Program-made: the position numbers and the translations under genes | The notes under the pieces: model-generated | Databases searched by the model: none | What the model was told of the DNA's origin: nothing | Seen by the model: the letters and a program-made list of their open reading frames with translations, nothing else | Shown: positions 1-64,000 of the stretch, piece after piece | Layout: every line of letters starts with the position of its first letter | How positions within the stretch are numbered: position 1 is the first letter of the stretch | Source: Alphaproteobacteria bacterium | GTDB lineage: Bacteria; Pseudomonadota; Alphaproteobacteria; Bin95 | Length of the DNA stretch: 64,000 nt | Direction of reading: 5' to 3' | Assembly: GCA_963665325.3 (NCBI GenBank) | Contig: CAXXWS020000002.1 | Span: 1,274,694-1,338,693, forward strand

Positions 1-1097
1 TGCGTCATGACGCCATCGACCTCGATATGCTGGAAGCCGAACACGACCTTGATGGCGAGGCCGAAGGCGGCGGCGTAGCCGATGAACGAGCCGAAGGTCA
101 TCGTGTAGATGACCGTCATCGCCCAGGTGTGCTTGTTCCTGAAGATTGCATATTGCCGGTCGAGACTCTGGCGGATAGTGCCGGGGATCATCCGCAAGGC
201 GAAGACCGTGGCCGCGATGACGAGCGGCAGCACGATCCATTTGCTCAGTTCCAGCCCGGAACCGCCGGCATTCTCCGGCAGCAGGAGCCACAGCCCGATT
301 GCCGCGGTGACCAGCCCGATGGCAAGCATGCCCAGGATCTTGCCGAAGGCGCCGGCCGTGGAGCCGAGCCCCGGCGAGACATGCTCCGCCGTGATGTTGT
401 TCATGGCGAACCAGGCGGCGATCACCAGCGGGACCAGGATGGCCACCCAGATATAGCCCGCATTGTGAATGTAGGTCTCCGTTCCCGCCGGGATCTTGCC
501 GACCAGCGTCCCGGAACTGTTGGCGAGGATGAGCGCGGAGCCGCCGAACACGCCCACCGTCATGACCAGCGGCACCAGTATCTGCATGGTGGTAACGCCG
601 AAATTGCCGAGGCCGGCATTCATGCCGAGCGAATAGCCCTGCACGTTCTTGGGGAAGAAAAAGGAGATGTTCGACATGGACGAGGCGAAATTGCCGCCGC
701 CGAAGCCGGAGAGCAGCGCCATGATCTGGAATTGCCAGAGCGGCGTCTCCGGGTCCTGTAACAGGAGCCCGGTTCCGGCCGCGGGAATGATGAGAAGCGC
801 CGTCGTCAGGAAGATCGTGTTTCGGCCGCCGGCGATGCGGATGAAGAAGGAGGAGGGGATGCGCAGCGTGGCGCCGCTCAATCCCGCGATGGCGGCAAGG
901 GTGAAGAGTTCCCCCTGCGAGAAGGGGAACTTCAGGTTGATCATCTGGACGGTGATGATTCCCCAGTAGAGCCAGACCGCGAAGCCGCAGAGCAGACAGG
1001 GAATGGAAATCCAGAGGTTGCGCGTCGCGATGCGCTTGCCCTCTGTATTCCAGAATGCCTCGTCTTCCGGGTCCCAGCTCGTCAGGTTCCTGGCCAT
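1..1097 (-). CDS. narK: NarK2-type nitrate/nitrite MFS transporter (runs off window start)
   Basis: Manual minus-strand translation from ATG 1097 (AAGGGGA RBS): MARNLTSWDPEDEAFWNTEGKRIATRNLWISIP...GATLRIP...GFGGGNFASSM...GMNAGLGNFG; nitrate-signature motifs; absent from the ORF track because there is no stop in the window. Confidence 0.9.
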   Translation of the reverse strand, partial: MARNLTSWDPEDEAFWNTEGKRIATRNLWISIPCLLCGFAVWLYWGIITVQMINLKFPFSQGELFTLAAIAGLSGATLRIPSSFFIRIAGGRNTIFLTTALLIIPAAGTGLLLQDPETPLWQFQIMALLSGFGGGNFASSMSNISFFFPKNVQGYSLGMNAGLGNFGVTTMQILVPLVMTVGVFGGSALILANSSGTLVGKIPAGTETYIHNAGYIWVAILVPLVIAAWFAMNNITAEHVSPGLGSTAGAFGKILGMLAIGLVTAAIGLWLLLPENAGGSGLELSKWIVLPLVIAATVFALRMIPGTIRQSLDRQYAIFRNKHTWAMTVIYTMTFGSFIGYAAAFGLAIKVVFGFQHIEVDGVMT

Positions 1098-1148
1098 CTC
1101 TTCCCCTTTTCCAACCGGGCCGGCTCCGCCGCTGGCGGAAACGGCCCG

Positions 1149-2474
1149 TTATGCGGTTCCGGGCGGCGGCTCCGGCGCCTCCGGGACATCGCTGAGATAG
1201 CGTTCGTCGGCCAGTGCCGGGTGGCGGCGGCGCTCCATCAGGCGGATCGCCACATGCATCCAGACCGTGCTGACCAGAACGATCGCGAACAGCAGCATGA
1301 AGGAACTGGTCCAGACGCCGAACCAGTCGTTCAGGATTCCGAAACTGATCGGCAGAATGAACCCGCCGAGCCCCCCGATCATGCCGACCAGCCCGCCGAC
1401 CGACCCGACATGGTGGGGGTAGTAGACGGGAATATGCTTGTAGACGGCGGCCTTGCCGAGCGACATCACGAAACCCAGCACAACGCTGAGGATGACGAAG
1501 GCCGGCAGACCGATCCCGAAGGTGAACTGAATTGGCCCGGTAATGCCGTCGACCGTGTATTGCGTGCGCGGGTAGCTCATGGCGAACAGGCAGACCAGCG
1601 ACACGATGAACGTCAGATACATGACGAAGCGTGCGCCCCATTTGTCCGACATCCAACCGCCGAGCGCACGGAAAATAGAACCGGGCATGGAATAGGCGGC
1701 CGCCAGCATGCCGGCGGTCGCAAGCGACAGGTCGTAAGCGCCGACGTAGAAGCGCGGCAGATATGAAGCGAGCGCCACGAACCCGCCGAACACGAAGAAA
1801 TAGTAGGTGGCGAACCGCCAGACCTGCATGTTCTTCAACGGCGCAAGCTGTTCCCTGGTCGACACCGGCCGGTGTCCCTCGCGCTTGCGTGCCACCTGCG
1901 CCGGGTCCGGCTTGGCCAGGAAATAGAATCCGACCGCCGTCAGCGCCAGCACCACCGCGTAGATCTGCGCGGTCTGCTGCCAGCCGAAAGCCAGCACCAG
2001 GAACGGTGCACCGAAATTGGTAACCGCCGCGCCGACATTGCCGACACCGAAGATGCCGAGCGCCGTGCCCTGGTGCTCCTTGTCGAACCACTGCGAGGTG
2101 TAGGCGATGCCGACGATGAACGACCCGCCGGCCAGCCCGACGCCGAGGGCGGCGATCAGGAAGACCTCATAGGTCTGCACCGAGGACAACAACCAGCAGG
2201 CGACCGCCGTTGCCAGCATTTGCACGGGAAATACGAGGCGGCCGCCATACTGTTCGGTCCATACGCCAAGAAAGATGCGGCTGACGGACCCGGTAAGGAC
2301 GGGCGTTGCGACCAGGATTCCGAATTCTGTCTCGGAGAGCCCGAGATCCTGTTTGATCTTCACGCCGATGATCGAGAAGATCGTCCAGACCGCGAAACAT
2401 ACAGTGAAAGCAAAGGTGCTTAGACCGAGCGCTGTGTGCCGGTCGCCACGGGTGACTTCTGTCAGGTCGGGCAT
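1149..2474 (-). CDS. narK: NarK1-type nitrate/proton symporter (MFS)
   Basis: AFTVCFAVWTIFSIIG, GLAGGSF, GIFGVGNVG, GMIGGLGGF motifs; tandem with narK2. Confidence 0.92.
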   Translation of the reverse strand: MPDLTEVTRGDRHTALGLSTFAFTVCFAVWTIFSIIGVKIKQDLGLSETEFGILVATPVLTGSVSRIFLGVWTEQYGGRLVFPVQMLATAVACWLLSSVQTYEVFLIAALGVGLAGGSFIVGIAYTSQWFDKEHQGTALGIFGVGNVGAAVTNFGAPFLVLAFGWQQTAQIYAVVLALTAVGFYFLAKPDPAQVARKREGHRPVSTREQLAPLKNMQVWRFATYYFFVFGGFVALASYLPRFYVGAYDLSLATAGMLAAAYSMPGSIFRALGGWMSDKWGARFVMYLTFIVSLVCLFAMSYPRTQYTVDGITGPIQFTFGIGLPAFVILSVVLGFVMSLGKAAVYKHIPVYYPHHVGSVGGLVGMIGGLGGFILPISFGILNDWFGVWTSSFMLLFAIVLVSTVWMHVAIRLMERRRHPALADERYLSDVPEAPEPPPGTA

Positions 2475-2550
2475 GAACCGAGGCTCCCGACTTCGGGACG
2501 GCTGAATTCGTACCTGGCGGCGAACATAACCGGCGGCGCGGATGCATCCA

Positions 2551-2564
2551 ATGACTTAGGTCAA
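2551..2564 (-). promoter_or_regulatory. FNR/NarR-type binding box upstream of narK1
   Basis: Minus strand reads TTGAC-CTAA-GTCAT, one mismatch to TTGAY-N4-RTCAA, 77 bp upstream of the narK start. Confidence 0.65.
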
Positions 2565-2711
2565 GAGGTTCGTCGTTTGAAGATGGGGGGCGCCAATATC
2601 CACCCACCCGGCCGGCGCCGCTGCACGGGGCATTTCCGCGACTCGGAGCCGCGTTGAATCCGGCGGCGGAAAGAATAGGTTCCCCGCATCCGCCAGACAG
2701 TGCGATACGCA

Positions 2712-3863
2712 ATGAAACCCTCCGTCCGCCCTGCCAATCCGAACTTCTCCTCCGGGCCGTGCACCAAGCGGCCGGGATGGTCTCCCGCCGTGTTGTCCGG
2801 AGCCCTGGTGGGGCGCTCCCACCGCTCCGCGCCCGGCAAGGAAAAGCTGGCGGAAGTCATAAACGCCAGCCGCCGACTGCTCGGCATGCCCGAGGACTGG
2901 CGGCTGGCGATCGTGCCCGCCTCCGATACCGGCGCCGTGGAGATCGCCCTCTGGTCCCTGCTCGGCGCGCGCGGCGTCGATGTGCTGGCATGGGAGAGCT
3001 TCGGCGCGAGCTGGGCACTGGATGTCCGCACCCATCTCGGTATCGAGGATGTGCGCCTGCTTGAGGCAGAATACGGTGGCCTGCCGGACCTTTCGGAAGC
3101 GGACCCCGACCGCGACCTCGTATTCGTGTGGAACGGCACCACTTCGGGCGTCTGTCTGCCCGACGGCGACTGGATTGCGGAAGACCGGCGCGGCCTCGCG
3201 ATCTGCGATGCGACCTCGGCTGTGTTCGGTATCGACATGCCGTGGTCGAGGCTCGATGTCGTCACCTGGTCGTGGCAGAAGGCCATCGGCGGCGAAGGGG
3301 CGCACGGCATGCTGGCGCTCGGTCCGCGCGCAGTCGAACGGCTTCTGGCCTACACGCCGCCCCACCCGTTGCCCAAGGTTTTCCGTTTGGTGCGCAACGG
3401 CGCGCTGATCGAAGGCGTCTTTCGCGGCGAGACGCTGAACACGCCGTCCATGCTGTGCGTCGAGGACGCGCTCGATGCGCTGGCATGGGTGGAAAGCGTC
3501 GGCGGAGTCGCCGGGACTGTCGCCCGGACGCAGACCAACGCCGCCATCATCGGCGAATGGGTGGCCCGGACGGGCTGGATCGGCTTCCTCGGGCGCGACC
3601 CGGCGGCGCGCTCGCCGACCTCGGTTTGCCTCGCGATTGCCGATCCCCGGGTGGCCGGCCTATCGGAGGACCGGCGGAGGGCCTTCGTGCAGGAGTTCGC
3701 GGCGCGTCTCGACGCCGAAGACGCCGGCCGTGACATCGCCAACCACCGCGACGCCCCGCCGAGTCTGCGCATCTGGGCCGGCCCGACGGTCGAACGCACC
3801 GACCTGGAGGCGCTCATGCCCTGGCTCGACTGGGCCTTCGAGGCCGAGGTCGCGAGGCTCTGA
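2712..3863 (+). CDS. serC: phosphoserine aminotransferase (alphaproteobacterial type)
   Basis: RPANPNFSSGPCTKRPGW, WNGTTSGV, SWQK (PLP lysine), NTPSMLCVED; precedes serA. Confidence 0.95.
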   Translation: MKPSVRPANPNFSSGPCTKRPGWSPAVLSGALVGRSHRSAPGKEKLAEVINASRRLLGMPEDWRLAIVPASDTGAVEIALWSLLGARGVDVLAWESFGASWALDVRTHLGIEDVRLLEAEYGGLPDLSEADPDRDLVFVWNGTTSGVCLPDGDWIAEDRRGLAICDATSAVFGIDMPWSRLDVVTWSWQKAIGGEGAHGMLALGPRAVERLLAYTPPHPLPKVFRLVRNGALIEGVFRGETLNTPSMLCVEDALDALAWVESVGGVAGTVARTQTNAAIIGEWVARTGWIGFLGRDPAARSPTSVCLAIADPRVAGLSEDRRRAFVQEFAARLDAEDAGRDIANHRDAPPSLRIWAGPTVERTDLEALMPWLDWAFEAEVARL

Positions 3864-3871
3864 GCGCGCCG

Positions 3872-5449
3872 ATGAAGAAGGTGCTGATCGCCGACCGGCT
3901 GAGCGCGCGCGCCGGCGAGATCCTGAGCGCGGCCGGCCTGGAAGTGGTCGTGGCGCCCGGCCTTTCCCCCGAAATGCTGTCGGGGCGGCTGGCGGGCGTC
4001 CACGGCCTCGCGGTGCGCTCGGCGACGCAGGTTACGGCGGGCCTGCTCGATTGCGCGCCCGATCTTGAGGTGGTCGGCCGCGCCGGCATCGGCGTGGACA
4101 ATATCGACATCGCGGCGGCGACAGAGCGCGGCGTGGTCGTGATGAACACGCCTTACGGCAATACAGTCACCACGGCCGAGCATGCGCTCGCGCTCCTGTT
4201 CGCGCTCGCGCGCCAGATACCGGCGGCGGACCGCTCCACGCAGGCCGGCAAGTGGGAGAAGTCCCGCTTCATGGGCAGCGAGATTGCAGGCAAGACGCTC
4301 GGTGTCGTCGGCTGCGGCAATGTTGGCGCCGTGGTTTGTGCCCGCGCCCGCGGACTGGCGATGCGGGTGCTGGTGTTCGACCCCTTCGTATCGGAAAGCC
4401 GGGCGCGCGACCTGGGCGCCGCCAAGGTGGAATTCGAAACCCTGCTTGCCGAATCCGATTTCGTCACCCTGCATACCCCGCTTACAGACCGGACGCGCGG
4501 CATGATCGATGCGGACGCGATCGGCCGGATGAAGCCCGGGGTGCGCATCGTCAATTGCGCCCGCGGCGGCCTCGTCGTCGAGGCGGACCTCTGCGCCGCA
4601 CTCGACAGCGGCCATGTGGCCGGCGCGGCATTCGATGTCTTCGAAATCGAGCCGGCCGAGGAGAGCGACCTGTTCGGCCGCGAGAACGTGGTGGCGACCC
4701 CCCATGTCGGGGCGTCCACGGCGGAAGCGCAGGAAAATGTGGCGGTCGAGGTAGCGGAGCAGATGGCCGCCTTCCTCAATACGGGCGCGGTCGTGAACGC
4801 CCTCAACGCGCCGTCCGTGACCGCCGAGGAGGCGCCGAGGCTCAAGCCCTATATGGGCCTTGCCGATGCGCTGGGACGCTTCGTCGGGCAGATTTGCGAC
4901 GATGCGATCACCGGTATCGACATCGCCTGGCGCGGCGACTTGGCGCGACTGAACACCCGCCCGCTCTCCGGCCTGGTGCTACAGGGCGTGCTGTCGAGCC
5001 AGCTCGACTCGGTCAATATGGTGAACGCGCCGTTCGTCGCCCGCGAGCGGGGCATCGAGGTCCGCGAAAGCTCGACCGGGGAGGCGGACGGCTACCGGGC
5101 CCTGATCGAGGTCCGGGCGGCCATGGGCGAGCGCAGCCGCACCGTTGCCGGCACGCTCTTCGGAGACCGGCTGCGGCTCGTGCGGGTGCAGGACATCCAT
5201 TTCGAGGCGGCATTCGGGCCGATCATGCTCTTCCTCAGGAACCACGACCGGCCGGGCGTCATCGGCAAGATCGGCACTATCCTGGGCGAGGAGGGCGTCA
5301 ACATCGCCAATTTCCACCTCGGCCGGCCGGTGTCCGGCGGGCATGCGCTCGCGCTCATCGAAATCGACGAGGACTGCCCGGAACGGGTTCTGGACCGCAT
5401 CGACGCCCTGCCGGACACCATTGCCCGCCCTTTGGTCCTCCGGTTTTGA
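3872..5449 (+). CDS. serA: D-3-phosphoglycerate dehydrogenase
   Basis: GRAGIGVDNID, GCGNVG, NCARGG, TPHVGAST, C-terminal ACT domain (NHDRPGVIG). Confidence 0.96.
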   Translation: MKKVLIADRLSARAGEILSAAGLEVVVAPGLSPEMLSGRLAGVHGLAVRSATQVTAGLLDCAPDLEVVGRAGIGVDNIDIAAATERGVVVMNTPYGNTVTTAEHALALLFALARQIPAADRSTQAGKWEKSRFMGSEIAGKTLGVVGCGNVGAVVCARARGLAMRVLVFDPFVSESRARDLGAAKVEFETLLAESDFVTLHTPLTDRTRGMIDADAIGRMKPGVRIVNCARGGLVVEADLCAALDSGHVAGAAFDVFEIEPAEESDLFGRENVVATPHVGASTAEAQENVAVEVAEQMAAFLNTGAVVNALNAPSVTAEEAPRLKPYMGLADALGRFVGQICDDAITGIDIAWRGDLARLNTRPLSGLVLQGVLSSQLDSVNMVNAPFVARERGIEVRESSTGEADGYRALIEVRAAMGERSRTVAGTLFGDRLRLVRVQDIHFEAAFGPIMLFLRNHDRPGVIGKIGTILGEEGVNIANFHLGRPVSGGHALALIEIDEDCPERVLDRIDALPDTIARPLVLRF

Positions 5450-5525
5450 GCGGGACGGTCCGGCGTGCAACATTCCGGCCAAACCGTGTAGCCTTGGGGC
5501 GGCGAAAGTTTCCGTCGGAGACCCG

Positions 5526-5732
5526 ATGAAGCGGATGCGAGAGTTATCGAATAGCAAGGGTCGGGGCGACACCGAGGTAGTGCGGCCCGAAGACGAGCCG
5601 GTGGTCGACGCCGATCTCGACGATGGCGAAGCGAAGCTCTCTGCCTTCGGCATGTGGAAGGACCGCGACGAACTGGCCGACGTCGGTGCCTGGGTCAGGA
5701 ATCTGCGCCGGGGCCGTTTCGATGCCTTCTAG
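5526..5732 (+). CDS. small antitoxin-like protein, apparently orphan
   Basis: 68 aa ending AFGMWKDRDELADVGAWVRNLRRGRF, resembling the C-terminal toxin-binding tail of VapB-type antitoxins; no PIN toxin ORF follows. Confidence 0.5.
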   Translation: MKRMRELSNSKGRGDTEVVRPEDEPVVDADLDDGEAKLSAFGMWKDRDELADVGAWVRNLRRGRFDAF

Positions 5733-5780
5733 AGCGAAGTCCTCTCGGATTGCGCCCGGTCTTGGACCGCACCGGAAGTC

Positions 5781-5872
5781 GTCACCCCGGCCCCCGAGCC
5801 GGGGTCCATCTCCCGGCCTGCGGGCCGGATGGCCGTGGCGGAGCTGGGCCCCGGCTCGGGGGCCGGGGCGAC
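5781..5872. repeat. inverted REP-like doublet (REPIN-like)
   Basis: GTCACCCCGGCCCCCGAGCCGGGGTCCA (5781-5808) and inverted copy TGGGCCCCGGCTCGGGGGCCGGGGCGAC (5845-5872); same unit as inside the repeats at 22472-24058 and 34675-34878. Confidence 0.85.
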
Positions 5873-5879
5873 ATTCTCG

Positions 5880-7004
5880 ATGACCGACCGGGCTTTGCTG
5901 CCGGCGGGACTGCGCGATGTCCTGCCCCCTGACGCCGCGTTCGAGGCGGCTGCCGAAGCGCGGCTGCTGGAGCTGTTCGCGCTGAACGGCTATGAGCGGG
6001 TGGATCCGCCGCTTGCCGAATTCGAGACGAGTTTTCTCGCGGACGAGGGCGCCGCGATCGCGGCCGATACCTTCCGCATCATGGACCCGGTTTCGCAGCA
6101 CATGCTGGCGCTGCGTTCCGACATGACCCTCCAGGTGGCCCGGATCGCACGTACCCGGCTCGCCGGCGAGCCCCGCCCGCTGCGGCTTGCCTATGCGGGA
6201 CAGGTGTTGCGGGTCGGCGTCTCCCAGCTTCACGCCGAACGCCAGGTGGCCCAGGCCGGGGTGGAGCTGATCGGCGCGGAAAGCGTGTCGGCCGACGCCG
6301 AGGTCGCACGGCTTGCCTTCGAGGCTCTGGAAGCGCTGGGCGTGCCGGAGGTGAGCATTGACCTCGGCGCGCCGGCGTTGGTGCGGGCGCTCCTCGGCGA
6401 CGCAGGGCTAGAAGACGATACGGCGCTCGGCGACGCGCTGGGCCGCAAGGATGCCGCGGCAGTCGCTGCGCTGGCCGGTCCGCCTTTCCCGGCCCTGATG
6501 GCCGCGACCGGCCCCTGCGAGGTGGCGGCGCCGGCGCTGGCGTCGCTCGACCTGCCGGCGGAAGCGGGCGCATTGCGGGACCACCTGCTTGAAGTCGCGA
6601 CAGCGGTGGCGGCGGCGGCCCCGGGTCTCCGGATCACCATCGATCCGGTGGAGCACCGGGGGTTTCAATATTATTCGGGCGCGGCTTTCAGTCTGTTTGC
6701 GAGCGGCGGCCGCGGCGAAGTCGGACGGGGTGGCCGCTACCGCGCCGAGGGCGAGGCGGGCACGGGGGTCACCCTCTATCTCGACGCCATCCATCGCATG
6801 TTGACGCCGCCTGCGCCGCGTTCCCGCCTCTTTCTGCCCTATGGCACGGACGGTGCGGAACGCCGGCGCTGGCAGGCCGACGGCTGGATTACGGTGCAGG
6901 CGCTCGCGCCGGCAGACGATGAGGAAGCCGAAGCGCGCCGCCTCGGTTGCGCCTACCTGCTGGGCGCCGGCGGCCTCGAACCCCTGGACGGAGACCCGCA
7001 ATGA
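5880..7004 (+). CDS. hisZ: ATP phosphoribosyltransferase regulatory subunit
   Basis: [44 protein letters not shown]; hisZ-purA synteny. Confidence 0.92.
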
Positions 7005-8290
7005 CCAATGTGGCTGTCATCGGCGCGCAATGGGGCGACGAAGGCAAGGGGAAGGTCGTGGACTGGCTCGCCGAGCGGGCCGATGTCGTGGTGCGCTTCC
7101 AGGGCGGACACAATGCCGGCCACACCCTGCAGGTCGCCAACGAGACCTACAAGCTGTCTCTGCTGCCGTCCGGCGTGGTGCGGGGCACGCTTTCGATTAT
7201 CGGCAATGGCGTGGTCGTGGACCCGTGGGCGCTGATGGAGGAGATCGAGCGCCTGCGCGGGCAGGGCGTTCCGGTTTCGCCCGAAATGCTCCGCCTGGCG
7301 GAAAACGCAATCCTGATCCTCCCCTTCTATGGCCGGGTGGACCAACTCCGGGAGCAGCGGCGGGGGAAAGGCGCCATAGGCACGACCGGGCGCGGCATCG
7401 GCGTCGCCTATGAAGACAAGGCCGGGCGACGCGCGATCCGCGTCGCCGACTTGTATGACGATGCGACGCTCCGGGAAAAGGTCGGCCATCTGCTCGAGCA
7501 CCACAATGCCTTGCTGCGGGGCTGGGGCGCAGACGAAATTGCGCCGGAAGAGCTCATTGCCGGTCTGGAACAGGTTCGCGAACCGCTTGCTCCCTATGTC
7601 GATTGCGTGTGGGAGCGGCTGGATGCGCTGCGGCGATCCGGCAGCCGGATCCTGTTCGAAGGGGCGCAAGGTATCCTCCTCGACGTCGACCACGGCACTT
7701 ATCCGTTCGTCACGTCCTCGAACACGGTCGCGGCTGCCGCCGCGGTCGGCAGCGGCGTGGGGCCGGGTGCTGTCGGCTATGTGCTCGGTATCGCCAAGGC
7801 CTATACGACGCGCGTCGGCGGAGGCCCGTTCCCCACCGAATTGCATGATGAGGTGGGGGCGCGCCTGGCGGAGCGAGGCAGGGAGTTCGGCACTGTCACC
7901 GGCCGGCCGCGGCGGTGCGGCTGGTTCGACGCTGCGGCTGTGCGCCAGGCGGTTAGCCTGTCGGGCATGGCCGGTATCGCGCTCACCAAGCTCGATGTGC
8001 TGGACGGAATCGAGAGCCTTGAAGTCTGCACCGGATACCGTATCGGCGACCGCATGCTCACCCGCCTGCCTGCCAGCCAGGCAGACCAGGCGGCGGTCGA
8101 ACCGGTTTACGAGCGGCTGGAAGGCTGGTCGGAAAGTACCGCAGGCGCTACGGGCTGGGCCCAATTGCCGGCTACGGCGGTCAAATATGTCCGGCGCGTG
8201 GAGGAATTGATCGGCTGTCCGGTCGCGCTGCTGTCCACGGGGCCGGACCGCGAGGCGACGATAGCGATGTACGATCCGTTTGCCGACTAG
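7001..8290 (+). CDS. purA: adenylosuccinate synthetase
   Basis: [47 protein letters not shown]; ATGA overlap with hisZ. Confidence 0.97.
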
Positions 8291-8556
8291 CCCGCATTTC
8301 TCACCAGGGTCACAGTCTGCGTCGCGTCCAGGCGTTCGATCCGCAAGGAGCGGGCCGAAAAGCGTAGCATAGCCTAAGGTTGAAGCCCGCGACGACGCGG
8401 GGGGGCGTCTGGACGCGACCCGAAGGGCGGCGCTGTCGGGCCGACAGGCTGCGTCGATCCGCTTGCCCGATGCCCCGCATCGCGCTGCGCGTCTCTCCTA
8501 CCCTGACGGCCCGACAGCGCCGCGCAGACCATGACCCTAGTGAGAAATGCGGGCTA
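8288..8556. mobile_element. MITE-like structured element with ~34-bp terminal inverted repeats
   Basis: TAGCCCGCATTTCTCACCAGGGTCACAGTCTGCG at left vs reverse complement TAGCCCGCATTTCTCACTAGGGTCATGGTCTGCG at right; internal stems 8321-8334/8406-8419 and 8427-8443/8507-8523; no transposase. Confidence 0.85.
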
Positions 8557-8853
8557 AGCGGCCGCTTCGCGCTTGGCCTTCGCTTTCTCGATGCGGCGCT
8601 TGATACGCCGCGCTTCGACGGTCAGCTTCGAGTCGGACCGGCCGAGCAGGAAGGCGTCGAGGCCTCCATTGTGTTCTACCGTGCGCAACCCGTGACCCGA
8701 GACGCGCAGCCTCACCGATTCACCGAGCGTTTCGCTCAGCATGGTCCTGGACTGCACGTTCGGCAGGAAGCGCCGGCGCGTCTTGTTGTTGGCGTGACTG
8801 ACATTGTTGCCGGTCATCACCCCCTTGCCGGTGATCGCGCAGCGCCGCGACAT
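8554..8853 (-). CDS. rpmB: 50S ribosomal protein L28
   Basis: [34 protein letters not shown]. Confidence 0.97.
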
Positions 8854-8937
8854 CGCATTTCACTCCTTGCCGGAACCCGTCTCGCTCAGAACGCGGCTGT
8901 ATAGGGACGCCGCCGAAACGGGTCAAGCGCCCGCGCG

Positions 8938-9756
8938 TCAGCCGCCCAGTTCCCGGGAGCGGTTGGCGGCAGCGGCAACCGTTCGCCGCATCAGAACCGC
9001 CAGGCCGTCATCCGCCATGAGCACGTCCAGGGCGGCAGCCGTCGTCCCGCCGGGACTCGTGACATTGCGCCTCAGCGTGTCCGCATCCTCCGGCGACCGG
9101 TTCAGCAATTCCCCGGCGCCGGAAACGGTTGCGCGGGCCAGGCGCATCGCCATGTCCGGCGGCAGCCCTTCGCGCTGACCTGCCGCGGCCAGCGCCTCGA
9201 CCAGATAGAACACGTAGGCGGGACCGCTGCCGGAGACGGCCGTCACCGCGTCCATGGCCGTCTCGTCTCCCAGCCAGACGACCTCGCCGACGGCCTCGCA
9301 GATCGTCTGGCAAAGCGCCATCTGTGCGGGATCGACACGCCGGTTGGCCGTGAGCGCGGTAATACCGCGGCCGACTGCCGCCGGCGTGTTAGGCATGGCG
9401 CGGACTATGGCTGCGTCCCGGCCCAGAATATTCTGGAAGAACGCGATCGGGGTCCCGGCGGCTATGGAGAGGAACACCGGTGCCGCATGCCCCGTATATC
9501 GGCGGTAGACCGGAACGACATCGTCCATGACCTGAGGCTTGACCGCGAAGATTACCGCGTCCGGGCGTACACGGTCGGTGACATTTTCAAGCGCCTCCGT
9601 GATATGGACTCCGGGCTTGCCTTGGAATTCGCGCGTCGCCTTGTCTTCCGGCTCGACGACCACGATCTGGTCGGCGAAACGCTGTTCCAGCCAGCCCGTC
9701 AACATTGCGCCGCCCATCTTGCCGCAGCCGACAAGGATCAGGTTGGGAGTACTCAT
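8938..9756 (-). CDS. proC: pyrroline-5-carboxylate reductase
   Basis: GCGKMGGAM, FAVKPQ, RAMPNTPA, TAVSGSGPAY, VTSPGGTT; start set at ATG 9756. Confidence 0.95.
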   Translation of the reverse strand: MSTPNLILVGCGKMGGAMLTGWLEQRFADQIVVVEPEDKATREFQGKPGVHITEALENVTDRVRPDAVIFAVKPQVMDDVVPVYRRYTGHAAPVFLSIAAGTPIAFFQNILGRDAAIVRAMPNTPAAVGRGITALTANRRVDPAQMALCQTICEAVGEVVWLGDETAMDAVTAVSGSGPAYVFYLVEALAAAGQREGLPPDMAMRLARATVSGAGELLNRSPEDADTLRRNVTSPGGTTAAALDVLMADDGLAVLMRRTVAAAANRSRELGG

Positions 9757-10247
9757 GCCTCGCCTATCGGATGGATCATGGCGGCGGCCACTGCCTTGGC
9801 CGGCGGCTTGCCGCCCCATAGTGCATGTTGGAACGCGGGGTAGAATTGGTCCAGCCCGTTGGTGGCGGCCAGCAACACGTCCTCGAACAATTCCCTGGTG
9901 GCCGAAACGCCGCGCAGGGGGACCGCATGGCGGAAACAAAGCGCTCCTGCATCCCGGTCGAAGCAGAAATGTCCCATCGCCAGGATGTCGTTGGCATAGG
10001 CCAGCATCTCCAGCAGCGGGTTCTTCCCTTCCAGGGGCACTGGCAGCCGGCACGCCGCGGCGACCTGCACGACAGCTGGGCGGGCGTGCCAGGCGGCGCA
10101 CAACGACGTCTCGCCCCAGCTTCCCTGAAGCTCGGCGGTAATCGTCCGGGAGTCATCGCGGCTGTAGGCCCAGTCTTGCGCCCGGGCGATGTCTTCGACC
10201 AGGTCGATCGGGTTCGCAGCCCCGTCATGAGTCCGTCGTACAAGCAT
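9753..10247 (-). CDS. YbjN-domain protein
   Basis: NPIDLVEDIA, GHF, FRHAVPLRG, FYPAFQHALWGGK; typical neighbour of alphaproteobacterial proC. Confidence 0.75.
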   Translation of the reverse strand: MLVRRTHDGAANPIDLVEDIARAQDWAYSRDDSRTITAELQGSWGETSLCAAWHARPAVVQVAAACRLPVPLEGKNPLLEMLAYANDILAMGHFCFDRDAGALCFRHAVPLRGVSATRELFEDVLLAATNGLDQFYPAFQHALWGGKPPAKAVAAAMIHPIGEA

Positions 10248-10422
10248 GGGTTCTTCAATACATCACAACATGTCGTATTGCCATCGGCTAGATACCGCAA
10301 TTTGTGGAAAAATTTGGCGTCTGCGATTTCCCGGGGAGCAGATTTGGCAGGAGGTTCCGCGGCGTTGTCATGCCCGCGAGACGGGCTATATTCGCCGAAT
10401 ACGGGGAAGCAGGCGCGTGTCG

Positions 10423-11076
10423 ATGAGCGAATATGCCGTCCAAAGGGCGAATATGGTGGAATGCCAGTTGCGTGCCGGCCGCGTCTCGAATTCGGCCTTG
10501 CTCGATGCGATGGGCGGTATTGCGCGCGAGGACTTCGCCCCGATAGCGTTGAAGCCCGTCGCGTATGTCGATGAAGACCTGCTGTTCGAAGGCCGCGTTA
10601 TGGTCGAGCCGATGGTATTCGCGCGCCTGTTGCAATCCGCCGAGCCCGGCCCGGATGACTATGTCCTCGACGTCGGTCCGGGCCTTGGTTACTCGAGCGC
10701 TGTCCTGGGCCGGGTTGCGAGCGCCGTTGTGGCTCTGGAGAGTGACGGGGACCTGGCGGAACGTGCGCGGAAGGCGTTGGCGGCGGCCGACAGCGATAAT
10801 GTCGTGGTGGTCGAAGGACCGCTGGAAGCCGGCTATGCGGAGGAAGCGCCGTTTAATCTCATCGTCATCGAGGGCGCCGTCGCGGCAGTTCCGCCGGCGC
10901 TTGTCGACCAGCTGGCGGAAGGCGGACGGCTGGCGGCGGTCGTGCGGTCGGGCAGCGGCCTCGGGCATGCTACGATCTTTTCGAAGCGGGGCGGCGTGGT
11001 TTCCTCCCGCACCGTCTTCGATGCCGGCACCCCCTATGTTGCGGGCTTCGAGCCCAGGCAGGAGTTCGTGTTTTGA
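10423..11076 (+). CDS. pcm: protein-L-isoaspartate O-methyltransferase family protein
   Basis: RANMVECQLR, VLDVGPGLGYSSAVL, QLAEGGRL, ends FVF; pcm-tolC-popZ-valS synteny. Confidence 0.88.
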   Translation: MSEYAVQRANMVECQLRAGRVSNSALLDAMGGIAREDFAPIALKPVAYVDEDLLFEGRVMVEPMVFARLLQSAEPGPDDYVLDVGPGLGYSSAVLGRVASAVVALESDGDLAERARKALAAADSDNVVVVEGPLEAGYAEEAPFNLIVIEGAVAAVPPALVDQLAEGGRLAAVVRSGSGLGHATIFSKRGGVVSSRTVFDAGTPYVAGFEPRQEFVF

Positions 11077-12479
11077 AGGTTCGACGGTTCCGGCGTGCGT
11101 GTCTTCCGGCCGTGGCGGCGCTTGCGCTCGTTCTGCCTGCGGCTGCCTCGGGCGGTACGTTGCTGGAGGCGATGGCGAAGGCCTATGTCGCGAACCCGCA
11201 GCTGGAAGCCGAGCGTGCGCGCCTGCGCGCCACCGACGAAGGCGTACCCCAGGCGCTTTCCGGCTGGCGGCCGACCGTAACGGCCAGAGGCAGCGTCGGC
11301 TACGGGAGATACAACAGCAAGAGGCGTCAACCCGTAACGGGCTTTGACGAAAGCACCGAATCGCGGAATCCGTCGAGCATCCGTCTCGAAGCGACGCAGC
11401 CGCTCTATGAAGGGGACCGGAGGACGGCGAGATTGCGGGCGGCCAAGCACCGCGTTTCGGCCCAGCGGGCGCGGCTTCTTGCGGTCGAGCAGACCGTTTT
11501 CCTCAATACGGGCTTGGCTTTTATGGACGTGGTCCACGATCAGGCCGTGGTCGAGCTGACCGTCAACAATGTCAGTGTGCTGCAACGGCGCCTCCAGGCG
11601 GCGCGGGACCAGTTCGAGGTCGGCGAGGTTACGCGCACCGACGTGGCGCAGGCGGAGGCGCGCCTCGCGCGAGCCATCGCCGAGCGCGTGTCCGCCGAAG
11701 GCCGGCTGGAAACCTCGCGCGCCAACTATCAGCGTGTCGTCGGCGAGCTTCCGGCCCGGCTCGACGCGCCGCCGCCGCTCGCCGCCCTGCCGCAGACGAA
11801 GGAAGAGGCGGTCGAGGCCGCATCGCGGGATAATCCGGAGGTGGCGGCGGCCTCTTTCGACGAGCGCGCGGCGCTGGACGACGCAGAGGCGATCCGGAGC
11901 GAATTGCTGCCGAGGGTGAACCTGGTCGGGACCGTCTCGCATGCAGCCGATGCCAGCGGGCGCGGCACCCGGAACAACGATGTGACGGTCGCGGCCACGG
12001 TTTCGGTGCCGCTCTACGAAGCCGGCAACATTACCTCCCGCCGGCGCGCGGCCATCGAAACCGCTTCGCGCATGCGCGCCGTGACCGAAGACCGCCGTCG
12101 CGTCGCAATCGAACAGGCGGTTCGAGCATGGGAGAGCCTTACATCCGCGCAGGCCCGACTGGAGTCGCTGATCACGGAGGTAAGGGCGTCCGAGATTGCG
12201 CTAGACGGCCTGCAACAGGAAGCCGAGGTCGGCACCCGGACGCTGCTCGACGTCCTGGACGCGGAACAGGACCTGCTCGATGCCCGCGTCAATGTCGTGC
12301 GTACGAAACAGGCGGAAGCCGTCGCCAGCTACCAGCTGGCTGCGGCGGCGGGGCGCCTGACGGTGGAAATCCAGCAGGTGCCGGTGGCGCCATACGATTT
12401 CCAGGCGAACTATGACCGCGTTCGGACCCTTCGGTGGGACCCGGGCGCGATATTCGGCGGAGGTCGGAAAAATGAGTGA
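11073..12479 (+). CDS. tolC: TolC-family outer membrane protein
   Basis: signal peptide, NPQLEAERARLRATDEGVPQALSGWRP, FEVGEVTRTDVAQAEARL, GTRTLLDVLDAEQ. Confidence 0.92.
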   Translation: MKVRRFRRACLPAVAALALVLPAAASGGTLLEAMAKAYVANPQLEAERARLRATDEGVPQALSGWRPTVTARGSVGYGRYNSKRRQPVTGFDESTESRNPSSIRLEATQPLYEGDRRTARLRAAKHRVSAQRARLLAVEQTVFLNTGLAFMDVVHDQAVVELTVNNVSVLQRRLQAARDQFEVGEVTRTDVAQAEARLARAIAERVSAEGRLETSRANYQRVVGELPARLDAPPPLAALPQTKEEAVEAASRDNPEVAAASFDERAALDDAEAIRSELLPRVNLVGTVSHAADASGRGTRNNDVTVAATVSVPLYEAGNITSRRRAAIETASRMRAVTEDRRRVAIEQAVRAWESLTSAQARLESLITEVRASEIALDGLQQEAEVGTRTLLDVLDAEQDLLDARVNVVRTKQAEAVASYQLAAAAGRLTVEIQQVPVAPYDFQANYDRVRTLRWDPGAIFGGGRKNE

Positions 12480-12921
12480 GCCTGCAGGCGGCGCCGGACG
12501 CGGCGAGGACGAGCGGACCATGGAGGAGATCATGGCAACCATTGGCAAAGCCGTCTCGGACGAAAGCGGAGTCGAAAAGCCTGCGGAGCTGGAGGCGGAC
12601 GCTGAAGACGACATTCTCGAACTCGTGGACGAAGTGCCGCCGGAAGAGGATGCCGACGCAGGCGCCGGGGAGGAGTTGATCTCCACGTCCGTTGCGGCCG
12701 CTTCGGCGGAGGCGTTTGCAGGCCTGGCCAAGGCGGTCGAGCAGGGTGAGTCCGATGCGCGGCGGCTGCCGGTGCGCGAGGGCGGCGAGACCATAGAAGA
12801 CATGGTCCGCGCCATGCTGAAGCCGATGCTCAACGAATGGCTCGACACGCACTTGCCCGGCATCGTTGAGCGTCTGGTCGAAGAAGAGATTCAGCGCCTG
12901 TCGCGGTCCGGCCGGCGCTGA
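12472..12921 (+). CDS. popZ: PopZ-like polar organizing protein (DUF2497)
   Basis: N-terminal TMEEIMATI, acidic linker, C-terminal [37 protein letters not shown]; between tolC and valS. Confidence 0.85.
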
Positions 12922-12956
12922 CAGCGCTTTTCCCCGTCCGACAAAACGGATTCCCC

Positions 12957-15578
12957 ATGCTGGAGAAGACCTACCGTTCCGACGCGGTGGAAGCGCCGCG
13001 CTATGACGCCTGGGAGCGCGCCGGCGCCTTTGCCGCGGGCGTGAAGACACGCGCCGAGCCCTACACGATCATGATGCCGCCGCCGAATGTGACCGGCAGC
13101 CTGCATATGGGCCACGGCCTGACCTTCACGCTCCAGGACATCCTGATCCGCTATCACCGCATGAGGGGCCGGGACGCGCTCTGGCAGCCCGGCACGGACC
13201 ATGCCGGGATCGCGACGCAGATGGTGGTGGAGCGCCAGCTCGACGGGGAAGGGCTCAGGCGGACCGATCTCGGACGGGAGAAGTTCGTGGACCGGGTGTG
13301 GGAGTGGAAGGCGGAGTCGGGCGGGCAGATTACCCGCCAGCTGCGCTCGCTCGGCGCGTCCGCCGACTGGGCGCGCGAGCGTTTCACGATGGACGAGGGC
13401 CTGTCGAAAGCGGTCGCAAGGGTCTTCGTGCAGCTCTACCGGGAGGGCCTGATCTACAAGGACCAGCGGCTGGTGAACTGGGACCCGGCGCTGGAGACCG
13501 CGATTTCCGACCTTGAGGTGCAGCCGACCGAGACCGACGGCCACCTCTGGTACATCCGCTATCCCGTCGAAGGCAGGGACGGCGAGAGCCTTGTCGTCGC
13601 CACGACGCGGCCGGAGACGATGCTGGGCGACACGGGCGTGGCCGTCCATCCGGACGACCCGCGCTACCGGCACCTGGTCGGCGGCCACTGCATCCTGCCA
13701 CTGGTGGGCCGCCGGATTCCCATCGTGGCCGACGCCCATGCCGACCCGGAACAGGGCTCGGGCGCGGTCAAGATCACGCCGGCGCACGACTTCAACGACT
13801 TCGAGGTCGGGCGGCGGCACGCGCTGGAGACCGTCAACATCCTCGACCGGACGGCGCACCTGATCGACTCCGTGCCGGAGGCCTATCGCGGCCTGGAGCG
13901 CTTCGCCGCACGGGAGCGCGTGGTCGCCGATCTTGAGGCGGCGGGGGTGCTGGAGCGCGTGGAGCGCCACCGCCACACGGTTCCCTATGGCGATCGCGGC
14001 GGCGTGCCGATCGAGCCCTATCTGACGGAACAGTGGTACGCCGATGCCGAGACGCTGGCGAAACCGGCGATCGAGGCGGTCGAGACCGGACGCACGCGCT
14101 TCGTGCCGGAGAACTGGGCCAAGACCTATTTCGAGTGGATGCGCAACATCCAGCCCTGGTGCATCTCGCGGCAGCTCTGGTGGGGGCACCGGATTCCGGC
14201 CTGGTACGGTCCGGAAGGTTCGGTGTTCGTCGCCGAGACTGAAGCGGAGGCGAGGGCGGAGGCCGAGGCGCGCTTCGGGTCGGGCGTGGAATTGCAACGC
14301 GACCCGGATGTGCTCGACACCTGGTTCTCATCCGCGCTCTGGCCGTTCTCGACGCTGGGTTGGCCCGAACCCGTGCCGGAGCTCGACCGCTACTATCCGG
14401 GCGACGTGCTGGTGACGGGCTTCGACATCATCTTCTTCTGGGTCGCCCGGATGATGATGATGGGCCTGCATTTCATGGGCGATGTGCCGTTCCGCACCGT
14501 CTATATCCATGCGCTCGTGCGCGACCAGCAGGGCGCCAAGATGTCCAAGTCGAAGGGCAATATCATCGACCCTCTGGACATGTGCGCGAGCTACGGGGCC
14601 GATGCGCTGCGGTTCACGCTGGCCGCGCTCGCTGCGCCGGGCCGCGACATAAAGCTCTCCGAAAGCCGCGTCGCGGGCTACCGCAATTTCACCACCAAGC
14701 TCTGGAACGCCGCGCGCTTCTGCGAGATGAACGGCTGCGCGCCCCGGCCAGGCTTCGATCCCATGGCGGTTGAGGAAACCCTGAACCGCTGGATCGTCGC
14801 CCGCACCGTCGAGACGCGCCGGCAGGTGGAGTCGGCGATGGACGCTTACCGCTTCAACGAGGTGGCGGATGTCCTCTACCGCTTCGTCTGGGGTGAGTTC
14901 TGCGACTGGTTCATCGAGTTCGCCAAGCCGGTATTTGCAGAAGGCGGCAAGGCTGCGGAAGAAACGCGGGCCGCCGCTGCATGGGTGCTGGACCGCATAT
15001 TGCGGATGCTGCACCCGCTGACGCCGTTCGTGACCGAGGAGTTGAACGAGGCGCTCGGGCTGGTCGAGGGCGGGCTGATCGGCGCGGCTTGGCCCGACGA
15101 CGAGGCCGGGGAGGCGCCAGCCGAGATCGACTGGGCCATATTGCTGATTTCCGAGGTTCGCCGGGTTCGGTCCGAACTCAATGTCCCGGCGGGCGCGAAG
15201 ATCGATGCCGTGCTTGTCGGCGCTGATGGCGAAGTTGCCGCCCGCGCAACACGCAACGAACCGCAGATCCTGCGCCTGGCGCGGCTGGAAAGCCTGAGTG
15301 CGGGAACGGCGCCGGCGGGTTCGGTCGAGGTGGCGCTGCCCGGCGCATCTGTTGCGCTCAAGCTTGCCGAGGTGATCGATTTCGGCAAGGAGCGCGAGCG
15401 CCTGGACCGGGAAATGGCGCAGTTGGATTCCAGAATCTCCGGCATCGACAAGAAGCTCTCCAATGAGCGCTTCCTGACCCGCGCCCCGGCGGAGGTGGTC
15501 GAGGACCAGAGGGAGCAGCGCGACGAACTCGCCGGCCGGCGCACAGCTCTGGAAGGGGCACTCGCCCGGCTCGGCTGA
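12957..15578 (+). CDS. valS: valine--tRNA ligase
   Basis: [39 protein letters not shown]-terminal coiled coil. Confidence 0.98.
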
Positions 15579-15581
15579 CGC

Positions 15582-16742
15582 CTATCCCTCTTTCCGGAAC
15601 GGCGCGAAGTCCGCGAGGAACTCGATTTCCTCGCCGACGGCATCCCGCTCGCGTTCGAGATAGTCGGCGACCGCGCGCCGGAAATTGCGGTCGGCGATCC
15701 AGTGCGCGCTGTAGGTCTCGACGGGGACGTAGCCGCGCTGGATCTTGTGCTGGCCCTGCGCGCCGGCCTCGACCCGGGCCAGGCCCTCGCGGATCGCATA
15801 GTCGATGGCCTGGTAGTAGCAGGCCTCGAAATGCAGGAAGCGGAAGCGCGTGTCGCAGCCCCAATTGCGGCCGTAGAGCGTATCGGCGCCCCGCATGTTG
15901 AGGGCGCCGCAAACGATCCGTCCCTCGCGCCGGCCGACGATCAACACCGTCCTGTCGGCCATCGTCTCGTGCAGCCGGAAGAAGAAATCGCGCGTGAGAT
16001 AGGCGCCGCCCCATTTCCGGTCCACGGTATTGCGGTAGAAGCGGAAGAACGTGTCCCAGTGGTGTTCTTGGAGATCGTCGCCGGTGAGCGCCTCGAAGGT
16101 GAGGCCCCATTCCTCCAGCTTCCGACGCTCCTTGCGGATGGTCTTGCGCTTGCGCGAGTTCAGCGCGTTCAGGAAGTCGTCGAAGGTCCCGTAGCCGTCA
16201 TTGTACCAGTGATATTGCTGGCCGAGGCGCTTCAGGAAGCCGAATTCGCCCAGATAGTCCCATTCTTCCTCCGGCAGGAAGTTCACATGGACCGAGGACA
16301 CGCCGGCCCGCCTGCCGACCTCCACCATGGCCGAGGCGAGCGCCGCACGCGCCTGTTCGGCGAAAGTGCCGGGGCGCACCAGAAGGCGTGGACCCGGCAC
16401 TGGCGAGAACGGTACGGCGCTCAGCAGCTTCGGGTAGTAGTGGCCGCCGGCGCGCTCATAGGCATGCGCCCAGCCATGGTCGAAGACATATTCCCCGTAG
16501 CTGTCGCCGCGCATGTAGAAGGGAGTGACGCCCGAAACCTGGCCCGCCTCGTCCTCGACGACGAGATGTTGCGGCGCCCAGCCGGTGTCGGACCCGACAG
16601 CGCCGCCGTCTTCGAGCGCCTTCAGGAAGGCATGCGAAACGAACGGATTGCCGTCTCCGGCGCAGGCGTCCCAGTCCTCGGCGGAAACGGCGTCAACGCC
16701 CGACGCGATACGAACGGAGATCGGTTCCTTGCCGTCGGGCAC
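15582..16742 (-). CDS. GNAT/FemAB-like protein (DUF482 type)
   Basis: SYGEYVFDHGWA, YYPKL...PFSPVPGPR, LYGRNWG, LHFEACYYQAI, EAGAQGQHKIQRGY. Confidence 0.88.
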   Translation of the reverse strand: MPDGKEPISVRIASGVDAVSAEDWDACAGDGNPFVSHAFLKALEDGGAVGSDTGWAPQHLVVEDEAGQVSGVTPFYMRGDSYGEYVFDHGWAHAYERAGGHYYPKLLSAVPFSPVPGPRLLVRPGTFAEQARAALASAMVEVGRRAGVSSVHVNFLPEEEWDYLGEFGFLKRLGQQYHWYNDGYGTFDDFLNALNSRKRKTIRKERRKLEEWGLTFEALTGDDLQEHHWDTFFRFYRNTVDRKWGGAYLTRDFFFRLHETMADRTVLIVGRREGRIVCGALNMRGADTLYGRNWGCDTRFRFLHFEACYYQAIDYAIREGLARVEAGAQGQHKIQRGYVPVETYSAHWIADRNFRRAVADYLERERDAVGEEIEFLADFAPFRKEG

Positions 16743-16747
16743 GGGCT

Positions 16748-17212
16748 TCAGTCGATCTCGAACACGGCATCGACCTCGACTGCGAAGCCCATCGGCAATG
16801 CAGGCGCGCCGACGGCGAAGCGGGCGTGGCGGCCCTTGTCGCCGAAGATTTCGACGATGAGGTCCGAGGCGCCGTTCACGACCTGGGGATGCTGGACGAA
16901 ATCCGGCGTGCCGTTGACGAAGCCGCCGAGCTTGACGACCCGAACCACACGGTCGAGGTCGCCGCCGCAGCCGGCCTTGGCCTGCGCGATGAGGTTGAGC
17001 GCGCAGGCCCTCGCGGCCGCAACGCCTTCCTCGAGGCCGAGATCGTCTCCGAGGCGGCCCTTGTGGACGCCCTGGTTATTGCCCGAAACCTGTCCCGCCA
17101 CGAAGAGCAGGTTGCCGCTCCTGACCCAGGGCACGTAGTTGGCGGCGGGCGCGGGCGCCTCGGGCAGTTCTATGCCGAGTTCGGCGAGGCGGGCGTCGAT
17201 CTTTCCGGCCAT
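16748..17212 (-). CDS. RidA/YjgF-family protein
   Basis: LPEAPAPAANYVP, VVNGASDL, GRHARFAVG...LP; start ATG 17212. Confidence 0.9.
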   Translation of the reverse strand: MAGKIDARLAELGIELPEAPAPAANYVPWVRSGNLLFVAGQVSGNNQGVHKGRLGDDLGLEEGVAAARACALNLIAQAKAGCGGDLDRVVRVVKLGGFVNGTPDFVQHPQVVNGASDLIVEIFGDKGRHARFAVGAPALPMGFAVEVDAVFEID

Positions 17213-17241
17213 GAACGGGACTCCGTATGGGGGCTTGGGGG

Positions 17242-18633
17242 TCAGGAGGCCGGCGCCGGCCTCGGGTCGATAGCCGGCAGCGCGCCGACCGCGGCTTCGA
17301 TGAGGCGCCCGGCGGCAATCGCCATGTCCTCGCGCCGCGTCGGGGCCACGATCTGGAGCCCGGCGGGCATGCCTCCCGGCGTGAGGCCGGCCGGGATCGC
17401 GAGGATCGGGCAGGAGGTCAGCACCGTGCCCCAGCATTGCTGGAACCAGGGCGGCGGCGCTTCGGACCATTCGTCCACCCGGGCGCCGCGTTCCTCGACA
17501 GAAAAGGCCGTGCAGCAGACTGTCGGCATGACGATTACATCGACCTGTTCGAAGGCGTCGGACAGCCGCTGGAAGACGGCCGCGCGCTCTCGTTCGGCCC
17601 AAATGAAATCCTCGGCTGTGAGTCCCTGCGCAAAGTCGAGCAGCAGACCCAGCACGCGCTCCAGGCTTTCCCGGTTTTCGGCGATGAAGTCCGCGCGCTC
17701 GATCAAGGTGTTGTGCCCGATCATTACCGAGAACAGGCGAGACATGTCGCCGAAATCGAGCGCGATGGGTTCCACCGGGACATCCAGCTTCGCGAGCGCG
17801 GCCTCGACGACGGCGGCTACGTCCGGCTCGACGCCGCCCAGGCCGATATCCGCGACATAGCCGATCCGGGAGGGCCGCTTGCCCGCCGTGCGGAACGAGG
17901 CGGCGGGATCGGGAAGGCTCAGGGGATCGCTTGCCAGGTGGCCCGACATGGCGTCGAGGAAGAGGGCGATATCGCCCACCGAGCGCGCCATCGGACCCTG
18001 CACCGACATCGGGTTGAAGCAGCGGTGGGAATGGGTGCGTGGCACCCGTCCGGGGCTCGGGCGCAGGCCGCAGACGCCTGCGAAAGCGGCCGGGATGCGC
18101 AGACTGCCCCCGATATCCGAGCCGTGCGCAAGCGCCACCTCGCCCGCCGCCAGCGCCGCAGACGCGCCGCCCGACGAGCCTCCCGGCGTCGTTTCGAGGT
18201 TCCACGGGTTGCGCGTGTGGCCGAAGACACGGTTCGTCGTCACCGGCATCATGCCCATTTCGGGCGAGTTCGATTTGGCGACGACGATGCCGCCGCGCGC
18301 CTCCAGCCGGGTCACGAGCGGGTCGGACCTGTCCGCCACATTGTCGGCATAGAGCGGGCAGCCATAGGTGGTGCGCATGCCCTCGACGTCGATCAGGTCC
18401 TTGATGGCGATCGGCAGGCCGGCGAGCAGGCCCCGGTCGCCGGGTGCAATGTCCTGCATCCGCCTCGCTTCGTCGCGAGCGCGGTCGAATCGATGCAGCG
18501 GCAGCGCGTTCACCGCCCCGTCCACGGCCTCGATGCGGGCTATGGATGCGTCCACAAGCTCCAGCGGCGACACTTCGCCCGCCGTCAGCCGGCGAACCGC
18601 CTCCTCCGCAGACAGCTCCCAGAGTTCGGCCAT
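17242..18633 (-). CDS. amidase signature family protein
   Basis: GLPIAIKD, TPGGSSGG, GSDIGGSLRIPA; start MAELWELS at 18633. Confidence 0.9.
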   Translation of the reverse strand: MAELWELSAEEAVRRLTAGEVSPLELVDASIARIEAVDGAVNALPLHRFDRARDEARRMQDIAPGDRGLLAGLPIAIKDLIDVEGMRTTYGCPLYADNVADRSDPLVTRLEARGGIVVAKSNSPEMGMMPVTTNRVFGHTRNPWNLETTPGGSSGGASAALAAGEVALAHGSDIGGSLRIPAAFAGVCGLRPSPGRVPRTHSHRCFNPMSVQGPMARSVGDIALFLDAMSGHLASDPLSLPDPAASFRTAGKRPSRIGYVADIGLGGVEPDVAAVVEAALAKLDVPVEPIALDFGDMSRLFSVMIGHNTLIERADFIAENRESLERVLGLLLDFAQGLTAEDFIWAERERAAVFQRLSDAFEQVDVIVMPTVCCTAFSVEERGARVDEWSEAPPPWFQQCWGTVLTSCPILAIPAGLTPGGMPAGLQIVAPTRREDMAIAAGRLIEAAVGALPAIDPRPAPAS

Positions 18634-18687
18634 GGGACTCTCCCCTCGCAAGGCCGCTACTATAGCCCGAAAGCGGGAGGGAGGAAC

Positions 18688-20871
18688 GTGGCAGGCAGGC
18701 GCGAGGATGCCCGGCTCATCACCGGGCGGGGCCGCTATCTGGATGACATCGAGGTTCCGGGAGCGCTCTGGGCGGCGTTCCTGCGCAGTCCGCATGCCCA
18801 CGCCCGGATCCGGGCGGTGCAAGGCAACGGGGTCGAAGTCTTCACGGCGGCGGACATTCCGGAGCTAGAGGGACTCCGGCCCTACCAGCCCGCGAACATG
18901 CAGACGGGCGAACCCTTTGACTGGGAACCGCAACCCCTGCTGGCGCGGGACGTCGCGAGCTATGCGGGCCAGCCGGTCGCGTTCGTGACCGGCCGGACGC
19001 CGGAGGAGGCGCTGGATGCGGCGGACCGGGTGCAGGTCGTCTATGAGGCGCTGGACCTGGAGCCGGAGAAGACTTGTATCGACTGGCGGACCGGAGATGC
19101 GGCCGCCGTCGAGGAGGCCTTTTCGCACGCGGCCCACAGGGTCGGGATCGCGCTCCTGAACCATCGCGTGGTCATCAACCCTATGGAGCCGCGCGGTGCC
19201 TGCGCATCTTACGATCCGGCCGACGGGCGCTATACGCTCAGGCTCTCCAGCCAGAACCTGCACGTCAATCGCGACCATGCGGCGATGTGCCTGGGCGTGG
19301 AGCCGGCACGGGTGCGCTTCATTGCAGAGGATGTAGGCGGCGGGTTCGGCGTCAAGAATTTCGCCTATCCCGAGCATGTGCTGCTGCTCTGGGCCGCGCG
19401 CCGGCTGGGCTGTCCGGTGCGCTGGACGGCGACGCGATCCGAGATCTTCCTGAGCGACCACCAGTGCCGGGGCCAGCGCGCCGAAGCCGAGCTGGCACTG
19501 GATGGGGAAGGGCACTTCCTCGCGCTCAGCGTATCGAGCACGGCCAATGTCGGCGCCTGGCTCGGCAATGTCGCGGGCGGCGTGCAGACGGGGCAATTCG
19601 TCCATCTGGCAGGCACGGTCTACGCCATTCCGGCGGTCAGCCTGCATATCCGCGCGGCGCTGACCCACACGCCGCCCGAAGGCGTGACTCGCGGGCCGGG
19701 CTTCGCCGAAATGGTGAACATCCTCGAACGCCTGATCGACAAGGCGGCGGCCGAAACCGGTATGACTCGGGAAGAGCTTCGCCGGCGAAATCTCGTATCC
19801 CGCCTGCCGATGACCAATGCGCTCGGCTTCACCGTGGACAGCGGCGCGTTCACCGAGGCATTTGCGCTGGCGGAGCGACAGGCCGAAGGGTTTGAAGAAC
19901 GGCGCCGGCAAAGCGAGGTGGAAGGCCGGCTCCGGGGCCTGGGCTTCGCCTGCCACATCAAGGCCACCGGCGGTTTCCCGGAGGAGAATGTCGAACTGCG
20001 CTTCCACGAGGACGGCCGCATCGACCTTGTGACCGGCACACAGCATATCGGCCAGGGACACGAAACCACCTTCCCGGAAATCGCGGCCCGCTGCCTCGAC
20101 CTGCCGAGCGACGGCATCCGGCTCGTCCAGGGCGACACGGACGAGATCGCCATGGGAGGCGGCCACGGCTCCTCGCGTGCGACCTACATGGCCGGCACGG
20201 CGATTTTCCGTGCGAGCGAGATCGTCATCGAGAAGGGGCGGGCGCTGGCGGCGGACCGGCTGGAGGCGGCGGAAGCGGATATCGAATACGAAGCGGGCGG
20301 TTTCCGGGTCGCCGGCACCGACCGGGCGGTCGGCCTGTTCGAACTCGCCGGAGACGGCGCGCTAGACACTTACTACCACTGGGCGCGGGAGTGGATGACC
20401 TTCCCGAACGGCACCCATCTGGCGGAAGTCGAGATCGACCCGGAGACGGGTGCCGTACGCCTGGTGCGTTACGCCGCCTTCGACGACTATGGCGAGCATA
20501 TCGACGACGCCATCGTCGCCGGACAGGTGCACGGCGCCATCGCGCAGGGCGTCGGCCAGGCGCTGCTGGAGGAAGCGGTGTTCGAGGCGGAGTCGGGCCA
20601 GCCGCTGACCGGCTCGTTCATGGACTACGCGATGCCGCGCGCCGACGACCTGCCGTCCTTCGATGTCGCGTTCACGCCCACGCGGTGCACGACCAATCCG
20701 CTGGGCGTAAAGGGCTGCGGGGAGGCCGGCGCCGTCGCCGGTTATCCCGCCGTCACCAACGCCATTCTCGATGCGCTGGCGCCGCTCGGCGTAAGGAACT
20801 TCGACGGCGCAGCGACGCCGTTCCGCATTTGGGAAGCGATCCGCAGGGCAGAGGAAAAAATGCGGCTGTGA
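18688..20871 (+). CDS. xanthine dehydrogenase-family molybdopterin-binding subunit (CoxL/CutL-like)
   Basis: RREDARLITGRGRYLDD, LRSPHAHARI, DVGGGFG, GQGHETT, GQVHGAIAQGVGQAL, GVKGCGEAG; GTG start after GGAGG. Confidence 0.9.
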   Translation: MAGRREDARLITGRGRYLDDIEVPGALWAAFLRSPHAHARIRAVQGNGVEVFTAADIPELEGLRPYQPANMQTGEPFDWEPQPLLARDVASYAGQPVAFVTGRTPEEALDAADRVQVVYEALDLEPEKTCIDWRTGDAAAVEEAFSHAAHRVGIALLNHRVVINPMEPRGACASYDPADGRYTLRLSSQNLHVNRDHAAMCLGVEPARVRFIAEDVGGGFGVKNFAYPEHVLLLWAARRLGCPVRWTATRSEIFLSDHQCRGQRAEAELALDGEGHFLALSVSSTANVGAWLGNVAGGVQTGQFVHLAGTVYAIPAVSLHIRAALTHTPPEGVTRGPGFAEMVNILERLIDKAAAETGMTREELRRRNLVSRLPMTNALGFTVDSGAFTEAFALAERQAEGFEERRRQSEVEGRLRGLGFACHIKATGGFPEENVELRFHEDGRIDLVTGTQHIGQGHETTFPEIAARCLDLPSDGIRLVQGDTDEIAMGGGHGSSRATYMAGTAIFRASEIVIEKGRALAADRLEAAEADIEYEAGGFRVAGTDRAVGLFELAGDGALDTYYHWAREWMTFPNGTHLAEVEIDPETGAVRLVRYAAFDDYGEHIDDAIVAGQVHGAIAQGVGQALLEEAVFEAESGQPLTGSFMDYAMPRADDLPSFDVAFTPTRCTTNPLGVKGCGEAGAVAGYPAVTNAILDALAPLGVRNFDGAATPFRIWEAIRRAEEKMRL

Positions 20872-20973
20872 ACCGGTTTATGCGGCGGTTGGGCCTGTTC
20901 TACTCGACCGCGTTCGATTATTGTGCCCGCGGTTGCGCAAGATGCCGGCCGGTCCACAGGAGAGTCTGGCGAT

Positions 20974-21978
20974 ATGGTCGATTCCTTACCGGGAATAGCT
21001 CCCTTTTCGGTGTTCGTCGTCGTCGTGCTGGTGTTCGCCGTGGCGCTCGTCTTCATGGGCGTCAAGACGGTGCCGCAGGGCTTCGAGTTCACCGTCGAGC
21101 GTTTCGGGCGCTACACCCGGACGCTTACGCCCGGTCTGCACCTGATCGTGCCCATCGTGGACCGCATCGGCCAGCGCCAGAATGTGATGGAGCAGGTGAC
21201 CGACGTGCCGTCGCAGGAGATCATCACCCGCGACAATGCCATGGTGACTGTGGACGGCGTGGTGTTCTTCCAGATCCTGGACGCGGTGAAAGCGTCCTAC
21301 GAAGTGCGTCGCCTTGAACTCTCGACCCTCAACCTGACGATGACCAACATCCGGACGGTGATGGGCTCGATGGACCTCGATGAGCTGTTGTCGCAGCGCG
21401 ACAAGATCAACGCCGAACTGCTGAAGGTGGTGGACGAGGCGACCGCACCCTGGGGCGTCAAGATCACCCGAATCGAGATCAAGGACATCACGCCGCCCGC
21501 CCAATTGGTGGATGCCATGGCGCGCCAGATGAAGGCGGAGCGGGAAAAGCGCGCAGTGATCCTGGAGGCAGAGGGCGTGCGGCAGGCCGAGATCTTGAAG
21601 GCCGAAGGACAGAAGCAGGCCGCGATCCTGGAAGCGGAGGGCCGGCGGGAGGCTGCGTTCCGGGACGCTGAAGCGCGCGAACGCGAGGCCGAGGCCGAAG
21701 CCCGGGCTACCGAAATGGTCTCGAAAGCCATCGGGGAAGGCAATATCCAGGCGATCAACTATTTCGTCGCCCAGAAATACGTCTCCGCGCTGGAAGGCAT
21801 AGGCAGCGCTCCCAACCAGAAGATCGTGTTGATGCCGCTTGAGGCTTCGGGCGTTATCGGCGCCGTCGCAGGGCTGACGGAAATCGCCAGGGAGGCCTTC
21901 GGTTCCGACGGAGAGGCCGCACCGCCCGCCGCCCGCCGGCGTCGGGGCTCGGTGCCGCCTTCCGGTTCCGGCGCCTGA
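20974..21978 (+). CDS. SPFH/stomatin-family protein (QmcA-like)
   Basis: N-terminal TM, VERFGRY, ITRDNA, LDELLSQRDKIN, QMKAEREKRA. Confidence 0.92.
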   Translation: MVDSLPGIAPFSVFVVVVLVFAVALVFMGVKTVPQGFEFTVERFGRYTRTLTPGLHLIVPIVDRIGQRQNVMEQVTDVPSQEIITRDNAMVTVDGVVFFQILDAVKASYEVRRLELSTLNLTMTNIRTVMGSMDLDELLSQRDKINAELLKVVDEATAPWGVKITRIEIKDITPPAQLVDAMARQMKAEREKRAVILEAEGVRQAEILKAEGQKQAAILEAEGRREAAFRDAEAREREAEAEARATEMVSKAIGEGNIQAINYFVAQKYVSALEGIGSAPNQKIVLMPLEASGVIGAVAGLTEIAREAFGSDGEAAPPAARRRRGSVPPSGSGA

Positions 21979-21988
21979 GGCGGGGCCG

Positions 21989-22474
21989 ATGGAGTCGTTT
22001 GCACTAGAGGACATCTCCTACTGGCACTGGCTGGCCTTCGGCGTATTCCTGATGCTGGTGGAAATCCTGGTTCCGGGCGTCGTCTTCCTCTGGCTGGGAA
22101 TCGCCGCGGTCTTGACCGGCTTGCTGCTTGCTGTCGTGCCGGACACGGGCTGGCAGGCTCAACTGGTCGTTTTCGCCGTTCTGTCGGTAGCGGCAATCTT
22201 CTTCGGGCGCCGCTTTGTGGCTTCGAGGCAGAGGCCGACCGATCATCCGACCCTCAACCGGCGGGGCCGCAGCATGGTCGGCACGCGCGCCATTCTCCGC
22301 GATCCGACCGTCAGCGGTCGCGGCCGGATACGCATCGGGGACACGATGTGGGCGCTCCGCCTGGCATCGCCCGAGGGCGAACTCCCGGCAGACACCGAAG
22401 TGACGGTCGTTGAAGTGGACGGCGTGACGCTCGTCGTCCGCGAAATCCCCGAGGAGGCCGTCGAAGACGGCTAG
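21989..22474 (+). CDS. NfeD-family membrane protein (YbbJ-like)
   Basis: WHWL...EILVPGVVFLWLG, LNRRG, GRIRIGDTMW; partner of SPFH; TAG stop is the end of the repeat. Confidence 0.88.
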   Translation: MESFALEDISYWHWLAFGVFLMLVEILVPGVVFLWLGIAAVLTGLLLAVVPDTGWQAQLVVFAVLSVAAIFFGRRFVASRQRPTDHPTLNRRGRSMVGTRAILRDPTVSGRGRIRIGDTMWALRLASPEGELPADTEVTVVEVDGVTLVVREIPEEAVEDG

Positions 22475-22543
22475 AGTGGAATCCATTCGAATTGAACCGC
22501 AACTGGAACCGAACCCAAAACCGTCACCCCGGCCCCCGAGCCG

Positions 22544-22810
22544 TGTGTGGACGCCTCCCTGGATGCAAGCAGTTTTTTCGGCTTGGTCGGGCCTATGCGG
22601 TCAGGCGGAGTCGTGTGTCCGGTTTCCCTTGTGCGGCACTTGAGTTGCCGCGGGCCAGTATGGAGATACGCGGATCGGGTCCATATCGGGGTCATGCGCT
22701 CGCGGCGCGCCGGCTCAGCCTGGTTTTCCCGATCCCGTCTCATTGACCGTTTGCCCTTACCCCTTGCCTCGGCCTGCCTGCATCCTCCGACGGCTCGCCG
22801 CACCGCCTTC
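22544..22810 (-). ncRNA. putative bridge/seek RNA in the IS1111 3' non-coding end (exact RNA ends unknown)
   Basis: Stem GGAUCGGG/CCCGAUCC (22728-35/22672-79) encloses GAGCCGG and GACCCCG matching the two target strands; a downstream loop has ACACACGA matching the circle junction. Confidence 0.75.
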
Positions 22811-23842
22811 TCAGGCGGCTGCGGGAGCCCGGTAGGTCTCCTTCTTCACGGCCAGCGCCCACAGGATGCGCGCCATGCGATTGGCGAGCGCGACGGCGAC
22901 CAGCTTGCGCTTCCCTGGCTTGCTCGCCAGCAGGCGCGCCAGCCAGGGATCGTTGCACTTGCCCCGGCGGATGGCGTTCTGGATCACCGACATCGCCCCG
23001 ACCACCAGCAGGCGGCGCAGGTCCTTCTGGCCCATCTTCGAGATCTTGCCGAGCCGCGGTTTGCCGGCTGTACTGTGCTGGCGGGGCGTGAGGCCGAGCC
23101 AGGCAGCGAAGTCGCGCCCCTTGCGGAAGGTTTCGAGCGGCGGGGCCAGGGCCTGGAGCGCCAGCGCCGTGACCGGCCCCACCCCCGGCACGGTCATCGC
23201 GCGGGCCGCCTCCTCGTCCTCGCGCGCGGCGGCCCGCAGCGTCCGGTCCAGCTCTCTGACCTTCCCGTCCAGCTCGGCGATCCGTTCCAGCAGCAGTGCC
23301 CCCATCTCGTGCGTCAGCGCCGGCAGAGACGCCCCCTCTTCGCCCTCAAGTGCCCAGGCCAGACGTGCCACATGCGCCGGCCCCTTGGGAGCTACAAGGC
23401 CGAACTCCGCTAGATGGCCCCGCAGCGCGTTGATCGTCTGCGTGCGCTGGCGCACCAGAAGCATGCGCACCCCCAACTGCATCGCCCCCGCCTGGCTCTC
23501 CTCGCTCTTCACCGTCACGAAGCGCATGGTCGGGCGCTGCGCCGCCTCGCAGATCGCCTCCGCGTCCGCCGCGTCGTTCTTCTGCCGCTTCACATAAGGC
23601 TTCACATAAATCGGCGGGATCAGACGAACCTCATGGCCCAGCTTGCCGATCTCGCGGCCCCAGTAATGCGCACCCCCGCACGCCTCCATCGCAACCGTGC
23701 AGCGAGGTTGAGACAACAGAAACGCCAGAACCCGACCCCGCGACAGCTTGCGACGGAACGCCACCGAGCCGTCCGAATACGCGCCGTGCATCTGAAAGCT
23801 GTTCTTCGACAGGTCCACCCCGATGATGCTAACCTCCTTCAT
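22811..23842 (-). CDS. IS110-family DEDD recombinase/transposase
   Basis: IIGVDLSK, VAMEACG, KNDAADAEAI (DEDD), TVPGVGPVTA, GLTPRQHSTAGK (catalytic Ser); intact 343 aa. Confidence 0.96.
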   Translation of the reverse strand: MKEVSIIGVDLSKNSFQMHGAYSDGSVAFRRKLSRGRVLAFLLSQPRCTVAMEACGGAHYWGREIGKLGHEVRLIPPIYVKPYVKRQKNDAADAEAICEAAQRPTMRFVTVKSEESQAGAMQLGVRMLLVRQRTQTINALRGHLAEFGLVAPKGPAHVARLAWALEGEEGASLPALTHEMGALLLERIAELDGKVRELDRTLRAAAREDEEAARAMTVPGVGPVTALALQALAPPLETFRKGRDFAAWLGLTPRQHSTAGKPRLGKISKMGQKDLRRLLVVGAMSVIQNAIRRGKCNDPWLARLLASKPGKRKLVAVALANRMARILWALAVKKETYRAPAAA

Positions 23843-24055
23843 TGGATGCCTCCTTCCCATTGGGGGTTTCAACAACACCACCATGGCACATTGCGATGCC
23901 GTCGGATGGAGGCGTCCACCCTATCGGGGTCCAGAACCGCCTTCGAAATTTGGTGAAGCTCCGGTAGGCTGGACCCCGGATCTCCGCTCCGCTCCGTCCG
24001 GGGTGACAATTGAGGCTGCGCCTTCGACTTCGTTTCAACTCGAACGGACCGTGCT

Positions 24056-25351
24056 CTAGCCGGGCGGTCCCAGGCGGCGCACCCGGATTGCCAGAATTGC
24101 GGCCTCTGCGCCGTAGCCGGCCATCCAGGCGGCTAGTCCGATGACGGCGCCGTTGCCCCCCGGCAGCAACAGGGAGATCGCTGCAACCAGAGTGGCGGCG
24201 AAAACGCGGCCAAGCCCCGAAACCGCGAGCGCGCCTGTAACCCTCGCGCCCGCAAGCATGCCGCGAAAGACTGCCGACAGGCCCCAGAAGGCGGCCATGA
24301 GGAATGCAAACTGCATGGCCGGGGCGCAATAGGCTTCCAGCGCCGGCTCCAGGCCCATGGCGTCGGAAAGGACAAGGCGGTCCAGCGGTGTGTGGAACAG
24401 GAGCAGGGCGACAGCCCCGAAGAACAGCATCTGCTGCCCGGCAAACTTCAGTATCACGCGCCTGTCTTCGATTCGGCGCACGAGCGTCTGGGCGCTTTGC
24501 ACCAGATTGCGCAGCGGACTGAGCATCAGGCCCGCCAGGCCGTATACGATTGCGAACGCGGCGAGCGCCAGGTCGGGATTTGGAAGCCGGCCGAGGAACA
24601 CGCTGATGGCGAAGACCATCCCCATCTCGGCCGAGGTATTCAGCATCAAAGGCCAGGAAAAACGCCATTGCGCTCTCACGGTCGGCGGCGCTTCGCCGTG
24701 TTCGGGCAGTCCGGCATAGATGCGCCGGGCGAAGAAGACCGCTACCGCAGTCTCGCAAAACATGGCGAAGACCAGCGCACCGGCGCCGACTGCAGCTCCC
24801 TCCAGCACGAGCGGCAGTACGACGAGCGAGCCGGCGAGCGAGCCCAGCCGCGCGACAGTCGCCCAGGTGATGAAGATCGTCTTCTGTCCCATCATCAGCA
24901 GGCCGAAGGCGACCGACCGGCAGATCAGGATCGGGGCGCTGAGCGACAACAGGAAGGTCGCCGTCTTCGCCTCCGCGACCGCGGCGTCGCTGATTCCGAA
25001 CAGCGTCTGGAACGCGAAATCGCCGATGGGCGTGAAGGCCAGCACCTGCGCGACGGCCCAGGGGACGGCCACGATGACGCCCATGAACCGCAGTAGATGT
25101 GCGAGAGCGCGGCGGCTGCGGAGGTAGGAAAGCGTCAGGAGCGAGCAGACTTCCGTGCCGCTGGCGATGGAATAGTAGAGCGTGAAGGCGCTGTGAAAGG
25201 CCGCGAGCACGATGCTGCTGTCATCCATGCGCGCGAGGAAAGCGTTGATGACCGTCTTCGAGATCATGTTGAGTTCGGTCATGAAAATGAGCGGAACGAA
25301 AAACCGGTAGCAGGTTCCTAAAGTGAGTCCCCCTGCTGCCGCCCCGCTCAT
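24056..25351 (-). CDS. MATE/ANKH-like multi-pass membrane transporter
   Basis: two repeated halves (FFVPLIF...INAFLARM / FSWPLML...ISVFLGRL), about 12 hydrophobic segments. Confidence 0.6.
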   Translation of the reverse strand: MSGAAAGGLTLGTCYRFFVPLIFMTELNMISKTVINAFLARMDDSSIVLAAFHSAFTLYYSIASGTEVCSLLTLSYLRSRRALAHLLRFMGVIVAVPWAVAQVLAFTPIGDFAFQTLFGISDAAVAEAKTATFLLSLSAPILICRSVAFGLLMMGQKTIFITWATVARLGSLAGSLVVLPLVLEGAAVGAGALVFAMFCETAVAVFFARRIYAGLPEHGEAPPTVRAQWRFSWPLMLNTSAEMGMVFAISVFLGRLPNPDLALAAFAIVYGLAGLMLSPLRNLVQSAQTLVRRIEDRRVILKFAGQQMLFFGAVALLLFHTPLDRLVLSDAMGLEPALEAYCAPAMQFAFLMAAFWGLSAVFRGMLAGARVTGALAVSGLGRVFAATLVAAISLLLPGGNGAVIGLAAWMAGYGAEAAILAIRVRRLGPPG

Positions 25352-25422
25352 GCGGCCATTAGACAGGCCGCATGCAAGCTTGCAAACTCCCGCCCGTTCC
25401 CCGTGCGCCGGAGGCTGCCTGC

Positions 25423-26538
25423 ATGATCGTCGAGCGAATCGAAGCCATTCCGATAGAAATTCCGCTGTCCCGCGTCTTCGGCGGCAGCGTCTATGCCGTG
25501 CCGAGCCGCTGCACGGTCATTACCCGGCTTACGCTCAAGGATGGACCGACCGCGGAAGTCTATAACGGCGACAACCGCTCCGAGGGCCGGGAAATCGCCC
25601 GGCTTGTGGAGGAGGTCCTGGCGCCGCTGGTGGTGGGGCAGGATCTGCGCGACTGGCGGCGTCTCTACGATGGCATGTTCGCCCGCGTGCCCGGCGCGGC
25701 CATGGCGCCGAAGCTGCTGCTGGAAGCAATCGCCTGCGTGGACAGCGCGGTCTGGGACGGGCTTGGCCGCACCTACGGGGTCAGCGTTGCGCGCCTGCTC
25801 GGCGGCGCGCGGGACTCGCTGCCGATCTTCTCGATCGGCGGCTACTACGAGGACGGGAAGACGCTGGACGATCTGGGCCGGGAAATGCGCCAGCTCCGGG
25901 AGTGGGGCATGGCGGGCTGCAAGGTGAAGGTGGGCGGCCTGTCGCCGGAGGAGGACGCGGAGCGCGTAACCGCATGCCGGGAGGGCGCCGGATCGGATTT
26001 CATGCTGGCCGTGGACGCCAACCGGGGCTGGGACCGGCGCGAAGCCGAACGTTTCGCGCGGCTCGTGGAGCCGCTCGACATTGCGTGGTTCGAGGAGCCC
26101 TGCCACTGGTTCGACGATGTGTCGGCGATGGCGGCCCTGCGCAACGCAACCTCGATCCCGATCAATGCCGGCCAGAGCGAGATCACCGCGCATGGCGCGC
26201 GCCGGCTGGTGGAGGCGGGCGCCGTCGATATGGTCAATATCGACGCTTCGGAATCGGGCGGGCCGACCGGCTGGCTGGATGCTGCTGCCATTTGCCGGCT
26301 GCACGATGTGCAGATGACCCACCACGAGGAGCCGCAGATCGCGCTTCACCTGCTGGCCGCCACCTCCAACAGCTTTGCGGTGGAGTGTTTCGCGGACCCG
26401 GAACGCGACCCGATCTGGCCCGGCATGTGGCTCGATCCGCCAGACCTCCGCGACGGCCGCCTGCATGTGTCGGACCGGCCGGGCTTCGGCATCCGGCTCG
26501 ACCCCGACAAGATCGCGGCCTTCAGGATCGACCGATGA
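25423..26538 (+). CDS. mandelate racemase/muconate lactonizing enzyme family enolase
   Basis: DSAVWD, KVKVG, VDANRGW, WFEEP, PGFGI. Confidence 0.88.
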   Translation: MIVERIEAIPIEIPLSRVFGGSVYAVPSRCTVITRLTLKDGPTAEVYNGDNRSEGREIARLVEEVLAPLVVGQDLRDWRRLYDGMFARVPGAAMAPKLLLEAIACVDSAVWDGLGRTYGVSVARLLGGARDSLPIFSIGGYYEDGKTLDDLGREMRQLREWGMAGCKVKVGGLSPEEDAERVTACREGAGSDFMLAVDANRGWDRREAERFARLVEPLDIAWFEEPCHWFDDVSAMAALRNATSIPINAGQSEITAHGARRLVEAGAVDMVNIDASESGGPTGWLDAAAICRLHDVQMTHHEEPQIALHLLAATSNSFAVECFADPERDPIWPGMWLDPPDLRDGRLHVSDRPGFGIRLDPDKIAAFRIDR

Positions 26539-27347
26539 CGGGACAGTCCGGGCATGTCGAGGTCGGCGGCAACCGCTTTTTCTATCGCTGGGCAGGACCC
26601 GCCGCCGGCCCGGTAGTGATGATGGCGCATGCCATGGGCACCAGCCACCGCATCTGGGACCGGCAGGTGCCGGCCGTGGCGGCCCGACACCGGCTGCTGC
26701 TCTACGACTGGCGCGGCCACGGCGCCAGCGATGCCCCGGAGGGGCCCTATTCGCTCGACGGCTTCGTCGCCGATGCCGTCGGCATCATGGACGCGCTCGG
26801 GGTCGAGCGGGTGACATGGGTCGGCATTTCCACCGGCGGCATGATCGGGCAGGGCGTGGCTATCGGGCATCCCGACCGCGTGCGAGCGGCGGCGCTCTGC
26901 AACACGATGGCGCGCGCGACGCCCTGGTACCGCCAATGGGTCATCGAGCGGCAGGCGGTCGTGCGCGCTTCGGGCATGGCTCCGGTGTGGGAGATGACCC
27001 ACAAGCTGTGGTTCTCCGACGCTTATGCGGATGCCGCCGGACCGGACTATGCCGCCGTCCGCGATGCCTTCACGGCGACGGACATTACCGGCTATCTGGC
27101 AGGCACCTCGGCGGTTGCGGAACTCGACTATCTGGACCGGCTGGGGTCCATCTCTTGTCCGGTCCTGGTGCTGGGGGCCGGCGACGATCCGGTGACGCCG
27201 CCCGACCGGGTCGACGAGCTCCGCGACGGAATTACCGGAGCCGAACTCGTCATGCTGCCGGGCCTGCGCCATTTCTCCAATGTCGAGGCGCCGGAGGCCT
27301 TCAATGCGCCGCTGCTGGCCTTTCTCGACCGGGTCAACCGCCCATAG
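26535..27347 (+). CDS. alpha/beta hydrolase (3-oxoadipate enol-lactonase-like)
   Basis: YDWRGHGAS, GISTGG nucleophile elbow, DPVTPP, HFSNVE; ATGA overlap. Confidence 0.8.
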   Translation: MTGQSGHVEVGGNRFFYRWAGPAAGPVVMMAHAMGTSHRIWDRQVPAVAARHRLLLYDWRGHGASDAPEGPYSLDGFVADAVGIMDALGVERVTWVGISTGGMIGQGVAIGHPDRVRAAALCNTMARATPWYRQWVIERQAVVRASGMAPVWEMTHKLWFSDAYADAAGPDYAAVRDAFTATDITGYLAGTSAVAELDYLDRLGSISCPVLVLGAGDDPVTPPDRVDELRDGITGAELVMLPGLRHFSNVEAPEAFNAPLLAFLDRVNRP

Positions 27348-28695
27348 CATTGAGGGCGACGCCGAGCGCCGAGCCGAGGGCGGTCACGGCCCCGGCGCGC
27401 GCAAGAGCCCGCCGCGACAGGAGCTGTCGGCCGAACCGCGCGGCAAGGCCTGTCCAGGCCCCGTCCACCGGCGGATTGACGAATATGACGAACGCGGCGA
27501 AGGAGGGGATTGCGCCCAGGACGAAGCCAACTCCATAGGAGCCGGTCCAGGCGAGCAGCCCGCCATAGATCGCCGGGTAGATCATCATGGCGATGGAGGT
27601 GAAGGCCAGCACGCCGCCCGTTATGCCTCCGACCTGGCCTTCGGGCGCAAGGCGCGCTGTTTCCGCCAGCAGGATGCCGTGCCAACTGAGAGCCGTCATG
27701 TTGAAGACGACGGCGACGGCGGTGATTTCCCAGAAGGTCCACTCGACGCCGTAGAGCGCGGTTGCAACTGCCGAAAGCCCGGCTACCAGCCCGATGCCCG
27801 CCATGATGATGCGTGGCGAAACGGCGCCGCCGCCGAGCGCGCCCCAGAGGATGCGCGCCCAGACAGCAGAGAACGATGCGATGGCGAAGGCGGAGCCGGC
27901 TTCGGCTTCCGAATAGTCCAGCCCGTCGATGAGGTAGAGGATGAAGAAGCCGGAAAAGATCGATTGCAGGCCACCGAACGCGAATGCCGCGAAGGACAGG
28001 TCGCGGAGCGGACGGATCGCCAGCACCGTCTTCAGCGTTGCCGGCAGGTCGCTGAAGGCGATCTTCATGTCGGGCCGGCGGTCGGCGTCGAAGAAGCTCC
28101 GGACCGGCTCCAGCGACACCATGACGGCGAAGACGATCAGGCAGGTGATGAACGAGGCGCCGTAAGGGCCTAACCGGACGGAGACGCCGAGCGTGTCCGA
28201 ATAGAAGGCCAGCCCCAGCAGGAAGGGAATGAGCAGGCCGCCGATGAGTGCGCCGACGGGCACGCCCGTCTGCTTGATCGAGAAGACCAGCGGGGCGAGG
28301 CGCAGCGGCGTCACCCGCGCCAGGATATGGGAACTTGCGGGCGTCGAGACGGACGCGGCGCCCAGCAGCAACGCGCCAAGCGGGAACAGCCATAGCAGGC
28401 CGGACGCGGTCACCAGCAGGCTTGACCCCATCAGCAGCAGGGCGACCTGGCTCACCCGTAACGGGCCGTAACGCAGTATGAAGCCGCCGCAGCCGACCGC
28501 CGCGATAATCGCCGCCACGTTCTGGAGGAAGAGGTAGAAGCCGAGCCAGGCCCGGGAGATGCCGAAGTCTTCGGCGATCTGGTCGGCCAGGATCGGAAGC
28601 GCGATCTGGCAGACATAGGAAAAGGCCTGCTGGACGAGCATGGCGACGGTCGCCGCCGCCATGATCGTGCGCGGGCTGAAGCGCGCGAGGTCCAT
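27334..28695 (-). CDS. MFS transporter
   Basis: TPASSHILAR...VFSIKQTGVPVG, multiple TM segments. Confidence 0.85.
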   Translation of the reverse strand: MDLARFSPRTIMAAATVAMLVQQAFSYVCQIALPILADQIAEDFGISRAWLGFYLFLQNVAAIIAAVGCGGFILRYGPLRVSQVALLLMGSSLLVTASGLLWLFPLGALLLGAASVSTPASSHILARVTPLRLAPLVFSIKQTGVPVGALIGGLLIPFLLGLAFYSDTLGVSVRLGPYGASFITCLIVFAVMVSLEPVRSFFDADRRPDMKIAFSDLPATLKTVLAIRPLRDLSFAAFAFGGLQSIFSGFFILYLIDGLDYSEAEAGSAFAIASFSAVWARILWGALGGGAVSPRIIMAGIGLVAGLSAVATALYGVEWTFWEITAVAVVFNMTALSWHGILLAETARLAPEGQVGGITGGVLAFTSIAMMIYPAIYGGLLAWTGSYGVGFVLGAIPSFAAFVIFVNPPVDGAWTGLAARFGRQLLSRRALARAGAVTALGSALGVALNAMGG

Positions 28696-29762
28696 CAGCG
28701 TATGCGGATGTTGACCGCCGCGCGCATCCCGGGCCAGACGGTCTTCTCCACCGCGGGAATGTCGATGAAAACCTGGATCTTGCGGGCTCCGCCGCGGCCG
28801 TTCGGCTCGCTGCCGCCCACGGTCGTGCGGCCGATTGCGCGCACCCGCCCCTCGAGGGTCTCGTCCGGCCAGGCGTCCAAATCGACTGCCACCGGCTGGC
28901 CGGGCCGGATATGGCGGATGTCGGACTCGTCGATGTCGGCCTCGATCCAGACCCGGTCGGGGTCGTGGATCAGGAACACAGGGTCCCCGTCCTCGACATA
29001 GGCGCCCGGATTGACATGGACCTCGTCGATGACCGCGCGGACCGGCGCGCGGATGTGCATATCCTCGAGTTGCCGGCGCGCCTGCTCCACGCCGACCGCG
29101 GTCTTGTCGATCTCCCGGTCGATGACCGCGAGCCGCGTCTGGAAGAGGCGCTCCCGCCCGGCGGTGCCCGACAGCTCTTCGGCTTCCCGCAGGTCCATGG
29201 CGATGCGGGTCTGGATATCGCGGAGCTTGCTTTCGATCTCCAGCAGTTCGTCCCGGGCCTCGTCGATACGACGCTGCGGCACGACATCCCGCCCGAGCCG
29301 CTTGTTGCGCTTGAGATTGTCCTCTGCGATCTGCTTGCGCCGCTCCAGCGTCGCCAGTTCGAGGCGCAGCAGCCGGACGGTTTCCTCCACGGTTGCGATC
29401 TTGTCGGCCAGTTCGGACTTGAACAGCGCCAGTTCCGCTTCCACCTGGCCGCGCTGGGCCTTTTGTTTTTCCAGTTCGGCTTCCAGCGCACGGAGGTCGA
29501 GCGCCGCGACAACATCGTCCATGTCGGCAAGCGGTGCGCCCTTGTCGACAATGTCTCCCTTGCGGACCCGGATCGCCGCGACGCGGGCGTTGACGCTGGA
29601 GGAAAGCAGGGTGAAATCCGCCGCAACCCGGGCATCGGGCTCATAGACATTGTGCCACCAGTGGATCGTCTCGTTGATGCCCACGGCGATCAGTGCCACC
29701 GGGACGGCAAGCAACAGGTAGCCATACGGTCGGCGGCGTTTCTTGACGGGGATATCGGCCAT
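28695..29762 (-). CDS. HlyD/EmrA-family membrane fusion protein
   Basis: N-terminal TM, VRKGDIVDKG, coiled coil, IRAPVRAVI, PGMRAAVNI. Confidence 0.85.
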   Translation of the reverse strand: MADIPVKKRRRPYGYLLLAVPVALIAVGINETIHWWHNVYEPDARVAADFTLLSSSVNARVAAIRVRKGDIVDKGAPLADMDDVVAALDLRALEAELEKQKAQRGQVEAELALFKSELADKIATVEETVRLLRLELATLERRKQIAEDNLKRNKRLGRDVVPQRRIDEARDELLEIESKLRDIQTRIAMDLREAEELSGTAGRERLFQTRLAVIDREIDKTAVGVEQARRQLEDMHIRAPVRAVIDEVHVNPGAYVEDGDPVFLIHDPDRVWIEADIDESDIRHIRPGQPVAVDLDAWPDETLEGRVRAIGRTTVGGSEPNGRGGARKIQVFIDIPAVEKTVWPGMRAAVNIRIR

Positions 29763-29860
29763 CGGCGGGGAATTATTCTATGCTGCGCGGGTGTCGCGCC
29801 TGACGGAACCCTAGCACGGGCGGCGCGAGAAGCGAGACCGCGGGCGGAGAAACGACCCCG

Positions 29861-30715
29861 ATGACCGAAAGCGGCTGGCGCCAGGCGCCGTGGCCCGGCG
29901 GTGCGCGAATTGCGCTGTCGCTGGTGGTGAATGTCGAAGAGGGCGCGGAAGCGCGTATCGACGATGGTGACCCGTATCCCGAGCCCGTGGACGAGCTGGG
30001 CGCCAGCCCGAGGCGCGCGGTCCGCAATTACGGCAATGAGAGCAACTACGCCTACGGCATCAAGGCGGGCGCGCCCAGGGTAATGCGGCTGCTGGAGGAC
30101 CGCGGGCTGAAGGCGACCTTCACGGCGGCCGCCGTGGCGCTGGAGCGCGCGCCGGAGCTTGCGTCCCGGATCGCGGCGGGGGGCCATGAGGTCTGCGCCC
30201 ACGGGCACCGCTGGGTGCATCAGTTCCGGATGGAGGAGGCACAGGAGCGGGCCTTCATAAGCGATGCCGCCGCGTCGATAGAGCGGACGACGGGCGCGCG
30301 TCCGAGCGGCTGGCTGTCGCGCTACCTGCTGACCCCGAATACGAGGCGGCTGCTGATCGAGGAAGGCTACGCCTACCATATGGACGATTATTCCGACGAC
30401 CTGCCGTTCTGGCATGAGGAGCCGACGGGCCGGATCGCGGTCGTGCCCTACGCGCTCGACACCAACGACATGAAGATGTGGACCGACCCCGCCTATACGC
30501 CGGAACAATGGTTCGACTATGCGCGGGAGAGCTTCGACCGGCTTTACCTCGAGGGCGTGAAGGGGGCGCCGAAGATGATGAGCCTCGGCGTGCATCTGCG
30601 GATTATCGGGCGCCCCGGCCGCATCGGCTGGCTGGAGCGGTTCCTCGACCATGTGCAGGAGCATGAGGGTGTGTGGGTGGCGTGTCGGCGGGACATAGCG
30701 GGCTGCCTGCCGTGA
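29861..30715 (+). CDS. polysaccharide deacetylase/PuuE allantoinase-like protein
   Basis: WPGGARIALSLVVNVEEG, HEVCAHGHRW, PYALDTND, GVHLRIIGRPGR. Confidence 0.85.
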   Translation: MTESGWRQAPWPGGARIALSLVVNVEEGAEARIDDGDPYPEPVDELGASPRRAVRNYGNESNYAYGIKAGAPRVMRLLEDRGLKATFTAAAVALERAPELASRIAAGGHEVCAHGHRWVHQFRMEEAQERAFISDAAASIERTTGARPSGWLSRYLLTPNTRRLLIEEGYAYHMDDYSDDLPFWHEEPTGRIAVVPYALDTNDMKMWTDPAYTPEQWFDYARESFDRLYLEGVKGAPKMMSLGVHLRIIGRPGRIGWLERFLDHVQEHEGVWVACRRDIAGCLP

Positions 30716-32064
30716 GCGGGCTGTTCAGCCGGCTCGATGTGCCGGCCATGCTCCGGGACTACCCGATGGGGGCGGCCTTTCTCGATGGGCCGGCGGCACT
30801 TTCCCGCGATGCGCTGCGGGCGCTCCAGGAGCGCCGTTTCGCCCGCGTCATGGAACGCGCCTGGCAGGTGCCCTTTTACCGGGATCGCTGGGCCGCCGCG
30901 GGTATGGAGCCGGGCGACATTTCCGGTCTCGACGACCTGCCGCAGGTCCCGTCATTCTCCAAGGACGACTTGATGGCGAGCGTGGCCGCAGCCCCGCCTT
31001 TTGGAGCGTTCGACGGGCGCAGCGCGGAAAATTCCTTCGCTGTATTCCATACGACTTCGGGCACAACGGGCGTGCCGCAGCCCCTGTTCTACGGGGCCGA
31101 AGATCGCGAAATCCAGAACCTGCTGCTGGCCCGCGCCTATCGCCTGATGGGGCTGCGCGACGACGACATCGTCCACTCGGTCTATGGCTTCGGGACCGTC
31201 AATGGCGGCCATTATGTCCGCGAGGCCGTGACGCATTTCACCGACGCCTTGCTGGTGCCGGCCGGCACCGGGCGCGACATGCCGTCGGAGCAACAGGTCG
31301 AGACCATGGCGCGGTTGGGCGCAACGGTGCTGGTCGGCTTCGGCGACTATGTCCGCCATCTTGCCGAGACGGCGCGGCGAAAGGGGCTGGCCGTTCCCCT
31401 GCGCCTCGTGCTCGGCCATTTCGGCCGCGACGACCGGCAATCGGTTTCCGACGCCTGGGGCGGGGCGGCGGTCTACGATTGGTACGGGGTGGGCGACACC
31501 GGCGTTATCGCCGCCGAGAGCCCCAGCCGCAACGGCCTGCATATCTTCGAGGATGCGCATGTCGTGGAGGCGCTGGACCCCGAAACGGGGACACCGGTCG
31601 AGGACGGCCATGCCGGCAATCTTTGCGCCACCGTGCTCTTCAAGACCGGCATTTATCCCATAGTGCGCTTCGACACGAAGGACCTGACGGTGTTGTCGCC
31701 CCCGGACCCGGCTTCCGGCATCGCATTCCGGCGCATGTCGGGGTTCGAGGGCCGGTCGGACAACATGGTCAAGCTGCGCGGCATCAATGTTTATCCGACG
31801 GCTGTCGGCGCGCTTCTGGCAGACAATGGGGCGCTGACCGGGGAGTATGTGTGCCGCGTGTTCCGCGTCGGCGGGCGCGAGGAAATGGCGGTTACAGTGG
31901 AGGTGCGCGAGACGAACGACCGTCTGGCGGAGGAGGTCGCCGAACGTCTGAGACGCGGCCTCGGCGTCCAGGTTGGAGTCGAACTCGCCGAGCCTGGCGG
32001 AACGGCCGCTCTCACGCAGATACGCGAACGGCAGAAGCCCCTGAGATTGATCGACGAGCGGTGA
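30712..32064 (+). CDS. phenylacetate--CoA ligase family protein
   Basis: TTSGTTG P-loop, GLHIFED, VRFDTKD, GRSDNMVKLRGINVYP; GTG start overlapping the upstream stop. Confidence 0.85.
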   Translation: MSGLFSRLDVPAMLRDYPMGAAFLDGPAALSRDALRALQERRFARVMERAWQVPFYRDRWAAAGMEPGDISGLDDLPQVPSFSKDDLMASVAAAPPFGAFDGRSAENSFAVFHTTSGTTGVPQPLFYGAEDREIQNLLLARAYRLMGLRDDDIVHSVYGFGTVNGGHYVREAVTHFTDALLVPAGTGRDMPSEQQVETMARLGATVLVGFGDYVRHLAETARRKGLAVPLRLVLGHFGRDDRQSVSDAWGGAAVYDWYGVGDTGVIAAESPSRNGLHIFEDAHVVEALDPETGTPVEDGHAGNLCATVLFKTGIYPIVRFDTKDLTVLSPPDPASGIAFRRMSGFEGRSDNMVKLRGINVYPTAVGALLADNGALTGEYVCRVFRVGGREEMAVTVEVRETNDRLAEEVAERLRRGLGVQVGVELAEPGGTAALTQIRERQKPLRLIDER

Positions 32065-33299
32065 CATTCGCTCCCCAGTCGGACGGCGGTGCCGCCCGCG
32101 GAATTTATCGCGGTTGGTGGGTCGCCGCGGGTTGCTTCGTCATGGCGTTTTACGCTTGGGGCGTCGGGTTCTACGGCCACGGTTTCTACATGGTCGTTCT
32201 GGGCCGCTCGACCGGTTGGTCGGCTGCTGTGCTGTCCAGCATGGTCGCGAGCTTCTGGCTGGCGAATGTCGTTGCCAGCCTGGCGCTCGGGCGGCTGACC
32301 GACAGATTTGGCGCGAGCCCCGCGGTCGTTTACGGAACGCTCGCCATGGCGGCAGGCTGCTTCGGGCTGGCGGCATTCGAGGCCGGCTCCTTGGATACGC
32401 GCTGGCAGCTTTTCGCGGTCTTCGCCCTTATGGGCAGCGCGTATCCAGGTCTGGCCGCCATGGCTGTCAGCGCGTCCCTGGTCCCCTGGTTCAAGCGGAG
32501 GCTCGGTCTTGCTCTCGGTATCGCGTTGACCGGTGCGAGCGGTGGCGGTGCGGTCATGCCGCCGCTGTTGAACTGGCTCTCCGCCCGATACGGATTCGGC
32601 CCCGCCATGACGGGGATCGGGGCTGTGCTCATCCTCTCGACATTGCCGATTGCGTTGTTTCTGGTCCGGCCGCCCAGACACCGGGAAGCAGCCAGCGAAC
32701 TGGGCACGACCGCCGCCGCCGCTGCGCGGGACAAGCCGCCGCCGGTGCGGTTCCTGGGCGACTTCCGGTTCTGGCTCATCACATCGGCCTGCAGCCTGTC
32801 GCTCGGTGCGCAGGTCGGTTTCCTGATGCACCAGATACCGCTGTTGCAGGGCGCTCTCGGGCTTTCCGGCGCGGCATTCGCGGTCAGCATCGCGGCATTG
32901 AGCGCGGCCGCCGGACGGTTTGTGCTGGGGGCATTGAGCGGCCGTTTCTCCCTGCCGGTTCTGGCCGCCGGCTGCTACCTGATCCAGGTGGTTGGGCTGC
33001 TGCTGTTGCTCGCCGGGGAACCGCCTGCCTTGCTCTTTGTCGCCTCGGCGATCGCAGGCTTCGTCATCGGATGCATCGTGATGCTGCCGCCGCTGCTGAT
33101 CGTGGACAGCTTCGGCGCGGAAGGCTACGGCACGGCATACGGGATCACAGCCGCCGCGATGTTCGTCATGGCGAGCCTGGCCACCGCCGCGAGCGGCTGG
33201 CTGTTCGAGGCGACCGGGGCTTATCGCTGGCCGCTGATCGCACTAGCGGGCCTGCATGTGCTGGCAAGCCTTCTGGTGCTGTGGCACGGTCGGCGATAA
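32061..33299 (+). CDS. MFS transporter (OFA/MCT-like)
   Basis: YRGWWVAA, GRLTDRFG, WFKRRLGLALG; GTGA overlap. Confidence 0.85.
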   Translation: MTFAPQSDGGAARGIYRGWWVAAGCFVMAFYAWGVGFYGHGFYMVVLGRSTGWSAAVLSSMVASFWLANVVASLALGRLTDRFGASPAVVYGTLAMAAGCFGLAAFEAGSLDTRWQLFAVFALMGSAYPGLAAMAVSASLVPWFKRRLGLALGIALTGASGGGAVMPPLLNWLSARYGFGPAMTGIGAVLILSTLPIALFLVRPPRHREAASELGTTAAAAARDKPPPVRFLGDFRFWLITSACSLSLGAQVGFLMHQIPLLQGALGLSGAAFAVSIAALSAAAGRFVLGALSGRFSLPVLAAGCYLIQVVGLLLLLAGEPPALLFVASAIAGFVIGCIVMLPPLLIVDSFGAEGYGTAYGITAAAMFVMASLATAASGWLFEATGAYRWPLIALAGLHVLASLLVLWHGRR

Positions 33300-33319
33300 C
33301 GAGCCGGCGAGACTGTTCT

Positions 33320-34570
33320 ATGAGCACCGACCTTTCCCTGTCCGAACTCCGTGAGGACTATGCCGCCGGGATTCTCGATCCGATTGCTGTCACGGAGGCT
33401 TATCTCGAACGGATCGAGCGGGAGAACCCCGACCTCAATGCCTATGTCACGGTGACGGCCGAGGCCGCGCGGGAGGGGGCGTCGGTGTCGGCGGCGCGCT
33501 GGCGGGCGGGAAAGCCGGCCTCCGCCATCGACGGCGCGCCCATCGCGGTGAAGGACAATATCGACATGGCCGGCGCCGTCACCACGAACGGCCTGCCGGG
33601 CGGCCGGCTTGCGGCGGCGGATGCGCCCGTTGTCGCGCGGCTCCGGGAAGTCGGCGCGGTGCTGCTCGGCAAGACCAATCTGCACGAGGCGGCGTTCGGC
33701 ACGACAACTTTCAACCCGCATTGGGGCATGACCCACAACCCGCATTGCGAGGGGTGGACAGCGGGCGGCTCCAGCGGCGGCTCCGGCGCCGCAGTGGCGG
33801 GCGGACTGGCGGTCGCCGCGCTCGGCTCCGACACCATGGGCTCGATACGCCTGCCGGCGGCCTATTGCGGCTGTTTCGGCCTGAAGCCGACCCAGGGCGC
33901 GGCACCGCTCGACGGCGTCGCGCCGCTCGCGCCGAGCTTCGACCATGTGGGGCCGCTGGCACGCACGGCCGAGGACGCGCTGGCCCTGCTGGAGGTTATG
34001 TCGGGCCGTCCGGCGGGTCCGGAGGGCAGCTGGCATCCGGTGCGGCTTGCGGCGTTCGACGCGGTTGCGCTGGAGCCCGAGGTGGAGGACGCCATGCCGG
34101 CGCTCGACCTGCCGGCGTTGGACTGGCCCAGCTACGACCCTTCGGCGGCGCGCAAGGCGGCGCTGCTGGTTATTGAGGCGGAGGCCTTCGCGGCGCTCGG
34201 AATACCTGAGGGGGCGTCGGACGAATTGCGCGGCTTTCTGGACTACGGCGCGAAGCTGGCTCCGGAGCGGCTGGCGGCTACACGCGAGATGCTCCGGCCA
34301 ATCCGGGAGGGCGCCGCGGAGCGCATCGGCGACGCCGTAATCATCGCGCCCGTTGCGACCTGCGGCCCGTTCCCGCGCTCGCGCAAGGCGCCCGCCAGCC
34401 AGGCCGAATTGCTGGCATTCGCCAACCTCACCGGCCTGCCCGCGCTCGCCTTCCCCTGCGGGCGGATGGCGAACGGCATGCCCTTCGCCCTGCAGGCGAT
34501 TGCGGGTCCCGGCCGGGAGGCGGCGCTGGTGGCGGCGAGCCGGGCGTTCGGGGCCGGGGTCCGGCATTGA
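33320..34570 (+). CDS. amidase signature family protein
   Basis: PIAVKDNID, GKTNLHE, AGGSSGGSG, GSDTMGSIRLPA. Confidence 0.88.
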   Translation: MSTDLSLSELREDYAAGILDPIAVTEAYLERIERENPDLNAYVTVTAEAAREGASVSAARWRAGKPASAIDGAPIAVKDNIDMAGAVTTNGLPGGRLAAADAPVVARLREVGAVLLGKTNLHEAAFGTTTFNPHWGMTHNPHCEGWTAGGSSGGSGAAVAGGLAVAALGSDTMGSIRLPAAYCGCFGLKPTQGAAPLDGVAPLAPSFDHVGPLARTAEDALALLEVMSGRPAGPEGSWHPVRLAAFDAVALEPEVEDAMPALDLPALDWPSYDPSAARKAALLVIEAEAFAALGIPEGASDELRGFLDYGAKLAPERLAATREMLRPIREGAAERIGDAVIIAPVATCGPFPRSRKAPASQAELLAFANLTGLPALAFPCGRMANGMPFALQAIAGPGREAALVAASRAFGAGVRH

Positions 34571-34674
34571 CAGACGCGCAGCAGGGCCTTCGCGGGCTGA
34601 GAATGGGGCCTCCGGCGGCGGCGATGCCTTTGGCGTGAAGGCGCTTCGCGGGCGGCAGCGTCGAGCCGGAGAAC

Positions 34675-34878
34675 TAGAGCACGGTCTGTTCGAGTTGAAA
34701 CGAAGTCGAACGCGCAGCCTCAATTGTCACCCCGGACGGAGCGGAGCGGAGATCCGGGGTCCAGACTACCGGAGCTTCACCAGGTTTCGAAGGCGGTACT
34801 GGACCCCGGCTCGGAGGCCGGGGTGACAGTTTTGGGTTCGGTTCCAGTTGCGGTTCAATTCGCTTGGATTCCGCTCTA
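34675..34878. repeat. intact 204-bp TA-bounded repeat (MITE-like) with internal inverted REP doublet; empty IS target
   Basis: Ends TAGAGC...GCTCTA with imperfect IR extending to TTGAA/TTCAA; internal GTCACCCCGG...CCGGGGTCCA and TGGACCCCGGCTCGGAGGCCGGGGTGAC; core CG at 34807-08. Confidence 0.9.
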
Positions 34879-34923
34879 AATTGCAGTTTGTTCAAATTAT
34901 CGGAAATATTTCTTATTTTTCGC

Positions 34924-34952
34924 TTGACACCGTGAACACTCATGCCTAGATG
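34924..34952 (+). promoter_or_regulatory. sigma70-like promoter
   Basis: TTGACA-N17-TAGATG preceded by an AT-rich tract (34880-34923). Confidence 0.45.
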
Positions 34953-35257
34953 AGGCGGAAGGAAGCGGCGTCCGGAGGTCGCTTCAACTCGCACAGACGC
35001 GAAAGAGCCGGAGAAACCGACGGGAGAAGCGCGCCCGCGCCCGAACCGTCACGCGCGTGGGTGCATGCATGCGCAATCAGGCGCGCGAACCGCGCCGGCG
35101 CCACACACCCGCCCGCTCGCGTGCGATACGCGCGAATTAGGGTTCCGCCGCAGGTCGGCCGGCGGCGGCGCATACGGAACGGAGCGGAACGCAACGCGAT
35201 GGAGAAACGGCATGCGGAATACGGACGGACGGCGATGGGACCGGAGGCGCGGCGGAC

Positions 35258-35315
35258 CATGACAAAACATGACATTTCCGCCGGGCTTCATCACAAAACA
35301 TGACAATTCATGACA
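35258..35315 (+). repeat. 10-bp-period CATGACA direct-repeat array
   Basis: CATGACA at 35258, 35268, 35299, 35309 and CATCACA at 35289. Confidence 0.8.
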
Positions 35316-35427
35316 TATCGAAGGGGGGCTCCCCGCCCGGATTGCCGGGAGCGGCGCCTTCGTTTGGGCATCCGCATCGGTCCGGAGTAGAATCGGCCAG
35401 GTGCGGCACGGATGCGGGGGGTCCTGC

Positions 35428-36654
35428 GTGACGGAACGATTGCCTTTCGACGGCCTCAGGGTCATCGACTTCACCCACGTCATCGCGGGGCCGCTGGCGA
35501 CCTGCCAGCTTGCGATGCTGGGCGCGGATGTCGTGAAGATCGAGCCGCCGGGCCGGGGCGACCAGCTTCGGCGCATGGGCGGCGAGCCGGATCGCGCGAA
35601 GGACGGAATGAGCGGCGGTTTCCTCGCCATCAACGCCGGCAAGCGCTCGCTCGCGCTGGACCTGAAGCAGCCGGAAGGCCGCGATGCGGCGCTCAGGCTG
35701 GTCGCCGGGGCCGACGTGGTGACGGAGAACTTCCGCCCTGGCGTGATGGAGCGGCTGGGGCTGGGCGCGGAGGCGGTGCGGGAGCTCAACCCGCGCGCGG
35801 TCTATTGCTCGCTCTCGGGCTACGGGCGCCACCCGGACTGGGCCTGGCGTCCGGCCTACGACCACATCGTGCAGGGCGTGGCGGGCGCCATGTGGACGCA
35901 GGGCGAGGAGGGCGAGCCGCCTGCCAAGATCGGCTTCCCGATGGCCGACACGGCAGCCGGCTATGCCGCTTTCACGGCCATCTGCGTCGCGCTGATCGAG
36001 CGGAACGCTACCGGCCGGGGCCGGCATATCGATGTGTCGATGACCGCCGCCACGCTCGCCATGATGGCGACGCCGGTTTACGGCTTCCTCGCGACGGGGC
36101 GCCTGCCGGCGCGGATCGGCAACACGGCCTTCTCGGGTTCGCCGGCTTCCGGCACTTACGAGACGGCGGACGCGCCGGTGGTGCTGACCGCGAACACCGA
36201 GGCGCAGTTCCGCGGCCTCTGCGCCGCACTCGGGCTAGAGGGCCTTGCCGATGCCTCCGATCCATTGTCCTGGCGCGACCCGGACGTGGACCTCTCCCAT
36301 GTGCGCGGCGCCATCGCGGCCTGCGTCCGGAAGAAGGACGCCGCCCACTGGGAGCGGGTGCTGAACGAGGCGGGCGTGCCGACCGGCAAAGTGCGCACTG
36401 TGCCGGAGGTGTTAGCGGAAGCGTGCATCGCCGAGCGCGGTTTCGTTTCCGACATCCCGGATCCGGCCCAACCTGGCGAAAGCTTCAAGGTCCACGGCGC
36501 GCCTTACGCCTTCGACGGCGAGACCCCTGCGCCGTCGGGCCCGGTGCCGCATCTGGGCGAGCATTCGCGCGTGCTGCTCGCCGAAGCGGGCTTCGACGCT
36601 GCAGAGATCGACGCCCTGTTCGCGGCCGGGACAGTGGAGGAGATGCAGGCATGA
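35428..36654 (+). CDS. family III CoA-transferase (CaiB/BaiF)
   Basis: GLRVIDFTHVIAGP, LGADVVKIE, NAGKRS, ENFRPGV, AYD (catalytic Asp), PHLGEH. Confidence 0.92.
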   Translation: MTERLPFDGLRVIDFTHVIAGPLATCQLAMLGADVVKIEPPGRGDQLRRMGGEPDRAKDGMSGGFLAINAGKRSLALDLKQPEGRDAALRLVAGADVVTENFRPGVMERLGLGAEAVRELNPRAVYCSLSGYGRHPDWAWRPAYDHIVQGVAGAMWTQGEEGEPPAKIGFPMADTAAGYAAFTAICVALIERNATGRGRHIDVSMTAATLAMMATPVYGFLATGRLPARIGNTAFSGSPASGTYETADAPVVLTANTEAQFRGLCAALGLEGLADASDPLSWRDPDVDLSHVRGAIAACVRKKDAAHWERVLNEAGVPTGKVRTVPEVLAEACIAERGFVSDIPDPAQPGESFKVHGAPYAFDGETPAPSGPVPHLGEHSRVLLAEAGFDAAEIDALFAAGTVEEMQA

Positions 36655-37661
36655 CGCTCAGAAAGCCGCTCGACCATCCGAGCGTCTGGCGGCGCGACGA
36701 CATGGCCGGGCGGGACGACTGGATTCGTGTCTTCTCGGATGAGGAACTGGAGGAGATTCGCGCCGCGCTCCCGCGCCGCTTCGGCGCGCCGGGCTTCGGC
36801 AAGGCGGACTTCCCGCTGCCGGTGCTGGGTCCGCGTCTCGTGGAGATGGTGGACGAGCTGGAGAACGGGCGCGGCTTCGTGGTGATGCGCGGCCTCGACC
36901 GGCTGGGGCTCGATCCGCAGGGCCTCCGCGATGTCTATTGGGGCCTTGCCCGGCATATGGGGCGGACGATCTCGCAGAACTCGACCGGCGCGCTCATTGG
37001 CGAAGTGTTCGATCGGGGCCTCGACTACGACGACAACAATGTGCGCGGCCACACGACCAATGCGGAGATCGGACCGCATTGCGACACGGCGGATATCGTC
37101 GGTCTGCTTTGCGTCCATCCGGCGGAAGAGGGCGGAGAGAGCCTGATTGCCTCATCGGGGGCGATCTACAACGAGATTCTCGCCACCGCGCCGCATCTGG
37201 TCGAGGCGCTGGCGGCCGGCTTCCGCATCGACCTTGCAGGCAAGGGGCCGACAGGGGCGGCCGACGAGGTGACGCGCTCGCGCATCCCCATCTACTCCTG
37301 GTACGAGGGGCGGCTCTCCTGCCGGTTCAACCGCAAGCAGATCGAGGACGGGCAGCGCAAGCTCGGCCGCAGCCTCACGGACGAAGAGCTTGAAGCGGTG
37401 GAGACGGTCGAACGGCTGGCGCTCGACCCGCGCTTCCGGCTCGACATGGATTTCCGCCGGGGCGACATCCAGTGGCTCAACAACCACGCCATCCTGCATG
37501 GGCGGGCCGGATACCGGGACAGCGCCGACCCGGAGCGTCGCCGGCTGCTGCTCCGGCTCTGGATGAATATTCCGAACGGCCGGCCGCTGGCGCCGGCCTT
37601 CGCCGACCGGCTGAACACGGGGCCGCGCGGCGGCGTCTATGCGAGGGAAGTGAGGGCGTAA
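36651..37661 (+). CDS. TauD/TfdA-family Fe(II)/2-oxoglutarate dioxygenase
   Basis: HCD...NNHAILHGR facial triad, RLLLRLW. Confidence 0.85.
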   Translation: MTLRKPLDHPSVWRRDDMAGRDDWIRVFSDEELEEIRAALPRRFGAPGFGKADFPLPVLGPRLVEMVDELENGRGFVVMRGLDRLGLDPQGLRDVYWGLARHMGRTISQNSTGALIGEVFDRGLDYDDNNVRGHTTNAEIGPHCDTADIVGLLCVHPAEEGGESLIASSGAIYNEILATAPHLVEALAAGFRIDLAGKGPTGAADEVTRSRIPIYSWYEGRLSCRFNRKQIEDGQRKLGRSLTDEELEAVETVERLALDPRFRLDMDFRRGDIQWLNNHAILHGRAGYRDSADPERRRLLLRLWMNIPNGRPLAPAFADRLNTGPRGGVYAREVRA

Positions 37662-37665
37662 GGCG

Positions 37666-38658
37666 ATGGCTCGAATACGGACCCCGATCTGCGAGCGGCT
37701 GGGGATCGAGCACCCGGTGTTCCAGGCCGGCATGGGGTGGGTCGCCCGCGCCGACTTGGCGGCGGCGGTCTCGGAGGCGGGCGGCCTCGGCGTGGTCGGT
37801 GCCGGCTCCACGATGGACGGGGAGCAGTTGCGCGCTGAAATCCGCCGGGTGCGGGCGCTGACGGACAAGCCCTTCGGCGTCGATATCCTGTTCGCAACCG
37901 TGCGCGCGGAGGGTGAGCGGGTGGCGCGCTACACCGACACGGTGCAGGGGATGGTCGAGGCCGTGCTGGACGAGCGCGTGCCGGTGCTGGTTTCCGGCCT
38001 CGGCAGCCCGGCGGCGGTCGTGCCGGCGGCGCATGAGCGCGGCATCTATGTCATGTCCGTGGTGGGCGCAGTGCGTCATGCCCAGAAGGCGGTTTCGGAC
38101 GGCGTGGATGCGGTGATCGCGACGGGTATGGACGGCGGCGGTCATGTCGGGCGCATCGGCACGGCGGCGCTCATTCCGGCCGTGGTGGATGCGGTGGAGG
38201 TGCCCGTGCTGGCCGGTGGCGGGCTGGCCGACGGGCGCGGCCTTGCGGCAGCGCTCGCGTTCGGTGCCCAGGGCGTGTGGATGGGCACGCGTTTCATCGC
38301 CACGGCCGAGAGCCGCAGCCATGACAATTACAAGCACCGGATTGCCGACACGGATGTAGCCGGCACGGTCGTGACGCGGGCCCATAGCGGCAAGCCCTGC
38401 CGGCTGATCGACAATGACTTCACCCGTGGCTGGGCCGGGCGCGAGGCGGAGATCAAGCCCTTCCCGCTCCAGGCGATGGAGGTGGGCCATCCGGCCTCCG
38501 AGCGCGGGCGGATCGAGGGCGATGTTGAGGCCGGTGTGCTGCCGGCCGGACAGAGCTGCGGCATGATCGGCGATGTCGTGCCGGCGGGTGAAATCGTGCG
38601 CCGGGTCGTCGAGGAGGCGACCGCGGCGATGGAGAGGATGCGGTCTTTCGGAGGGTGA
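37666..38658 (+). CDS. nitronate monooxygenase/FabK-family flavoprotein
   Basis: LGIEHPVFQAGMG, GGGHVG, AGGGLADGRG, MGTRF, AGQS. Confidence 0.88.
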   Translation: MARIRTPICERLGIEHPVFQAGMGWVARADLAAAVSEAGGLGVVGAGSTMDGEQLRAEIRRVRALTDKPFGVDILFATVRAEGERVARYTDTVQGMVEAVLDERVPVLVSGLGSPAAVVPAAHERGIYVMSVVGAVRHAQKAVSDGVDAVIATGMDGGGHVGRIGTAALIPAVVDAVEVPVLAGGGLADGRGLAAALAFGAQGVWMGTRFIATAESRSHDNYKHRIADTDVAGTVVTRAHSGKPCRLIDNDFTRGWAGREAEIKPFPLQAMEVGHPASERGRIEGDVEAGVLPAGQSCGMIGDVVPAGEIVRRVVEEATAAMERMRSFGG

Positions 38659-38665
38659 TCGACAG

Positions 38666-39445
38666 ATGCGAATGAAGGACAAGTGCGGGATCGTGACCGC
38701 GGCCGGCTCCGGCATGGGGCGCGCCGGGGCCATCCGGTTTGCGCAGGAAGGAGCGGCCGTCGCGGTTGTCGATATCGACGTCGAGGCCGTGCAGGCGGTC
38801 GTGGCCGAGATCGAGGCGGCGGGCGGACGCGCCGTCGGGATTACGGCGGACCTCACGCAGGACGAGGACAGCCGGCGGATCGTACGCGAAGCGGCTAACG
38901 CGTTCGGCGGCATCGATTTCGTCTGGAACCATGTCGGCCATCCGGGTCCGGCCTCGATCGAAGGCATCGAGATGAAGGACTTCGACACGGCCGTGACGCT
39001 CAACATGCGCACGGTGCTCGTCACCACCGAGGCGGCGATACCGGAGATCCGTGCACGGGGCGGCGGCGCGCTGCTCTACACGGCCTCCACCTCGGGCCTG
39101 CAGGGTTCGCAATTCAGCCCGGTCTATTCGGCCGTGAAGCATGGCGTGGTCGGCTTCGTGAAGGCGCTCGGCAAGCGGCTCGCGAAGGAGAACATCCGCG
39201 TGAACGCCATCTGCCCCGGCCCCGTCGACACGCCGATGCTGCGCGTGTTCGTGGCGCGCCCGGACCAGCAATCGACCCACGGCCTCGACAAGGAGCAGCT
39301 GATCGCCCGGCATGGCGGCGCGCTGCCCATGGGGCGGCCGGGCCGGCCGGAGGAGATCGCCAACGCGGCGCTCTTCCTGCTCTCCGACGAAGCCTCGTTC
39401 GTCACGGCCACGACGCTGGCGGTGGACGGCGGCTCGACCGCGTGA
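38666..39445 (+). CDS. short-chain dehydrogenase/reductase
   Basis: TAAGSGMG, YSAVK, IRVNAICPG, VDGG. Confidence 0.9.
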   Translation: MRMKDKCGIVTAAGSGMGRAGAIRFAQEGAAVAVVDIDVEAVQAVVAEIEAAGGRAVGITADLTQDEDSRRIVREAANAFGGIDFVWNHVGHPGPASIEGIEMKDFDTAVTLNMRTVLVTTEAAIPEIRARGGGALLYTASTSGLQGSQFSPVYSAVKHGVVGFVKALGKRLAKENIRVNAICPGPVDTPMLRVFVARPDQQSTHGLDKEQLIARHGGALPMGRPGRPEEIANAALFLLSDEASFVTATTLAVDGGSTA

Positions 39446-40626
39446 CGTCCTCCGGCGGAGGCCCGTCAACCGGGACGCCGCCTCTCCGACATCCGGCGGC
39501 GCTGGCGCTTGCCGGGTGCCTGGCGCTGGCGGTCGCCATCGGGATCGGGCGCTTCGTCTATACGCCGATCCTGCCGTTCATGACGGCCGGGCTGGGGCTC
39601 GGAAAATCCGAGGCCGGGCTGATCGCCTCGGCCAACTTCCTGGGCTACCTGCTGGGCGCGCTGGCGGCGGCGTGGAAGCCTGTACCCGGCGACCGCCGGG
39701 CCTGGCTGATGGGCGCACTCGCGGTGAGCGCAGCGACGACCGGCGGTATGGGGCTGACGGAGGATCTGGGCGCGTTCCTCGCCCTGCGCTTCGTGAACGG
39801 AGCCGTCGCCGCGCTGGTGATGGTGCTGGCGTCCTCGCTGACGATGGACCGGCTGGCCACCGCCGGACGGGCGGTATGGGCGGCGGGAATCTATGGGGGT
39901 GTCGGATTCGGTATCGCAATCTCGTCGCTGGCGGTTCCCGCGGCGGCTGCCAGTGGAGGCGACTCGCAGGGACCCTGGCTCATCTGCGGCGCGCTTTCGC
40001 TGGCGCTCGCGATTCCTGTCTGGCTGTTGCTACAGGGACGGCAGGAGCCTGCGCGCTCACCGGCGGCCATCGGAGCAGGCGCCAGCGAAAGGGCAGACGG
40101 CTTCGCCCGGTTTGCGCTTGCCTACGGGCTGTTCGGTTTCGGCTATGTGATCACGGCCACCTTCATCTCCGACATGGTGCGCGCCGATCCCGCCTTGCAG
40201 TCGGCGGAAAATGTCGTCTGGTTATGCGTCGGGTTGGCGGCGGCGCCGTCGGTGGCGTTCTGGGGCTGGGCCGGGCAGCGGTGGGGCAACGAGCAGGCGT
40301 TCGCGGCCGCGTGTCTGGTCGAGGCGTTCGCCGTGCTGCTGAGCGTGCTGAGCGGCGGCGTCTGGCCCGTGCTGCTGGCCGCGGCCCTTCTCGGCGGCAC
40401 CTTCATGGGGCTGACGGCGCTCGGCCTCGTCAATGCCCGGCGCCTGTCCGTGGGCGATCCGCGCCGCAGCCTTGCGCTGATAACCGCGGCCTTCGGCCTC
40501 GGTCAGATGATCGGGCCGGCGCTCGCGGGCGTCCTGCACGACTGGACGGGCAGTTACCTCGCCCCTTCGCTCATGGCCGCAACAGCCCTCGCCGTTGCCG
40601 CCGCCGCTGCGCTGGCGGCGCGGTAA
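39442..40626 (+). CDS. YbfB/YjiJ-family MFS transporter
   Basis: AIGIGRFVYTPILP, ASANFLGYLLGA, FGFGYVITATF. Confidence 0.88.
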   Translation: MTSSGGGPSTGTPPLRHPAALALAGCLALAVAIGIGRFVYTPILPFMTAGLGLGKSEAGLIASANFLGYLLGALAAAWKPVPGDRRAWLMGALAVSAATTGGMGLTEDLGAFLALRFVNGAVAALVMVLASSLTMDRLATAGRAVWAAGIYGGVGFGIAISSLAVPAAAASGGDSQGPWLICGALSLALAIPVWLLLQGRQEPARSPAAIGAGASERADGFARFALAYGLFGFGYVITATFISDMVRADPALQSAENVVWLCVGLAAAPSVAFWGWAGQRWGNEQAFAAACLVEAFAVLLSVLSGGVWPVLLAAALLGGTFMGLTALGLVNARRLSVGDPRRSLALITAAFGLGQMIGPALAGVLHDWTGSYLAPSLMAATALAVAAAAALAAR

Positions 40627-40637
40627 ACGGCTGAATG

Positions 40638-41390
40638 TCAGGTGAGATAATTTCCGCCGTTCACATGGACCGTCTGTCCGGTGATGCGTCGCGCGGCTGC
40701 GGACGCCAGGAAGACCGCCAGATCGGCCACGTCTTCGGGCAATGTCAGCCCTTTCAGCGGGAGCTGTTCTGCCGCTTCCGCGATCTCGGCCTCGGTCATC
40801 CCGTAACGGGGCTGGGCCGTATCCGCGAGTCCCGGCGCGATTGCGTTCACGCGGATACCGCAGGGCGCAAGCTCAAGGGCGGTCGCGCGTGTCAGGCCGA
40901 CAAGGCCGGCTTTCGACGCGACATAATGCGCCCCGCGCGGGGACGAGCGGAACGCCGCGCCGGACGCGATGTTCACGATGGCTCCCTCCCGACCGGCGGT
41001 GGCCATGCGCCGCGCCGCGGCGGAGGAACAGAGGAACGGGCCTTTCAGGTTCACCGTCAGGACCCCGTCCCAATCGGCTTCCGTCATGTCGAGGAAGGCG
41101 GTGCGCGGAAAGATTGCGGCATTGTTCACGAGGATATCGACGCCGCCGAGACCGTCGGCGGCCGCCATGAGTCGTTCGACCCCGGCAGGCTGCGAGACAT
41201 CGGCCTGCACGGCCACCGCGTCTGCGCCTGCCGACCGTGCCGACGTGACCACGGCGGCGGCGGCCTCTTCGTCATCGAGATAATTGACGACGACGGAAGC
41301 ACCGGCCTTGGCGGCGGCCAGCGCGGTGGCGGCCCCGATGCCCTGCTGCGCCCCCGTGACAACGGCAACCCTGCCTGCAAGAACGGTCAT
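40638..41390 (-). CDS. short-chain dehydrogenase/reductase
   Basis: VTGAQQGIG, LVNNAA, YVASK, IRVNAIAPG; start ATG 41390 after AAGAG. Confidence 0.9.
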   Translation of the reverse strand: MTVLAGRVAVVTGAQQGIGAATALAAAKAGASVVVNYLDDEEAAAAVVTSARSAGADAVAVQADVSQPAGVERLMAAADGLGGVDILVNNAAIFPRTAFLDMTEADWDGVLTVNLKGPFLCSSAAARRMATAGREGAIVNIASGAAFRSSPRGAHYVASKAGLVGLTRATALELAPCGIRVNAIAPGLADTAQPRYGMTEAEIAEAAEQLPLKGLTLPEDVADLAVFLASAAARRITGQTVHVNGGNYLT

Positions 41391-41700
41391 CGAACTTCTC
41401 TCTTGAGCGGTTGCGCCAAGGGAGTCACAAATCTCGACGATGCACAACAGTAGTGCCGGCCCGCACGCTCCACCGTGGCCAGTCTCTGGCGGCGCATTCG
41501 CCCTGACGTCGACATGGTCGCCGCCGCCCGGCAGGTCGAACAGGAGGTCTGCAAGATGAAGGTGACGGTAGCGGCCCTGTTCGGACCGGCGTCCGGACCT
41601 GTATGGGACGTTGTTGACCGTTGATGGATGCACAAACGGTATATGAGTCAAATTTCGCGAGAAAAGCTGCTATTTTCGGTGCCCAACAGGAGGTTTAGAA

Positions 41701-41994
41701 ATGGCCATTAGAGTGCTTTTTGAAATGAAGGCGAAACCCGGCACCGGAGCCGATGTCGTATCGCACTTCCGGTCCATCCTGCCGGAAACCCGTTCCCAGG
41801 AAGGCTGCACAAGCGTCGAAGTGCTCCAGAACGGCGACGATGCTGACAATCTGGTGTTGTCGGCCGTTTGGGAAACGCGCGGGCACTATGAGAAATATCT
41901 GGCGTGGCGGCGGGAACGAGGCGACAGCGATCGGCTCTTCGAGGCCCTCACCGAACGTCCGGGAATCCGCTTTTTCGACGTGACCGACGCCTGA
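41701..41994 (+). CDS. antibiotic biosynthesis monooxygenase (ABM)-family protein
   Basis: 97 aa, ETRSQEGC, WETRGHYEKYLAWR; GGAGG RBS. Confidence 0.8.
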   Translation: MAIRVLFEMKAKPGTGADVVSHFRSILPETRSQEGCTSVEVLQNGDDADNLVLSAVWETRGHYEKYLAWRRERGDSDRLFEALTERPGIRFFDVTDA

Positions 41995-42018
41995 TCGGCG
42001 ACGCAGACGGGAGGACCT

Positions 42019-42837
42019 CTACCGCGCGTCCTGCCAGACGACCGGCCAGAGGTCGCTGTCCAGCGGACCGCCCGACGGAATGTCCGGATCGCGGAGCATG
42101 GGCTGGATGCCCGGACGCGGGTAGTACACGACGCCATCCCCTGCCCAGCGGGTGACATAAGCACGCCGCCGCCGGTTCGCGGTCGCGTTGCCAGGTGCGC
42201 CGTGCACGGTCAAGCCGTGATGCACCGTGCAGTCGCCGGGCTCCAGTTCGGGCTGGACGAATTCCAGATCGCCGCGCATCTCCTCGATGTCGGGGACCGG
42301 CGGCAGATCCTCCTTGTAGCGGCCCTTGCCCAGGAAAGCCTCCGCCTTGTAGCGCGTGCCCCACCTGTGGGAGCCCCGGACATACTCGACGGCGCCGGAG
42401 GCCGCATCCACCGGGTCGAGCGCCAGCCAGAGCGTGCAGACCTGGTCCCCGTCGATGGGCCAGTAGGGCAGGTCATGGTGCCAGCGGGTCATCTCCTGCG
42501 TTCCCGGTTCCTTGATGAGGAACTGGTCGAACACGATGTTGACCTTGCCGGCCCCCATGATGCGGGCGGCGATCCGCGCCGCCGGCGAGTTGAACACGAT
42601 GTCCCGGAAGTCGTCATTGCGGGGCCAGAGGAATGTGTTGTTGAAGAAGCGGCCGGGGTCGCCGTCCTTCGCCAGCTCCTGCTTCATCTCGCCCGGCGTG
42701 CTCATGTCCGCCTCGGCGAGGCCGCGCACGCGCTCGACCCAGTCTCTGTCGAACAGGCCCTTGAGCAGGACGACCCCGTCCTCCCGGAAAGTGCGGATTT
42801 CCTCGTCGGTCACGTCGCGCAGGGGTTCGCGGTTCAT
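42019..42837 (-). CDS. phytanoyl-CoA dioxygenase (PhyH)-family protein
   Basis: FREDGVV, WHHDLPYW, WLALD, PGDCTVHHGLTVHG. Confidence 0.9.
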   Translation of the reverse strand: MNREPLRDVTDEEIRTFREDGVVLLKGLFDRDWVERVRGLAEADMSTPGEMKQELAKDGDPGRFFNNTFLWPRNDDFRDIVFNSPAARIAARIMGAGKVNIVFDQFLIKEPGTQEMTRWHHDLPYWPIDGDQVCTLWLALDPVDAASGAVEYVRGSHRWGTRYKAEAFLGKGRYKEDLPPVPDIEEMRGDLEFVQPELEPGDCTVHHGLTVHGAPGNATANRRRRAYVTRWAGDGVVYYPRPGIQPMLRDPDIPSGGPLDSDLWPVVWQDAR

Positions 42838-42877
42838 CTCGATTCCTCCTCCAGCCAGGGGCTGAGGCCGATAGCCG

Positions 42878-43972
42878 TCAGTTATAGCCCGTCTCGTCGA
42901 GATCGAGCAGCGGGTAGCCGCTGAAGACCGAGGGCTGGGAGGTCAGCCCGGCGCGGGCGACATAGTCCGGGCCGAGGTCCTGCCAGCCCGTGCAGCCCAT
43001 CAGGCCGAGCGCAGTAACGACCTCGTCTTCCAGAAGCTCCAGCATGGTGACGACGCCCGCTTCCCCGTTTGCGGCGAGGGCAGCCGCCGACAGCCGTCCG
43101 ATGCCGACCGCACTTGCGCCGAGCGCCAGCGCCTTGACGACATCCGTGCCGCGCAGGATGCCGCCGTCAACCCAGACCTCGGCCTTGCCGTCAACCGCGA
43201 TGACCGCTTCCGGCAGAATGTCCAGCGCGCCCCGCCCCGCATCGAGTTGCCGGCCGCCATGGTTCGAGACATAGACGACATCCACCCCGTGCTCGACGCA
43301 GAGCGCGGCATCCTCGCCCGTGCCGATGCCCTTGATGATGAGGGGGATGTCGTGGCGGTCCTTGAAGCGCTTCACGTTGTCCCAGTTGAAGGCGCCCTGG
43401 AACTCCATATTGCGGTTGTCGATGCGCCAGGGCTTGACGAAACGCTTGGCGATATCGCGCTCGCGCCGGCTGTAGTGGGCGGTATCGACGGTGATGCAGA
43501 ACGCGGTGTAGCCGGCGGCGATGGCGCGCCGTGCGATGTCGTCCACCCAGGCGTCGTCGCCCCTGACATAGAGCTGATAGACCTTGGGATTGGGCGCCGC
43601 CCCGGCAGTCTCCTCCAGGCCCGGTTGCGAGACCGAACTTTGAATGTTCATGGTGCCGAAGGCGTGCGCCGCCCGCGCCGCCGCCGCACCGCCGTCGGGG
43701 TCGAAGCTCTGGAGCGAACCGATGGGTGCCAGCAGCACCGGCAGACGCAGGTTCTGACCGAGCACGCGCTTGCGCGCCGAAACGCTGGAGACATCGCGCA
43801 ACACACGGTGTTTCAGGGCCAGCCGATCGAGCGCCATGCGGTTGCGCCGGAGAGTCGCCTCGCTCTCGCTGCCGCCTGCCAGATAGTCCCAATAGTTGCT
43901 GTTCAGATTGTTATGGGCGCGGTGGACGATCTCGTGAAGGCACAGGAACTCGCCTTCGGTCTGGCTAACCAT
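42878..43972 (-). CDS. FMN-dependent alpha-hydroxy acid oxidase/dehydrogenase
   Basis: DYLAGG, IIKGI, SNHGGRQLD, DGGILRGTDVVKALALGA. Confidence 0.92.
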   Translation of the reverse strand: MVSQTEGEFLCLHEIVHRAHNNLNSNYWDYLAGGSESEATLRRNRMALDRLALKHRVLRDVSSVSARKRVLGQNLRLPVLLAPIGSLQSFDPDGGAAAARAAHAFGTMNIQSSVSQPGLEETAGAAPNPKVYQLYVRGDDAWVDDIARRAIAAGYTAFCITVDTAHYSRRERDIAKRFVKPWRIDNRNMEFQGAFNWDNVKRFKDRHDIPLIIKGIGTGEDAALCVEHGVDVVYVSNHGGRQLDAGRGALDILPEAVIAVDGKAEVWVDGGILRGTDVVKALALGASAVGIGRLSAAALAANGEAGVVTMLELLEDEVVTALGLMGCTGWQDLGPDYVARAGLTSQPSVFSGYPLLDLDETGYN

Positions 43973-44121
43973 GGAACCTGCTCTCGAAAAGGGGACGGGC
44001 GAGCATCCACCATTCGATTGCAGGGTCAAGCGAACGCGCCCGCTCGCGGCCGGCTGTATGCCGTGCTTTCCCTCCGCTATCCTGCGGTACGCCGGACCCG
44101 GAACGAGAGGATATCCGAAGG

Positions 44122-45255
44122 ATGAAAATGACCGCCGCCGTGCTGGTGCAATGCGGAGCGCAGCGCCCGTTCGCCCACAGCAGGCCCGTGGAGATCATGG
44201 AGGTCGAACTCGACCCGCCGGGGCCGGGCGAGGTGCTGGTGAAGATCGGCGGGGCGGGCCTCTGCCATTCGGACCTCTCGCTGCTGAACGGCGACCGGCC
44301 CCGGCCGGTGCCGATGGTGCTGGGCCATGAGGGCTCCGGCATCTGCGTCGAGACGGGGCCCGGCGTCCACGACATCAAGCCGGACGACCATATCGTCTTC
44401 CAGTTCGGCTCCGCTTGCGGGCGCTGCAGGCGCTGCCTGGAGGGACGCCCCCAGGTATGCGAGACGGCGGCGCAGACCAAGGGGCTCGGGCAGCTCATGT
44501 CCGGCGAACGGCGCCTGAAGCTGAACGGCGAATATATCTCGCACCACACCGGCATTTCCTGCATGGCCGAATATGCGGTGGTGGACCGGGGAACCTGCGT
44601 CGTCGTGGACAAGCGGATCGACATCGAGGACGCCGCGCTGTTCGGCTGCGCGGTGATGACGGGCGCAGGCGCGGTCATCAACACGGCGAGAGTGCGCGCC
44701 GGCGACAGCGTGGCCATCGTCGGGCTGGGCGGCGTCGGGCTGAACGGGCTGCTGGGCGCGAAGCTCGCCGGCGCGGGCCAGATCATCGCCATCGATCTGG
44801 AAGACTCGAAACTGGGTCTGGCGCGGCAATTGGGCGCGACCCACACCGTCAACGCCCGCGACGCCGACCATATCGAGCAGATCCGCGACATTTCCAACGG
44901 CGGCGTCGATTTTGCGGTCGAGCTTGCGGGCACGATCAAGGCGATGGAAACGGCCTGGAAGAGCACGCGCTACGGCGGGGCCGTTGTCACGGCCGGCCTC
45001 TCGCCTGCCGTGGCCGATTTCAGCTTCAACCACGGCGAACTGGTGGCCCAGGAGAAGTCGATCCTCGGCTCCTATATGGGAAGCTGCGTGCCGGTGCGGG
45101 ACATTCCGCGCTTCATCGACCTCTACCTCCAGGGGCGGATGCCGGTGGACCGTCTGATCGACGGTAAGATCGGCTTTGACGAGATCAATGCGGGCTTCGA
45201 CAAGCTGCAGGACGTCGCGACGGTGCGGCAGATACTCGCGCCGCACAGCGCATGA
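44122..45255 (+). CDS. zinc-dependent alcohol dehydrogenase (class III-like)
   Basis: LCHSD, GHEG, CGRCRRC...C, GCAVMTG, GLGGVG. Confidence 0.92.
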   Translation: MKMTAAVLVQCGAQRPFAHSRPVEIMEVELDPPGPGEVLVKIGGAGLCHSDLSLLNGDRPRPVPMVLGHEGSGICVETGPGVHDIKPDDHIVFQFGSACGRCRRCLEGRPQVCETAAQTKGLGQLMSGERRLKLNGEYISHHTGISCMAEYAVVDRGTCVVVDKRIDIEDAALFGCAVMTGAGAVINTARVRAGDSVAIVGLGGVGLNGLLGAKLAGAGQIIAIDLEDSKLGLARQLGATHTVNARDADHIEQIRDISNGGVDFAVELAGTIKAMETAWKSTRYGGAVVTAGLSPAVADFSFNHGELVAQEKSILGSYMGSCVPVRDIPRFIDLYLQGRMPVDRLIDGKIGFDEINAGFDKLQDVATVRQILAPHSA

Positions 45256-46838
45256 TCGCAGGCTGGCAGGTCGCTTGGGCTGCTTCGCAGCACGGCGACC
45301 GCGAGGCCCTGGTCTTCGAAGACCGCCGCTTCACCTTCCGTGAGGCCAATGCGCGGGCCAGCAGGCTCGCCAATGCCTTGCGGGCAGCGGGGATCGTCCC
45401 CGGCGAGCGGGTCGGCGTGCTGATGCGGAACTCGGTAGAGGCGGTCGACGCCAATTTCGGCCTGCTCAAGGGTGGCTTTGCGAGCGTGCCCCTGAACGAC
45501 CGCCACACGCCCGCCGAACATGCCGACATCCTGAACGATGGCGAGGTCTCCGTGGTGCTCGGCGGGCCGGGCTTCGAGGACGCGATTGCGGAAGCCGCCG
45601 CGGCGGCGCCCTCGGTCCGGCTTGTCGTCGGAGCCGGTTGGGGGGACGTGGACTACGACCGCTTCACTGCCGCCGCCTCCGCCGACGAGCCGAATGTCGA
45701 GGTGGAACCTTCGAACCTCATGCGCCTGACCTATACCTCGGGCTCGACTGGCCGACCGAAGGGGGGCGTCGGTACATTCCGGCGCTTCGAGGCCCGACTC
45801 GACAACTTCTTCGCATCGCTGGAATACGCGCTCGGCCGCGGCCACAGCATGTTGCATGTGGGCCCGTTGTCGCATGTGGCCGGCAACTATCTGCTGCCCT
45901 GCTTCATGCGGGGCGCGCGCGGGATCGTGCTGCCGCGTTTCGACCCGGAAGCGGTGCTCGATGCCATCGAACGCTTCCGAATCGATCACGCGCTGCTAGT
46001 CCCGACCATGATCGTCCGGCTCGTCGATGCCATTGAGCCCGGCCGCCGCGATATTTCCAGCCTCAGTCGGATCAACTACGGCACCGCGCCGATCCCGGTT
46101 GAGACCCTGCGCCGGGGTATCGGCCTGCTGGGCCCGGTATTCCGTCAGCATTACGGCATGTCCGAGGCCAACAGCCCGCTGACCCTTCTCTATCCCGACG
46201 AGCATGTGCCCGACGGCAGCCCGGAAGAGACCGCGCGGCTCGCCTCCTGCGGCCGGCCGGTTGCCGGCCTGGACATTCGCGTGTTCGGGCCGGACGGGCA
46301 CAGCCTGCCGCCCGGCGAGGTCGGCGAGATCGTCATCCGTTCGCGTGGGGCGGCGGAGGTGGAATACTGGCGGCGACCGGACCTCACCGCCGAGGCGGTT
46401 CGCGATGGCTGGTTCCACACCGGCGACCTCGGGCGTTTCGACGAGGCGGGCTATCTGTTCATTGTCGGGCGCATCAAGGACATGATCATCACCGGCGGCT
46501 TCAATGTTTACGCCCGCGAGGTGGAGGACGCGCTCTACCGCCACCCGGCGGTGCTGGAGGCCGCCGTCTGCGGTGTGCAGGACCCGGAATGGGGCGAGGT
46601 CGTGGCGGCGATGATCGCGCCGAAGCCCGGCTTGGACATCGACGAGGCGGACGTTCGGGCGCATTGCAGCGGGGCGCTGGCCGGTTACAAACGCCCGCGT
46701 GTGCTTGTTTTCAGCGACGCGCTGCCGAAGACGGGAAGCGGCAAGATGGCCAAGCAGGCCATCCGCCCGCTGTTGCAGGCCGCCCATGGCGACCTTGCGG
46801 GGCAGGGTGAGACTGCCGGTGTGATGGCTCGCTATTGA
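45252..46838 (+). CDS. acyl-CoA synthetase/AMP-binding protein
   Basis: YTSGSTGRPKG, YGMSE, FHTGD, GRIKDMIITGG, LPKTGSGK. Confidence 0.9.
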   Translation: MIAGWQVAWAASQHGDREALVFEDRRFTFREANARASRLANALRAAGIVPGERVGVLMRNSVEAVDANFGLLKGGFASVPLNDRHTPAEHADILNDGEVSVVLGGPGFEDAIAEAAAAAPSVRLVVGAGWGDVDYDRFTAAASADEPNVEVEPSNLMRLTYTSGSTGRPKGGVGTFRRFEARLDNFFASLEYALGRGHSMLHVGPLSHVAGNYLLPCFMRGARGIVLPRFDPEAVLDAIERFRIDHALLVPTMIVRLVDAIEPGRRDISSLSRINYGTAPIPVETLRRGIGLLGPVFRQHYGMSEANSPLTLLYPDEHVPDGSPEETARLASCGRPVAGLDIRVFGPDGHSLPPGEVGEIVIRSRGAAEVEYWRRPDLTAEAVRDGWFHTGDLGRFDEAGYLFIVGRIKDMIITGGFNVYAREVEDALYRHPAVLEAAVCGVQDPEWGEVVAAMIAPKPGLDIDEADVRAHCSGALAGYKRPRVLVFSDALPKTGSGKMAKQAIRPLLQAAHGDLAGQGETAGVMARY

Positions 46839-46840
46839 CT

Positions 46841-46855
46841 GCGGCATTTTGACGC
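46841..46855 (+). promoter_or_regulatory. possible RegA/PrrA/RegR box upstream of the USP gene
   Basis: GCGGC-ATTTT-GACGC vs GCGGC-N5-GTCGC. Confidence 0.35.
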
Positions 46856-46927
46856 GATTTGATGGCGCTGCCGCAAATCGCAGGCATGGGGATTCCCCCC
46901 ATGCGGCCGAAGCGGAAGGAGGGATCG

Positions 46928-47734
46928 ATGAAAACCGTGTTGGTGCCAATGAACGAGGCCGGGGGAATCGCCTCGATGCTGGCCTGCGCGCGGGTCGTGG
47001 CGGGGCGCTTCGGTTCCCATGTGGAGGGCTTCTACCAGCGCCGGTCGCTGCCGGACATCATGGCGGCCGGGGCGGCGGATGCGGCGTCGCCGGCATTGCT
47101 CGACGACCTTGAGCGCCGCGACAACGAGGCGTCGGCCCGAGCCCGCAATTTGTTCGAATCCTCGCTCGACGGCCACTCGCATCAGTGGCGGGAAGAGGTG
47201 GCGCGCCATCTCGACGTCTCCGAGCGGGCCCGCGCTTTCGACGTTACCGTGGTCGGCCGGCCGACGGGCGCCGGCGACTCTCCCTCGATGAGCACGCTGG
47301 AGGCGGTGCTGTTCGAGAGCGGGCGCCCGATGCTGGTCGCCCCGCCCGACGCGCCCGAGGATTTCGGCGCGAGTATCGCGATCCTCTGGAACGGCAGCAC
47401 GGAGACCGCGCGCACGATCGCCATGGGCATGGCGCTGCTGAAGCGGGCAGAGCACATTCAGGTGATAACCGTCGAGGGTGTGTTCGTGCCGGGGCCGAGC
47501 GCTGCGGACATGGCGGAAGGCCTTTCCCGGCATGGGCTGCCGGCCGAAGCAGCGGTGCGGCAGCGGGGACGGCGCAGCGACGGCGAGGCCATGCTGGAGG
47601 AGGCCGCCGCGTTCGGAGCCGATCTGGTTTTCAAGGGCGGCTACACCAGCAGCCGCCTGCGCCAGATGATCCTGGGCGGCCCCACCAGCCACATCCTCGC
47701 GGAAAGCCGGCTCCCGGTCTTCATGGCGCACTGA
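46928..47734 (+). CDS. universal stress protein (tandem USP)
   Basis: MKTVLVP, LFESGRPMLVAP, WNGSTETAR, GGYTSSRLRQMILGGPT. Confidence 0.9.
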   Translation: MKTVLVPMNEAGGIASMLACARVVAGRFGSHVEGFYQRRSLPDIMAAGAADAASPALLDDLERRDNEASARARNLFESSLDGHSHQWREEVARHLDVSERARAFDVTVVGRPTGAGDSPSMSTLEAVLFESGRPMLVAPPDAPEDFGASIAILWNGSTETARTIAMGMALLKRAEHIQVITVEGVFVPGPSAADMAEGLSRHGLPAEAAVRQRGRRSDGEAMLEEAAAFGADLVFKGGYTSSRLRQMILGGPTSHILAESRLPVFMAH

Positions 47735-47877
47735 CAGGGTAGGGCGGGGAGACCTTTCCACCGAAGCCGGGCCGCGCGGTCCGGGGCCGCGGGAGGCCGC
47801 GCGTTTCGGTCCCGGAGGACTGCGTTTGGCCGCTGAATAAAATACGGAACAGACTGATTTACAGGGATAAGTTTTTG

Positions 47878-47907
47878 TTGACACCTTGCGGCGGAAGGTC
47901 GCAGACT
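47878..47907 (+). promoter_or_regulatory. sigma70-like promoter with a RegR-consensus box in the spacer
   Basis: TTGACA-N18-CAGACT after an AT-rich tract; GCGGC-GGAAG-GTCGC at 47888-47902. Confidence 0.45.
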
Positions 47908-48092
47908 TTCCATGCAAAGACGGGAATGCGGTGGGCGTTGCCGGCCAGGGTCGAGGGAGGATGTCCATCATGAAACCACCGGTCGAGGATCGCCCCTCAT
48001 AGGGGCCATCCGACAAATGATGCAGACAGGCCCGACCGCCCAGCGGCGGGCAACAGGTCTCCAAGGAGACCAGTCGAAACACCATCGACAGA

Positions 48093-48134
48093 GCCCCGCC
48101 GTGCAACCCAAGTTCCGGCGGGGCCGTTTCATTT
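48093..48134 (+). terminator. intrinsic terminator-like hairpin
   Basis: GCCCCGCCG (48093-101)/CGGCGGGGC (48116-124) followed by CGTTTCATTT. Confidence 0.55.
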
Positions 48135-48152
48135 CCATCCGGAGACTGGGAC

Positions 48153-48584
48153 ATGTTCGTTGCGCAGATCCTCGACGACAAGGGCCATGAAGTGGCGACG
48201 GCCGATCCCGGCGAATCGGTGGCGAGTATCGCCGCGACCCTGACCGAGCGGCATATCGGCGCCATGCCGGTCTCATCTTCCGGAGGCGCCCTGGTCGGGA
48301 TCGTTTCCGAGCGCGATATCGTTGCCGCGCTCGCCGAAAGCGGGCGCGATGTAATGGACCGCCCCGTCGAGGAGATCATGACGCGCCGGGTCATTACCTG
48401 CACGCGCTCGGACCATATAGACGACCTGATGGCGCGGATGACCGAGGGGCGGATGCGCCATTTGCCCGTTCTGGAAGGTGACGTGCTGGTCGGCATCGTT
48501 TCCATCGGCGATGTCGTGAAGGCCCGGATGAGCGAGATCGAAGCCGAGGCGCAGGCCCTCAAGGACTACATCGCCACCGGTTAG
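48153..48584 (+). CDS. CBS domain-containing protein
   Basis: HIGAMPV, GIVSERD, RMRHLPV, GIVSIGDVVK. Confidence 0.92.
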   Translation: MFVAQILDDKGHEVATADPGESVASIAATLTERHIGAMPVSSSGGALVGIVSERDIVAALAESGRDVMDRPVEEIMTRRVITCTRSDHIDDLMARMTEGRMRHLPVLEGDVLVGIVSIGDVVKARMSEIEAEAQALKDYIATG

Positions 48585-48697
48585 GACAGACGCCCGCGAC
48601 TCTTCAGGCTTGCGACGGGCGGCGCGGCCCGATGATGCAGGCGGGGCGGCGATGCACCGGCCCTGCTGTTTTCCCGATGATCCAGGAATCTTTCAAT

Positions 48698-50017
48698 ATG
48701 GCGCCGAGGAAGTTCGGGGCACGGAAACTGCCGGATGACGGGCCGCGCAACGGCTGGTTCGAGAGCCTGCCGCCGCTGCCGCCCCCGCGGCGGATCGAGG
48801 GCCGGATAAAGGTCGATTTCGCAGTCGTCGGCGCGGGCATATGCGGTTGCTCCGCCGCCCGGCGCCTGGCCGAGCTCCGGCCCGACGACAGCGTGGCGCT
48901 GATCGAGGCCGGGCGGGTCGGCTACGGCACGTCCGGGCGCAATGCGGGTTTCATGCTGGACCACCACAGCCATGGCGGCATGAAACATATCGACGCCGCC
49001 CGGAAGAACGACCGCCTGTTCGCCGCTGGGACCGAATGGCTGCGCCAGCTTGTGCGGGAACACCAGATCCAGTGCCAGTGGAGCGACTGGGGGCGGATCT
49101 ATGTCGCTGCCGACGCGGGCGTGGAAACGGAGCTCAAGGGCGTTTCGGACGGTTTCGACTCGCTTGGCGTGCCTTGGCGGGAACTCGATCGGGACGGTAT
49201 CGAGGCCGTCACCGGCTCGCGCTACTACCGGCGCGGCGTGCGGGTGGACGGTTCCGCCCTCGTGCAGCCGGCCGCCATGATGCGCGGGCTCGCCGCGACG
49301 CTGCCTGCGAATGTCGCGGTCTACGAGGAAAGCCCGGTGCTGGAGATGGCTACCAGCGGCGGCTTCCGGCTGACCTGCCCCGAGGGCAGGGTCGAGGCGC
49401 GGCAGGTCGTGCTCTGCACCCATTTCTTCACCGAGGAGATGGGCATTCTGAAACATCGCGCAGTTCCGCTCGCGAGCTTTGCCAGCCTGACCGAGCCGCT
49501 CTTGGACGCCCAGGCGGCGATGGTCGGCGGGGAGGGGGAATTCGGCCTCTTGCCCGCCCACCCGAACGGCAGCACGGTCAGGCTCACCCGTGACGGCCGC
49601 ATCCTCATGCGCAACACGCTGTTCTATGCGCGCGAGAAGCGCTTCCCGCCGGAACTGATCGAGCGCGTGGCCGGCATCCATCGCCGCAGCATCGCGGCGC
49701 GCTGGCCGGACCTCGGCGATATCGGCCTTGCCGGAACCTGGGGCGGCATTCTCGCCTTCACACGCAATGAGGGCGCGATCTTTGGGCCCGTCCGCGACGG
49801 GCTCTGGGCGCTCATGTCCTGCGACGCCGCGCCCATGACCAAGGGCGCCATCGGCGGCAAGCTGCTGGCAGAGCGCATCTGCGGCGAGGACAGCGAACTG
49901 CTGCGTGTCATGCTTTCGCTGCCGCGCGCGGCCCTGCTGCCGCCCGACCCGATCCTGCGCTTCGTCGTCAACCGCAGAATCGGTCGCTTCGCCGCCGCCG
50001 GAGCCACCGAGCGATAG
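48698..50017 (+). CDS. FAD-dependent oxidoreductase (DAO/PuuB-like)
   Basis: VVGAGICG, GTSGRNAGF, VQPAAM, YEESPV, WGG. Confidence 0.88.
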   Translation: MAPRKFGARKLPDDGPRNGWFESLPPLPPPRRIEGRIKVDFAVVGAGICGCSAARRLAELRPDDSVALIEAGRVGYGTSGRNAGFMLDHHSHGGMKHIDAARKNDRLFAAGTEWLRQLVREHQIQCQWSDWGRIYVAADAGVETELKGVSDGFDSLGVPWRELDRDGIEAVTGSRYYRRGVRVDGSALVQPAAMMRGLAATLPANVAVYEESPVLEMATSGGFRLTCPEGRVEARQVVLCTHFFTEEMGILKHRAVPLASFASLTEPLLDAQAAMVGGEGEFGLLPAHPNGSTVRLTRDGRILMRNTLFYAREKRFPPELIERVAGIHRRSIAARWPDLGDIGLAGTWGGILAFTRNEGAIFGPVRDGLWALMSCDAAPMTKGAIGGKLLAERICGEDSELLRVMLSLPRAALLPPDPILRFVVNRRIGRFAAAGATER

Positions 50018-50086
50018 GGAACTGTCACGCCCCGGGACTCCGGGCCGCGGGCTCGCCGGATGCCTTACGCCGCCGCTGCCGGGAAC

Positions 50087-50112
50087 GTCATGAAGTGTCA
50101 TGAGATGTCATG
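50087..50112 (-). repeat. 10-bp-period CATGAC(A) array
   Basis: plus strand GTCATG at 50087, TGTCATG at 50096 and 50106. Confidence 0.75.
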
Positions 50113-50475
50113 GTCGAAGGCGAATTCAGTGTCGTCGGGCCAGTCCGTGCCGCCCGGTTCGCCGGTGTCGAACGGGTCCTCGCCGCAGCGCATCTCTTCC
50201 CGTTCGAACCTGTCCTGCCTTCCGAACTCGACGTTCTCCGGCGTCCAGGGGTCGTAGAGTTCGGCGTAGCCGTTTCGGCGCTGGCAGAGCCAGTCATGTT
50301 CCGCGCCCTCGGTCATGTCGTCGTCGATCCTGTCGTCGTTGCGCGGGTCGCCGTCGTCGCGTTCGGCATAGCCGGCCTGCCTTGCGGCGTCTGCGGCATT
50401 GCAGGAGGCAACGAAGTGGCGGCAGAAGGCCTCCTGGCGAGTGGAGGGGGCCACGGTCGGGTCGAGTATGGGCAT
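50098..50475 (-). CDS. solitary terminase-small-subunit-like (HTH) protein
   Basis: STRQEAFCRHFVASCNAADAARQAGYA resembles the phage TerS N-terminal HTH; AAGGAG RBS; acidic low-complexity tail. Confidence 0.6.
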   Translation of the reverse strand: MPILDPTVAPSTRQEAFCRHFVASCNAADAARQAGYAERDDGDPRNDDRIDDDMTEGAEHDWLCQRRNGYAELYDPWTPENVEFGRQDRFEREEMRCGEDPFDTGEPGGTDWPDDTEFAFDHDIS

Positions 50476-50964
50476 GGGAGTGGTGGCTCCTTTCGTTCAT
50501 CTTTCATTCGGTTCGGACGTCCGTTGCGGTATCGGTTCCGACACACAGTCATCAGCCCGGCGGGGAGCGACCCTGTTTCGCGCGTATCGCGTGTAGCAGA
50601 AATCTATAGCGAGATTAATGCTCACAGAGCTGACATGGATTGAGGCAATTTCCTGTTTCTTTGCTTGAAATACAGTATGTTATGAGTCATGTCAAGTGGT
50701 TCCCGGAAGGATGGATCGCCGTATAATGAAGAAAGCATTGAGAGCGAAAAGTCACACACAGGTGTGTAATTTAGTTCTGGCTGCCATCTGTGAAAGGACA
50801 GGACGGTGTGGAATCAGGTAGTCGCGGTGTATGAACAGATACAGTTTGATTATGTGGCGATTATACGGTTATCATGCCAGCTTGCCCATGTGACAGTGGC
50901 GGGTGTATGTTAATTCTGCCTTTGATACATGATATTTGCTTTCTTATGTGGCATGGGCAAAGGG

Positions 50965-51315
50965 ATGAGACGGACAGGGAGCAGGGCGGTGGCGACAGGG
51001 ACCGGGGAGCAACCGAAGAAACGGCGCAGCGTGCTGGTGACCGATGCTGACTGGGCGCGCATTCACGAAGCCGCCGGAGCCGAAGGACTGCGGCATGGGG
51101 ATTATCTCGTCCACACCCACCGTTTCTGGCAGACGGCGACCGATGCGACGGCAACGGGAATACCGCCGCAGGTGCTGCGCAGCATGATGCGCATGCTGCG
51201 CATTCTCGAGCAGGCGGAGAAGCTGCGCCTCGATGATCTCGATGGCGGGCGGACATGGCGGAAGCTGGGCGCCGATGCGGACCTGTGGCTCGACGGCCAG
51301 ACATCGTTCGACTGA
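50965..51315 (+). CDS. hypothetical protein, RHH/MobC-like N-terminus
   Basis: KKRRSVLVTDADWARIHEAAGAEGLRHGDYLV. Confidence 0.55.
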   Translation: MRRTGSRAVATGTGEQPKKRRSVLVTDADWARIHEAAGAEGLRHGDYLVHTHRFWQTATDATATGIPPQVLRSMMRMLRILEQAEKLRLDDLDGGRTWRKLGADADLWLDGQTSFD

Positions 51316-51328
51316 AGGGAGCGGCAGG

Positions 51329-51661
51329 TTGGACCGGGCTAGGCCTCGCAGCCTCTACCTCCCGCCCGAGATCTGGGAGGCGGGTGGCAAGCGGGCGAGG
51401 AAGCACAAGATGAAGATCTCCCGGTTCGGGTGGCTCTGCTGCGAGCGGGCGGCCCAGGAGGCGGCGGCTCCTGTTCCGCAGCCGGCCGGGCATGCCCTTG
51501 CGCTCTCGACCGACGAACAGCAACGCCTCGACGCGGACCTGCAACGCCTGGCCCTGTTCGGGCATTTCACGGTTTCGGCTGCGGGCGGCCGGGAGGCGAC
51601 CGGTCTGCAGCACGAAGTCCTCCGTTGTGTCCATCTGTGGGACGGCGGCAAGGGCTCATGA
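51329..51661 (+). CDS. hypothetical protein, RHH-like
   Basis: TTG start after AAGGGAG; RPRSLYLPPEIWEAGGKRARKHKMKISRF...LALSTDEQQRL. Confidence 0.5.
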   Translation: MDRARPRSLYLPPEIWEAGGKRARKHKMKISRFGWLCCERAAQEAAAPVPQPAGHALALSTDEQQRLDADLQRLALFGHFTVSAAGGREATGLQHEVLRCVHLWDGGKGS

Positions 51662-52164
51662 AGAAACCGAGAAAACGGAAGCCGGGCACGGGGCACTCGG
51701 TTTCCTACACGGACGCGCAGTGGGCAGCGATCAACGGATGGGCGAAGGCGGCCGGCGAGACGGTATCGCGGTGGTGGGCCAAATGCGTCCTGACCGTCGA
51801 CCTGTCGGCGCCGGAAAGGATTGCAGCCCCGCCGCTGGTCCTGGATGAACAGCAACAGCGCCGGATTTCCCGCGTTGCGCGAGACTTGGCCGAAGGCGCG
51901 CGAGACGAAGCGTCTGCCCGTTTCGGCGCGCTCGCGCGGGACCTGCTTCGGGAGCGGCTGCAGGCGATGGTTCGGGAGGGCCGCCGTGCGGAGGCCCTCG
52001 ACGGGCTCTGCACCGTGTTCGGGGAGGCGCGCGCGGAGGTGATCGCCGCCGCCTTCATGCCGGACGAGCCGAAGGAACCCCGGACGCCGGGGCGGCAGAC
52101 GCAAAAAGGGGATGGGACGAAAGACGGGCGCGGCGGGCCGCCGCGTCAGCCCGAACTGTTCTAG
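51658..52164 (+). CDS. hypothetical protein, RHH-like
   Basis: ATGA overlap; HSVSYTDAQWAAINGWAKAAGETVSRW...LVLDEQQQRRI. Confidence 0.55.
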   Translation: MKKPRKRKPGTGHSVSYTDAQWAAINGWAKAAGETVSRWWAKCVLTVDLSAPERIAAPPLVLDEQQQRRISRVARDLAEGARDEASARFGALARDLLRERLQAMVREGRRAEALDGLCTVFGEARAEVIAAAFMPDEPKEPRTPGRQTQKGDGTKDGRGGPPRQPELF

Positions 52165-52331
52165 CTGGAGAAGCTGTCGTCCCAAACTCTCATTTTTCCA
52201 CGCACCTGATGGCAGCCGCAGTCGCGATCCATCGCTCTGATGTCGATATGTGATAGCTCTGGAAGAGATGAGCGATCCGGGCGAGGGTGTTGAACTGGGA
52301 CGAGCGGTCTGTCTGTGACTGGACCAGCTCC

Positions 52332-53338
52332 GACAAGTGCCGGGAACTCGGCCTCTGGGCGCTCGACGCGCCGGAGGAGGTCGGCGGCATGAACCTGCCG
52401 GCCGTGGCGCTGGTCGGTGTCAACGAGCAGCTCGGCCGCACGATCACGCCCTTCGTCTTTCCGCCCGACTCGCCCAACTTCCACATGCTGCTCGCGGTCG
52501 CCGACGAGCGCCAGAAGCGGCTCTACATGGAACCCTATGCAAGCGGCGAGACGCATTCCGCCATTGCCATCTCCGAGCCGGACGCCGGCGGCGACCCGGC
52601 CGGCATGACCACCCGCGCGGTCAAGGACGGCGACCACTGGGTCATCGACGGGCGCAAGATCTGGATCAGCCGCGTGCCTTACGCCGATTTCACCATCGTC
52701 ATGGCGCTGACCGACCCGGAGAAGCGCGCGCGGCGGCATCACCGCCTTCATCGTCGAAAAGAACACGCCCGGCTTCATCGTGGAGCGCGAAATTCCCATG
52801 CTGGGCGGCGCGCGCACCTATGAGGTCGTGTTCGAGAACTGCCGCGAGCATGAGCGCCAGGTTCTGGGCCAGGTGGGCAACGGCTTCGGCCCGATGCAGC
52901 TTCGGCTGACCGTGCGCCGGCTGCAGATGGGCGCCTGATGCGTGGGCATGGCGCGCTGCGCGCTCAAGATGCTCTGCGAACATGCGAGCCAGCGCGTGAC
53001 CTTCGGCGAGCGCCTCGCCGACCGGCAGGCGATCCAGTGGTGGATTGCCGACGGGGCGACCAAGGTCCATGTTTGCTCGCTGATGGTGATGGACGCGGCC
53101 GTAAAACAGGATCGGGACGAGGACGTGCGCACCGAAGCCTCGATATAATGGTGTATGCCACCGAGATGGCGACGGAGATCGTGGACAATGCCCAGCAGGC
53201 GTTCGGCGCAATGGGTGTCACCAGGGAATTGCCGCTGCAGCTGATGGCGCGGAAAGTGCGGCTCATGCGCGTCTCTGAAGGCCGAGCGAGGTCCACCGCA
53301 CGGTCATTGCGCGCCGCATGCTGCGCGCGCACCGATAG
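52332..53338 (+). pseudogene. acyl-CoA dehydrogenase pseudogene
   Basis: AISEPDAGGD, IDGRKIWIS, RVTFGERLADRQAIQW, FGAMG split across frames; 5' truncated; frameshift near 52730, in-frame TGA at 52936-38, further shifts near 53145 and 53280. Confidence 0.88.
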
Positions 53339-53370
53339 GCAGCCCCGTGCCATGGGGTTCGAATCCGCCG

Positions 53371-54003
53371 ATGCTTGAGATGCGCTCGCTCGCGCTGGCC
53401 GGATGCGAACCGTTTGCCAAAGGCAAAAGGCGGCATTGTTACGTCCATCCCGACGATCCCGATCTTTGCGTCAAGGTGGTGGCCAATCCCGAAGATCAGC
53501 GCGCCCTTCGCGAACAGAGACGAGATCTCGACGGCTACAGGCGGCTGAGAGCGCACGCGGCGGACTCGGTGTTCGACCGCATCCCGGCGATCGAGGGGGT
53601 CGTCGATACCGATCTGGGCAAGGGCATAGTCATGCGGCTCTGCCGCGACCACGACCGCCGCATATCGCGCAATCTTGCCCAGGTCATCCTGGAACACGGC
53701 CTGACGCCGTCCCTGATCCGGGCGGTCGAGGCGCTGAAGCGGTGGCTGCGGGAAGAGCGCCTGCTGACCAGGGACACGGCCCCCTATAATGTCGTGGCCG
53801 TGCGTTCGGGCGACGGCGACTGGCAGTTGATGATCATCGAAGGCTGGGAGAACCGGACGTACCGGTGGCTGGCGTGGCTCTTCCCTTTCACAAGGGATCG
53901 CCTGGTCGCCCGTCAGCTGCACAAGTTCGACCGGCGCGTTTCGAAATTGACCGGGAATCGAATCCCGGACCGAAAGCGGCAAAGTCGCTTCGAACGGGAA
54001 TAA
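53371..54003 (+). CDS. YrbL-family kinase-like protein, copy 1
   Basis: FAKGKRRHCYVHP...LCVKV, VDTDLGKG, DTAPYNVV. Confidence 0.75.
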   Translation: MLEMRSLALAGCEPFAKGKRRHCYVHPDDPDLCVKVVANPEDQRALREQRRDLDGYRRLRAHAADSVFDRIPAIEGVVDTDLGKGIVMRLCRDHDRRISRNLAQVILEHGLTPSLIRAVEALKRWLREERLLTRDTAPYNVVAVRSGDGDWQLMIIEGWENRTYRWLAWLFPFTRDRLVARQLHKFDRRVSKLTGNRIPDRKRQSRFERE

Positions 54004-54430
54004 TATGGGCGAGTGACGAACAGCCCGTTTAGCGGGGCTTGAGGGTCTCTACCCGAACGACCGCCATGACGTCCGGAGCAGTGATCCGGGCGTCGCGTCG
54101 ATCCGCACATCCTCTTCGAGTTCCGCCTCGCTCGGCTGGCAATTGGACGGCTTCAGCCGCGCCACCGGCTTGTCGTCAGTGTCCTTCGCCATGTGGTGCG
54201 ACCCTTTCACGGAGCGCACCGCGCCATACTACGGCTTGACTCTCGCGCCCATATGGCCGGATTCTCGCTCGTGCGACTACTGGCGCGTCCCGCTCTGTCG
54301 TGGTGCCCGCTGAATGGAACAGCCGAACCTGGCGAGGAAGCACGACCCGAGCCCGGCGAACAGATAGCCATGCTTACGCGCTGGCAGTCGCAATGGCCCG
54401 GCACCAGCGACGGGCCTTGCGGGGTCCGCC

Positions 54431-55147
54431 ATGCTGCCCGTGTTCGTCATCAATCTCGACCGGCGCCCCGACCGCTGGACGGCGATAATGGGCCAATTGG
54501 ACCGTCTCCGCATCGAAGCAATGCGAATTCCGGGTATCGACGCCGGAAGCATCGTAGGATCGATCCATGACGGCTTGTCCCTGCCGCAGTCCGGTTGCAG
54601 GGAAAGCCATCTTGTTGCCATCAGCGAGTTCCTGCGAACCGATGCGCCGGCGTCTCTCATCCTCGAAGACGATGCCGAGCTTGCGCCCGACGTTCGCAGG
54701 CTGCTGGCATCGGTCGAGTGGTGGCCTGCCGGAACGAATGCGATAAAGTTGAACGGCCGCCGCAAGGCTCTGCTGCTCGGTCGGCCAATCGGCGAGACGC
54801 CGTACGGCAGCGCAATTCGCCCGATCTCGTGGGCCTCGGCAGGCGCTTACGCCTATATGCTCAACCGCGCAGGCGCTGAAATCATCCTCAACATGGCGTC
54901 CTCGGTGGGCATGACGGCAGACTCAATGCTGTTCCATATGCCCGGTTCTCCCATCGCGCGCCGCCTGAAGCCGTCCCATGTCGTCCCGGGAATAGCGCGC
55001 CACGCCGATCATTTCGGCTCGGACAATGAAGGAGAGTTCTTCCCACGCACGACCGGCCCCGCGGTGCGAGCCGTTTTGAAGGCCAGGATCTGCTTGCGGC
55101 GCATGACAGGGCAGGTTCGCAGAGTGGAAGTGCCCTATCGACCCTGA
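54431..55147 (+). CDS. glycosyltransferase family 25
   Basis: VFVINLDRRPDR, GCRESH, LILEDD, GAYAYMLNRAGA. Confidence 0.88.
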   Translation: MLPVFVINLDRRPDRWTAIMGQLDRLRIEAMRIPGIDAGSIVGSIHDGLSLPQSGCRESHLVAISEFLRTDAPASLILEDDAELAPDVRRLLASVEWWPAGTNAIKLNGRRKALLLGRPIGETPYGSAIRPISWASAGAYAYMLNRAGAEIILNMASSVGMTADSMLFHMPGSPIARRLKPSHVVPGIARHADHFGSDNEGEFFPRTTGPAVRAVLKARICLRRMTGQVRRVEVPYRP

Positions 55148-55426
55148 AGGAGCGACATCAAGGACGAAAAGCACGCCTCGCCCCTATGCGCAGGCTCGTC
55201 CTCAGCATCGCCGGGCGGGAGTTGGGCAATGACCATGCGCAGCAAACCTGAACGCGCCGCGTGGAACGATAACTTCCTCCTTTACAGGATCCGCGCAGCA
55301 GATCGCTAAGCTGAAAGCGATTACCTTCGGTCACTCCGGCTGCATCGATTACAAGATATCCACAATTTCGTATAGACCGCTTCGGCGCATTGACCGAAGG
55401 CACGTCCATTAAGTGAAGATCAGGCA

Positions 55427-56050
55427 TTGAAGATATCCGGACCGCCGACATCCCCCGAACGCCCCCTTGCCCTCTCCGGGCGCGAACCGTTCGCGAGGGG
55501 CACCAAGCGGCATTGCTACGTCCACCCGGATGATCCGGATCTGTGCGTCAAGGTGGCGGTCCGTGACGATGCGGACTGTCTTCGCCAGCAAAGATGGGAT
55601 CTTGAAGACAACCGGCGACTGAGGGCGCGCGGGGCGGACTCGGTGTTCGACCGCATCCCGGCGATCGAGGGCGTCGTCGATACCGATCTGGGCCGGGGCA
55701 TCGTCATGCGGCTGTGCCGGGACCATGACGGCCGCATTTCCCGCAATCTCTCCCAGGTTATTCGGGAACACGGCCTGACGCCTTCTCTGGTCCGGGCGAT
55801 CGACGGGTTGAAGCGGTGGCTGCGGAAGGAACGCCTGTTAACCATGGACACGGCTCCCTATAACGTCGTGGCCGTGCGTTTGGACGGTGGCGACTGGAAG
55901 TTGATGATCATTGAGGGATGGGAAAACCGCAGGTACCGGTGGCTGGCGTCGCTCCATCCTTTGGTCAAGGACCGGCTGATCGCCCGCCAACTGCGCAAGT
56001 TCGACCGACGGGTTTCGTGCGTGGTGGAAGCGTCGCAGGGCATTTCCTGA
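55427..56050 (+). CDS. YrbL-family kinase-like protein, copy 2 (start uncertain)
   Basis: FARGTKRHCYVHPDDPDLCVKV, DTDLGRG, DTAPYNVV; close paralogue of 53371-54003. Confidence 0.72.
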   Translation: MKISGPPTSPERPLALSGREPFARGTKRHCYVHPDDPDLCVKVAVRDDADCLRQQRWDLEDNRRLRARGADSVFDRIPAIEGVVDTDLGRGIVMRLCRDHDGRISRNLSQVIREHGLTPSLVRAIDGLKRWLRKERLLTMDTAPYNVVAVRLDGGDWKLMIIEGWENRRYRWLASLHPLVKDRLIARQLRKFDRRVSCVVEASQGIS

Positions 56051-56161
56051 GCGGCTTTCAGCGATGGCACGCGTGGTCCGTCGCTCCAGAGGACAGTCGA
56101 GGATCGCTGGAAATGCCCGCCCTTTACATGGCCGCCCAAATTTCCGATTGTGACAGTTGCT

Positions 56162-57286
56162 ATGGAATCGTCCCGGGCCGGAACGGAATTGCACGGCAAA
56201 ACCGTGCTTCAGGTGCTTCCGGCGCTCGAAGCGGGCGGTGCCGAACTTGGCACGCTGGACGTTGCCGCTGCCTTGCGCGGCGCTGGTGTGCGGGTGCTCG
56301 TGGCTTCGTCGGGCGGGCGGATGGCTGCGGGCCTCGGTTCTGACCATGTCCGCCTGCCTGTCGACACCAAGAATCCCATCGGGCTGTGGCGAAATTCGGG
56401 CCGGCTTGGAACCCTTATCGCTCGAGAAGGCGTAGACCTCGTTCATGCCCACTCGCGCGCGCCGGCGTGGAGCGCCCGCGCGGCGGCGCGGCGCGCAAGG
56501 GTGCCATTCGTCACGACTGTCCACGGCGCCTACGGCGCCGGTAGTGCCGCCAAACGCGCCTACAACCGCGTCATGGCTTCCGGTGACCGCGTGATCGCCG
56601 TCTCCGACTTTATCGCGGAGCATGTGGAGGAGCTCTACGGCTGCCCGCGCGATCGCGTACGGGTGGTGCATCAGGGCATAGACGCGGCGGCATTCGACCC
56701 TTCCGCCGTACGCGCCCAGGAAAAGGTGAAGCTGCGCACGGCCTGGGGAATCCCGGAAGGAGCGCTTGTAGCGCTCCTGCCCGGCAGGCTGACCCGCCTC
56801 AAGGGCCATGGGGTGTTGATCGACGCGATGCGCGGGCTTGCGGACATGAACCTTGTCGCGGTGTTCATCGGTTCCGACCGGAGCAGAGAGGCATACCGGC
56901 GCGAACTGGAGTCGCTGGCCGAAGGACTGCCGGCGCGCTTTGCGGATCATACCGACAACATGGCGGCCGCCTACGCAGCCAGCGATGTTGTGGTCTCCGC
57001 TTCCATCCGTCCGGAGTCGTTCGGGCGAGTGCTGGCGGAGGCGGGCGCAATGGGTCTGCCGGCCGTCTCCAGCGATCTTGGCGCCGCGCGCGAAATTGTC
57101 CGTCATGCCGAAACCGGATGGCTGGTCCCGCCGGGCGATCCGGCCGCGCTCGCCGAGGGCATCCGAAAGGCGCTCTTCGCAGCCGGCCCCACTCTCGCAG
57201 CCAGGGCGCGTACGCATGTCCTCGCTCATTTCACGCAGGACCTGATGTGTGCGAAGACGCTTGCAGTCTATCGGGAACTGCTCTGA
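56162..57286 (+). CDS. glycosyltransferase family 4
   Basis: LQVLPALEAGGAE, HAHSRAPAW, PGRLTRLKG, ESFGRVLAEA. Confidence 0.9.
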   Translation: MESSRAGTELHGKTVLQVLPALEAGGAELGTLDVAAALRGAGVRVLVASSGGRMAAGLGSDHVRLPVDTKNPIGLWRNSGRLGTLIAREGVDLVHAHSRAPAWSARAAARRARVPFVTTVHGAYGAGSAAKRAYNRVMASGDRVIAVSDFIAEHVEELYGCPRDRVRVVHQGIDAAAFDPSAVRAQEKVKLRTAWGIPEGALVALLPGRLTRLKGHGVLIDAMRGLADMNLVAVFIGSDRSREAYRRELESLAEGLPARFADHTDNMAAAYAASDVVVSASIRPESFGRVLAEAGAMGLPAVSSDLGAAREIVRHAETGWLVPPGDPAALAEGIRKALFAAGPTLAARARTHVLAHFTQDLMCAKTLAVYRELL

Positions 57287-57321
57287 AATTGCGGAGAGGC
57301 CGCTGAACCGGCGCCCGGCGT

Positions 57322-58548
57322 CTACGACTTCGCCTGGGCCAGAACCGCGGCAATCAGTTCGTCGTATCCGTCCACAGTCCTTTCCAGGGAGAACCGGGCG
57401 GCGCGGCCGCGCAAGGTTGACCTGTCAGCCGGGCGGGCGAGCGCCCGCAGCATCGCTTTCGCCAGCCTCTCCGGGTCGCCCATCGGCGCGAGCAAATCGG
57501 GATCCTCCAGAATTTCCGACGAACCGGCACAATCCGTCGAGACGGCGGGGCAGCCGCAGGTCAACGCTTCGACCAGCACATTGCTCAGGCCTTCGTACCG
57601 TGACGACACCACGAATAGCGCGGCCCGGGCCATGAAAGCCCAAGGGTTATCGGCCCATCCCGGCAGCGACACTCGGTCCTCAAGACCCAACGCTCGGATC
57701 CGGCTTTCCAGTTCCGCGCGACCGAAACCCTCGCCCAGGATAAGCAGCCGGCAGGGATGTTTGACGACCACGCGGCGGAACGCCTCGATCAGTGTCGGGA
57801 AGTCCTTTTGCGGCGTGAGGCGCCCGACGCCCAGCACGACGGGCGGTTCGCCGTCACGAAACCACGGATGGTCCGGCGCGGCCTCCGCGTGTCGCGTAAT
57901 CTCCGGTGCAAACGCCGGGTTGTAAATCGTCACGATTCCCACTTCCGTCGACACATCGACAATGGCGGCGATGTTCTCTGACACGCCGCGGGACACCGCC
58001 ACGAGACGGGCGGCCATCGGGAACAGCAACCGGCGGCGTCTGGTCGATTTTGCGCCCGGATCATCGGCGCCGCGCAGGATCGGGATGATCGGCGGGGGAG
58101 AAGACACAAGGCGCGCGGCGAAGAATGCCGCATATTCCGCCGACGCCAGGTTGGCGAAGACGATGTCCGGCCGTTCGCGCTCGAAATAGCGGGCAAGGCG
58201 CAGCGCATGGCCCAGCGAAGCTGGACGCATCAGGACCCGGGCGGAGGCTCCGAATTCATGAAACAGGCCGGCCGCGAAGCGCGCCAGGCGGAAAGGCGAG
58301 GCCAGCCAAGGCCGCCAGAGCGTTTCTTGCGGGACATCGCTTCGGGTGCGCCGTATCCAGCCGAAGCGGCCGCACAGCACGATCAACCGCGCCGTCCGGG
58401 GCAATTCCCCGGGGTAAACGAAAGTCGGCGAGAAGAGCACGATATCCACGTCGTGCCCCCGTTCCACCAGCCCGCCGGCGGTTCTGAATATGCTCCGTTC
58501 CGCCCCACCGCCCTTGAGCTTCTGGATGAGCATCGTGATGTGGGCCAT
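57322..58548 (-). CDS. glycosyltransferase family 4
   Basis: GGGAER, IYNP, GVGRLTPQKDF, EGLSNVLVEA. Confidence 0.9.
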   Translation of the reverse strand: MAHITMLIQKLKGGGAERSIFRTAGGLVERGHDVDIVLFSPTFVYPGELPRTARLIVLCGRFGWIRRTRSDVPQETLWRPWLASPFRLARFAAGLFHEFGASARVLMRPASLGHALRLARYFERERPDIVFANLASAEYAAFFAARLVSSPPPIIPILRGADDPGAKSTRRRRLLFPMAARLVAVSRGVSENIAAIVDVSTEVGIVTIYNPAFAPEITRHAEAAPDHPWFRDGEPPVVLGVGRLTPQKDFPTLIEAFRRVVVKHPCRLLILGEGFGRAELESRIRALGLEDRVSLPGWADNPWAFMARAALFVVSSRYEGLSNVLVEALTCGCPAVSTDCAGSSEILEDPDLLAPMGDPERLAKAMLRALARPADRSTLRGRAARFSLERTVDGYDELIAAVLAQAKS

Positions 58549-58721
58549 GATAACCGCGCCGCATGAGTTCGTGATCCGTTTCGCGGCTGATCTTACCGCC
58601 TCGGCCGTCTGCGAACCACGGGTTCAGAGATACGGCAATCTTTTGTTGCGGCTTGGAACGAGATAGGCGATACGGGCGAATAACCCGCGTTGAGAACGAA
58701 TCAAACATGCAGGCCAAATCA

Positions 58722-58824
58722 GGGCGGCGGGGGTGTGTTTCCGGACGGGCTTCTTTCGGGGATCGAGCGCAAGACGGGCTGGATGATGGCGGAGCTGGCG
58801 GGTCTGGCGCGGCCTTGGCGGATG
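58722..58824 (+). mobile_element. IS701-family transposase fragment (scar)
   Basis: translates GGGVFPDGLLSGIERKTGWMMAELAGLARPWRM, like IS701 transposase N-termini; nothing further follows. Confidence 0.65.
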
Positions 58825-58953
58825 CGAGAACCGCCGCCCGCAGCTATCTTCCGGACACTGTGCCGGTCGGTACCGGCTGGAGCATTCCCGTGGCTCAAAT
58901 TACGACGCTTGCCCGTTGCCTTGTCGGCCGCACATGAGCGGGCACCCCGGACA

Positions 58954-59889
58954 ATGAACCCTCTTTGCCTGATCCCGCGGCGCTGGCTGCCGCGCAATGC
59001 TTGGGGGGACCGGGAGTTCTGCCGGCGGCGGTTCGTGCGCAGGCAAGGCCGGCAGCCAGACCCCGAAGGTGCGGGGCGGCTGACCGACCTGATTTACCGG
59101 ATCAAGACGGACCGCTCACTGCTGGACCCGTTATACCAGTTCATCACAGACAAGGAGTTGGCAAAGCTCTATATCGACAACACGGTCGGGCCGGGTTATG
59201 CGCCGGAGACCTACCGGGTGCTTAGGAGCCCCGACGAGATAAGAGCGTTTGTCCTGGACCGCGCATCCTGCGTGATGAAACCGACGCATATGAGCGGCCC
59301 GATTCTCTTCCACACCGACCCGGACGAGGCCGTCGGCCGCGACTTCCTCCGCAAATGGCTTGAGAAGGACCACTATGGAGGCACAAGCGAAGGCAATTAC
59401 CGCCTTCTCCGCCCGAAGATCATCGTCGAGGAATTCCTTTCCGAAGACGGCGTGCCCGTGCCGAAGGATTGCAAGTTGTTCTGTTTCCATGGCGTCCCGA
59501 AGATGGTCCGGGTGGACTCGGATCGGTTCGGGACGCTCACGCAGAACTTCTACGACCTTGAGTGGAACCAACTACCGATCACCTTTGGAGTCCCGACCGG
59601 GCCGAAAGACGATAAAGTGTCCCGACGATTGACGGAGATTTTGAGGATTGCGTCGCTTCTCGCCTTGCCGTTTCCACTCGTTCTGGTAAACCTATATGTC
59701 TGCGAAGCGGGTATAAGGACCGGCGAGTTAATATCCTGCCCGCGAGGCATGGATGACTTGCTGATTCCGCCCGACGCCAACATAGAACTCGCAAAGTTTT
59801 TCGACCCCAGCTACCACCTCGATGCGCAGGCCCGCGCCGAAGCGTGGAGCTGGCCGGCGCCATTCATCCTGGAAAAATTATCAAAATGA
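58954..59889 (+). CDS. TupA-like ATP-grasp protein
   Basis: TDKELAK, VMKPTHMSG, PKIIVEEFL, DCKLFCFHG, NFYD, GEL. Confidence 0.8.
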   Translation: MNPLCLIPRRWLPRNAWGDREFCRRRFVRRQGRQPDPEGAGRLTDLIYRIKTDRSLLDPLYQFITDKELAKLYIDNTVGPGYAPETYRVLRSPDEIRAFVLDRASCVMKPTHMSGPILFHTDPDEAVGRDFLRKWLEKDHYGGTSEGNYRLLRPKIIVEEFLSEDGVPVPKDCKLFCFHGVPKMVRVDSDRFGTLTQNFYDLEWNQLPITFGVPTGPKDDKVSRRLTEILRIASLLALPFPLVLVNLYVCEAGIRTGELISCPRGMDDLLIPPDANIELAKFFDPSYHLDAQARAEAWSWPAPFILEKLSK

Positions 59890-60674
59890 CCAGCTTTTTG
59901 AGTACCATCATCATTTTATTCATTAAGTTCATAACGGCTCCCCTTGGTCCAGAGAAGAAGTTACGAACTTTCAGGAAAACGCTAGTACCGCTTCGCAAGC
60001 TCATACTTGCACTTTATAAGCCCGGCTCCCCTACATTTCGGCTTCGTGGCGACTTCGAAGCGGACACGAGAGGATGGCTGGACAACATTTCCGTCAACCG
60101 TACGACAATGCTATGGGATATTGGCGCGAATGTCGGGGCTTATAGCTTGTATGCCGCCCTTCAGCGCAATATACAGGTGTTGGCGTTCGAGCCTCAAGCC
60201 GCGTCTTATGCGTTGCTGAACGAGACCATAGAGCGTGCCGGGATAGACAGTCGAATCGTCGCGTATCAGATTGCCTTCGACTCAAACACAAAACTCGGGA
60301 GGCTCAACCAGGCGGATACTGGCGTCGGAACTGCAATGCACGGCTTCAACACGGAGAAGGACCAGCTTGAGCGCCCCATTGCCACTAAATTCCGCCAAGG
60401 CGCAATCGGTTTTTCGGTGGATGATTTCGTGCAGCAATTTTCACCGCCATTGCCGACGCATGTAAAAATCGATGTGGACGGACTGGAGCTGGGCATTTTG
60501 GAGGGGGGGACGAAGACATTCTCCGCGCCATCCGTCCGGTCCATGATCGTCGAGCTTGAAGGCAGCCACGAGCGCCAGGCGGAGATCATCCGACTTATGT
60601 CCGATTTGGGTTTCACGGCTGAGCCGAAGGCGTCGCCAAGCTATCGCAATACGATCTTCCAAAGGCTGGAGTAA
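59886..60674 (+). CDS. FkbM-family methyltransferase
   Basis: WDIGANVGAYS, AFEP, HVKIDVDGLE; ATGA overlap. Confidence 0.9.
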   Translation: MTSFLSTIIILFIKFITAPLGPEKKLRTFRKTLVPLRKLILALYKPGSPTFRLRGDFEADTRGWLDNISVNRTTMLWDIGANVGAYSLYAALQRNIQVLAFEPQAASYALLNETIERAGIDSRIVAYQIAFDSNTKLGRLNQADTGVGTAMHGFNTEKDQLERPIATKFRQGAIGFSVDDFVQQFSPPLPTHVKIDVDGLELGILEGGTKTFSAPSVRSMIVELEGSHERQAEIIRLMSDLGFTAEPKASPSYRNTIFQRLE

Positions 60675-60681
60675 GGCCACC

Positions 60682-61965
60682 ATGGCGCATATCTGCTGGG
60701 TTATTGCAGAATTGAGAGGGGGAGGGGCCGAGAGGTCGGTTATCCGCAGTGTCAACGGGCTTTGCCAACGAGGACACTCTGTCGATCTGGTGCTATTCCA
60801 ACCGACGAACGATTACTCGGGCGACATATCGGAGCGGGCATCGGTCTTTGTGTTGTCCCGGCGTCCCGATAGGTGGAGCCGGACAAGACGGCAGGCGGCT
60901 AACCTGTTTCGGAAGCAAAAGAAACGCTATCGTGAGCTCAGCTTTTCCGATAGCGCGCACTGGTTTATGCGTCGTTTGCCGCTCGTCCGGCTGCCCTGCC
61001 TTTTATACCGTCTTGTAAGAAAGCATCGCTGGCCGCTCCTGGACCTTGCCAGGCGCCAGAGGCGGGCAGCTTTCATCCGGGCGCTTCGCCTCGGCCGGTA
61101 TTTTGAGGAACGGAAGCCCGATGTCGCTTTTACCAATCTCCTGGCGGCGAATAAGGCAGGATTCTTTGCGGCTGGAATGACACACGGTTGCCCGGAGATA
61201 ATCCCGATTGCTCGCAGTATTGTTGAAAAATGGGAAACGGATCATTGTGTGTTTTCGGCAGCGTCCAGGGTAGTCGCGATATCCCGTGGGGTGGCGGATA
61301 ACTTTGCCGCAGTGGTCGGTGTGCAGGCCGATAAGATAACAATGATATACAATCCCGCCTTCGCTCCAGATATAGGAGAATTGGCAGTGCTTGAGCCGGA
61401 GCATCCTTGGTTTTCGGATGACGGACCGCCCGTTATTCTCGGTGTCGGGCGGCTGGTGTGGGAGAAAGACTTTTCGACGCTGATCGACGCCTTCCGGCAT
61501 TTCCGCGCAAATCGGCCCTACCGGCTGGTCATTCTGGGCGACGGTCCGTTGCGCTCCACACTCGAAGCCCGCATAGCTAGCTTCGGCCTTGACGATTGCG
61601 TATCCCTGCCGGGCTGGGTGAAGAACCCGTTTGCCTTCATGGCCCGCGCGGCGCTGTTCGTGCTCTCCTCGCGGCACGAGGGGCTCGGCAATGTGCTGGT
61701 GGAGGCGCTGGCTTGCGGCTGCCCGGCAGTCTCGACCGACTGCCCGGGCGGTCCCGCGGAAGTCCTGGGGGACCCGGCCCTGCTTGCCCCGGTCGGCGAC
61801 GCGGAGGCGCTGGCCCGCGTCATGCGGCGCGCGCTCGACGAGCCGGCGAACAAGGCCGCGCTCCGCATCAACGCGGCGCGGTTCTCGGTCGAACGCTCGA
61901 TTGACGGCTATGAAACGCTGATAGCGGATGTTCTGGCTGGACGAACCAATCGAAGGCGGGAATGA
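60682..61965 (+). CDS. glycosyltransferase family 4
   Basis: GGGAER, IYNPAFAP, GVGRLVWEKDF, EGLGNVLVEA; paralogue of 57322-58548. Confidence 0.9.
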   Translation: MAHICWVIAELRGGGAERSVIRSVNGLCQRGHSVDLVLFQPTNDYSGDISERASVFVLSRRPDRWSRTRRQAANLFRKQKKRYRELSFSDSAHWFMRRLPLVRLPCLLYRLVRKHRWPLLDLARRQRRAAFIRALRLGRYFEERKPDVAFTNLLAANKAGFFAAGMTHGCPEIIPIARSIVEKWETDHCVFSAASRVVAISRGVADNFAAVVGVQADKITMIYNPAFAPDIGELAVLEPEHPWFSDDGPPVILGVGRLVWEKDFSTLIDAFRHFRANRPYRLVILGDGPLRSTLEARIASFGLDDCVSLPGWVKNPFAFMARAALFVLSSRHEGLGNVLVEALACGCPAVSTDCPGGPAEVLGDPALLAPVGDAEALARVMRRALDEPANKAALRINAARFSVERSIDGYETLIADVLAGRTNRRRE

Positions 61966-62316
61966 GGCCGTGTCATGCGGCGGCCGGATCGCCGGCCGAT
62001 GCGGCCCTGGTGCCGCAACGGATGGCCGTCAGCCCGGAGGACGTGCTTGCTTGGGCCGGGCGGCAACGGGACGGCGCGGAACAACCTTTCCGACGCGGAC
62101 CAGCAACTGGGGATCGATTACGGAAGAGTGCCAATTGAATTTGCAACCGTTCAACTCTAGCATCGGCCACGCTGCTTGCCGCGGCAATAGGGCCCTCTGG
62201 TACCACATTCGGAGCGATACGGCTCCAGATCCCACGGGCCGGGCGGCTCGTTTGTTTTCGCACAGGAGACGGCGCTGTGGCGACCGCGGGCCCGTCGCCG
62301 GTTGCCGGGAGTGTGG

Positions 62317-63093
62317 ATGGAGCCCTACACCGTCGCTTTGACGAGCTGCGGGCGCTTCGACCTTCTGGAGCGGACGCTCGGCTCCCTATTGCCGCGCCTG
62401 GAGGGTCCGGTCGCGAAGCTTGTGGTCACCGAGGATAGCGGTGATCCGGCCGTTCACGCCGTGATCCGCCGCTTCTCGGGCAGCGGACTGAAATTCGAGG
62501 TGCTCGTCAACGAACAGCCGATCGGGCTCATCCGAAGCATCGACCGGCTCTATTCCCGTGTCGAGACCGAATGGGTCTTCCATTGCGAGGACGACTGGGA
62601 ATTCTTCTCCGACGGATTCATCGAGCCCTCCTTTGCCGTCCTGAAGGAATCCGACCGTTACTCGATGGTCGGGCTCAGAATTGCCTCCGAATTCGCCCCC
62701 GGTTACATCGGACCACAGCTCACCACACACTCCGGCGTCGCATATCACGTTGCCGATCCTGCTGTGGCCCGGGCGTTTGCGGGCCTGTCCTTCAACCCGG
62801 GGTTGCGGCGCATGCGGGACTACAGGATCGTCGGACGCTATTCGGATTTCCGGGCCTGGGCCAGGGAATCCCGGGTGGCGCGATGCTATCTGGAACTCGG
62901 CTACCGGGTGGCCTATCTCGCGGAACCGGCCGTTCGGCATATCGATCTGCGCTGGAAGTTCTACCCTCGTTCCAACCCCATGGTCCGCTCTCGTTGGCGC
63001 ATGGAGGAAGCGAGACGGAACGGAGTGATTTTCGAACCCGGACGCCGACGGCGGCGGTTCCGTCCGGGACGGATAGGCTGCAGCTTCCGTTAA
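62317..63093 (+). CDS. glycosyltransferase (GT-A fold)
   Basis: LTSCGRFDLLERTL, FHCEDDWEF, SFNPGLRR, VRHI. Confidence 0.75.
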   Translation: MEPYTVALTSCGRFDLLERTLGSLLPRLEGPVAKLVVTEDSGDPAVHAVIRRFSGSGLKFEVLVNEQPIGLIRSIDRLYSRVETEWVFHCEDDWEFFSDGFIEPSFAVLKESDRYSMVGLRIASEFAPGYIGPQLTTHSGVAYHVADPAVARAFAGLSFNPGLRRMRDYRIVGRYSDFRAWARESRVARCYLELGYRVAYLAEPAVRHIDLRWKFYPRSNPMVRSRWRMEEARRNGVIFEPGRRRRRFRPGRIGCSFR

Positions 63094-63214
63094 CTCTCCC
63101 GGTCGATTCGAACGACCATCCGCTCCGCGACCGCTGACGTGTCCCGCTCTGTCGGGGCGTCCGCTGAACAGAACAGCCCGATACCCGGGCCCGGTCGGGC
63201 TGGCGAGATTCATC

Positions 63215-63320
63215 ATGCTGCCAGTATTCGTGATCCAACTCGACCGCCGCCTGGATCGCTGGGCGGCGATCTCCGGCAATTTGAGCGCGCTGGGCATTGT
63301 CCCCCGAGCGGACCGGCGTG
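63215..63320 (+). pseudogene. GT25 5' fragment
   Basis: MLPVFVIQLDRRLDRWAAISGNL matches the N-terminus of 54431-55147, then similarity is lost. Confidence 0.7.
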
Positions 63321-63499
63321 AGCACCCTGTTGCTCGGCGCGCTGCTTGGCCACCGATCGGCGTCATAAGCGATTGATCAGCGTTGGATCCTGAAGGATCA
63401 GGACCCGGCGCCTAACGACGGGCCCATCGTCCAGCTTCGTCTGGATCAGAACTGGCACCGGCCCGTTTCTGAAGCCAGTGCAAATCGCCTTGGAGAGAT

Positions 63500-64000
63500 T
63501 TAATTCCGCGCCGCAGCCGATTTAGAGGTGCCCGTTCTCTGCTTCCGGAGTCTCCTCAGCCTCCGCCTGTAAAGAATGGCGTAGCGATACCAGCGGTAGT
63601 AGGACGCCACGACAGCGAAGAGGAAACCATAGCGACCCTCCAGCCAACGGCCGCGAACGACATAGCTGCAGAGAAAGAAACAGGGCAGGCCCAGATACAC
63701 CTTGAGCGCAGTCAGCCAGGGCGGATTGGGATCCACGACCCGGGCCTGCCTGATGGCGTGATCCCTTTGCTTGCGCGAAAGGTGCCCGATATCCTCGAAC
63801 GCATGGTCCAGGATCGGGCCGCGAAGGCGGCGGACACGGAGTCCCTGCGGGACGTGAAACTGGTCCTGGGCGCCATCGACGGGTAAGCGAACCTTGCGCC
63901 GGTCGTAGAGCTTGACACTGCGTCGAGGCCGGGAGTTCTTCCAGATCCGGCCGGACGGATCGACGCAAAGGACGGGAAGACGGAATGCATCGGCGGATGG
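63500..64000 (-). CDS. GT2-family glycosyltransferase (WaaE/KdtX-like), 3' part; start beyond window
   Basis: open frame from the window edge: VKLYDRRK...LRGPILDHAF...YVVRGRWLEGRYGF. Confidence 0.7.
   Translation of the reverse strand, partial: PSADAFRLPVLCVDPSGRIWKNSRPRRSVKLYDRRKVRLPVDGAQDQFHVPQGLRVRRLRGPILDHAFEDIGHLSRKQRDHAIRQARVVDPNPPWLTALKVYLGLPCFFLCSYVVRGRWLEGRYGFLFAVVASYYRWYRYAILYRRRLRRLRKQRTGTSKSAAARN

Follow-up and report, generated by a model that had tools for sequence, protein, structure and literature searches.

The non-coding end of 267 nt that lies 3' of the recombinase gene of the insertion sequence IS-A most probably encodes a functional two-domain bridge/seek RNA (we put the probability of this reading at about 0.9). 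IS-A is located in the window, i.e. the whole stretch of 64,000 nucleotides that was analysed, and it is itself, with high confidence and as a part of the same best explanation, an intact and recently active insertion sequence of the IS1111 group within the IS110 family. The evidence comprises the anatomy of the element, the matches between its guides and the DNA they would recognize, the covariation of these guides with targets and element ends across homologues, and the conserved secondary structure of the non-coding end.

Anatomy of IS-A and of its insertion site

Comparison of the occupied site with an empty one delimits the element; the DNA has the following features:

22544-23924, minus strand: insertion sequence IS-A of 1381 bp, with a single CG core in addition (22542-22543 or 23925-23926), from the comparison of occupied and empty sites
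22811-23842, minus strand: transposase/recombinase gene, 343 aa plus stop, starting with MKEVSIIG, from a Pfam match
23908-23919, minus strand: left subterminal inverted repeat GTGGACGCCTCC, 12 bp, preceded by the 5-nt extension ATAGG (23920-23924)
22547-22558, minus strand: right subterminal inverted repeat GGAGGCGTCCAC, 12 bp, after which come ACA as a 3-nt extension (22544-22546) and the CG core (22542-22543)
34801-34812, plus strand: empty target GGACCC-CG-GCTC (GGACCCCGGCTC; in context ..CTGGACCC-CG-GCTCGGAGGCCGGGGTGAC..) in a paralogous repeat, on the 5' arm of the hairpin ACCCCGGC-N6-GCCGGGGT
5796-5807, minus strand: second empty 12-mer target in the window
23925-24043, minus strand: left part of the ~190-bp dispersed repeat that is interrupted by IS-A, the right part being 22472-22543, from blastn

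The left junction reads ..GGACCC-CG-ATAGGGTGGACGCC.. (in a longer reading ..TCTGGACCC-CG-ATAGGGTGGACGCCTCC..) and the right one ..GGCGTCCACACA-CG-GCTCGG.. (in a longer reading ..GGAGGCGTCCACACA-CG-GCTCGGGGGCCGGGGTGAC..). CG is present at both junctions and only once in the empty site, and no duplication extends beyond this shared core. Since the uninterrupted paralogous site carries one CG, IS-A sits at a CG core, otherwise without duplication. The non-coding ends differ in length, with 267 nt downstream of the gene (22544-22810) versus 82 nt upstream of it (23843-23924). IS-A exhibits all sequence-level features of the IS1111 group, namely the domains, the subterminal repeats, the longer downstream end, the size and motif, and the site-specific insertion; according to PMC11208160, the subterminal inverted repeats of this group measure 7-17 bp and are flanked by short extensions at the termini. 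The occupied site is located between two long ORFs that face it (21989-22474 on the plus strand and 24056-25351 on the minus strand). A literature search for the 12-mers of target and repeats gave, among the papers listed, only unrelated ones as judged by title and abstract, and a search for an alphaproteobacterial element of this kind gave general papers only; the element may already be named, e.g. in ISfinder or in the supplements of these papers.

The recombinase matches two Pfam families, PF01548 (49.8 bits with a cut-off of 29, E-value 4.2e-13) and PF02371 (75.7 bits with a cut-off of 21.3, E-value 3.9e-21), and exhibits the motifs GVDLSK, AMEACG and KNDAADA of a DEDD (RuvC-like) enzyme. 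Its nucleophile motif is GLTPRQHS-TA (WLGLTPRQHSTA), in which Thr-Ala replaces the usual S/T-G; among 82 homologues, this variant was counted 2 times, TG 40 times and SG 35 times. IS1111 recombinases are described as proteins of 330-350 aa with a GL-P----S/T-G motif and, rarely, TA (PMC11187229, section 6). A sequence search of the PDB returned only a distant match, to the chains of IS621 and ISCro4, and thus gave no structure from the IS1111 group itself.

Three copies of IS-A that are 100% identical occupy three different loci of its own genome and share one target 12-mer, all of them being flanked by TGGACCC-CG on the left and CG-GCTCGGGGGCCGGGGTGACG on the right. The presence of identical copies at three different loci suggests that IS-A has moved recently. 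The other relatives in the genome are represented by IS-B (locus L004), a single-copy element with 73-75% identity, and by two fragments: a truncated 5' part of an IS-A-like element (L005:1501-1679, 91% identity) at ..CTGGCCCC-CG, and a solo right-end remnant of 31 nt (L009:1501-1531) at CG-GCCCGGGG. Both fragments are remains of earlier insertions at similar sites. No orphan copies of the RNA gene were detected: among 9 scored blastn matches in the genome, the non-coding end was matched only by the four elements and by the 31-nt remnant.

The exact target 12-mer occurs in the genome at 22 empty and 3 occupied sites, compared with 5.4 expected from base composition, and most of its copies form the hairpin GGACCCCGGC-N6-GCCGGGGTGAC. 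A genome blastn search with an intact copy of the surrounding repeat (window positions 34690-34885) revealed 12 copies of at least 150 nt that carry the target and two further copies that are split by IS-A, i.e. about 14. The 10-mer of the hairpin arm has 66 occurrences versus 50 expected, hence the motif is not highly amplified. The first-pass annotation had taken the target for a REP palindrome; the palindromic hairpin is indeed there, but the label of a classical, high-copy REP is doubtful, because most of the sites are inside the ~190-bp dispersed repeat, and the target is better described as a REP-like hairpin that belongs to a small family of repeats. The ~190-bp repeat carries two hairpins of the CCCCGG..CCGGGG type, and the target of a related element, L018 (GGACCC-CG-GATCTCC), is the reverse complement of the other one. 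One locus of the element's own genome (L003, approximately 1478923-1481200 of contig C1) contains four tandem copies of the repeat, one of which is occupied by IS-A. The match between guides and target described below would explain why this small repeat family is an insertion hot spot in this genome.

Probable guides and conserved structure of the downstream non-coding end

The predicted RNA, encoded on the minus strand, has a target-binding and a donor-binding domain, with the following parts:

22672-22735, minus strand: target-binding domain, made of stem P1, helix P1b and inner hairpin P2, from RNAalifold and pair counts on 51 sequences
22728-22735 with 22672-22679, minus strand: stem P1, 8 bp, GGATCGGG/CCCGATCC (= GGAUCGGG/CCCGAUCC)
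22721-22723 with 22681-22683, minus strand: helix P1b, 3 bp, CCA/UGG, which closes the target loop and is conserved with compensatory changes
22710-22716, minus strand: 5' target guide GAGCCGG (equivalent of 'RTG'), complementary to top-strand C-CG-GCTC, i.e. core plus right flank
22696-22708, minus strand: inner hairpin P2, GCG(C)...GCGC, between the two target guides
22687-22693, minus strand: 3' target guide GACCCCG (equivalent of 'LTG'), equal to the top-strand left flank plus core and thus complementary to the bottom strand
22605-22671, minus strand: donor-binding domain, from the fold and family helices 8 and 9
22669-22671 with 22605-22607, minus strand: outer donor stem GCG/CGC, tentative
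22660-22665, minus strand: 5' donor guide CUCCAU (equivalent of 'RDG'), complementary to the left-end extension, imperfectly so in IS-A
22651-22633, minus strand: donor hairpin GCGGCA/UGCCGC, coordinates checked
22612-22618, minus strand: 3' donor guide ACACACG (equivalent of 'LDG'), with the sequence of the final 5 nt of the right end and of the core

The two target guides sit in one internal loop, correspond to opposite strands of the target and overlap at the core. The P1 stem, the two guides in its loop, the GCGC hairpin and the hairpin of the second domain had all been placed by the first-pass annotation, and their minus-strand coordinates are correct; the additional conserved CCA/UGG helix of the target loop had been missed, as had the second donor guide, CUCCAU, while the 3' donor guide had been found. 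The same annotation had claimed that the guides match both strands of the empty target at 34801-34812 and run into its CG, which the junctions and the empty site bear out. A 'handshake' role considered for the AUA next to the 3' target guide was rejected, as several subgroups do not conserve, in the bases after the core, a match to the left end.

Taken by itself, the guide/target match in IS-A is suggestive, not compelling. The same summed match length was obtained in 53 of 5000 dinucleotide shuffles of the non-coding end, and both matches in the right order within 40 nt in 5 of 5000. An extra 7-mer match to the target, CGAGCCG, lies outside the loop (22797-22791), hence 7-mers alone are weak evidence in such GC-rich DNA. 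These shuffles and the off-loop 7-mer are what could be said in favour of mere chance similarity between GC-rich sequences; the probability of this explanation is nonetheless negligible in view of the comparison with homologues, which provides the decisive support for the guides.

A protein-level scan of genome contigs yielded 80 loci with 48-90% identity (80 of 456 matches). The inverted repeats could be placed in 60 of them, which together with IS-A and IS-B gave 54 distinct non-coding ends; the remaining 20 loci had flanks that were too short or lacked a matching pair of repeats. All placed loci are organized alike: at the left end, the core of 2 nt precedes an extension of 6 nt and TGGAC.., and at the right end ..GTCCA precedes an extension of 4 nt and the core, which is CG, TG or AG. 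For 25 elements with mutually distinct targets, the mean match of the loop to the element's own target is 11.64 nt versus 8.41 nt (sd 0.30) after permutation, and none of 20000 permutations reached the observed value. This is the covariance check proposed by the first-pass annotation, and the guides do covary with the flanks. The matches are also specific to position: an exact match of at least 6 nt through the core between the 5' half of the loop and the reverse complement of core plus right flank was found in 23 of 46 own pairs versus 1.1% of 1960 non-self pairs, and between the 3' half and left flank plus core in 28 of 46 versus 0.5% of 1960. Thirty-four of the 46 elements exhibit such a match in either half, 17 in both and 12 in neither; the threshold is strict, requiring an exact match through the whole core, and several of the 12 misses do match but stop inside it. 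The chance explanation is contradicted by the permutations, by own-pair matches in about half of the cases versus about 1% of non-self pairs, and by the identity of a donor guide with the right end and core in 47 of 54 non-coding ends.

Individual relatives illustrate the covariation. L010, the closest relative among the matches listed (90% amino acid identity), has the guides GAUCCGG and GGCCCCG and the flanks AGGCCC-CG-GATC; guides and flanks of IS-A and L010 differ in step, therefore both guides have changed together with the target. L018 carries the guides AGAUCCGGGGU/GACCCCG at GGACCC-CG-GATCT, IS-B from the same genome carries UCGUGGAGCA and AAUAAUG and is flanked by GGAATAA-TG-CTCCACGA, and in L017, L020, L023 and L028 the guide/target matches reach 8-11 nt. 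Natural redirection is visible between IS-A and each of L010, L016, L018 and IS-B. An AT core was considered for IS-B and ruled out, as the geometry of the family and three of the element's own guides specify TG; the core at its right junction is TC, with one mismatch to the TG specified by the guides. In IS-B, the inner hairpin is also duplicated (L004:1643-1689), together with the first part of the 3' target guide.

In the same 47 of the 54 distinct non-coding ends, the 3' donor guide is identical to the right end and core, its first 5 nt being identical in 52, and 12 variants of it match their own right end fully (including ACAUACG, AUACACG, ACAGAUG, ACGGAUG, ACACAAG, AUAUAUG, ACAGAAG and ACAAAUG). 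The first-pass annotation had matched ACACACGA (22618-22611) to the predicted circle junction; its first seven nucleotides covary with the right end and core, whereas the trailing A does not. The core contained in the donor guide is identical to the left genomic core in 51 of 54 cases and to the right one in 49 of 54, and it matches one of them where the two disagree. Disagreeing cores (e.g. TG on the left and CG on the right) are found at L028, L030, L032, L055, L061, L069, L072 and L076, and look like insertions into core-mismatched sites or later mutations. The 5' donor guide tracks the left-end extension of the homologues, as in the pairs CUCCAU/ATGGAG, CACCAU/ATGGTG, GGCAU/ATGC and, via G.U pairs, CUUCAUCA/TGATGGGG (guide versus reverse complement of the left end). 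In these comparisons, target and donor guides vary in step with the flanks and ends of the homologues.

On the donor side, IS-A deviates from its family. CUCCAU faces the left end ATAGGG of IS-A and L010 with one C.A mismatch and one G.U pair, and 2 of the 4 pairs of the family's inner donor stem GGCC/GGCC are broken in both elements at the aligned columns, the inner stem of IS-A being shifted. These defects, together with a Thr-Ala motif that only 2 of 82 homologues possess, could indicate that the RNA gene is real, but that its donor side has been crippled or altered in the lineage of IS-A and L010, whose copies would move poorly or recognize their donor in a relaxed manner. We regard this as quite unlikely: three 100% identical copies at three loci argue for recent movement, the TA variant is already in the literature (PMC11187229, section 6), and the fold contains an alternative pairing of IS-A and L010, CUGG/CCGG plus CCC/GGG, by which the donor domain would be restored according to the model. 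Under the preferred reading, with a working RNA, the Thr-Ala motif, the mismatched donor guide and the shifted donor stem appear as minor peculiarities of IS-A.

The RNAalifold analysis of 51 sequences predicted the outer stem, the CCA/UGG helix, the small inner hairpin, and a donor GGCC/GGCC stem with its hairpin. Pairs were counted on the alignment for these helices and for two helices added by eye: 90.0% of cells are paired, compared with 26-37% when the partners are slid by 1-3 columns, 21 of 32 pairs have changed on both sides, P1, P1b and P2 all exhibit compensatory changes, and none of five structure measures was reached in 500 shuffles (0/500). The weakest helix is the outer donor stem (alignment columns 163-166/232-235; 74.5% paired), which is weak in IS-A and is kept as tentative. 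The 8-bp stem is present in the minimum-free-energy folds of IS-A. The folding energies of single sequences are unremarkable for this GC-rich DNA (z-scores of -1.6, -1.9, -0.4 and -0.9), and single-sequence folding was discarded as evidence because such z-scores are too weak. A search of Rfam with positions 22300-24200 and E-values up to 10 returned no bridge-RNA family, the sole match being a meaningless miRNA inside the gene.

The conserved structure could also belong to DNA. Compensatory changes fit a single-stranded DNA structure as well, and neither the RNA-library contigs nor the promoter scan described below amounts to direct evidence of an RNA; the non-coding end might then be a structured subterminal recombination site bound by the recombinase, and its target-like segments copies from former insertion sites. 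This is very improbable in our opinion, since the guides occupy a fixed place in a conserved loop, represent both strands and overlap at the core, i.e. they exhibit the geometry of guides and not that of a captured flank, and since ISEc11, ISPa11 and ISKpn4 are reported to co-purify with RNA from exactly this region, which is required for their transposition (PMC11187229).

Putative promoter, RNA libraries and proposed mechanism

A scan of the integrated IS-A for sigma-70-like promoters returned 0 sites. One conserved element could contribute to a promoter elsewhere:

22563-22568, minus strand: TTGCAT box, conserved, a putative -35 element of a promoter that would be completed only at the circle junction

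A TTGCNN box is located 19 nt from the tip of the right end in 46 of 51 elements. Because of this fixed spacing, the hexamer CA-core-AT falls 17 nt downstream of the box once the ends are joined; it reads CATGAT in 25 elements and CACGAT in 10, including IS-A. The candidate junction-spanning promoter of IS-A is TTGCAT-17 nt-CACGAT and, given the same fixed spacing, the programmable first base of the core would lie inside its predicted -10 element. This arrangement agrees with ISEc11, for which a promoter formed at the circle junction is described and a longer transcript is proposed as the source of the short RNA (PMC11187229, section 8).

Sequences from the non-coding end are present in RNA libraries, of which four runs were compared. 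A contig of 163 nt covers 22626-22788 with 0 differences and could derive from DNA; a contig of 374 nt from a relative covers 22540-22855 with 16 differences, with DNA carry-over being possible. Short contigs that stem from further relatives, in RNA libraries from different samples, have 22720-22763 in common and diverge from 22719, just upstream of the 5' guide (22716-22710), and one loose contig end resembles the guide region of an L011-type element. The contigs thus document presence in RNA libraries, and variable guides beside a conserved scaffold, and are not a proof of transcription; the uncovered parts in runs X1, X2 and X3 are uninformative, and the depth of the contigs does not tell which of the two, non-coding end or gene, is the more abundant.

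The following course of events can be proposed on the model of ISEc11 and IS621. IS-A would be excised as a circle, whose joined ends would create the junction-spanning promoter; the recombinase mRNA including its 3' end would be made and then processed to the guide RNA; complexes of recombinase and RNA would synapse the junction with GGACCC-CG-GCTC, and strands would be exchanged at the CG core. In the target loop, GAGCCGG would pair with the top strand (core plus right flank) and GACCCCG with the bottom strand (left flank plus core). In the donor loop, CUCCAU would pair with the left end; at the circle junction ..CACA-CG-ATAGG.., ACACACG would do so with the right end and the core. In this scheme the transcript, its processing, its binding by the protein and the chemistry are predicted.

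A wider joint reading of these data is tentative, and we consider it rather doubtful. In it, IS-A would belong to an IS1111 clade that occurs mainly in Alphaproteobacteria and is organized in an unusually rigid and legible way, characterized by fixed extension lengths, a simple internal donor loop in place of a multi-loop, and an N-G core; the first base of this core (C, T or A) would be set by the donor guide as well as by the two target guides, and would also be located inside the -10 element of the junction promoter. The clade would record at least 25 natural retargeting events, and the IS-A/L010 lineage would move despite its Thr-Ala motif and mismatched donor guide. If true, such a clade would reveal by natural examples how long the guides have to be, how much wobble they tolerate and which cores can be chosen in bridge recombinases of the IS1111 type. 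IS-A itself is a natural case that can be decoded cleanly from sequence: its four guides and its core of 2 nt are readable, as are an empty target and close relatives in which one or two bases of guide and target have switched. Its use lies in annotating such elements and in comparative material for reprogramming rules, with the current picture of the mechanism unchanged.

Comparison with known systems

The systems closest to IS-A are ISEc11, ISPa11 and ISKpn4. According to the text of PMC11187229, they share with IS-A a long non-coding region 3' of the gene, subterminal repeats with short extensions, a recombinase of 330-350 aa with the motif GL-P----S/T-G/A, and no evident internal promoter besides the one at the circle junction. 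The order of guides is also the same, the complement of the top strand being 5' of the complement of the bottom strand in IS1111 elements (PMC11187229, section 9). ISPa11 targets a repeated palindrome (REP), likewise the target of IS-A is a repeated hairpin, and the redirection between IS-A and L010 can be likened to the natural redirection between the relatives ISEc11 and ISXne4 (Siddiquee et al. 2024, PMC11187229). IS-A differs from ISEc11, ISPa11 and ISKpn4 in sequence, in host lineage and in its target GGACCC-CG-GCTC, and is known from sequence alone. It possesses a readable, covarying donor domain with two guides, while the text of PMC11187229 describes target matches.

IS621 resembles IS-A in having one RNA with a target loop and a donor loop (PMC11208160, PMC11208158), in the two guides of each loop, one directed at the left half (bottom strand) and one at the right half (top strand), which overlap at a 2-nt core, and in a recombinase with DEDD (RuvC-like) and Tnp domains. 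In contrast to IS621, as described in these papers, the RNA of IS-A is located in the right end, 3' of the gene, and not in the left end, the order of guides is reversed in each loop, with the 'right' guide 5' of the 'left' one (nomenclature of PMC11208158), and the core is CG (CG, TG and AG in the clade) instead of CT. The subterminal repeats are long in IS-A, the nucleophile motif is T-A instead of S-G, and the similarity between the two proteins is restricted to the C-terminal domain (34-40 bits).

ISPpu9 and ISPpu10 from Pseudomonas putida insert into repeated extragenic palindromes or hairpins (PMC12288879; bioRxiv 10.64898/2026.03.19.712850), and IS-A likewise into a repeated hairpin. 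For ISPpu10 the target hairpin is reported as a determinant (bioRxiv 10.64898/2026.03.19.712850), and the target of IS-A is also located in the 5' arm of a hairpin; for ISPpu9, the downstream Ssr9 RNA is reported as not required for transposition (PMC12288879). IS-A differs from both in host and sequence, and its repeat family is small, with ~25 sites. The first-pass annotation had described IS-A as an RNA-guided IS1111 recombinase with a CG core and a defined target, which the features of the group and the published architecture support. Bridge RNAs are predicted in 93.0% of IS1111 elements (Durrant et al. 2024, PMC11208160); because this prediction covers so large a part of the group and three of its members have been proven biochemically, an RNA guide in IS-A would be a fresh example of the mechanism described in 2024.

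Follow-up and report, generated by a model that had tools for sequence, protein, structure and literature searches.

The closest described counterparts of the element analysed here are IS621 and the seekRNA-encoding insertion sequences of the IS1111 group. Each IS621 loop consists of a stem, a 5' strand with the LTG, a stem loop and a 3' strand with the RTG; the handshake guides occupy bridge RNA positions 81-82 and 166-167, directly 3' of RTG or RDG plus core (Hiraizumi et al., 2024, PMC11208158; PMC13626964, 2026). Handshake pairing that forms after strand exchange promotes recombination, while pairing before exchange blocks it (PMC11208158; PMC13626964), and the wild-type arrangement provides one pair before exchange and three after (PMC13626964). 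A role of the handshake in setting the bias between insertion and excision is already published for IS621 (PMC13626964), and the directional idea put forward in an earlier, sequence-only reading of the present locus is the same principle carried over to the sister group. Among seekRNAs of the IS1111 group, the top-strand match comes first, 5' of its bottom-strand counterpart, an order opposite to that in IS110 (Siddiquee et al., 2024, PMC11187229), and the group as a whole is described as having short terminal extensions and subterminal inverted repeats 7-17 bp long (PMC11208160). The IS1111 seekRNA sections of PMC11187229 are silent on bases that follow the overlap and agree with the element's own end or with the exchanged product, and no description of handshake bases in IS1111-type RNAs came up in a limited literature search; supplements may hold IS1111 covariation maps.

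The window, that is, the whole 64,000-nt stretch of alphaproteobacterial DNA that was analysed, carries an IS1111-type insertion sequence of the IS110 family (Table 1). A search of its own genome with 22480-23990 showed that the two flanks (22480-22543 and 23925-23990) adjoin at many other places with a 2-nt overlap, and uninterrupted target sites reading ...GGACCC-CG-GCTCGGGGGCC were found; the core is therefore CG, and the element has the boundaries given in the table. The uninterrupted sites define the target halves as LT = GGACCC and RT = GCTCGG. On the element strand, the left junction reads GGACCC-CG-ATAGGGTGGACGCCTCC and the right junction GGAGGCGTCCACACA-CG-GCTCGGGG, and comparison of the flanks with the uninterrupted sites indicates site-specific insertion with no target duplication beyond the shared core. 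The transposase matches PF01548 DEDD_Tnp_IS110 (E 3.8e-13, 49.9 bits, cut-off 29) and PF02371 Transposase_20 (E 3.7e-21, 75.8 bits, cut-off 21.3), and its homologues align with the product of 22811-23842 from residue 1. The 12-nt subterminal repeats lie 5 nt in from the left end and 3 nt in from the right end, and 267 nt of non-coding DNA, containing both putative RNA loops, extend from the stop codon (22811) to 22544. DEDD and C-terminal transposase domains, subterminal repeats and a long non-coding right end, all characteristic of IS110/IS1111 elements, are thus present together, and the 12-nt repeats with the short left end and 267-nt right end give the layout of the IS1111 group. As described for the seekRNAs of ISEc11, ISPa11 and ISKpn4, the RNA is encoded downstream of the transposase in an element with subterminal inverted repeats, the order of the matches is the same, and the two matches overlap at the insertion point (PMC11187229). 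Two further near-identical copies (L002 and L003; 99-100% identity) sit in other flanks of the same genome, and the element is an ordinary active IS1111-type insertion sequence within a dispersed repeat.

The target itself is a dispersed repeat of about 128 nt, represented in the window by 22480-22543 and 23925-23990 and present in many copies in the genome (loci L006-L029). Each repeat copy offers two candidate sites with a common left half, GGACCC-CG-GCTCGG and GGACCC-CG-GATCTCC, the latter form being the site filled by the relative L039 in another genome. A short target site inside a dispersed intergenic repeat, with many copies per genome, is also described for IS621 in E. coli and for ISPpu9 in Pseudomonas putida (PMC12288879); the repeat family and the host are different there, and the comparison is one of description, not of sequence. 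The same genome contains a second IS1111-type element (L004, contig C5:113347-114745; 73% identical DNA) with different guides, whose programmed target is AATAA-TG-CTCCACG and whose right junction reads TC where the RNA specifies TG. Beyond the right end of the element, at lower coordinates, the window carries two ORFs of 351 and 161 aa (20923-22474, plus strand), which by the look of their sequence may encode a band-7/SPFH-type protein and a small membrane partner.

Table 1. Coordinates of the element, its gene, its junctions and the predicted RNA loops within the window.
Feature	Position	Strand	Basis or remark
IS1111-type IS110-family insertion sequence	22544-23924	-	Flanking core copies excluded; boundaries by flank contiguity elsewhere in the genome
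DEDD transposase / bridge recombinase gene	22811-23842	-	343 aa; stop codon in span; Pfam
Left subterminal inverted repeat GTGGACGCCTCC	23908-23919	-	12-nt inverted repeat with 22547-22558
Right subterminal inverted repeat GGAGGCGTCCAC	22547-22558	-	Partner of 23908-23919
Left-junction core CG	23925-23926	-	LT GACCC at 23931-23927; RD ATA at 23924-23922
Right-junction core CG	22542-22543	-	LD ACACA at 22548-22544; RT GCTC at 22541-22538
Putative target-binding loop	22672-22736	-	Consensus fold of 40 relatives, pair counts, guide-junction matches
Target loop, outer stem	22736-22728 with 22679-22672	-	
Target loop, CCA/UGG helix	22723-22721 with 22683-22681	-	
Target loop, 5' strand GG-CUGAGC(RTG)-CG-GC	22720-22709	-	
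Target loop, inner hairpin	22708-22696	-	
Target loop, 3' strand AU-GACCC(LTG)-CG-AUA	22695-22684	-	
Target loop, handshake-position bases AUA	22684-22686	-	Match RD ATA; first two comparable to IS621 A81/U82
Putative donor-binding loop	22605-22671	-	Consensus fold, pair counts, single-sequence fold
Donor loop, 5' GCG	22671-22669	-	
Donor loop, RDG region	22668-22658	-	
Donor loop, inner stem and hairpin	22658-22619	-	
Donor loop, LDG ACACA	22618-22614	-	
Donor loop, core CG	22613-22612	-	
Donor loop, ACUC	22611-22608	-	
Donor loop, CGC	22607-22605	-	
Donor loop, handshake-position bases ACUC	22608-22611	-	Against RT GCTC, 3/4

The structure of the RNA was derived from an alignment of relatives and not from a single-sequence fold. 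The consensus fold, obtained from 40 distinct right ends, contains 22 pairs, 15 of them with compensatory changes, and an extended structure of 29 pairs is paired in 93.7% of cells; column shuffles give 82.5%, and sliding the partner by 1-3 columns gives 27-42%. In the relatives' alignment, helices 2, 3 and 4, which support the target loop, are paired in 92.9-98.3% of cells, each with two-sided changes. The loops did not emerge when the whole 267-nt non-coding region was folded by itself (z -1.56), and an Rfam scan of 21500-25000 returned none of the curated families at E up to 1. In each loop, the 3' strand is predicted to run from a 2-nt linker through a 5-nt guide, the 2-nt core and a few unpaired bases into the next helix, a plan that the donor loop (GG-ACACA-CG-ACUC, then CGC) shares with the target loop. 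Each loop carries one guide per strand; LTG, RTG and LDG agree with their DNA, and RDG (CUCCAU against ATAGGG), read by eye, is weak in the 22544-23924 element.

In the element and its relatives alike, RTG, the top-strand guide, lies 5' of LTG, the bottom-strand guide. Between the core and the following helix stand the bases at 22686-22685 and 22611-22610, at the place of the handshake guides in IS621, a placement that results from the flipped orientation of IS1111 RNAs on the DNA. In the predicted fold, these extra bases come immediately after guide plus core on the 3' strand of both loops and correspond in position to the handshake guides of IS621, the succession of outer stem, 5' guide, stem loop, 3' guide with core and extra bases, and a further stem being that of the IS621 TBL and DBL; the element-frame LTG and LDG correspond to the RTG and RDG of IS621, and the IS1111 RNA, as its guide order indicates, meets its DNA turned by 180 degrees. 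The likeness extends to base identity, with the target-loop AU opposite donor A/T in both systems (A6'T7' in the flipped frame with AU here; dA6/dT7 with A81/U82 in IS621). The differences are that the carriers here are LTG and LDG in the element frame, pairing with the bottom strand, that the core is CG in the element and CT in IS621, and that the element has 3 + 4 bases free, 6 of the 7 matching, whereas IS621 has 2 + 2.

The sequence-only reading had claimed that both 3'-strand guides run past the core to match the junctions produced by recombination, and both matches are borne out. In the target loop the agreement is complete (10/10): plus-strand 22684-22693 (tatcggggtc) equals 23922-23931, so that on the minus strand the RNA reads GACCC-CG-AUA and the left junction GACCC-CG-ATA. 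In the donor loop it holds at 10 of 11 positions, plus-strand 22608-22618 (gagtcgtgtgt) against 22538-22548 (gagccgtgtgt), or ACACA-CG-A-CUC in the RNA against ACACA-CG-G-CTC at the right junction. Of each match, the mechanism itself requires the initial 7 nt (a 5-nt guide and the 2-nt core), and the question is limited to the bases beyond the core. The single donor-loop mismatch concerns the base next to the core, an A that fails to match RT1 (G) and matches the element's own donor RD1 (A); the base adjoining the core is the most important handshake position in IS621. Under uniform base use, the three extra target-loop matches have a chance probability of 1/64, and at least 3 of 4 donor-loop matches one of 0.051. 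Since neither figure is compelling alone and the element was chosen because the match was present, a selection that affects both its chance estimates and its pair counts, the test needed relatives. Counted from sequence matches alone, the element has, with two bases per loop, one pair before exchange and three after, as in IS621; with all seven bases the counts are one before and six after, the highest among 58 combinations in an element selected for its match.

Our overall reading, to which we give a probability of roughly 0.6, is that the locus is an IS1111-type element with a 3' non-coding two-loop bridge (seek) RNA whose IS621-like handshake bases favour insertion. The target-loop AUA agrees in sense with the opening bases of the left end (RD ATA), and the donor-loop ACUC is set against RT GCTC, the start of the right target flank. 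As long as no strand has been exchanged, the extra bases would mostly be unable to pair with the DNA in their loop; once the strand bound by the 3'-strand guides, the bottom strand in the element's own frame, has been exchanged, they could pair with the incoming partner strand, as the handshake bases of IS621 pair with partner DNA after the first strand exchange. The gain in pairs would pull the reaction toward insertion and disfavour excision, an effect shown for IS621 and proposed here for the element. We infer the pairing itself, the strand order and the effect on direction from comparison of the sequences, and exchange of the bottom strand first from homology of position.

A competing account, which we hold to be possible but clearly less probable, is that the bases after the core are a conserved linker or helix, read by the protein or needed for folding, and that no handshake pairing takes place. 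The AU would then equal the invariant left-end AT by accident, and ACUC would resemble GCTC by accident; the naive chance estimate for the donor loop, obtained in an element selected for its match, is in keeping with this. The evidence bearing on the choice between this account and handshake pairing comes largely from related loci, of which 80 were taken from species genomes and 80 from metagenomes, with transposases 47-90% identical. Guides were located in 136 loci by alignment to conserved anchors, independently of any junction match, and the 5'-strand guide was read by direct search for the best pairing window; IS5075 and IS4321 (L191 and L192; 39% identical transposases) were left out because their target-loop guide register needs an uninterrupted target. 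LDG with core is an exact copy of the right-end tail with its core in 120/136 loci, the left end was located in 118/136 and begins with AT in 113 of these 118, and LTG lies within one mismatch of the target in 85/118. For the permutation test, 126 loci were collapsed to 27 target clusters, a conservative but crude sample in which single-linkage target clustering chained 57 loci into one cluster, and a sister-pair test used 36 close-relative pairs with different RT1-2, which are partly non-independent. In a plasmid element read by eye (L193), the target loop matches (AUA against RD ATG) and the donor loop does not (GC against RT AA).

Several further features of the relatives were recorded. Four copies with the same RNA (L032, L033, L035, L040) differ in that the RTG-specified right flank (TTCGG) is present only in L035 and L040; the right flanks of L032 and L033 start with ATG, as does the element's own left end, and the LT match is also missing from L033. 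These two loci resemble the donor-like 'half-match' insertions of IS621 described in a 2026 preprint (10.64898/2026.08.31.748434). The core dinucleotide differs between the left and right junctions in L049, L051, L053, L076 and L082 (TG/CG) and in L093 and L097 (CG/GG), a difference that unlike cores in target and donor would produce if each junction arose via a heteroduplex. In L054, L052 and the AG-core clade L060, L071 and L077, the RTG base opposite the first core position is often non-complementary (CA or CC opposite CG; UA opposite AG), and the LTG side keeps the exact core.

For the two core-adjacent bases of each loop, 58 distinct combinations from 80 loci gave a mean of 1.14 pairs before exchange and 2.79 after. 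Post-exchange pairs outnumbered pre-exchange pairs in 50 combinations, equalled them in 7 and fell below them in 1, and the commonest state was one pair before and three after (21 of 58); this asymmetry speaks against coincidence on a conserved scaffold. In the target loop, the two bases are AT in 71 of 134 loci, AC in 27, GT in 11, TT in 10 and others in 15, with A first in 108/134 and U second in 92/134. The AU cannot covary, because the left end starts with AT almost throughout the relatives (the 113/118 above), and its agreement with RD may be scaffold conservation; with RD1-2 invariant, a covariation test is impossible for this loop, a circumstance that favours the scaffold account. Nor are the target-loop bases depleted for pairing with their own RT (8, 10 and 9 of 36, against 6.9, 6.1 and 7.0 expected). 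The argument for handshake pairing in this loop comes from position and identity together, AU opposite A6'T7', which agree with the experimentally tested handshake of IS621.

The donor loop allows a more direct comparison. Its bases after the core are AC in 57 and GC in 50 of 134 loci, so that 107/134 carry one of two forms, as conserved scaffold would predict, and the default AC does not follow the target. In the 36 unique loci among 40, RT is matched at positions 1-4 in 15, 19, 14 and 9 cases, where permutation gives means of 10.3, 14.6, 9.8 and 8.3. Over the 27 target clusters, the association of positions 1 and 2 with RT1-2 persists (p 0.027, 0.005 and 0.013 with representatives drawn at random three times, or 0.005-0.03), which speaks against mere coincidence. 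Among the 36 sister pairs differing in RT1-2, the fit to the own target exceeds the swapped fit in 8, is lower in 0 and is tied in 28; the ties, in which RT1-2 changed and the donor-loop handshake bases remained as they were, are what a fixed scaffold would give, whereas the differences, always toward the own target, speak against it. The corresponding sign test (p 0.004) is too generous, because the 8 informative contrasts represent, on our reading, roughly 4-5 separate events. Individual agreements between donor loop and RT include GG-GG (L152, L153), AA-AA (L126), T-T (L050) and CGCG-CGCG (L060, L077), and the base next to the core matches the own RD1 instead of RT1 in 23/36 relatives, as it does in the element. 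On this comparison, the core-adjacent pair of the donor loop appears to track the right target flank weakly, and the alignments lend moderate family-wide support to two handshake bases per loop. The handshake-like character proposed in the sequence-only reading is supported for an IS621-equivalent position and a pre/post asymmetry of two bases, and not for length beyond two bases.

The proposal that the match is longer than in IS621 finds no family-wide support, positions 3 onward carrying no family signal. Tracking of RD3 by target-loop position 3 was rejected, the two being equal in only 4/36: RD3 is A in the small clade of the element (the element itself, L031 and L036, all with A in the loop) and in L072 (with U), and A at target-loop position 3 stands alongside G at RD3 in 7 loci. 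A donor guide running on for four bases was likewise rejected as a family feature on association, permutation and pairing data; once targets are collapsed, RT is not associated with donor-loop position 3 (p 0.28-0.46) or position 4 (p 1.0). Pairing of donor-loop positions 3-5 with the 5' GCG holds in 81.7% of cells and includes GC-to-UA changes at one pair, and in relatives these positions are usually, as the alignment suggests, a scaffold helix; together with G at position 4 in 133/134 loci, this pairing is in keeping with the scaffold account.

The element departs from this pattern by a C at 22608, a position that is G in every other locus; the C is carried by all three genome copies, and three copies with the same RNA at different sites indicate that this RNA variant has transposed. 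After ACUC the element reads CGC, as does L031, and in its predicted fold the 5' GCG pairs with this CGC (extension positions 5-7), leaving ACUC unpaired; the thermodynamic folds are not better than shuffles (z -0.6 for the element, and -0.9). The 3-4-nt length seen here is best read as a probable lineage-specific lengthening of a 2-nt family feature.

The guide on the opposite strand behaves differently. The 5'-strand guide extends one base onto its own target in 28/53 relatives, against 17.1 expected (p 0.0006, relatedness uncorrected), and the LTG of IS621 is likewise described as pairing past the core, from 14* to 6* (PMC11208158; PMC13626964). Handshake bases after RTG, in element-frame naming, were considered and rejected, as the GC at 22710-22709 cannot pair with LD ..CA. 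Of the 53 family members compared, 8 and 19 have post-RTG bases that pair with LD, and 28 and 17 have ones that pair with their own LT, a pattern in which these bases behave, as far as sequence comparison can tell, as a continuation of the cognate guide and not as handshake bases.

A last alternative, which we consider very improbable, is that LTG-core-AUA and LDG-core-CUC are excision guides that recognise the integrated junctions and promote excision or single-strand copying out: the matches are indeed to junctions as present in the genome, IS621 excision complexes bind junction DNAs across both loops (PMC13626964) and a preprint reports partial matches driving excision (10.64898/2026.08.31.748434), but in IS621 pre-exchange handshake pairing inhibits both directions and the insertion-favouring natural configuration disfavours excision (PMC13626964), and the family signal here comprises two bases only, which is too short for recognition.

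Within the preferred reading of insertion-favouring handshake bases, a bolder extension may be formulated, although we regard it as unlikely. IS1111-type elements would run the IS621 reaction on the opposite strand, the one antisense to the transposase gene being cut and exchanged first, and in the lineage of this element the handshake would have lengthened from 2 + 2 to 3 + 4 bases through a shift of the scaffold helix (the G-to-C change), producing a near-irreversible insertion lock. If this were true, handshake length would be an evolvable dial for insertion stability.

Handshake guides are a known RNA-level control of direction in bridge recombination and matter for lasting designed insertions. 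An IS1111 branch with a handshake at the equivalent place, carried by the guides for the other strand, would supply a rule for programming seekRNA-type systems, and the equivalent placement predicts which strand exchanges first. By the same token, the lone element whose match is longer lends itself to asking whether more handshake pairs strengthen the bias toward insertion.
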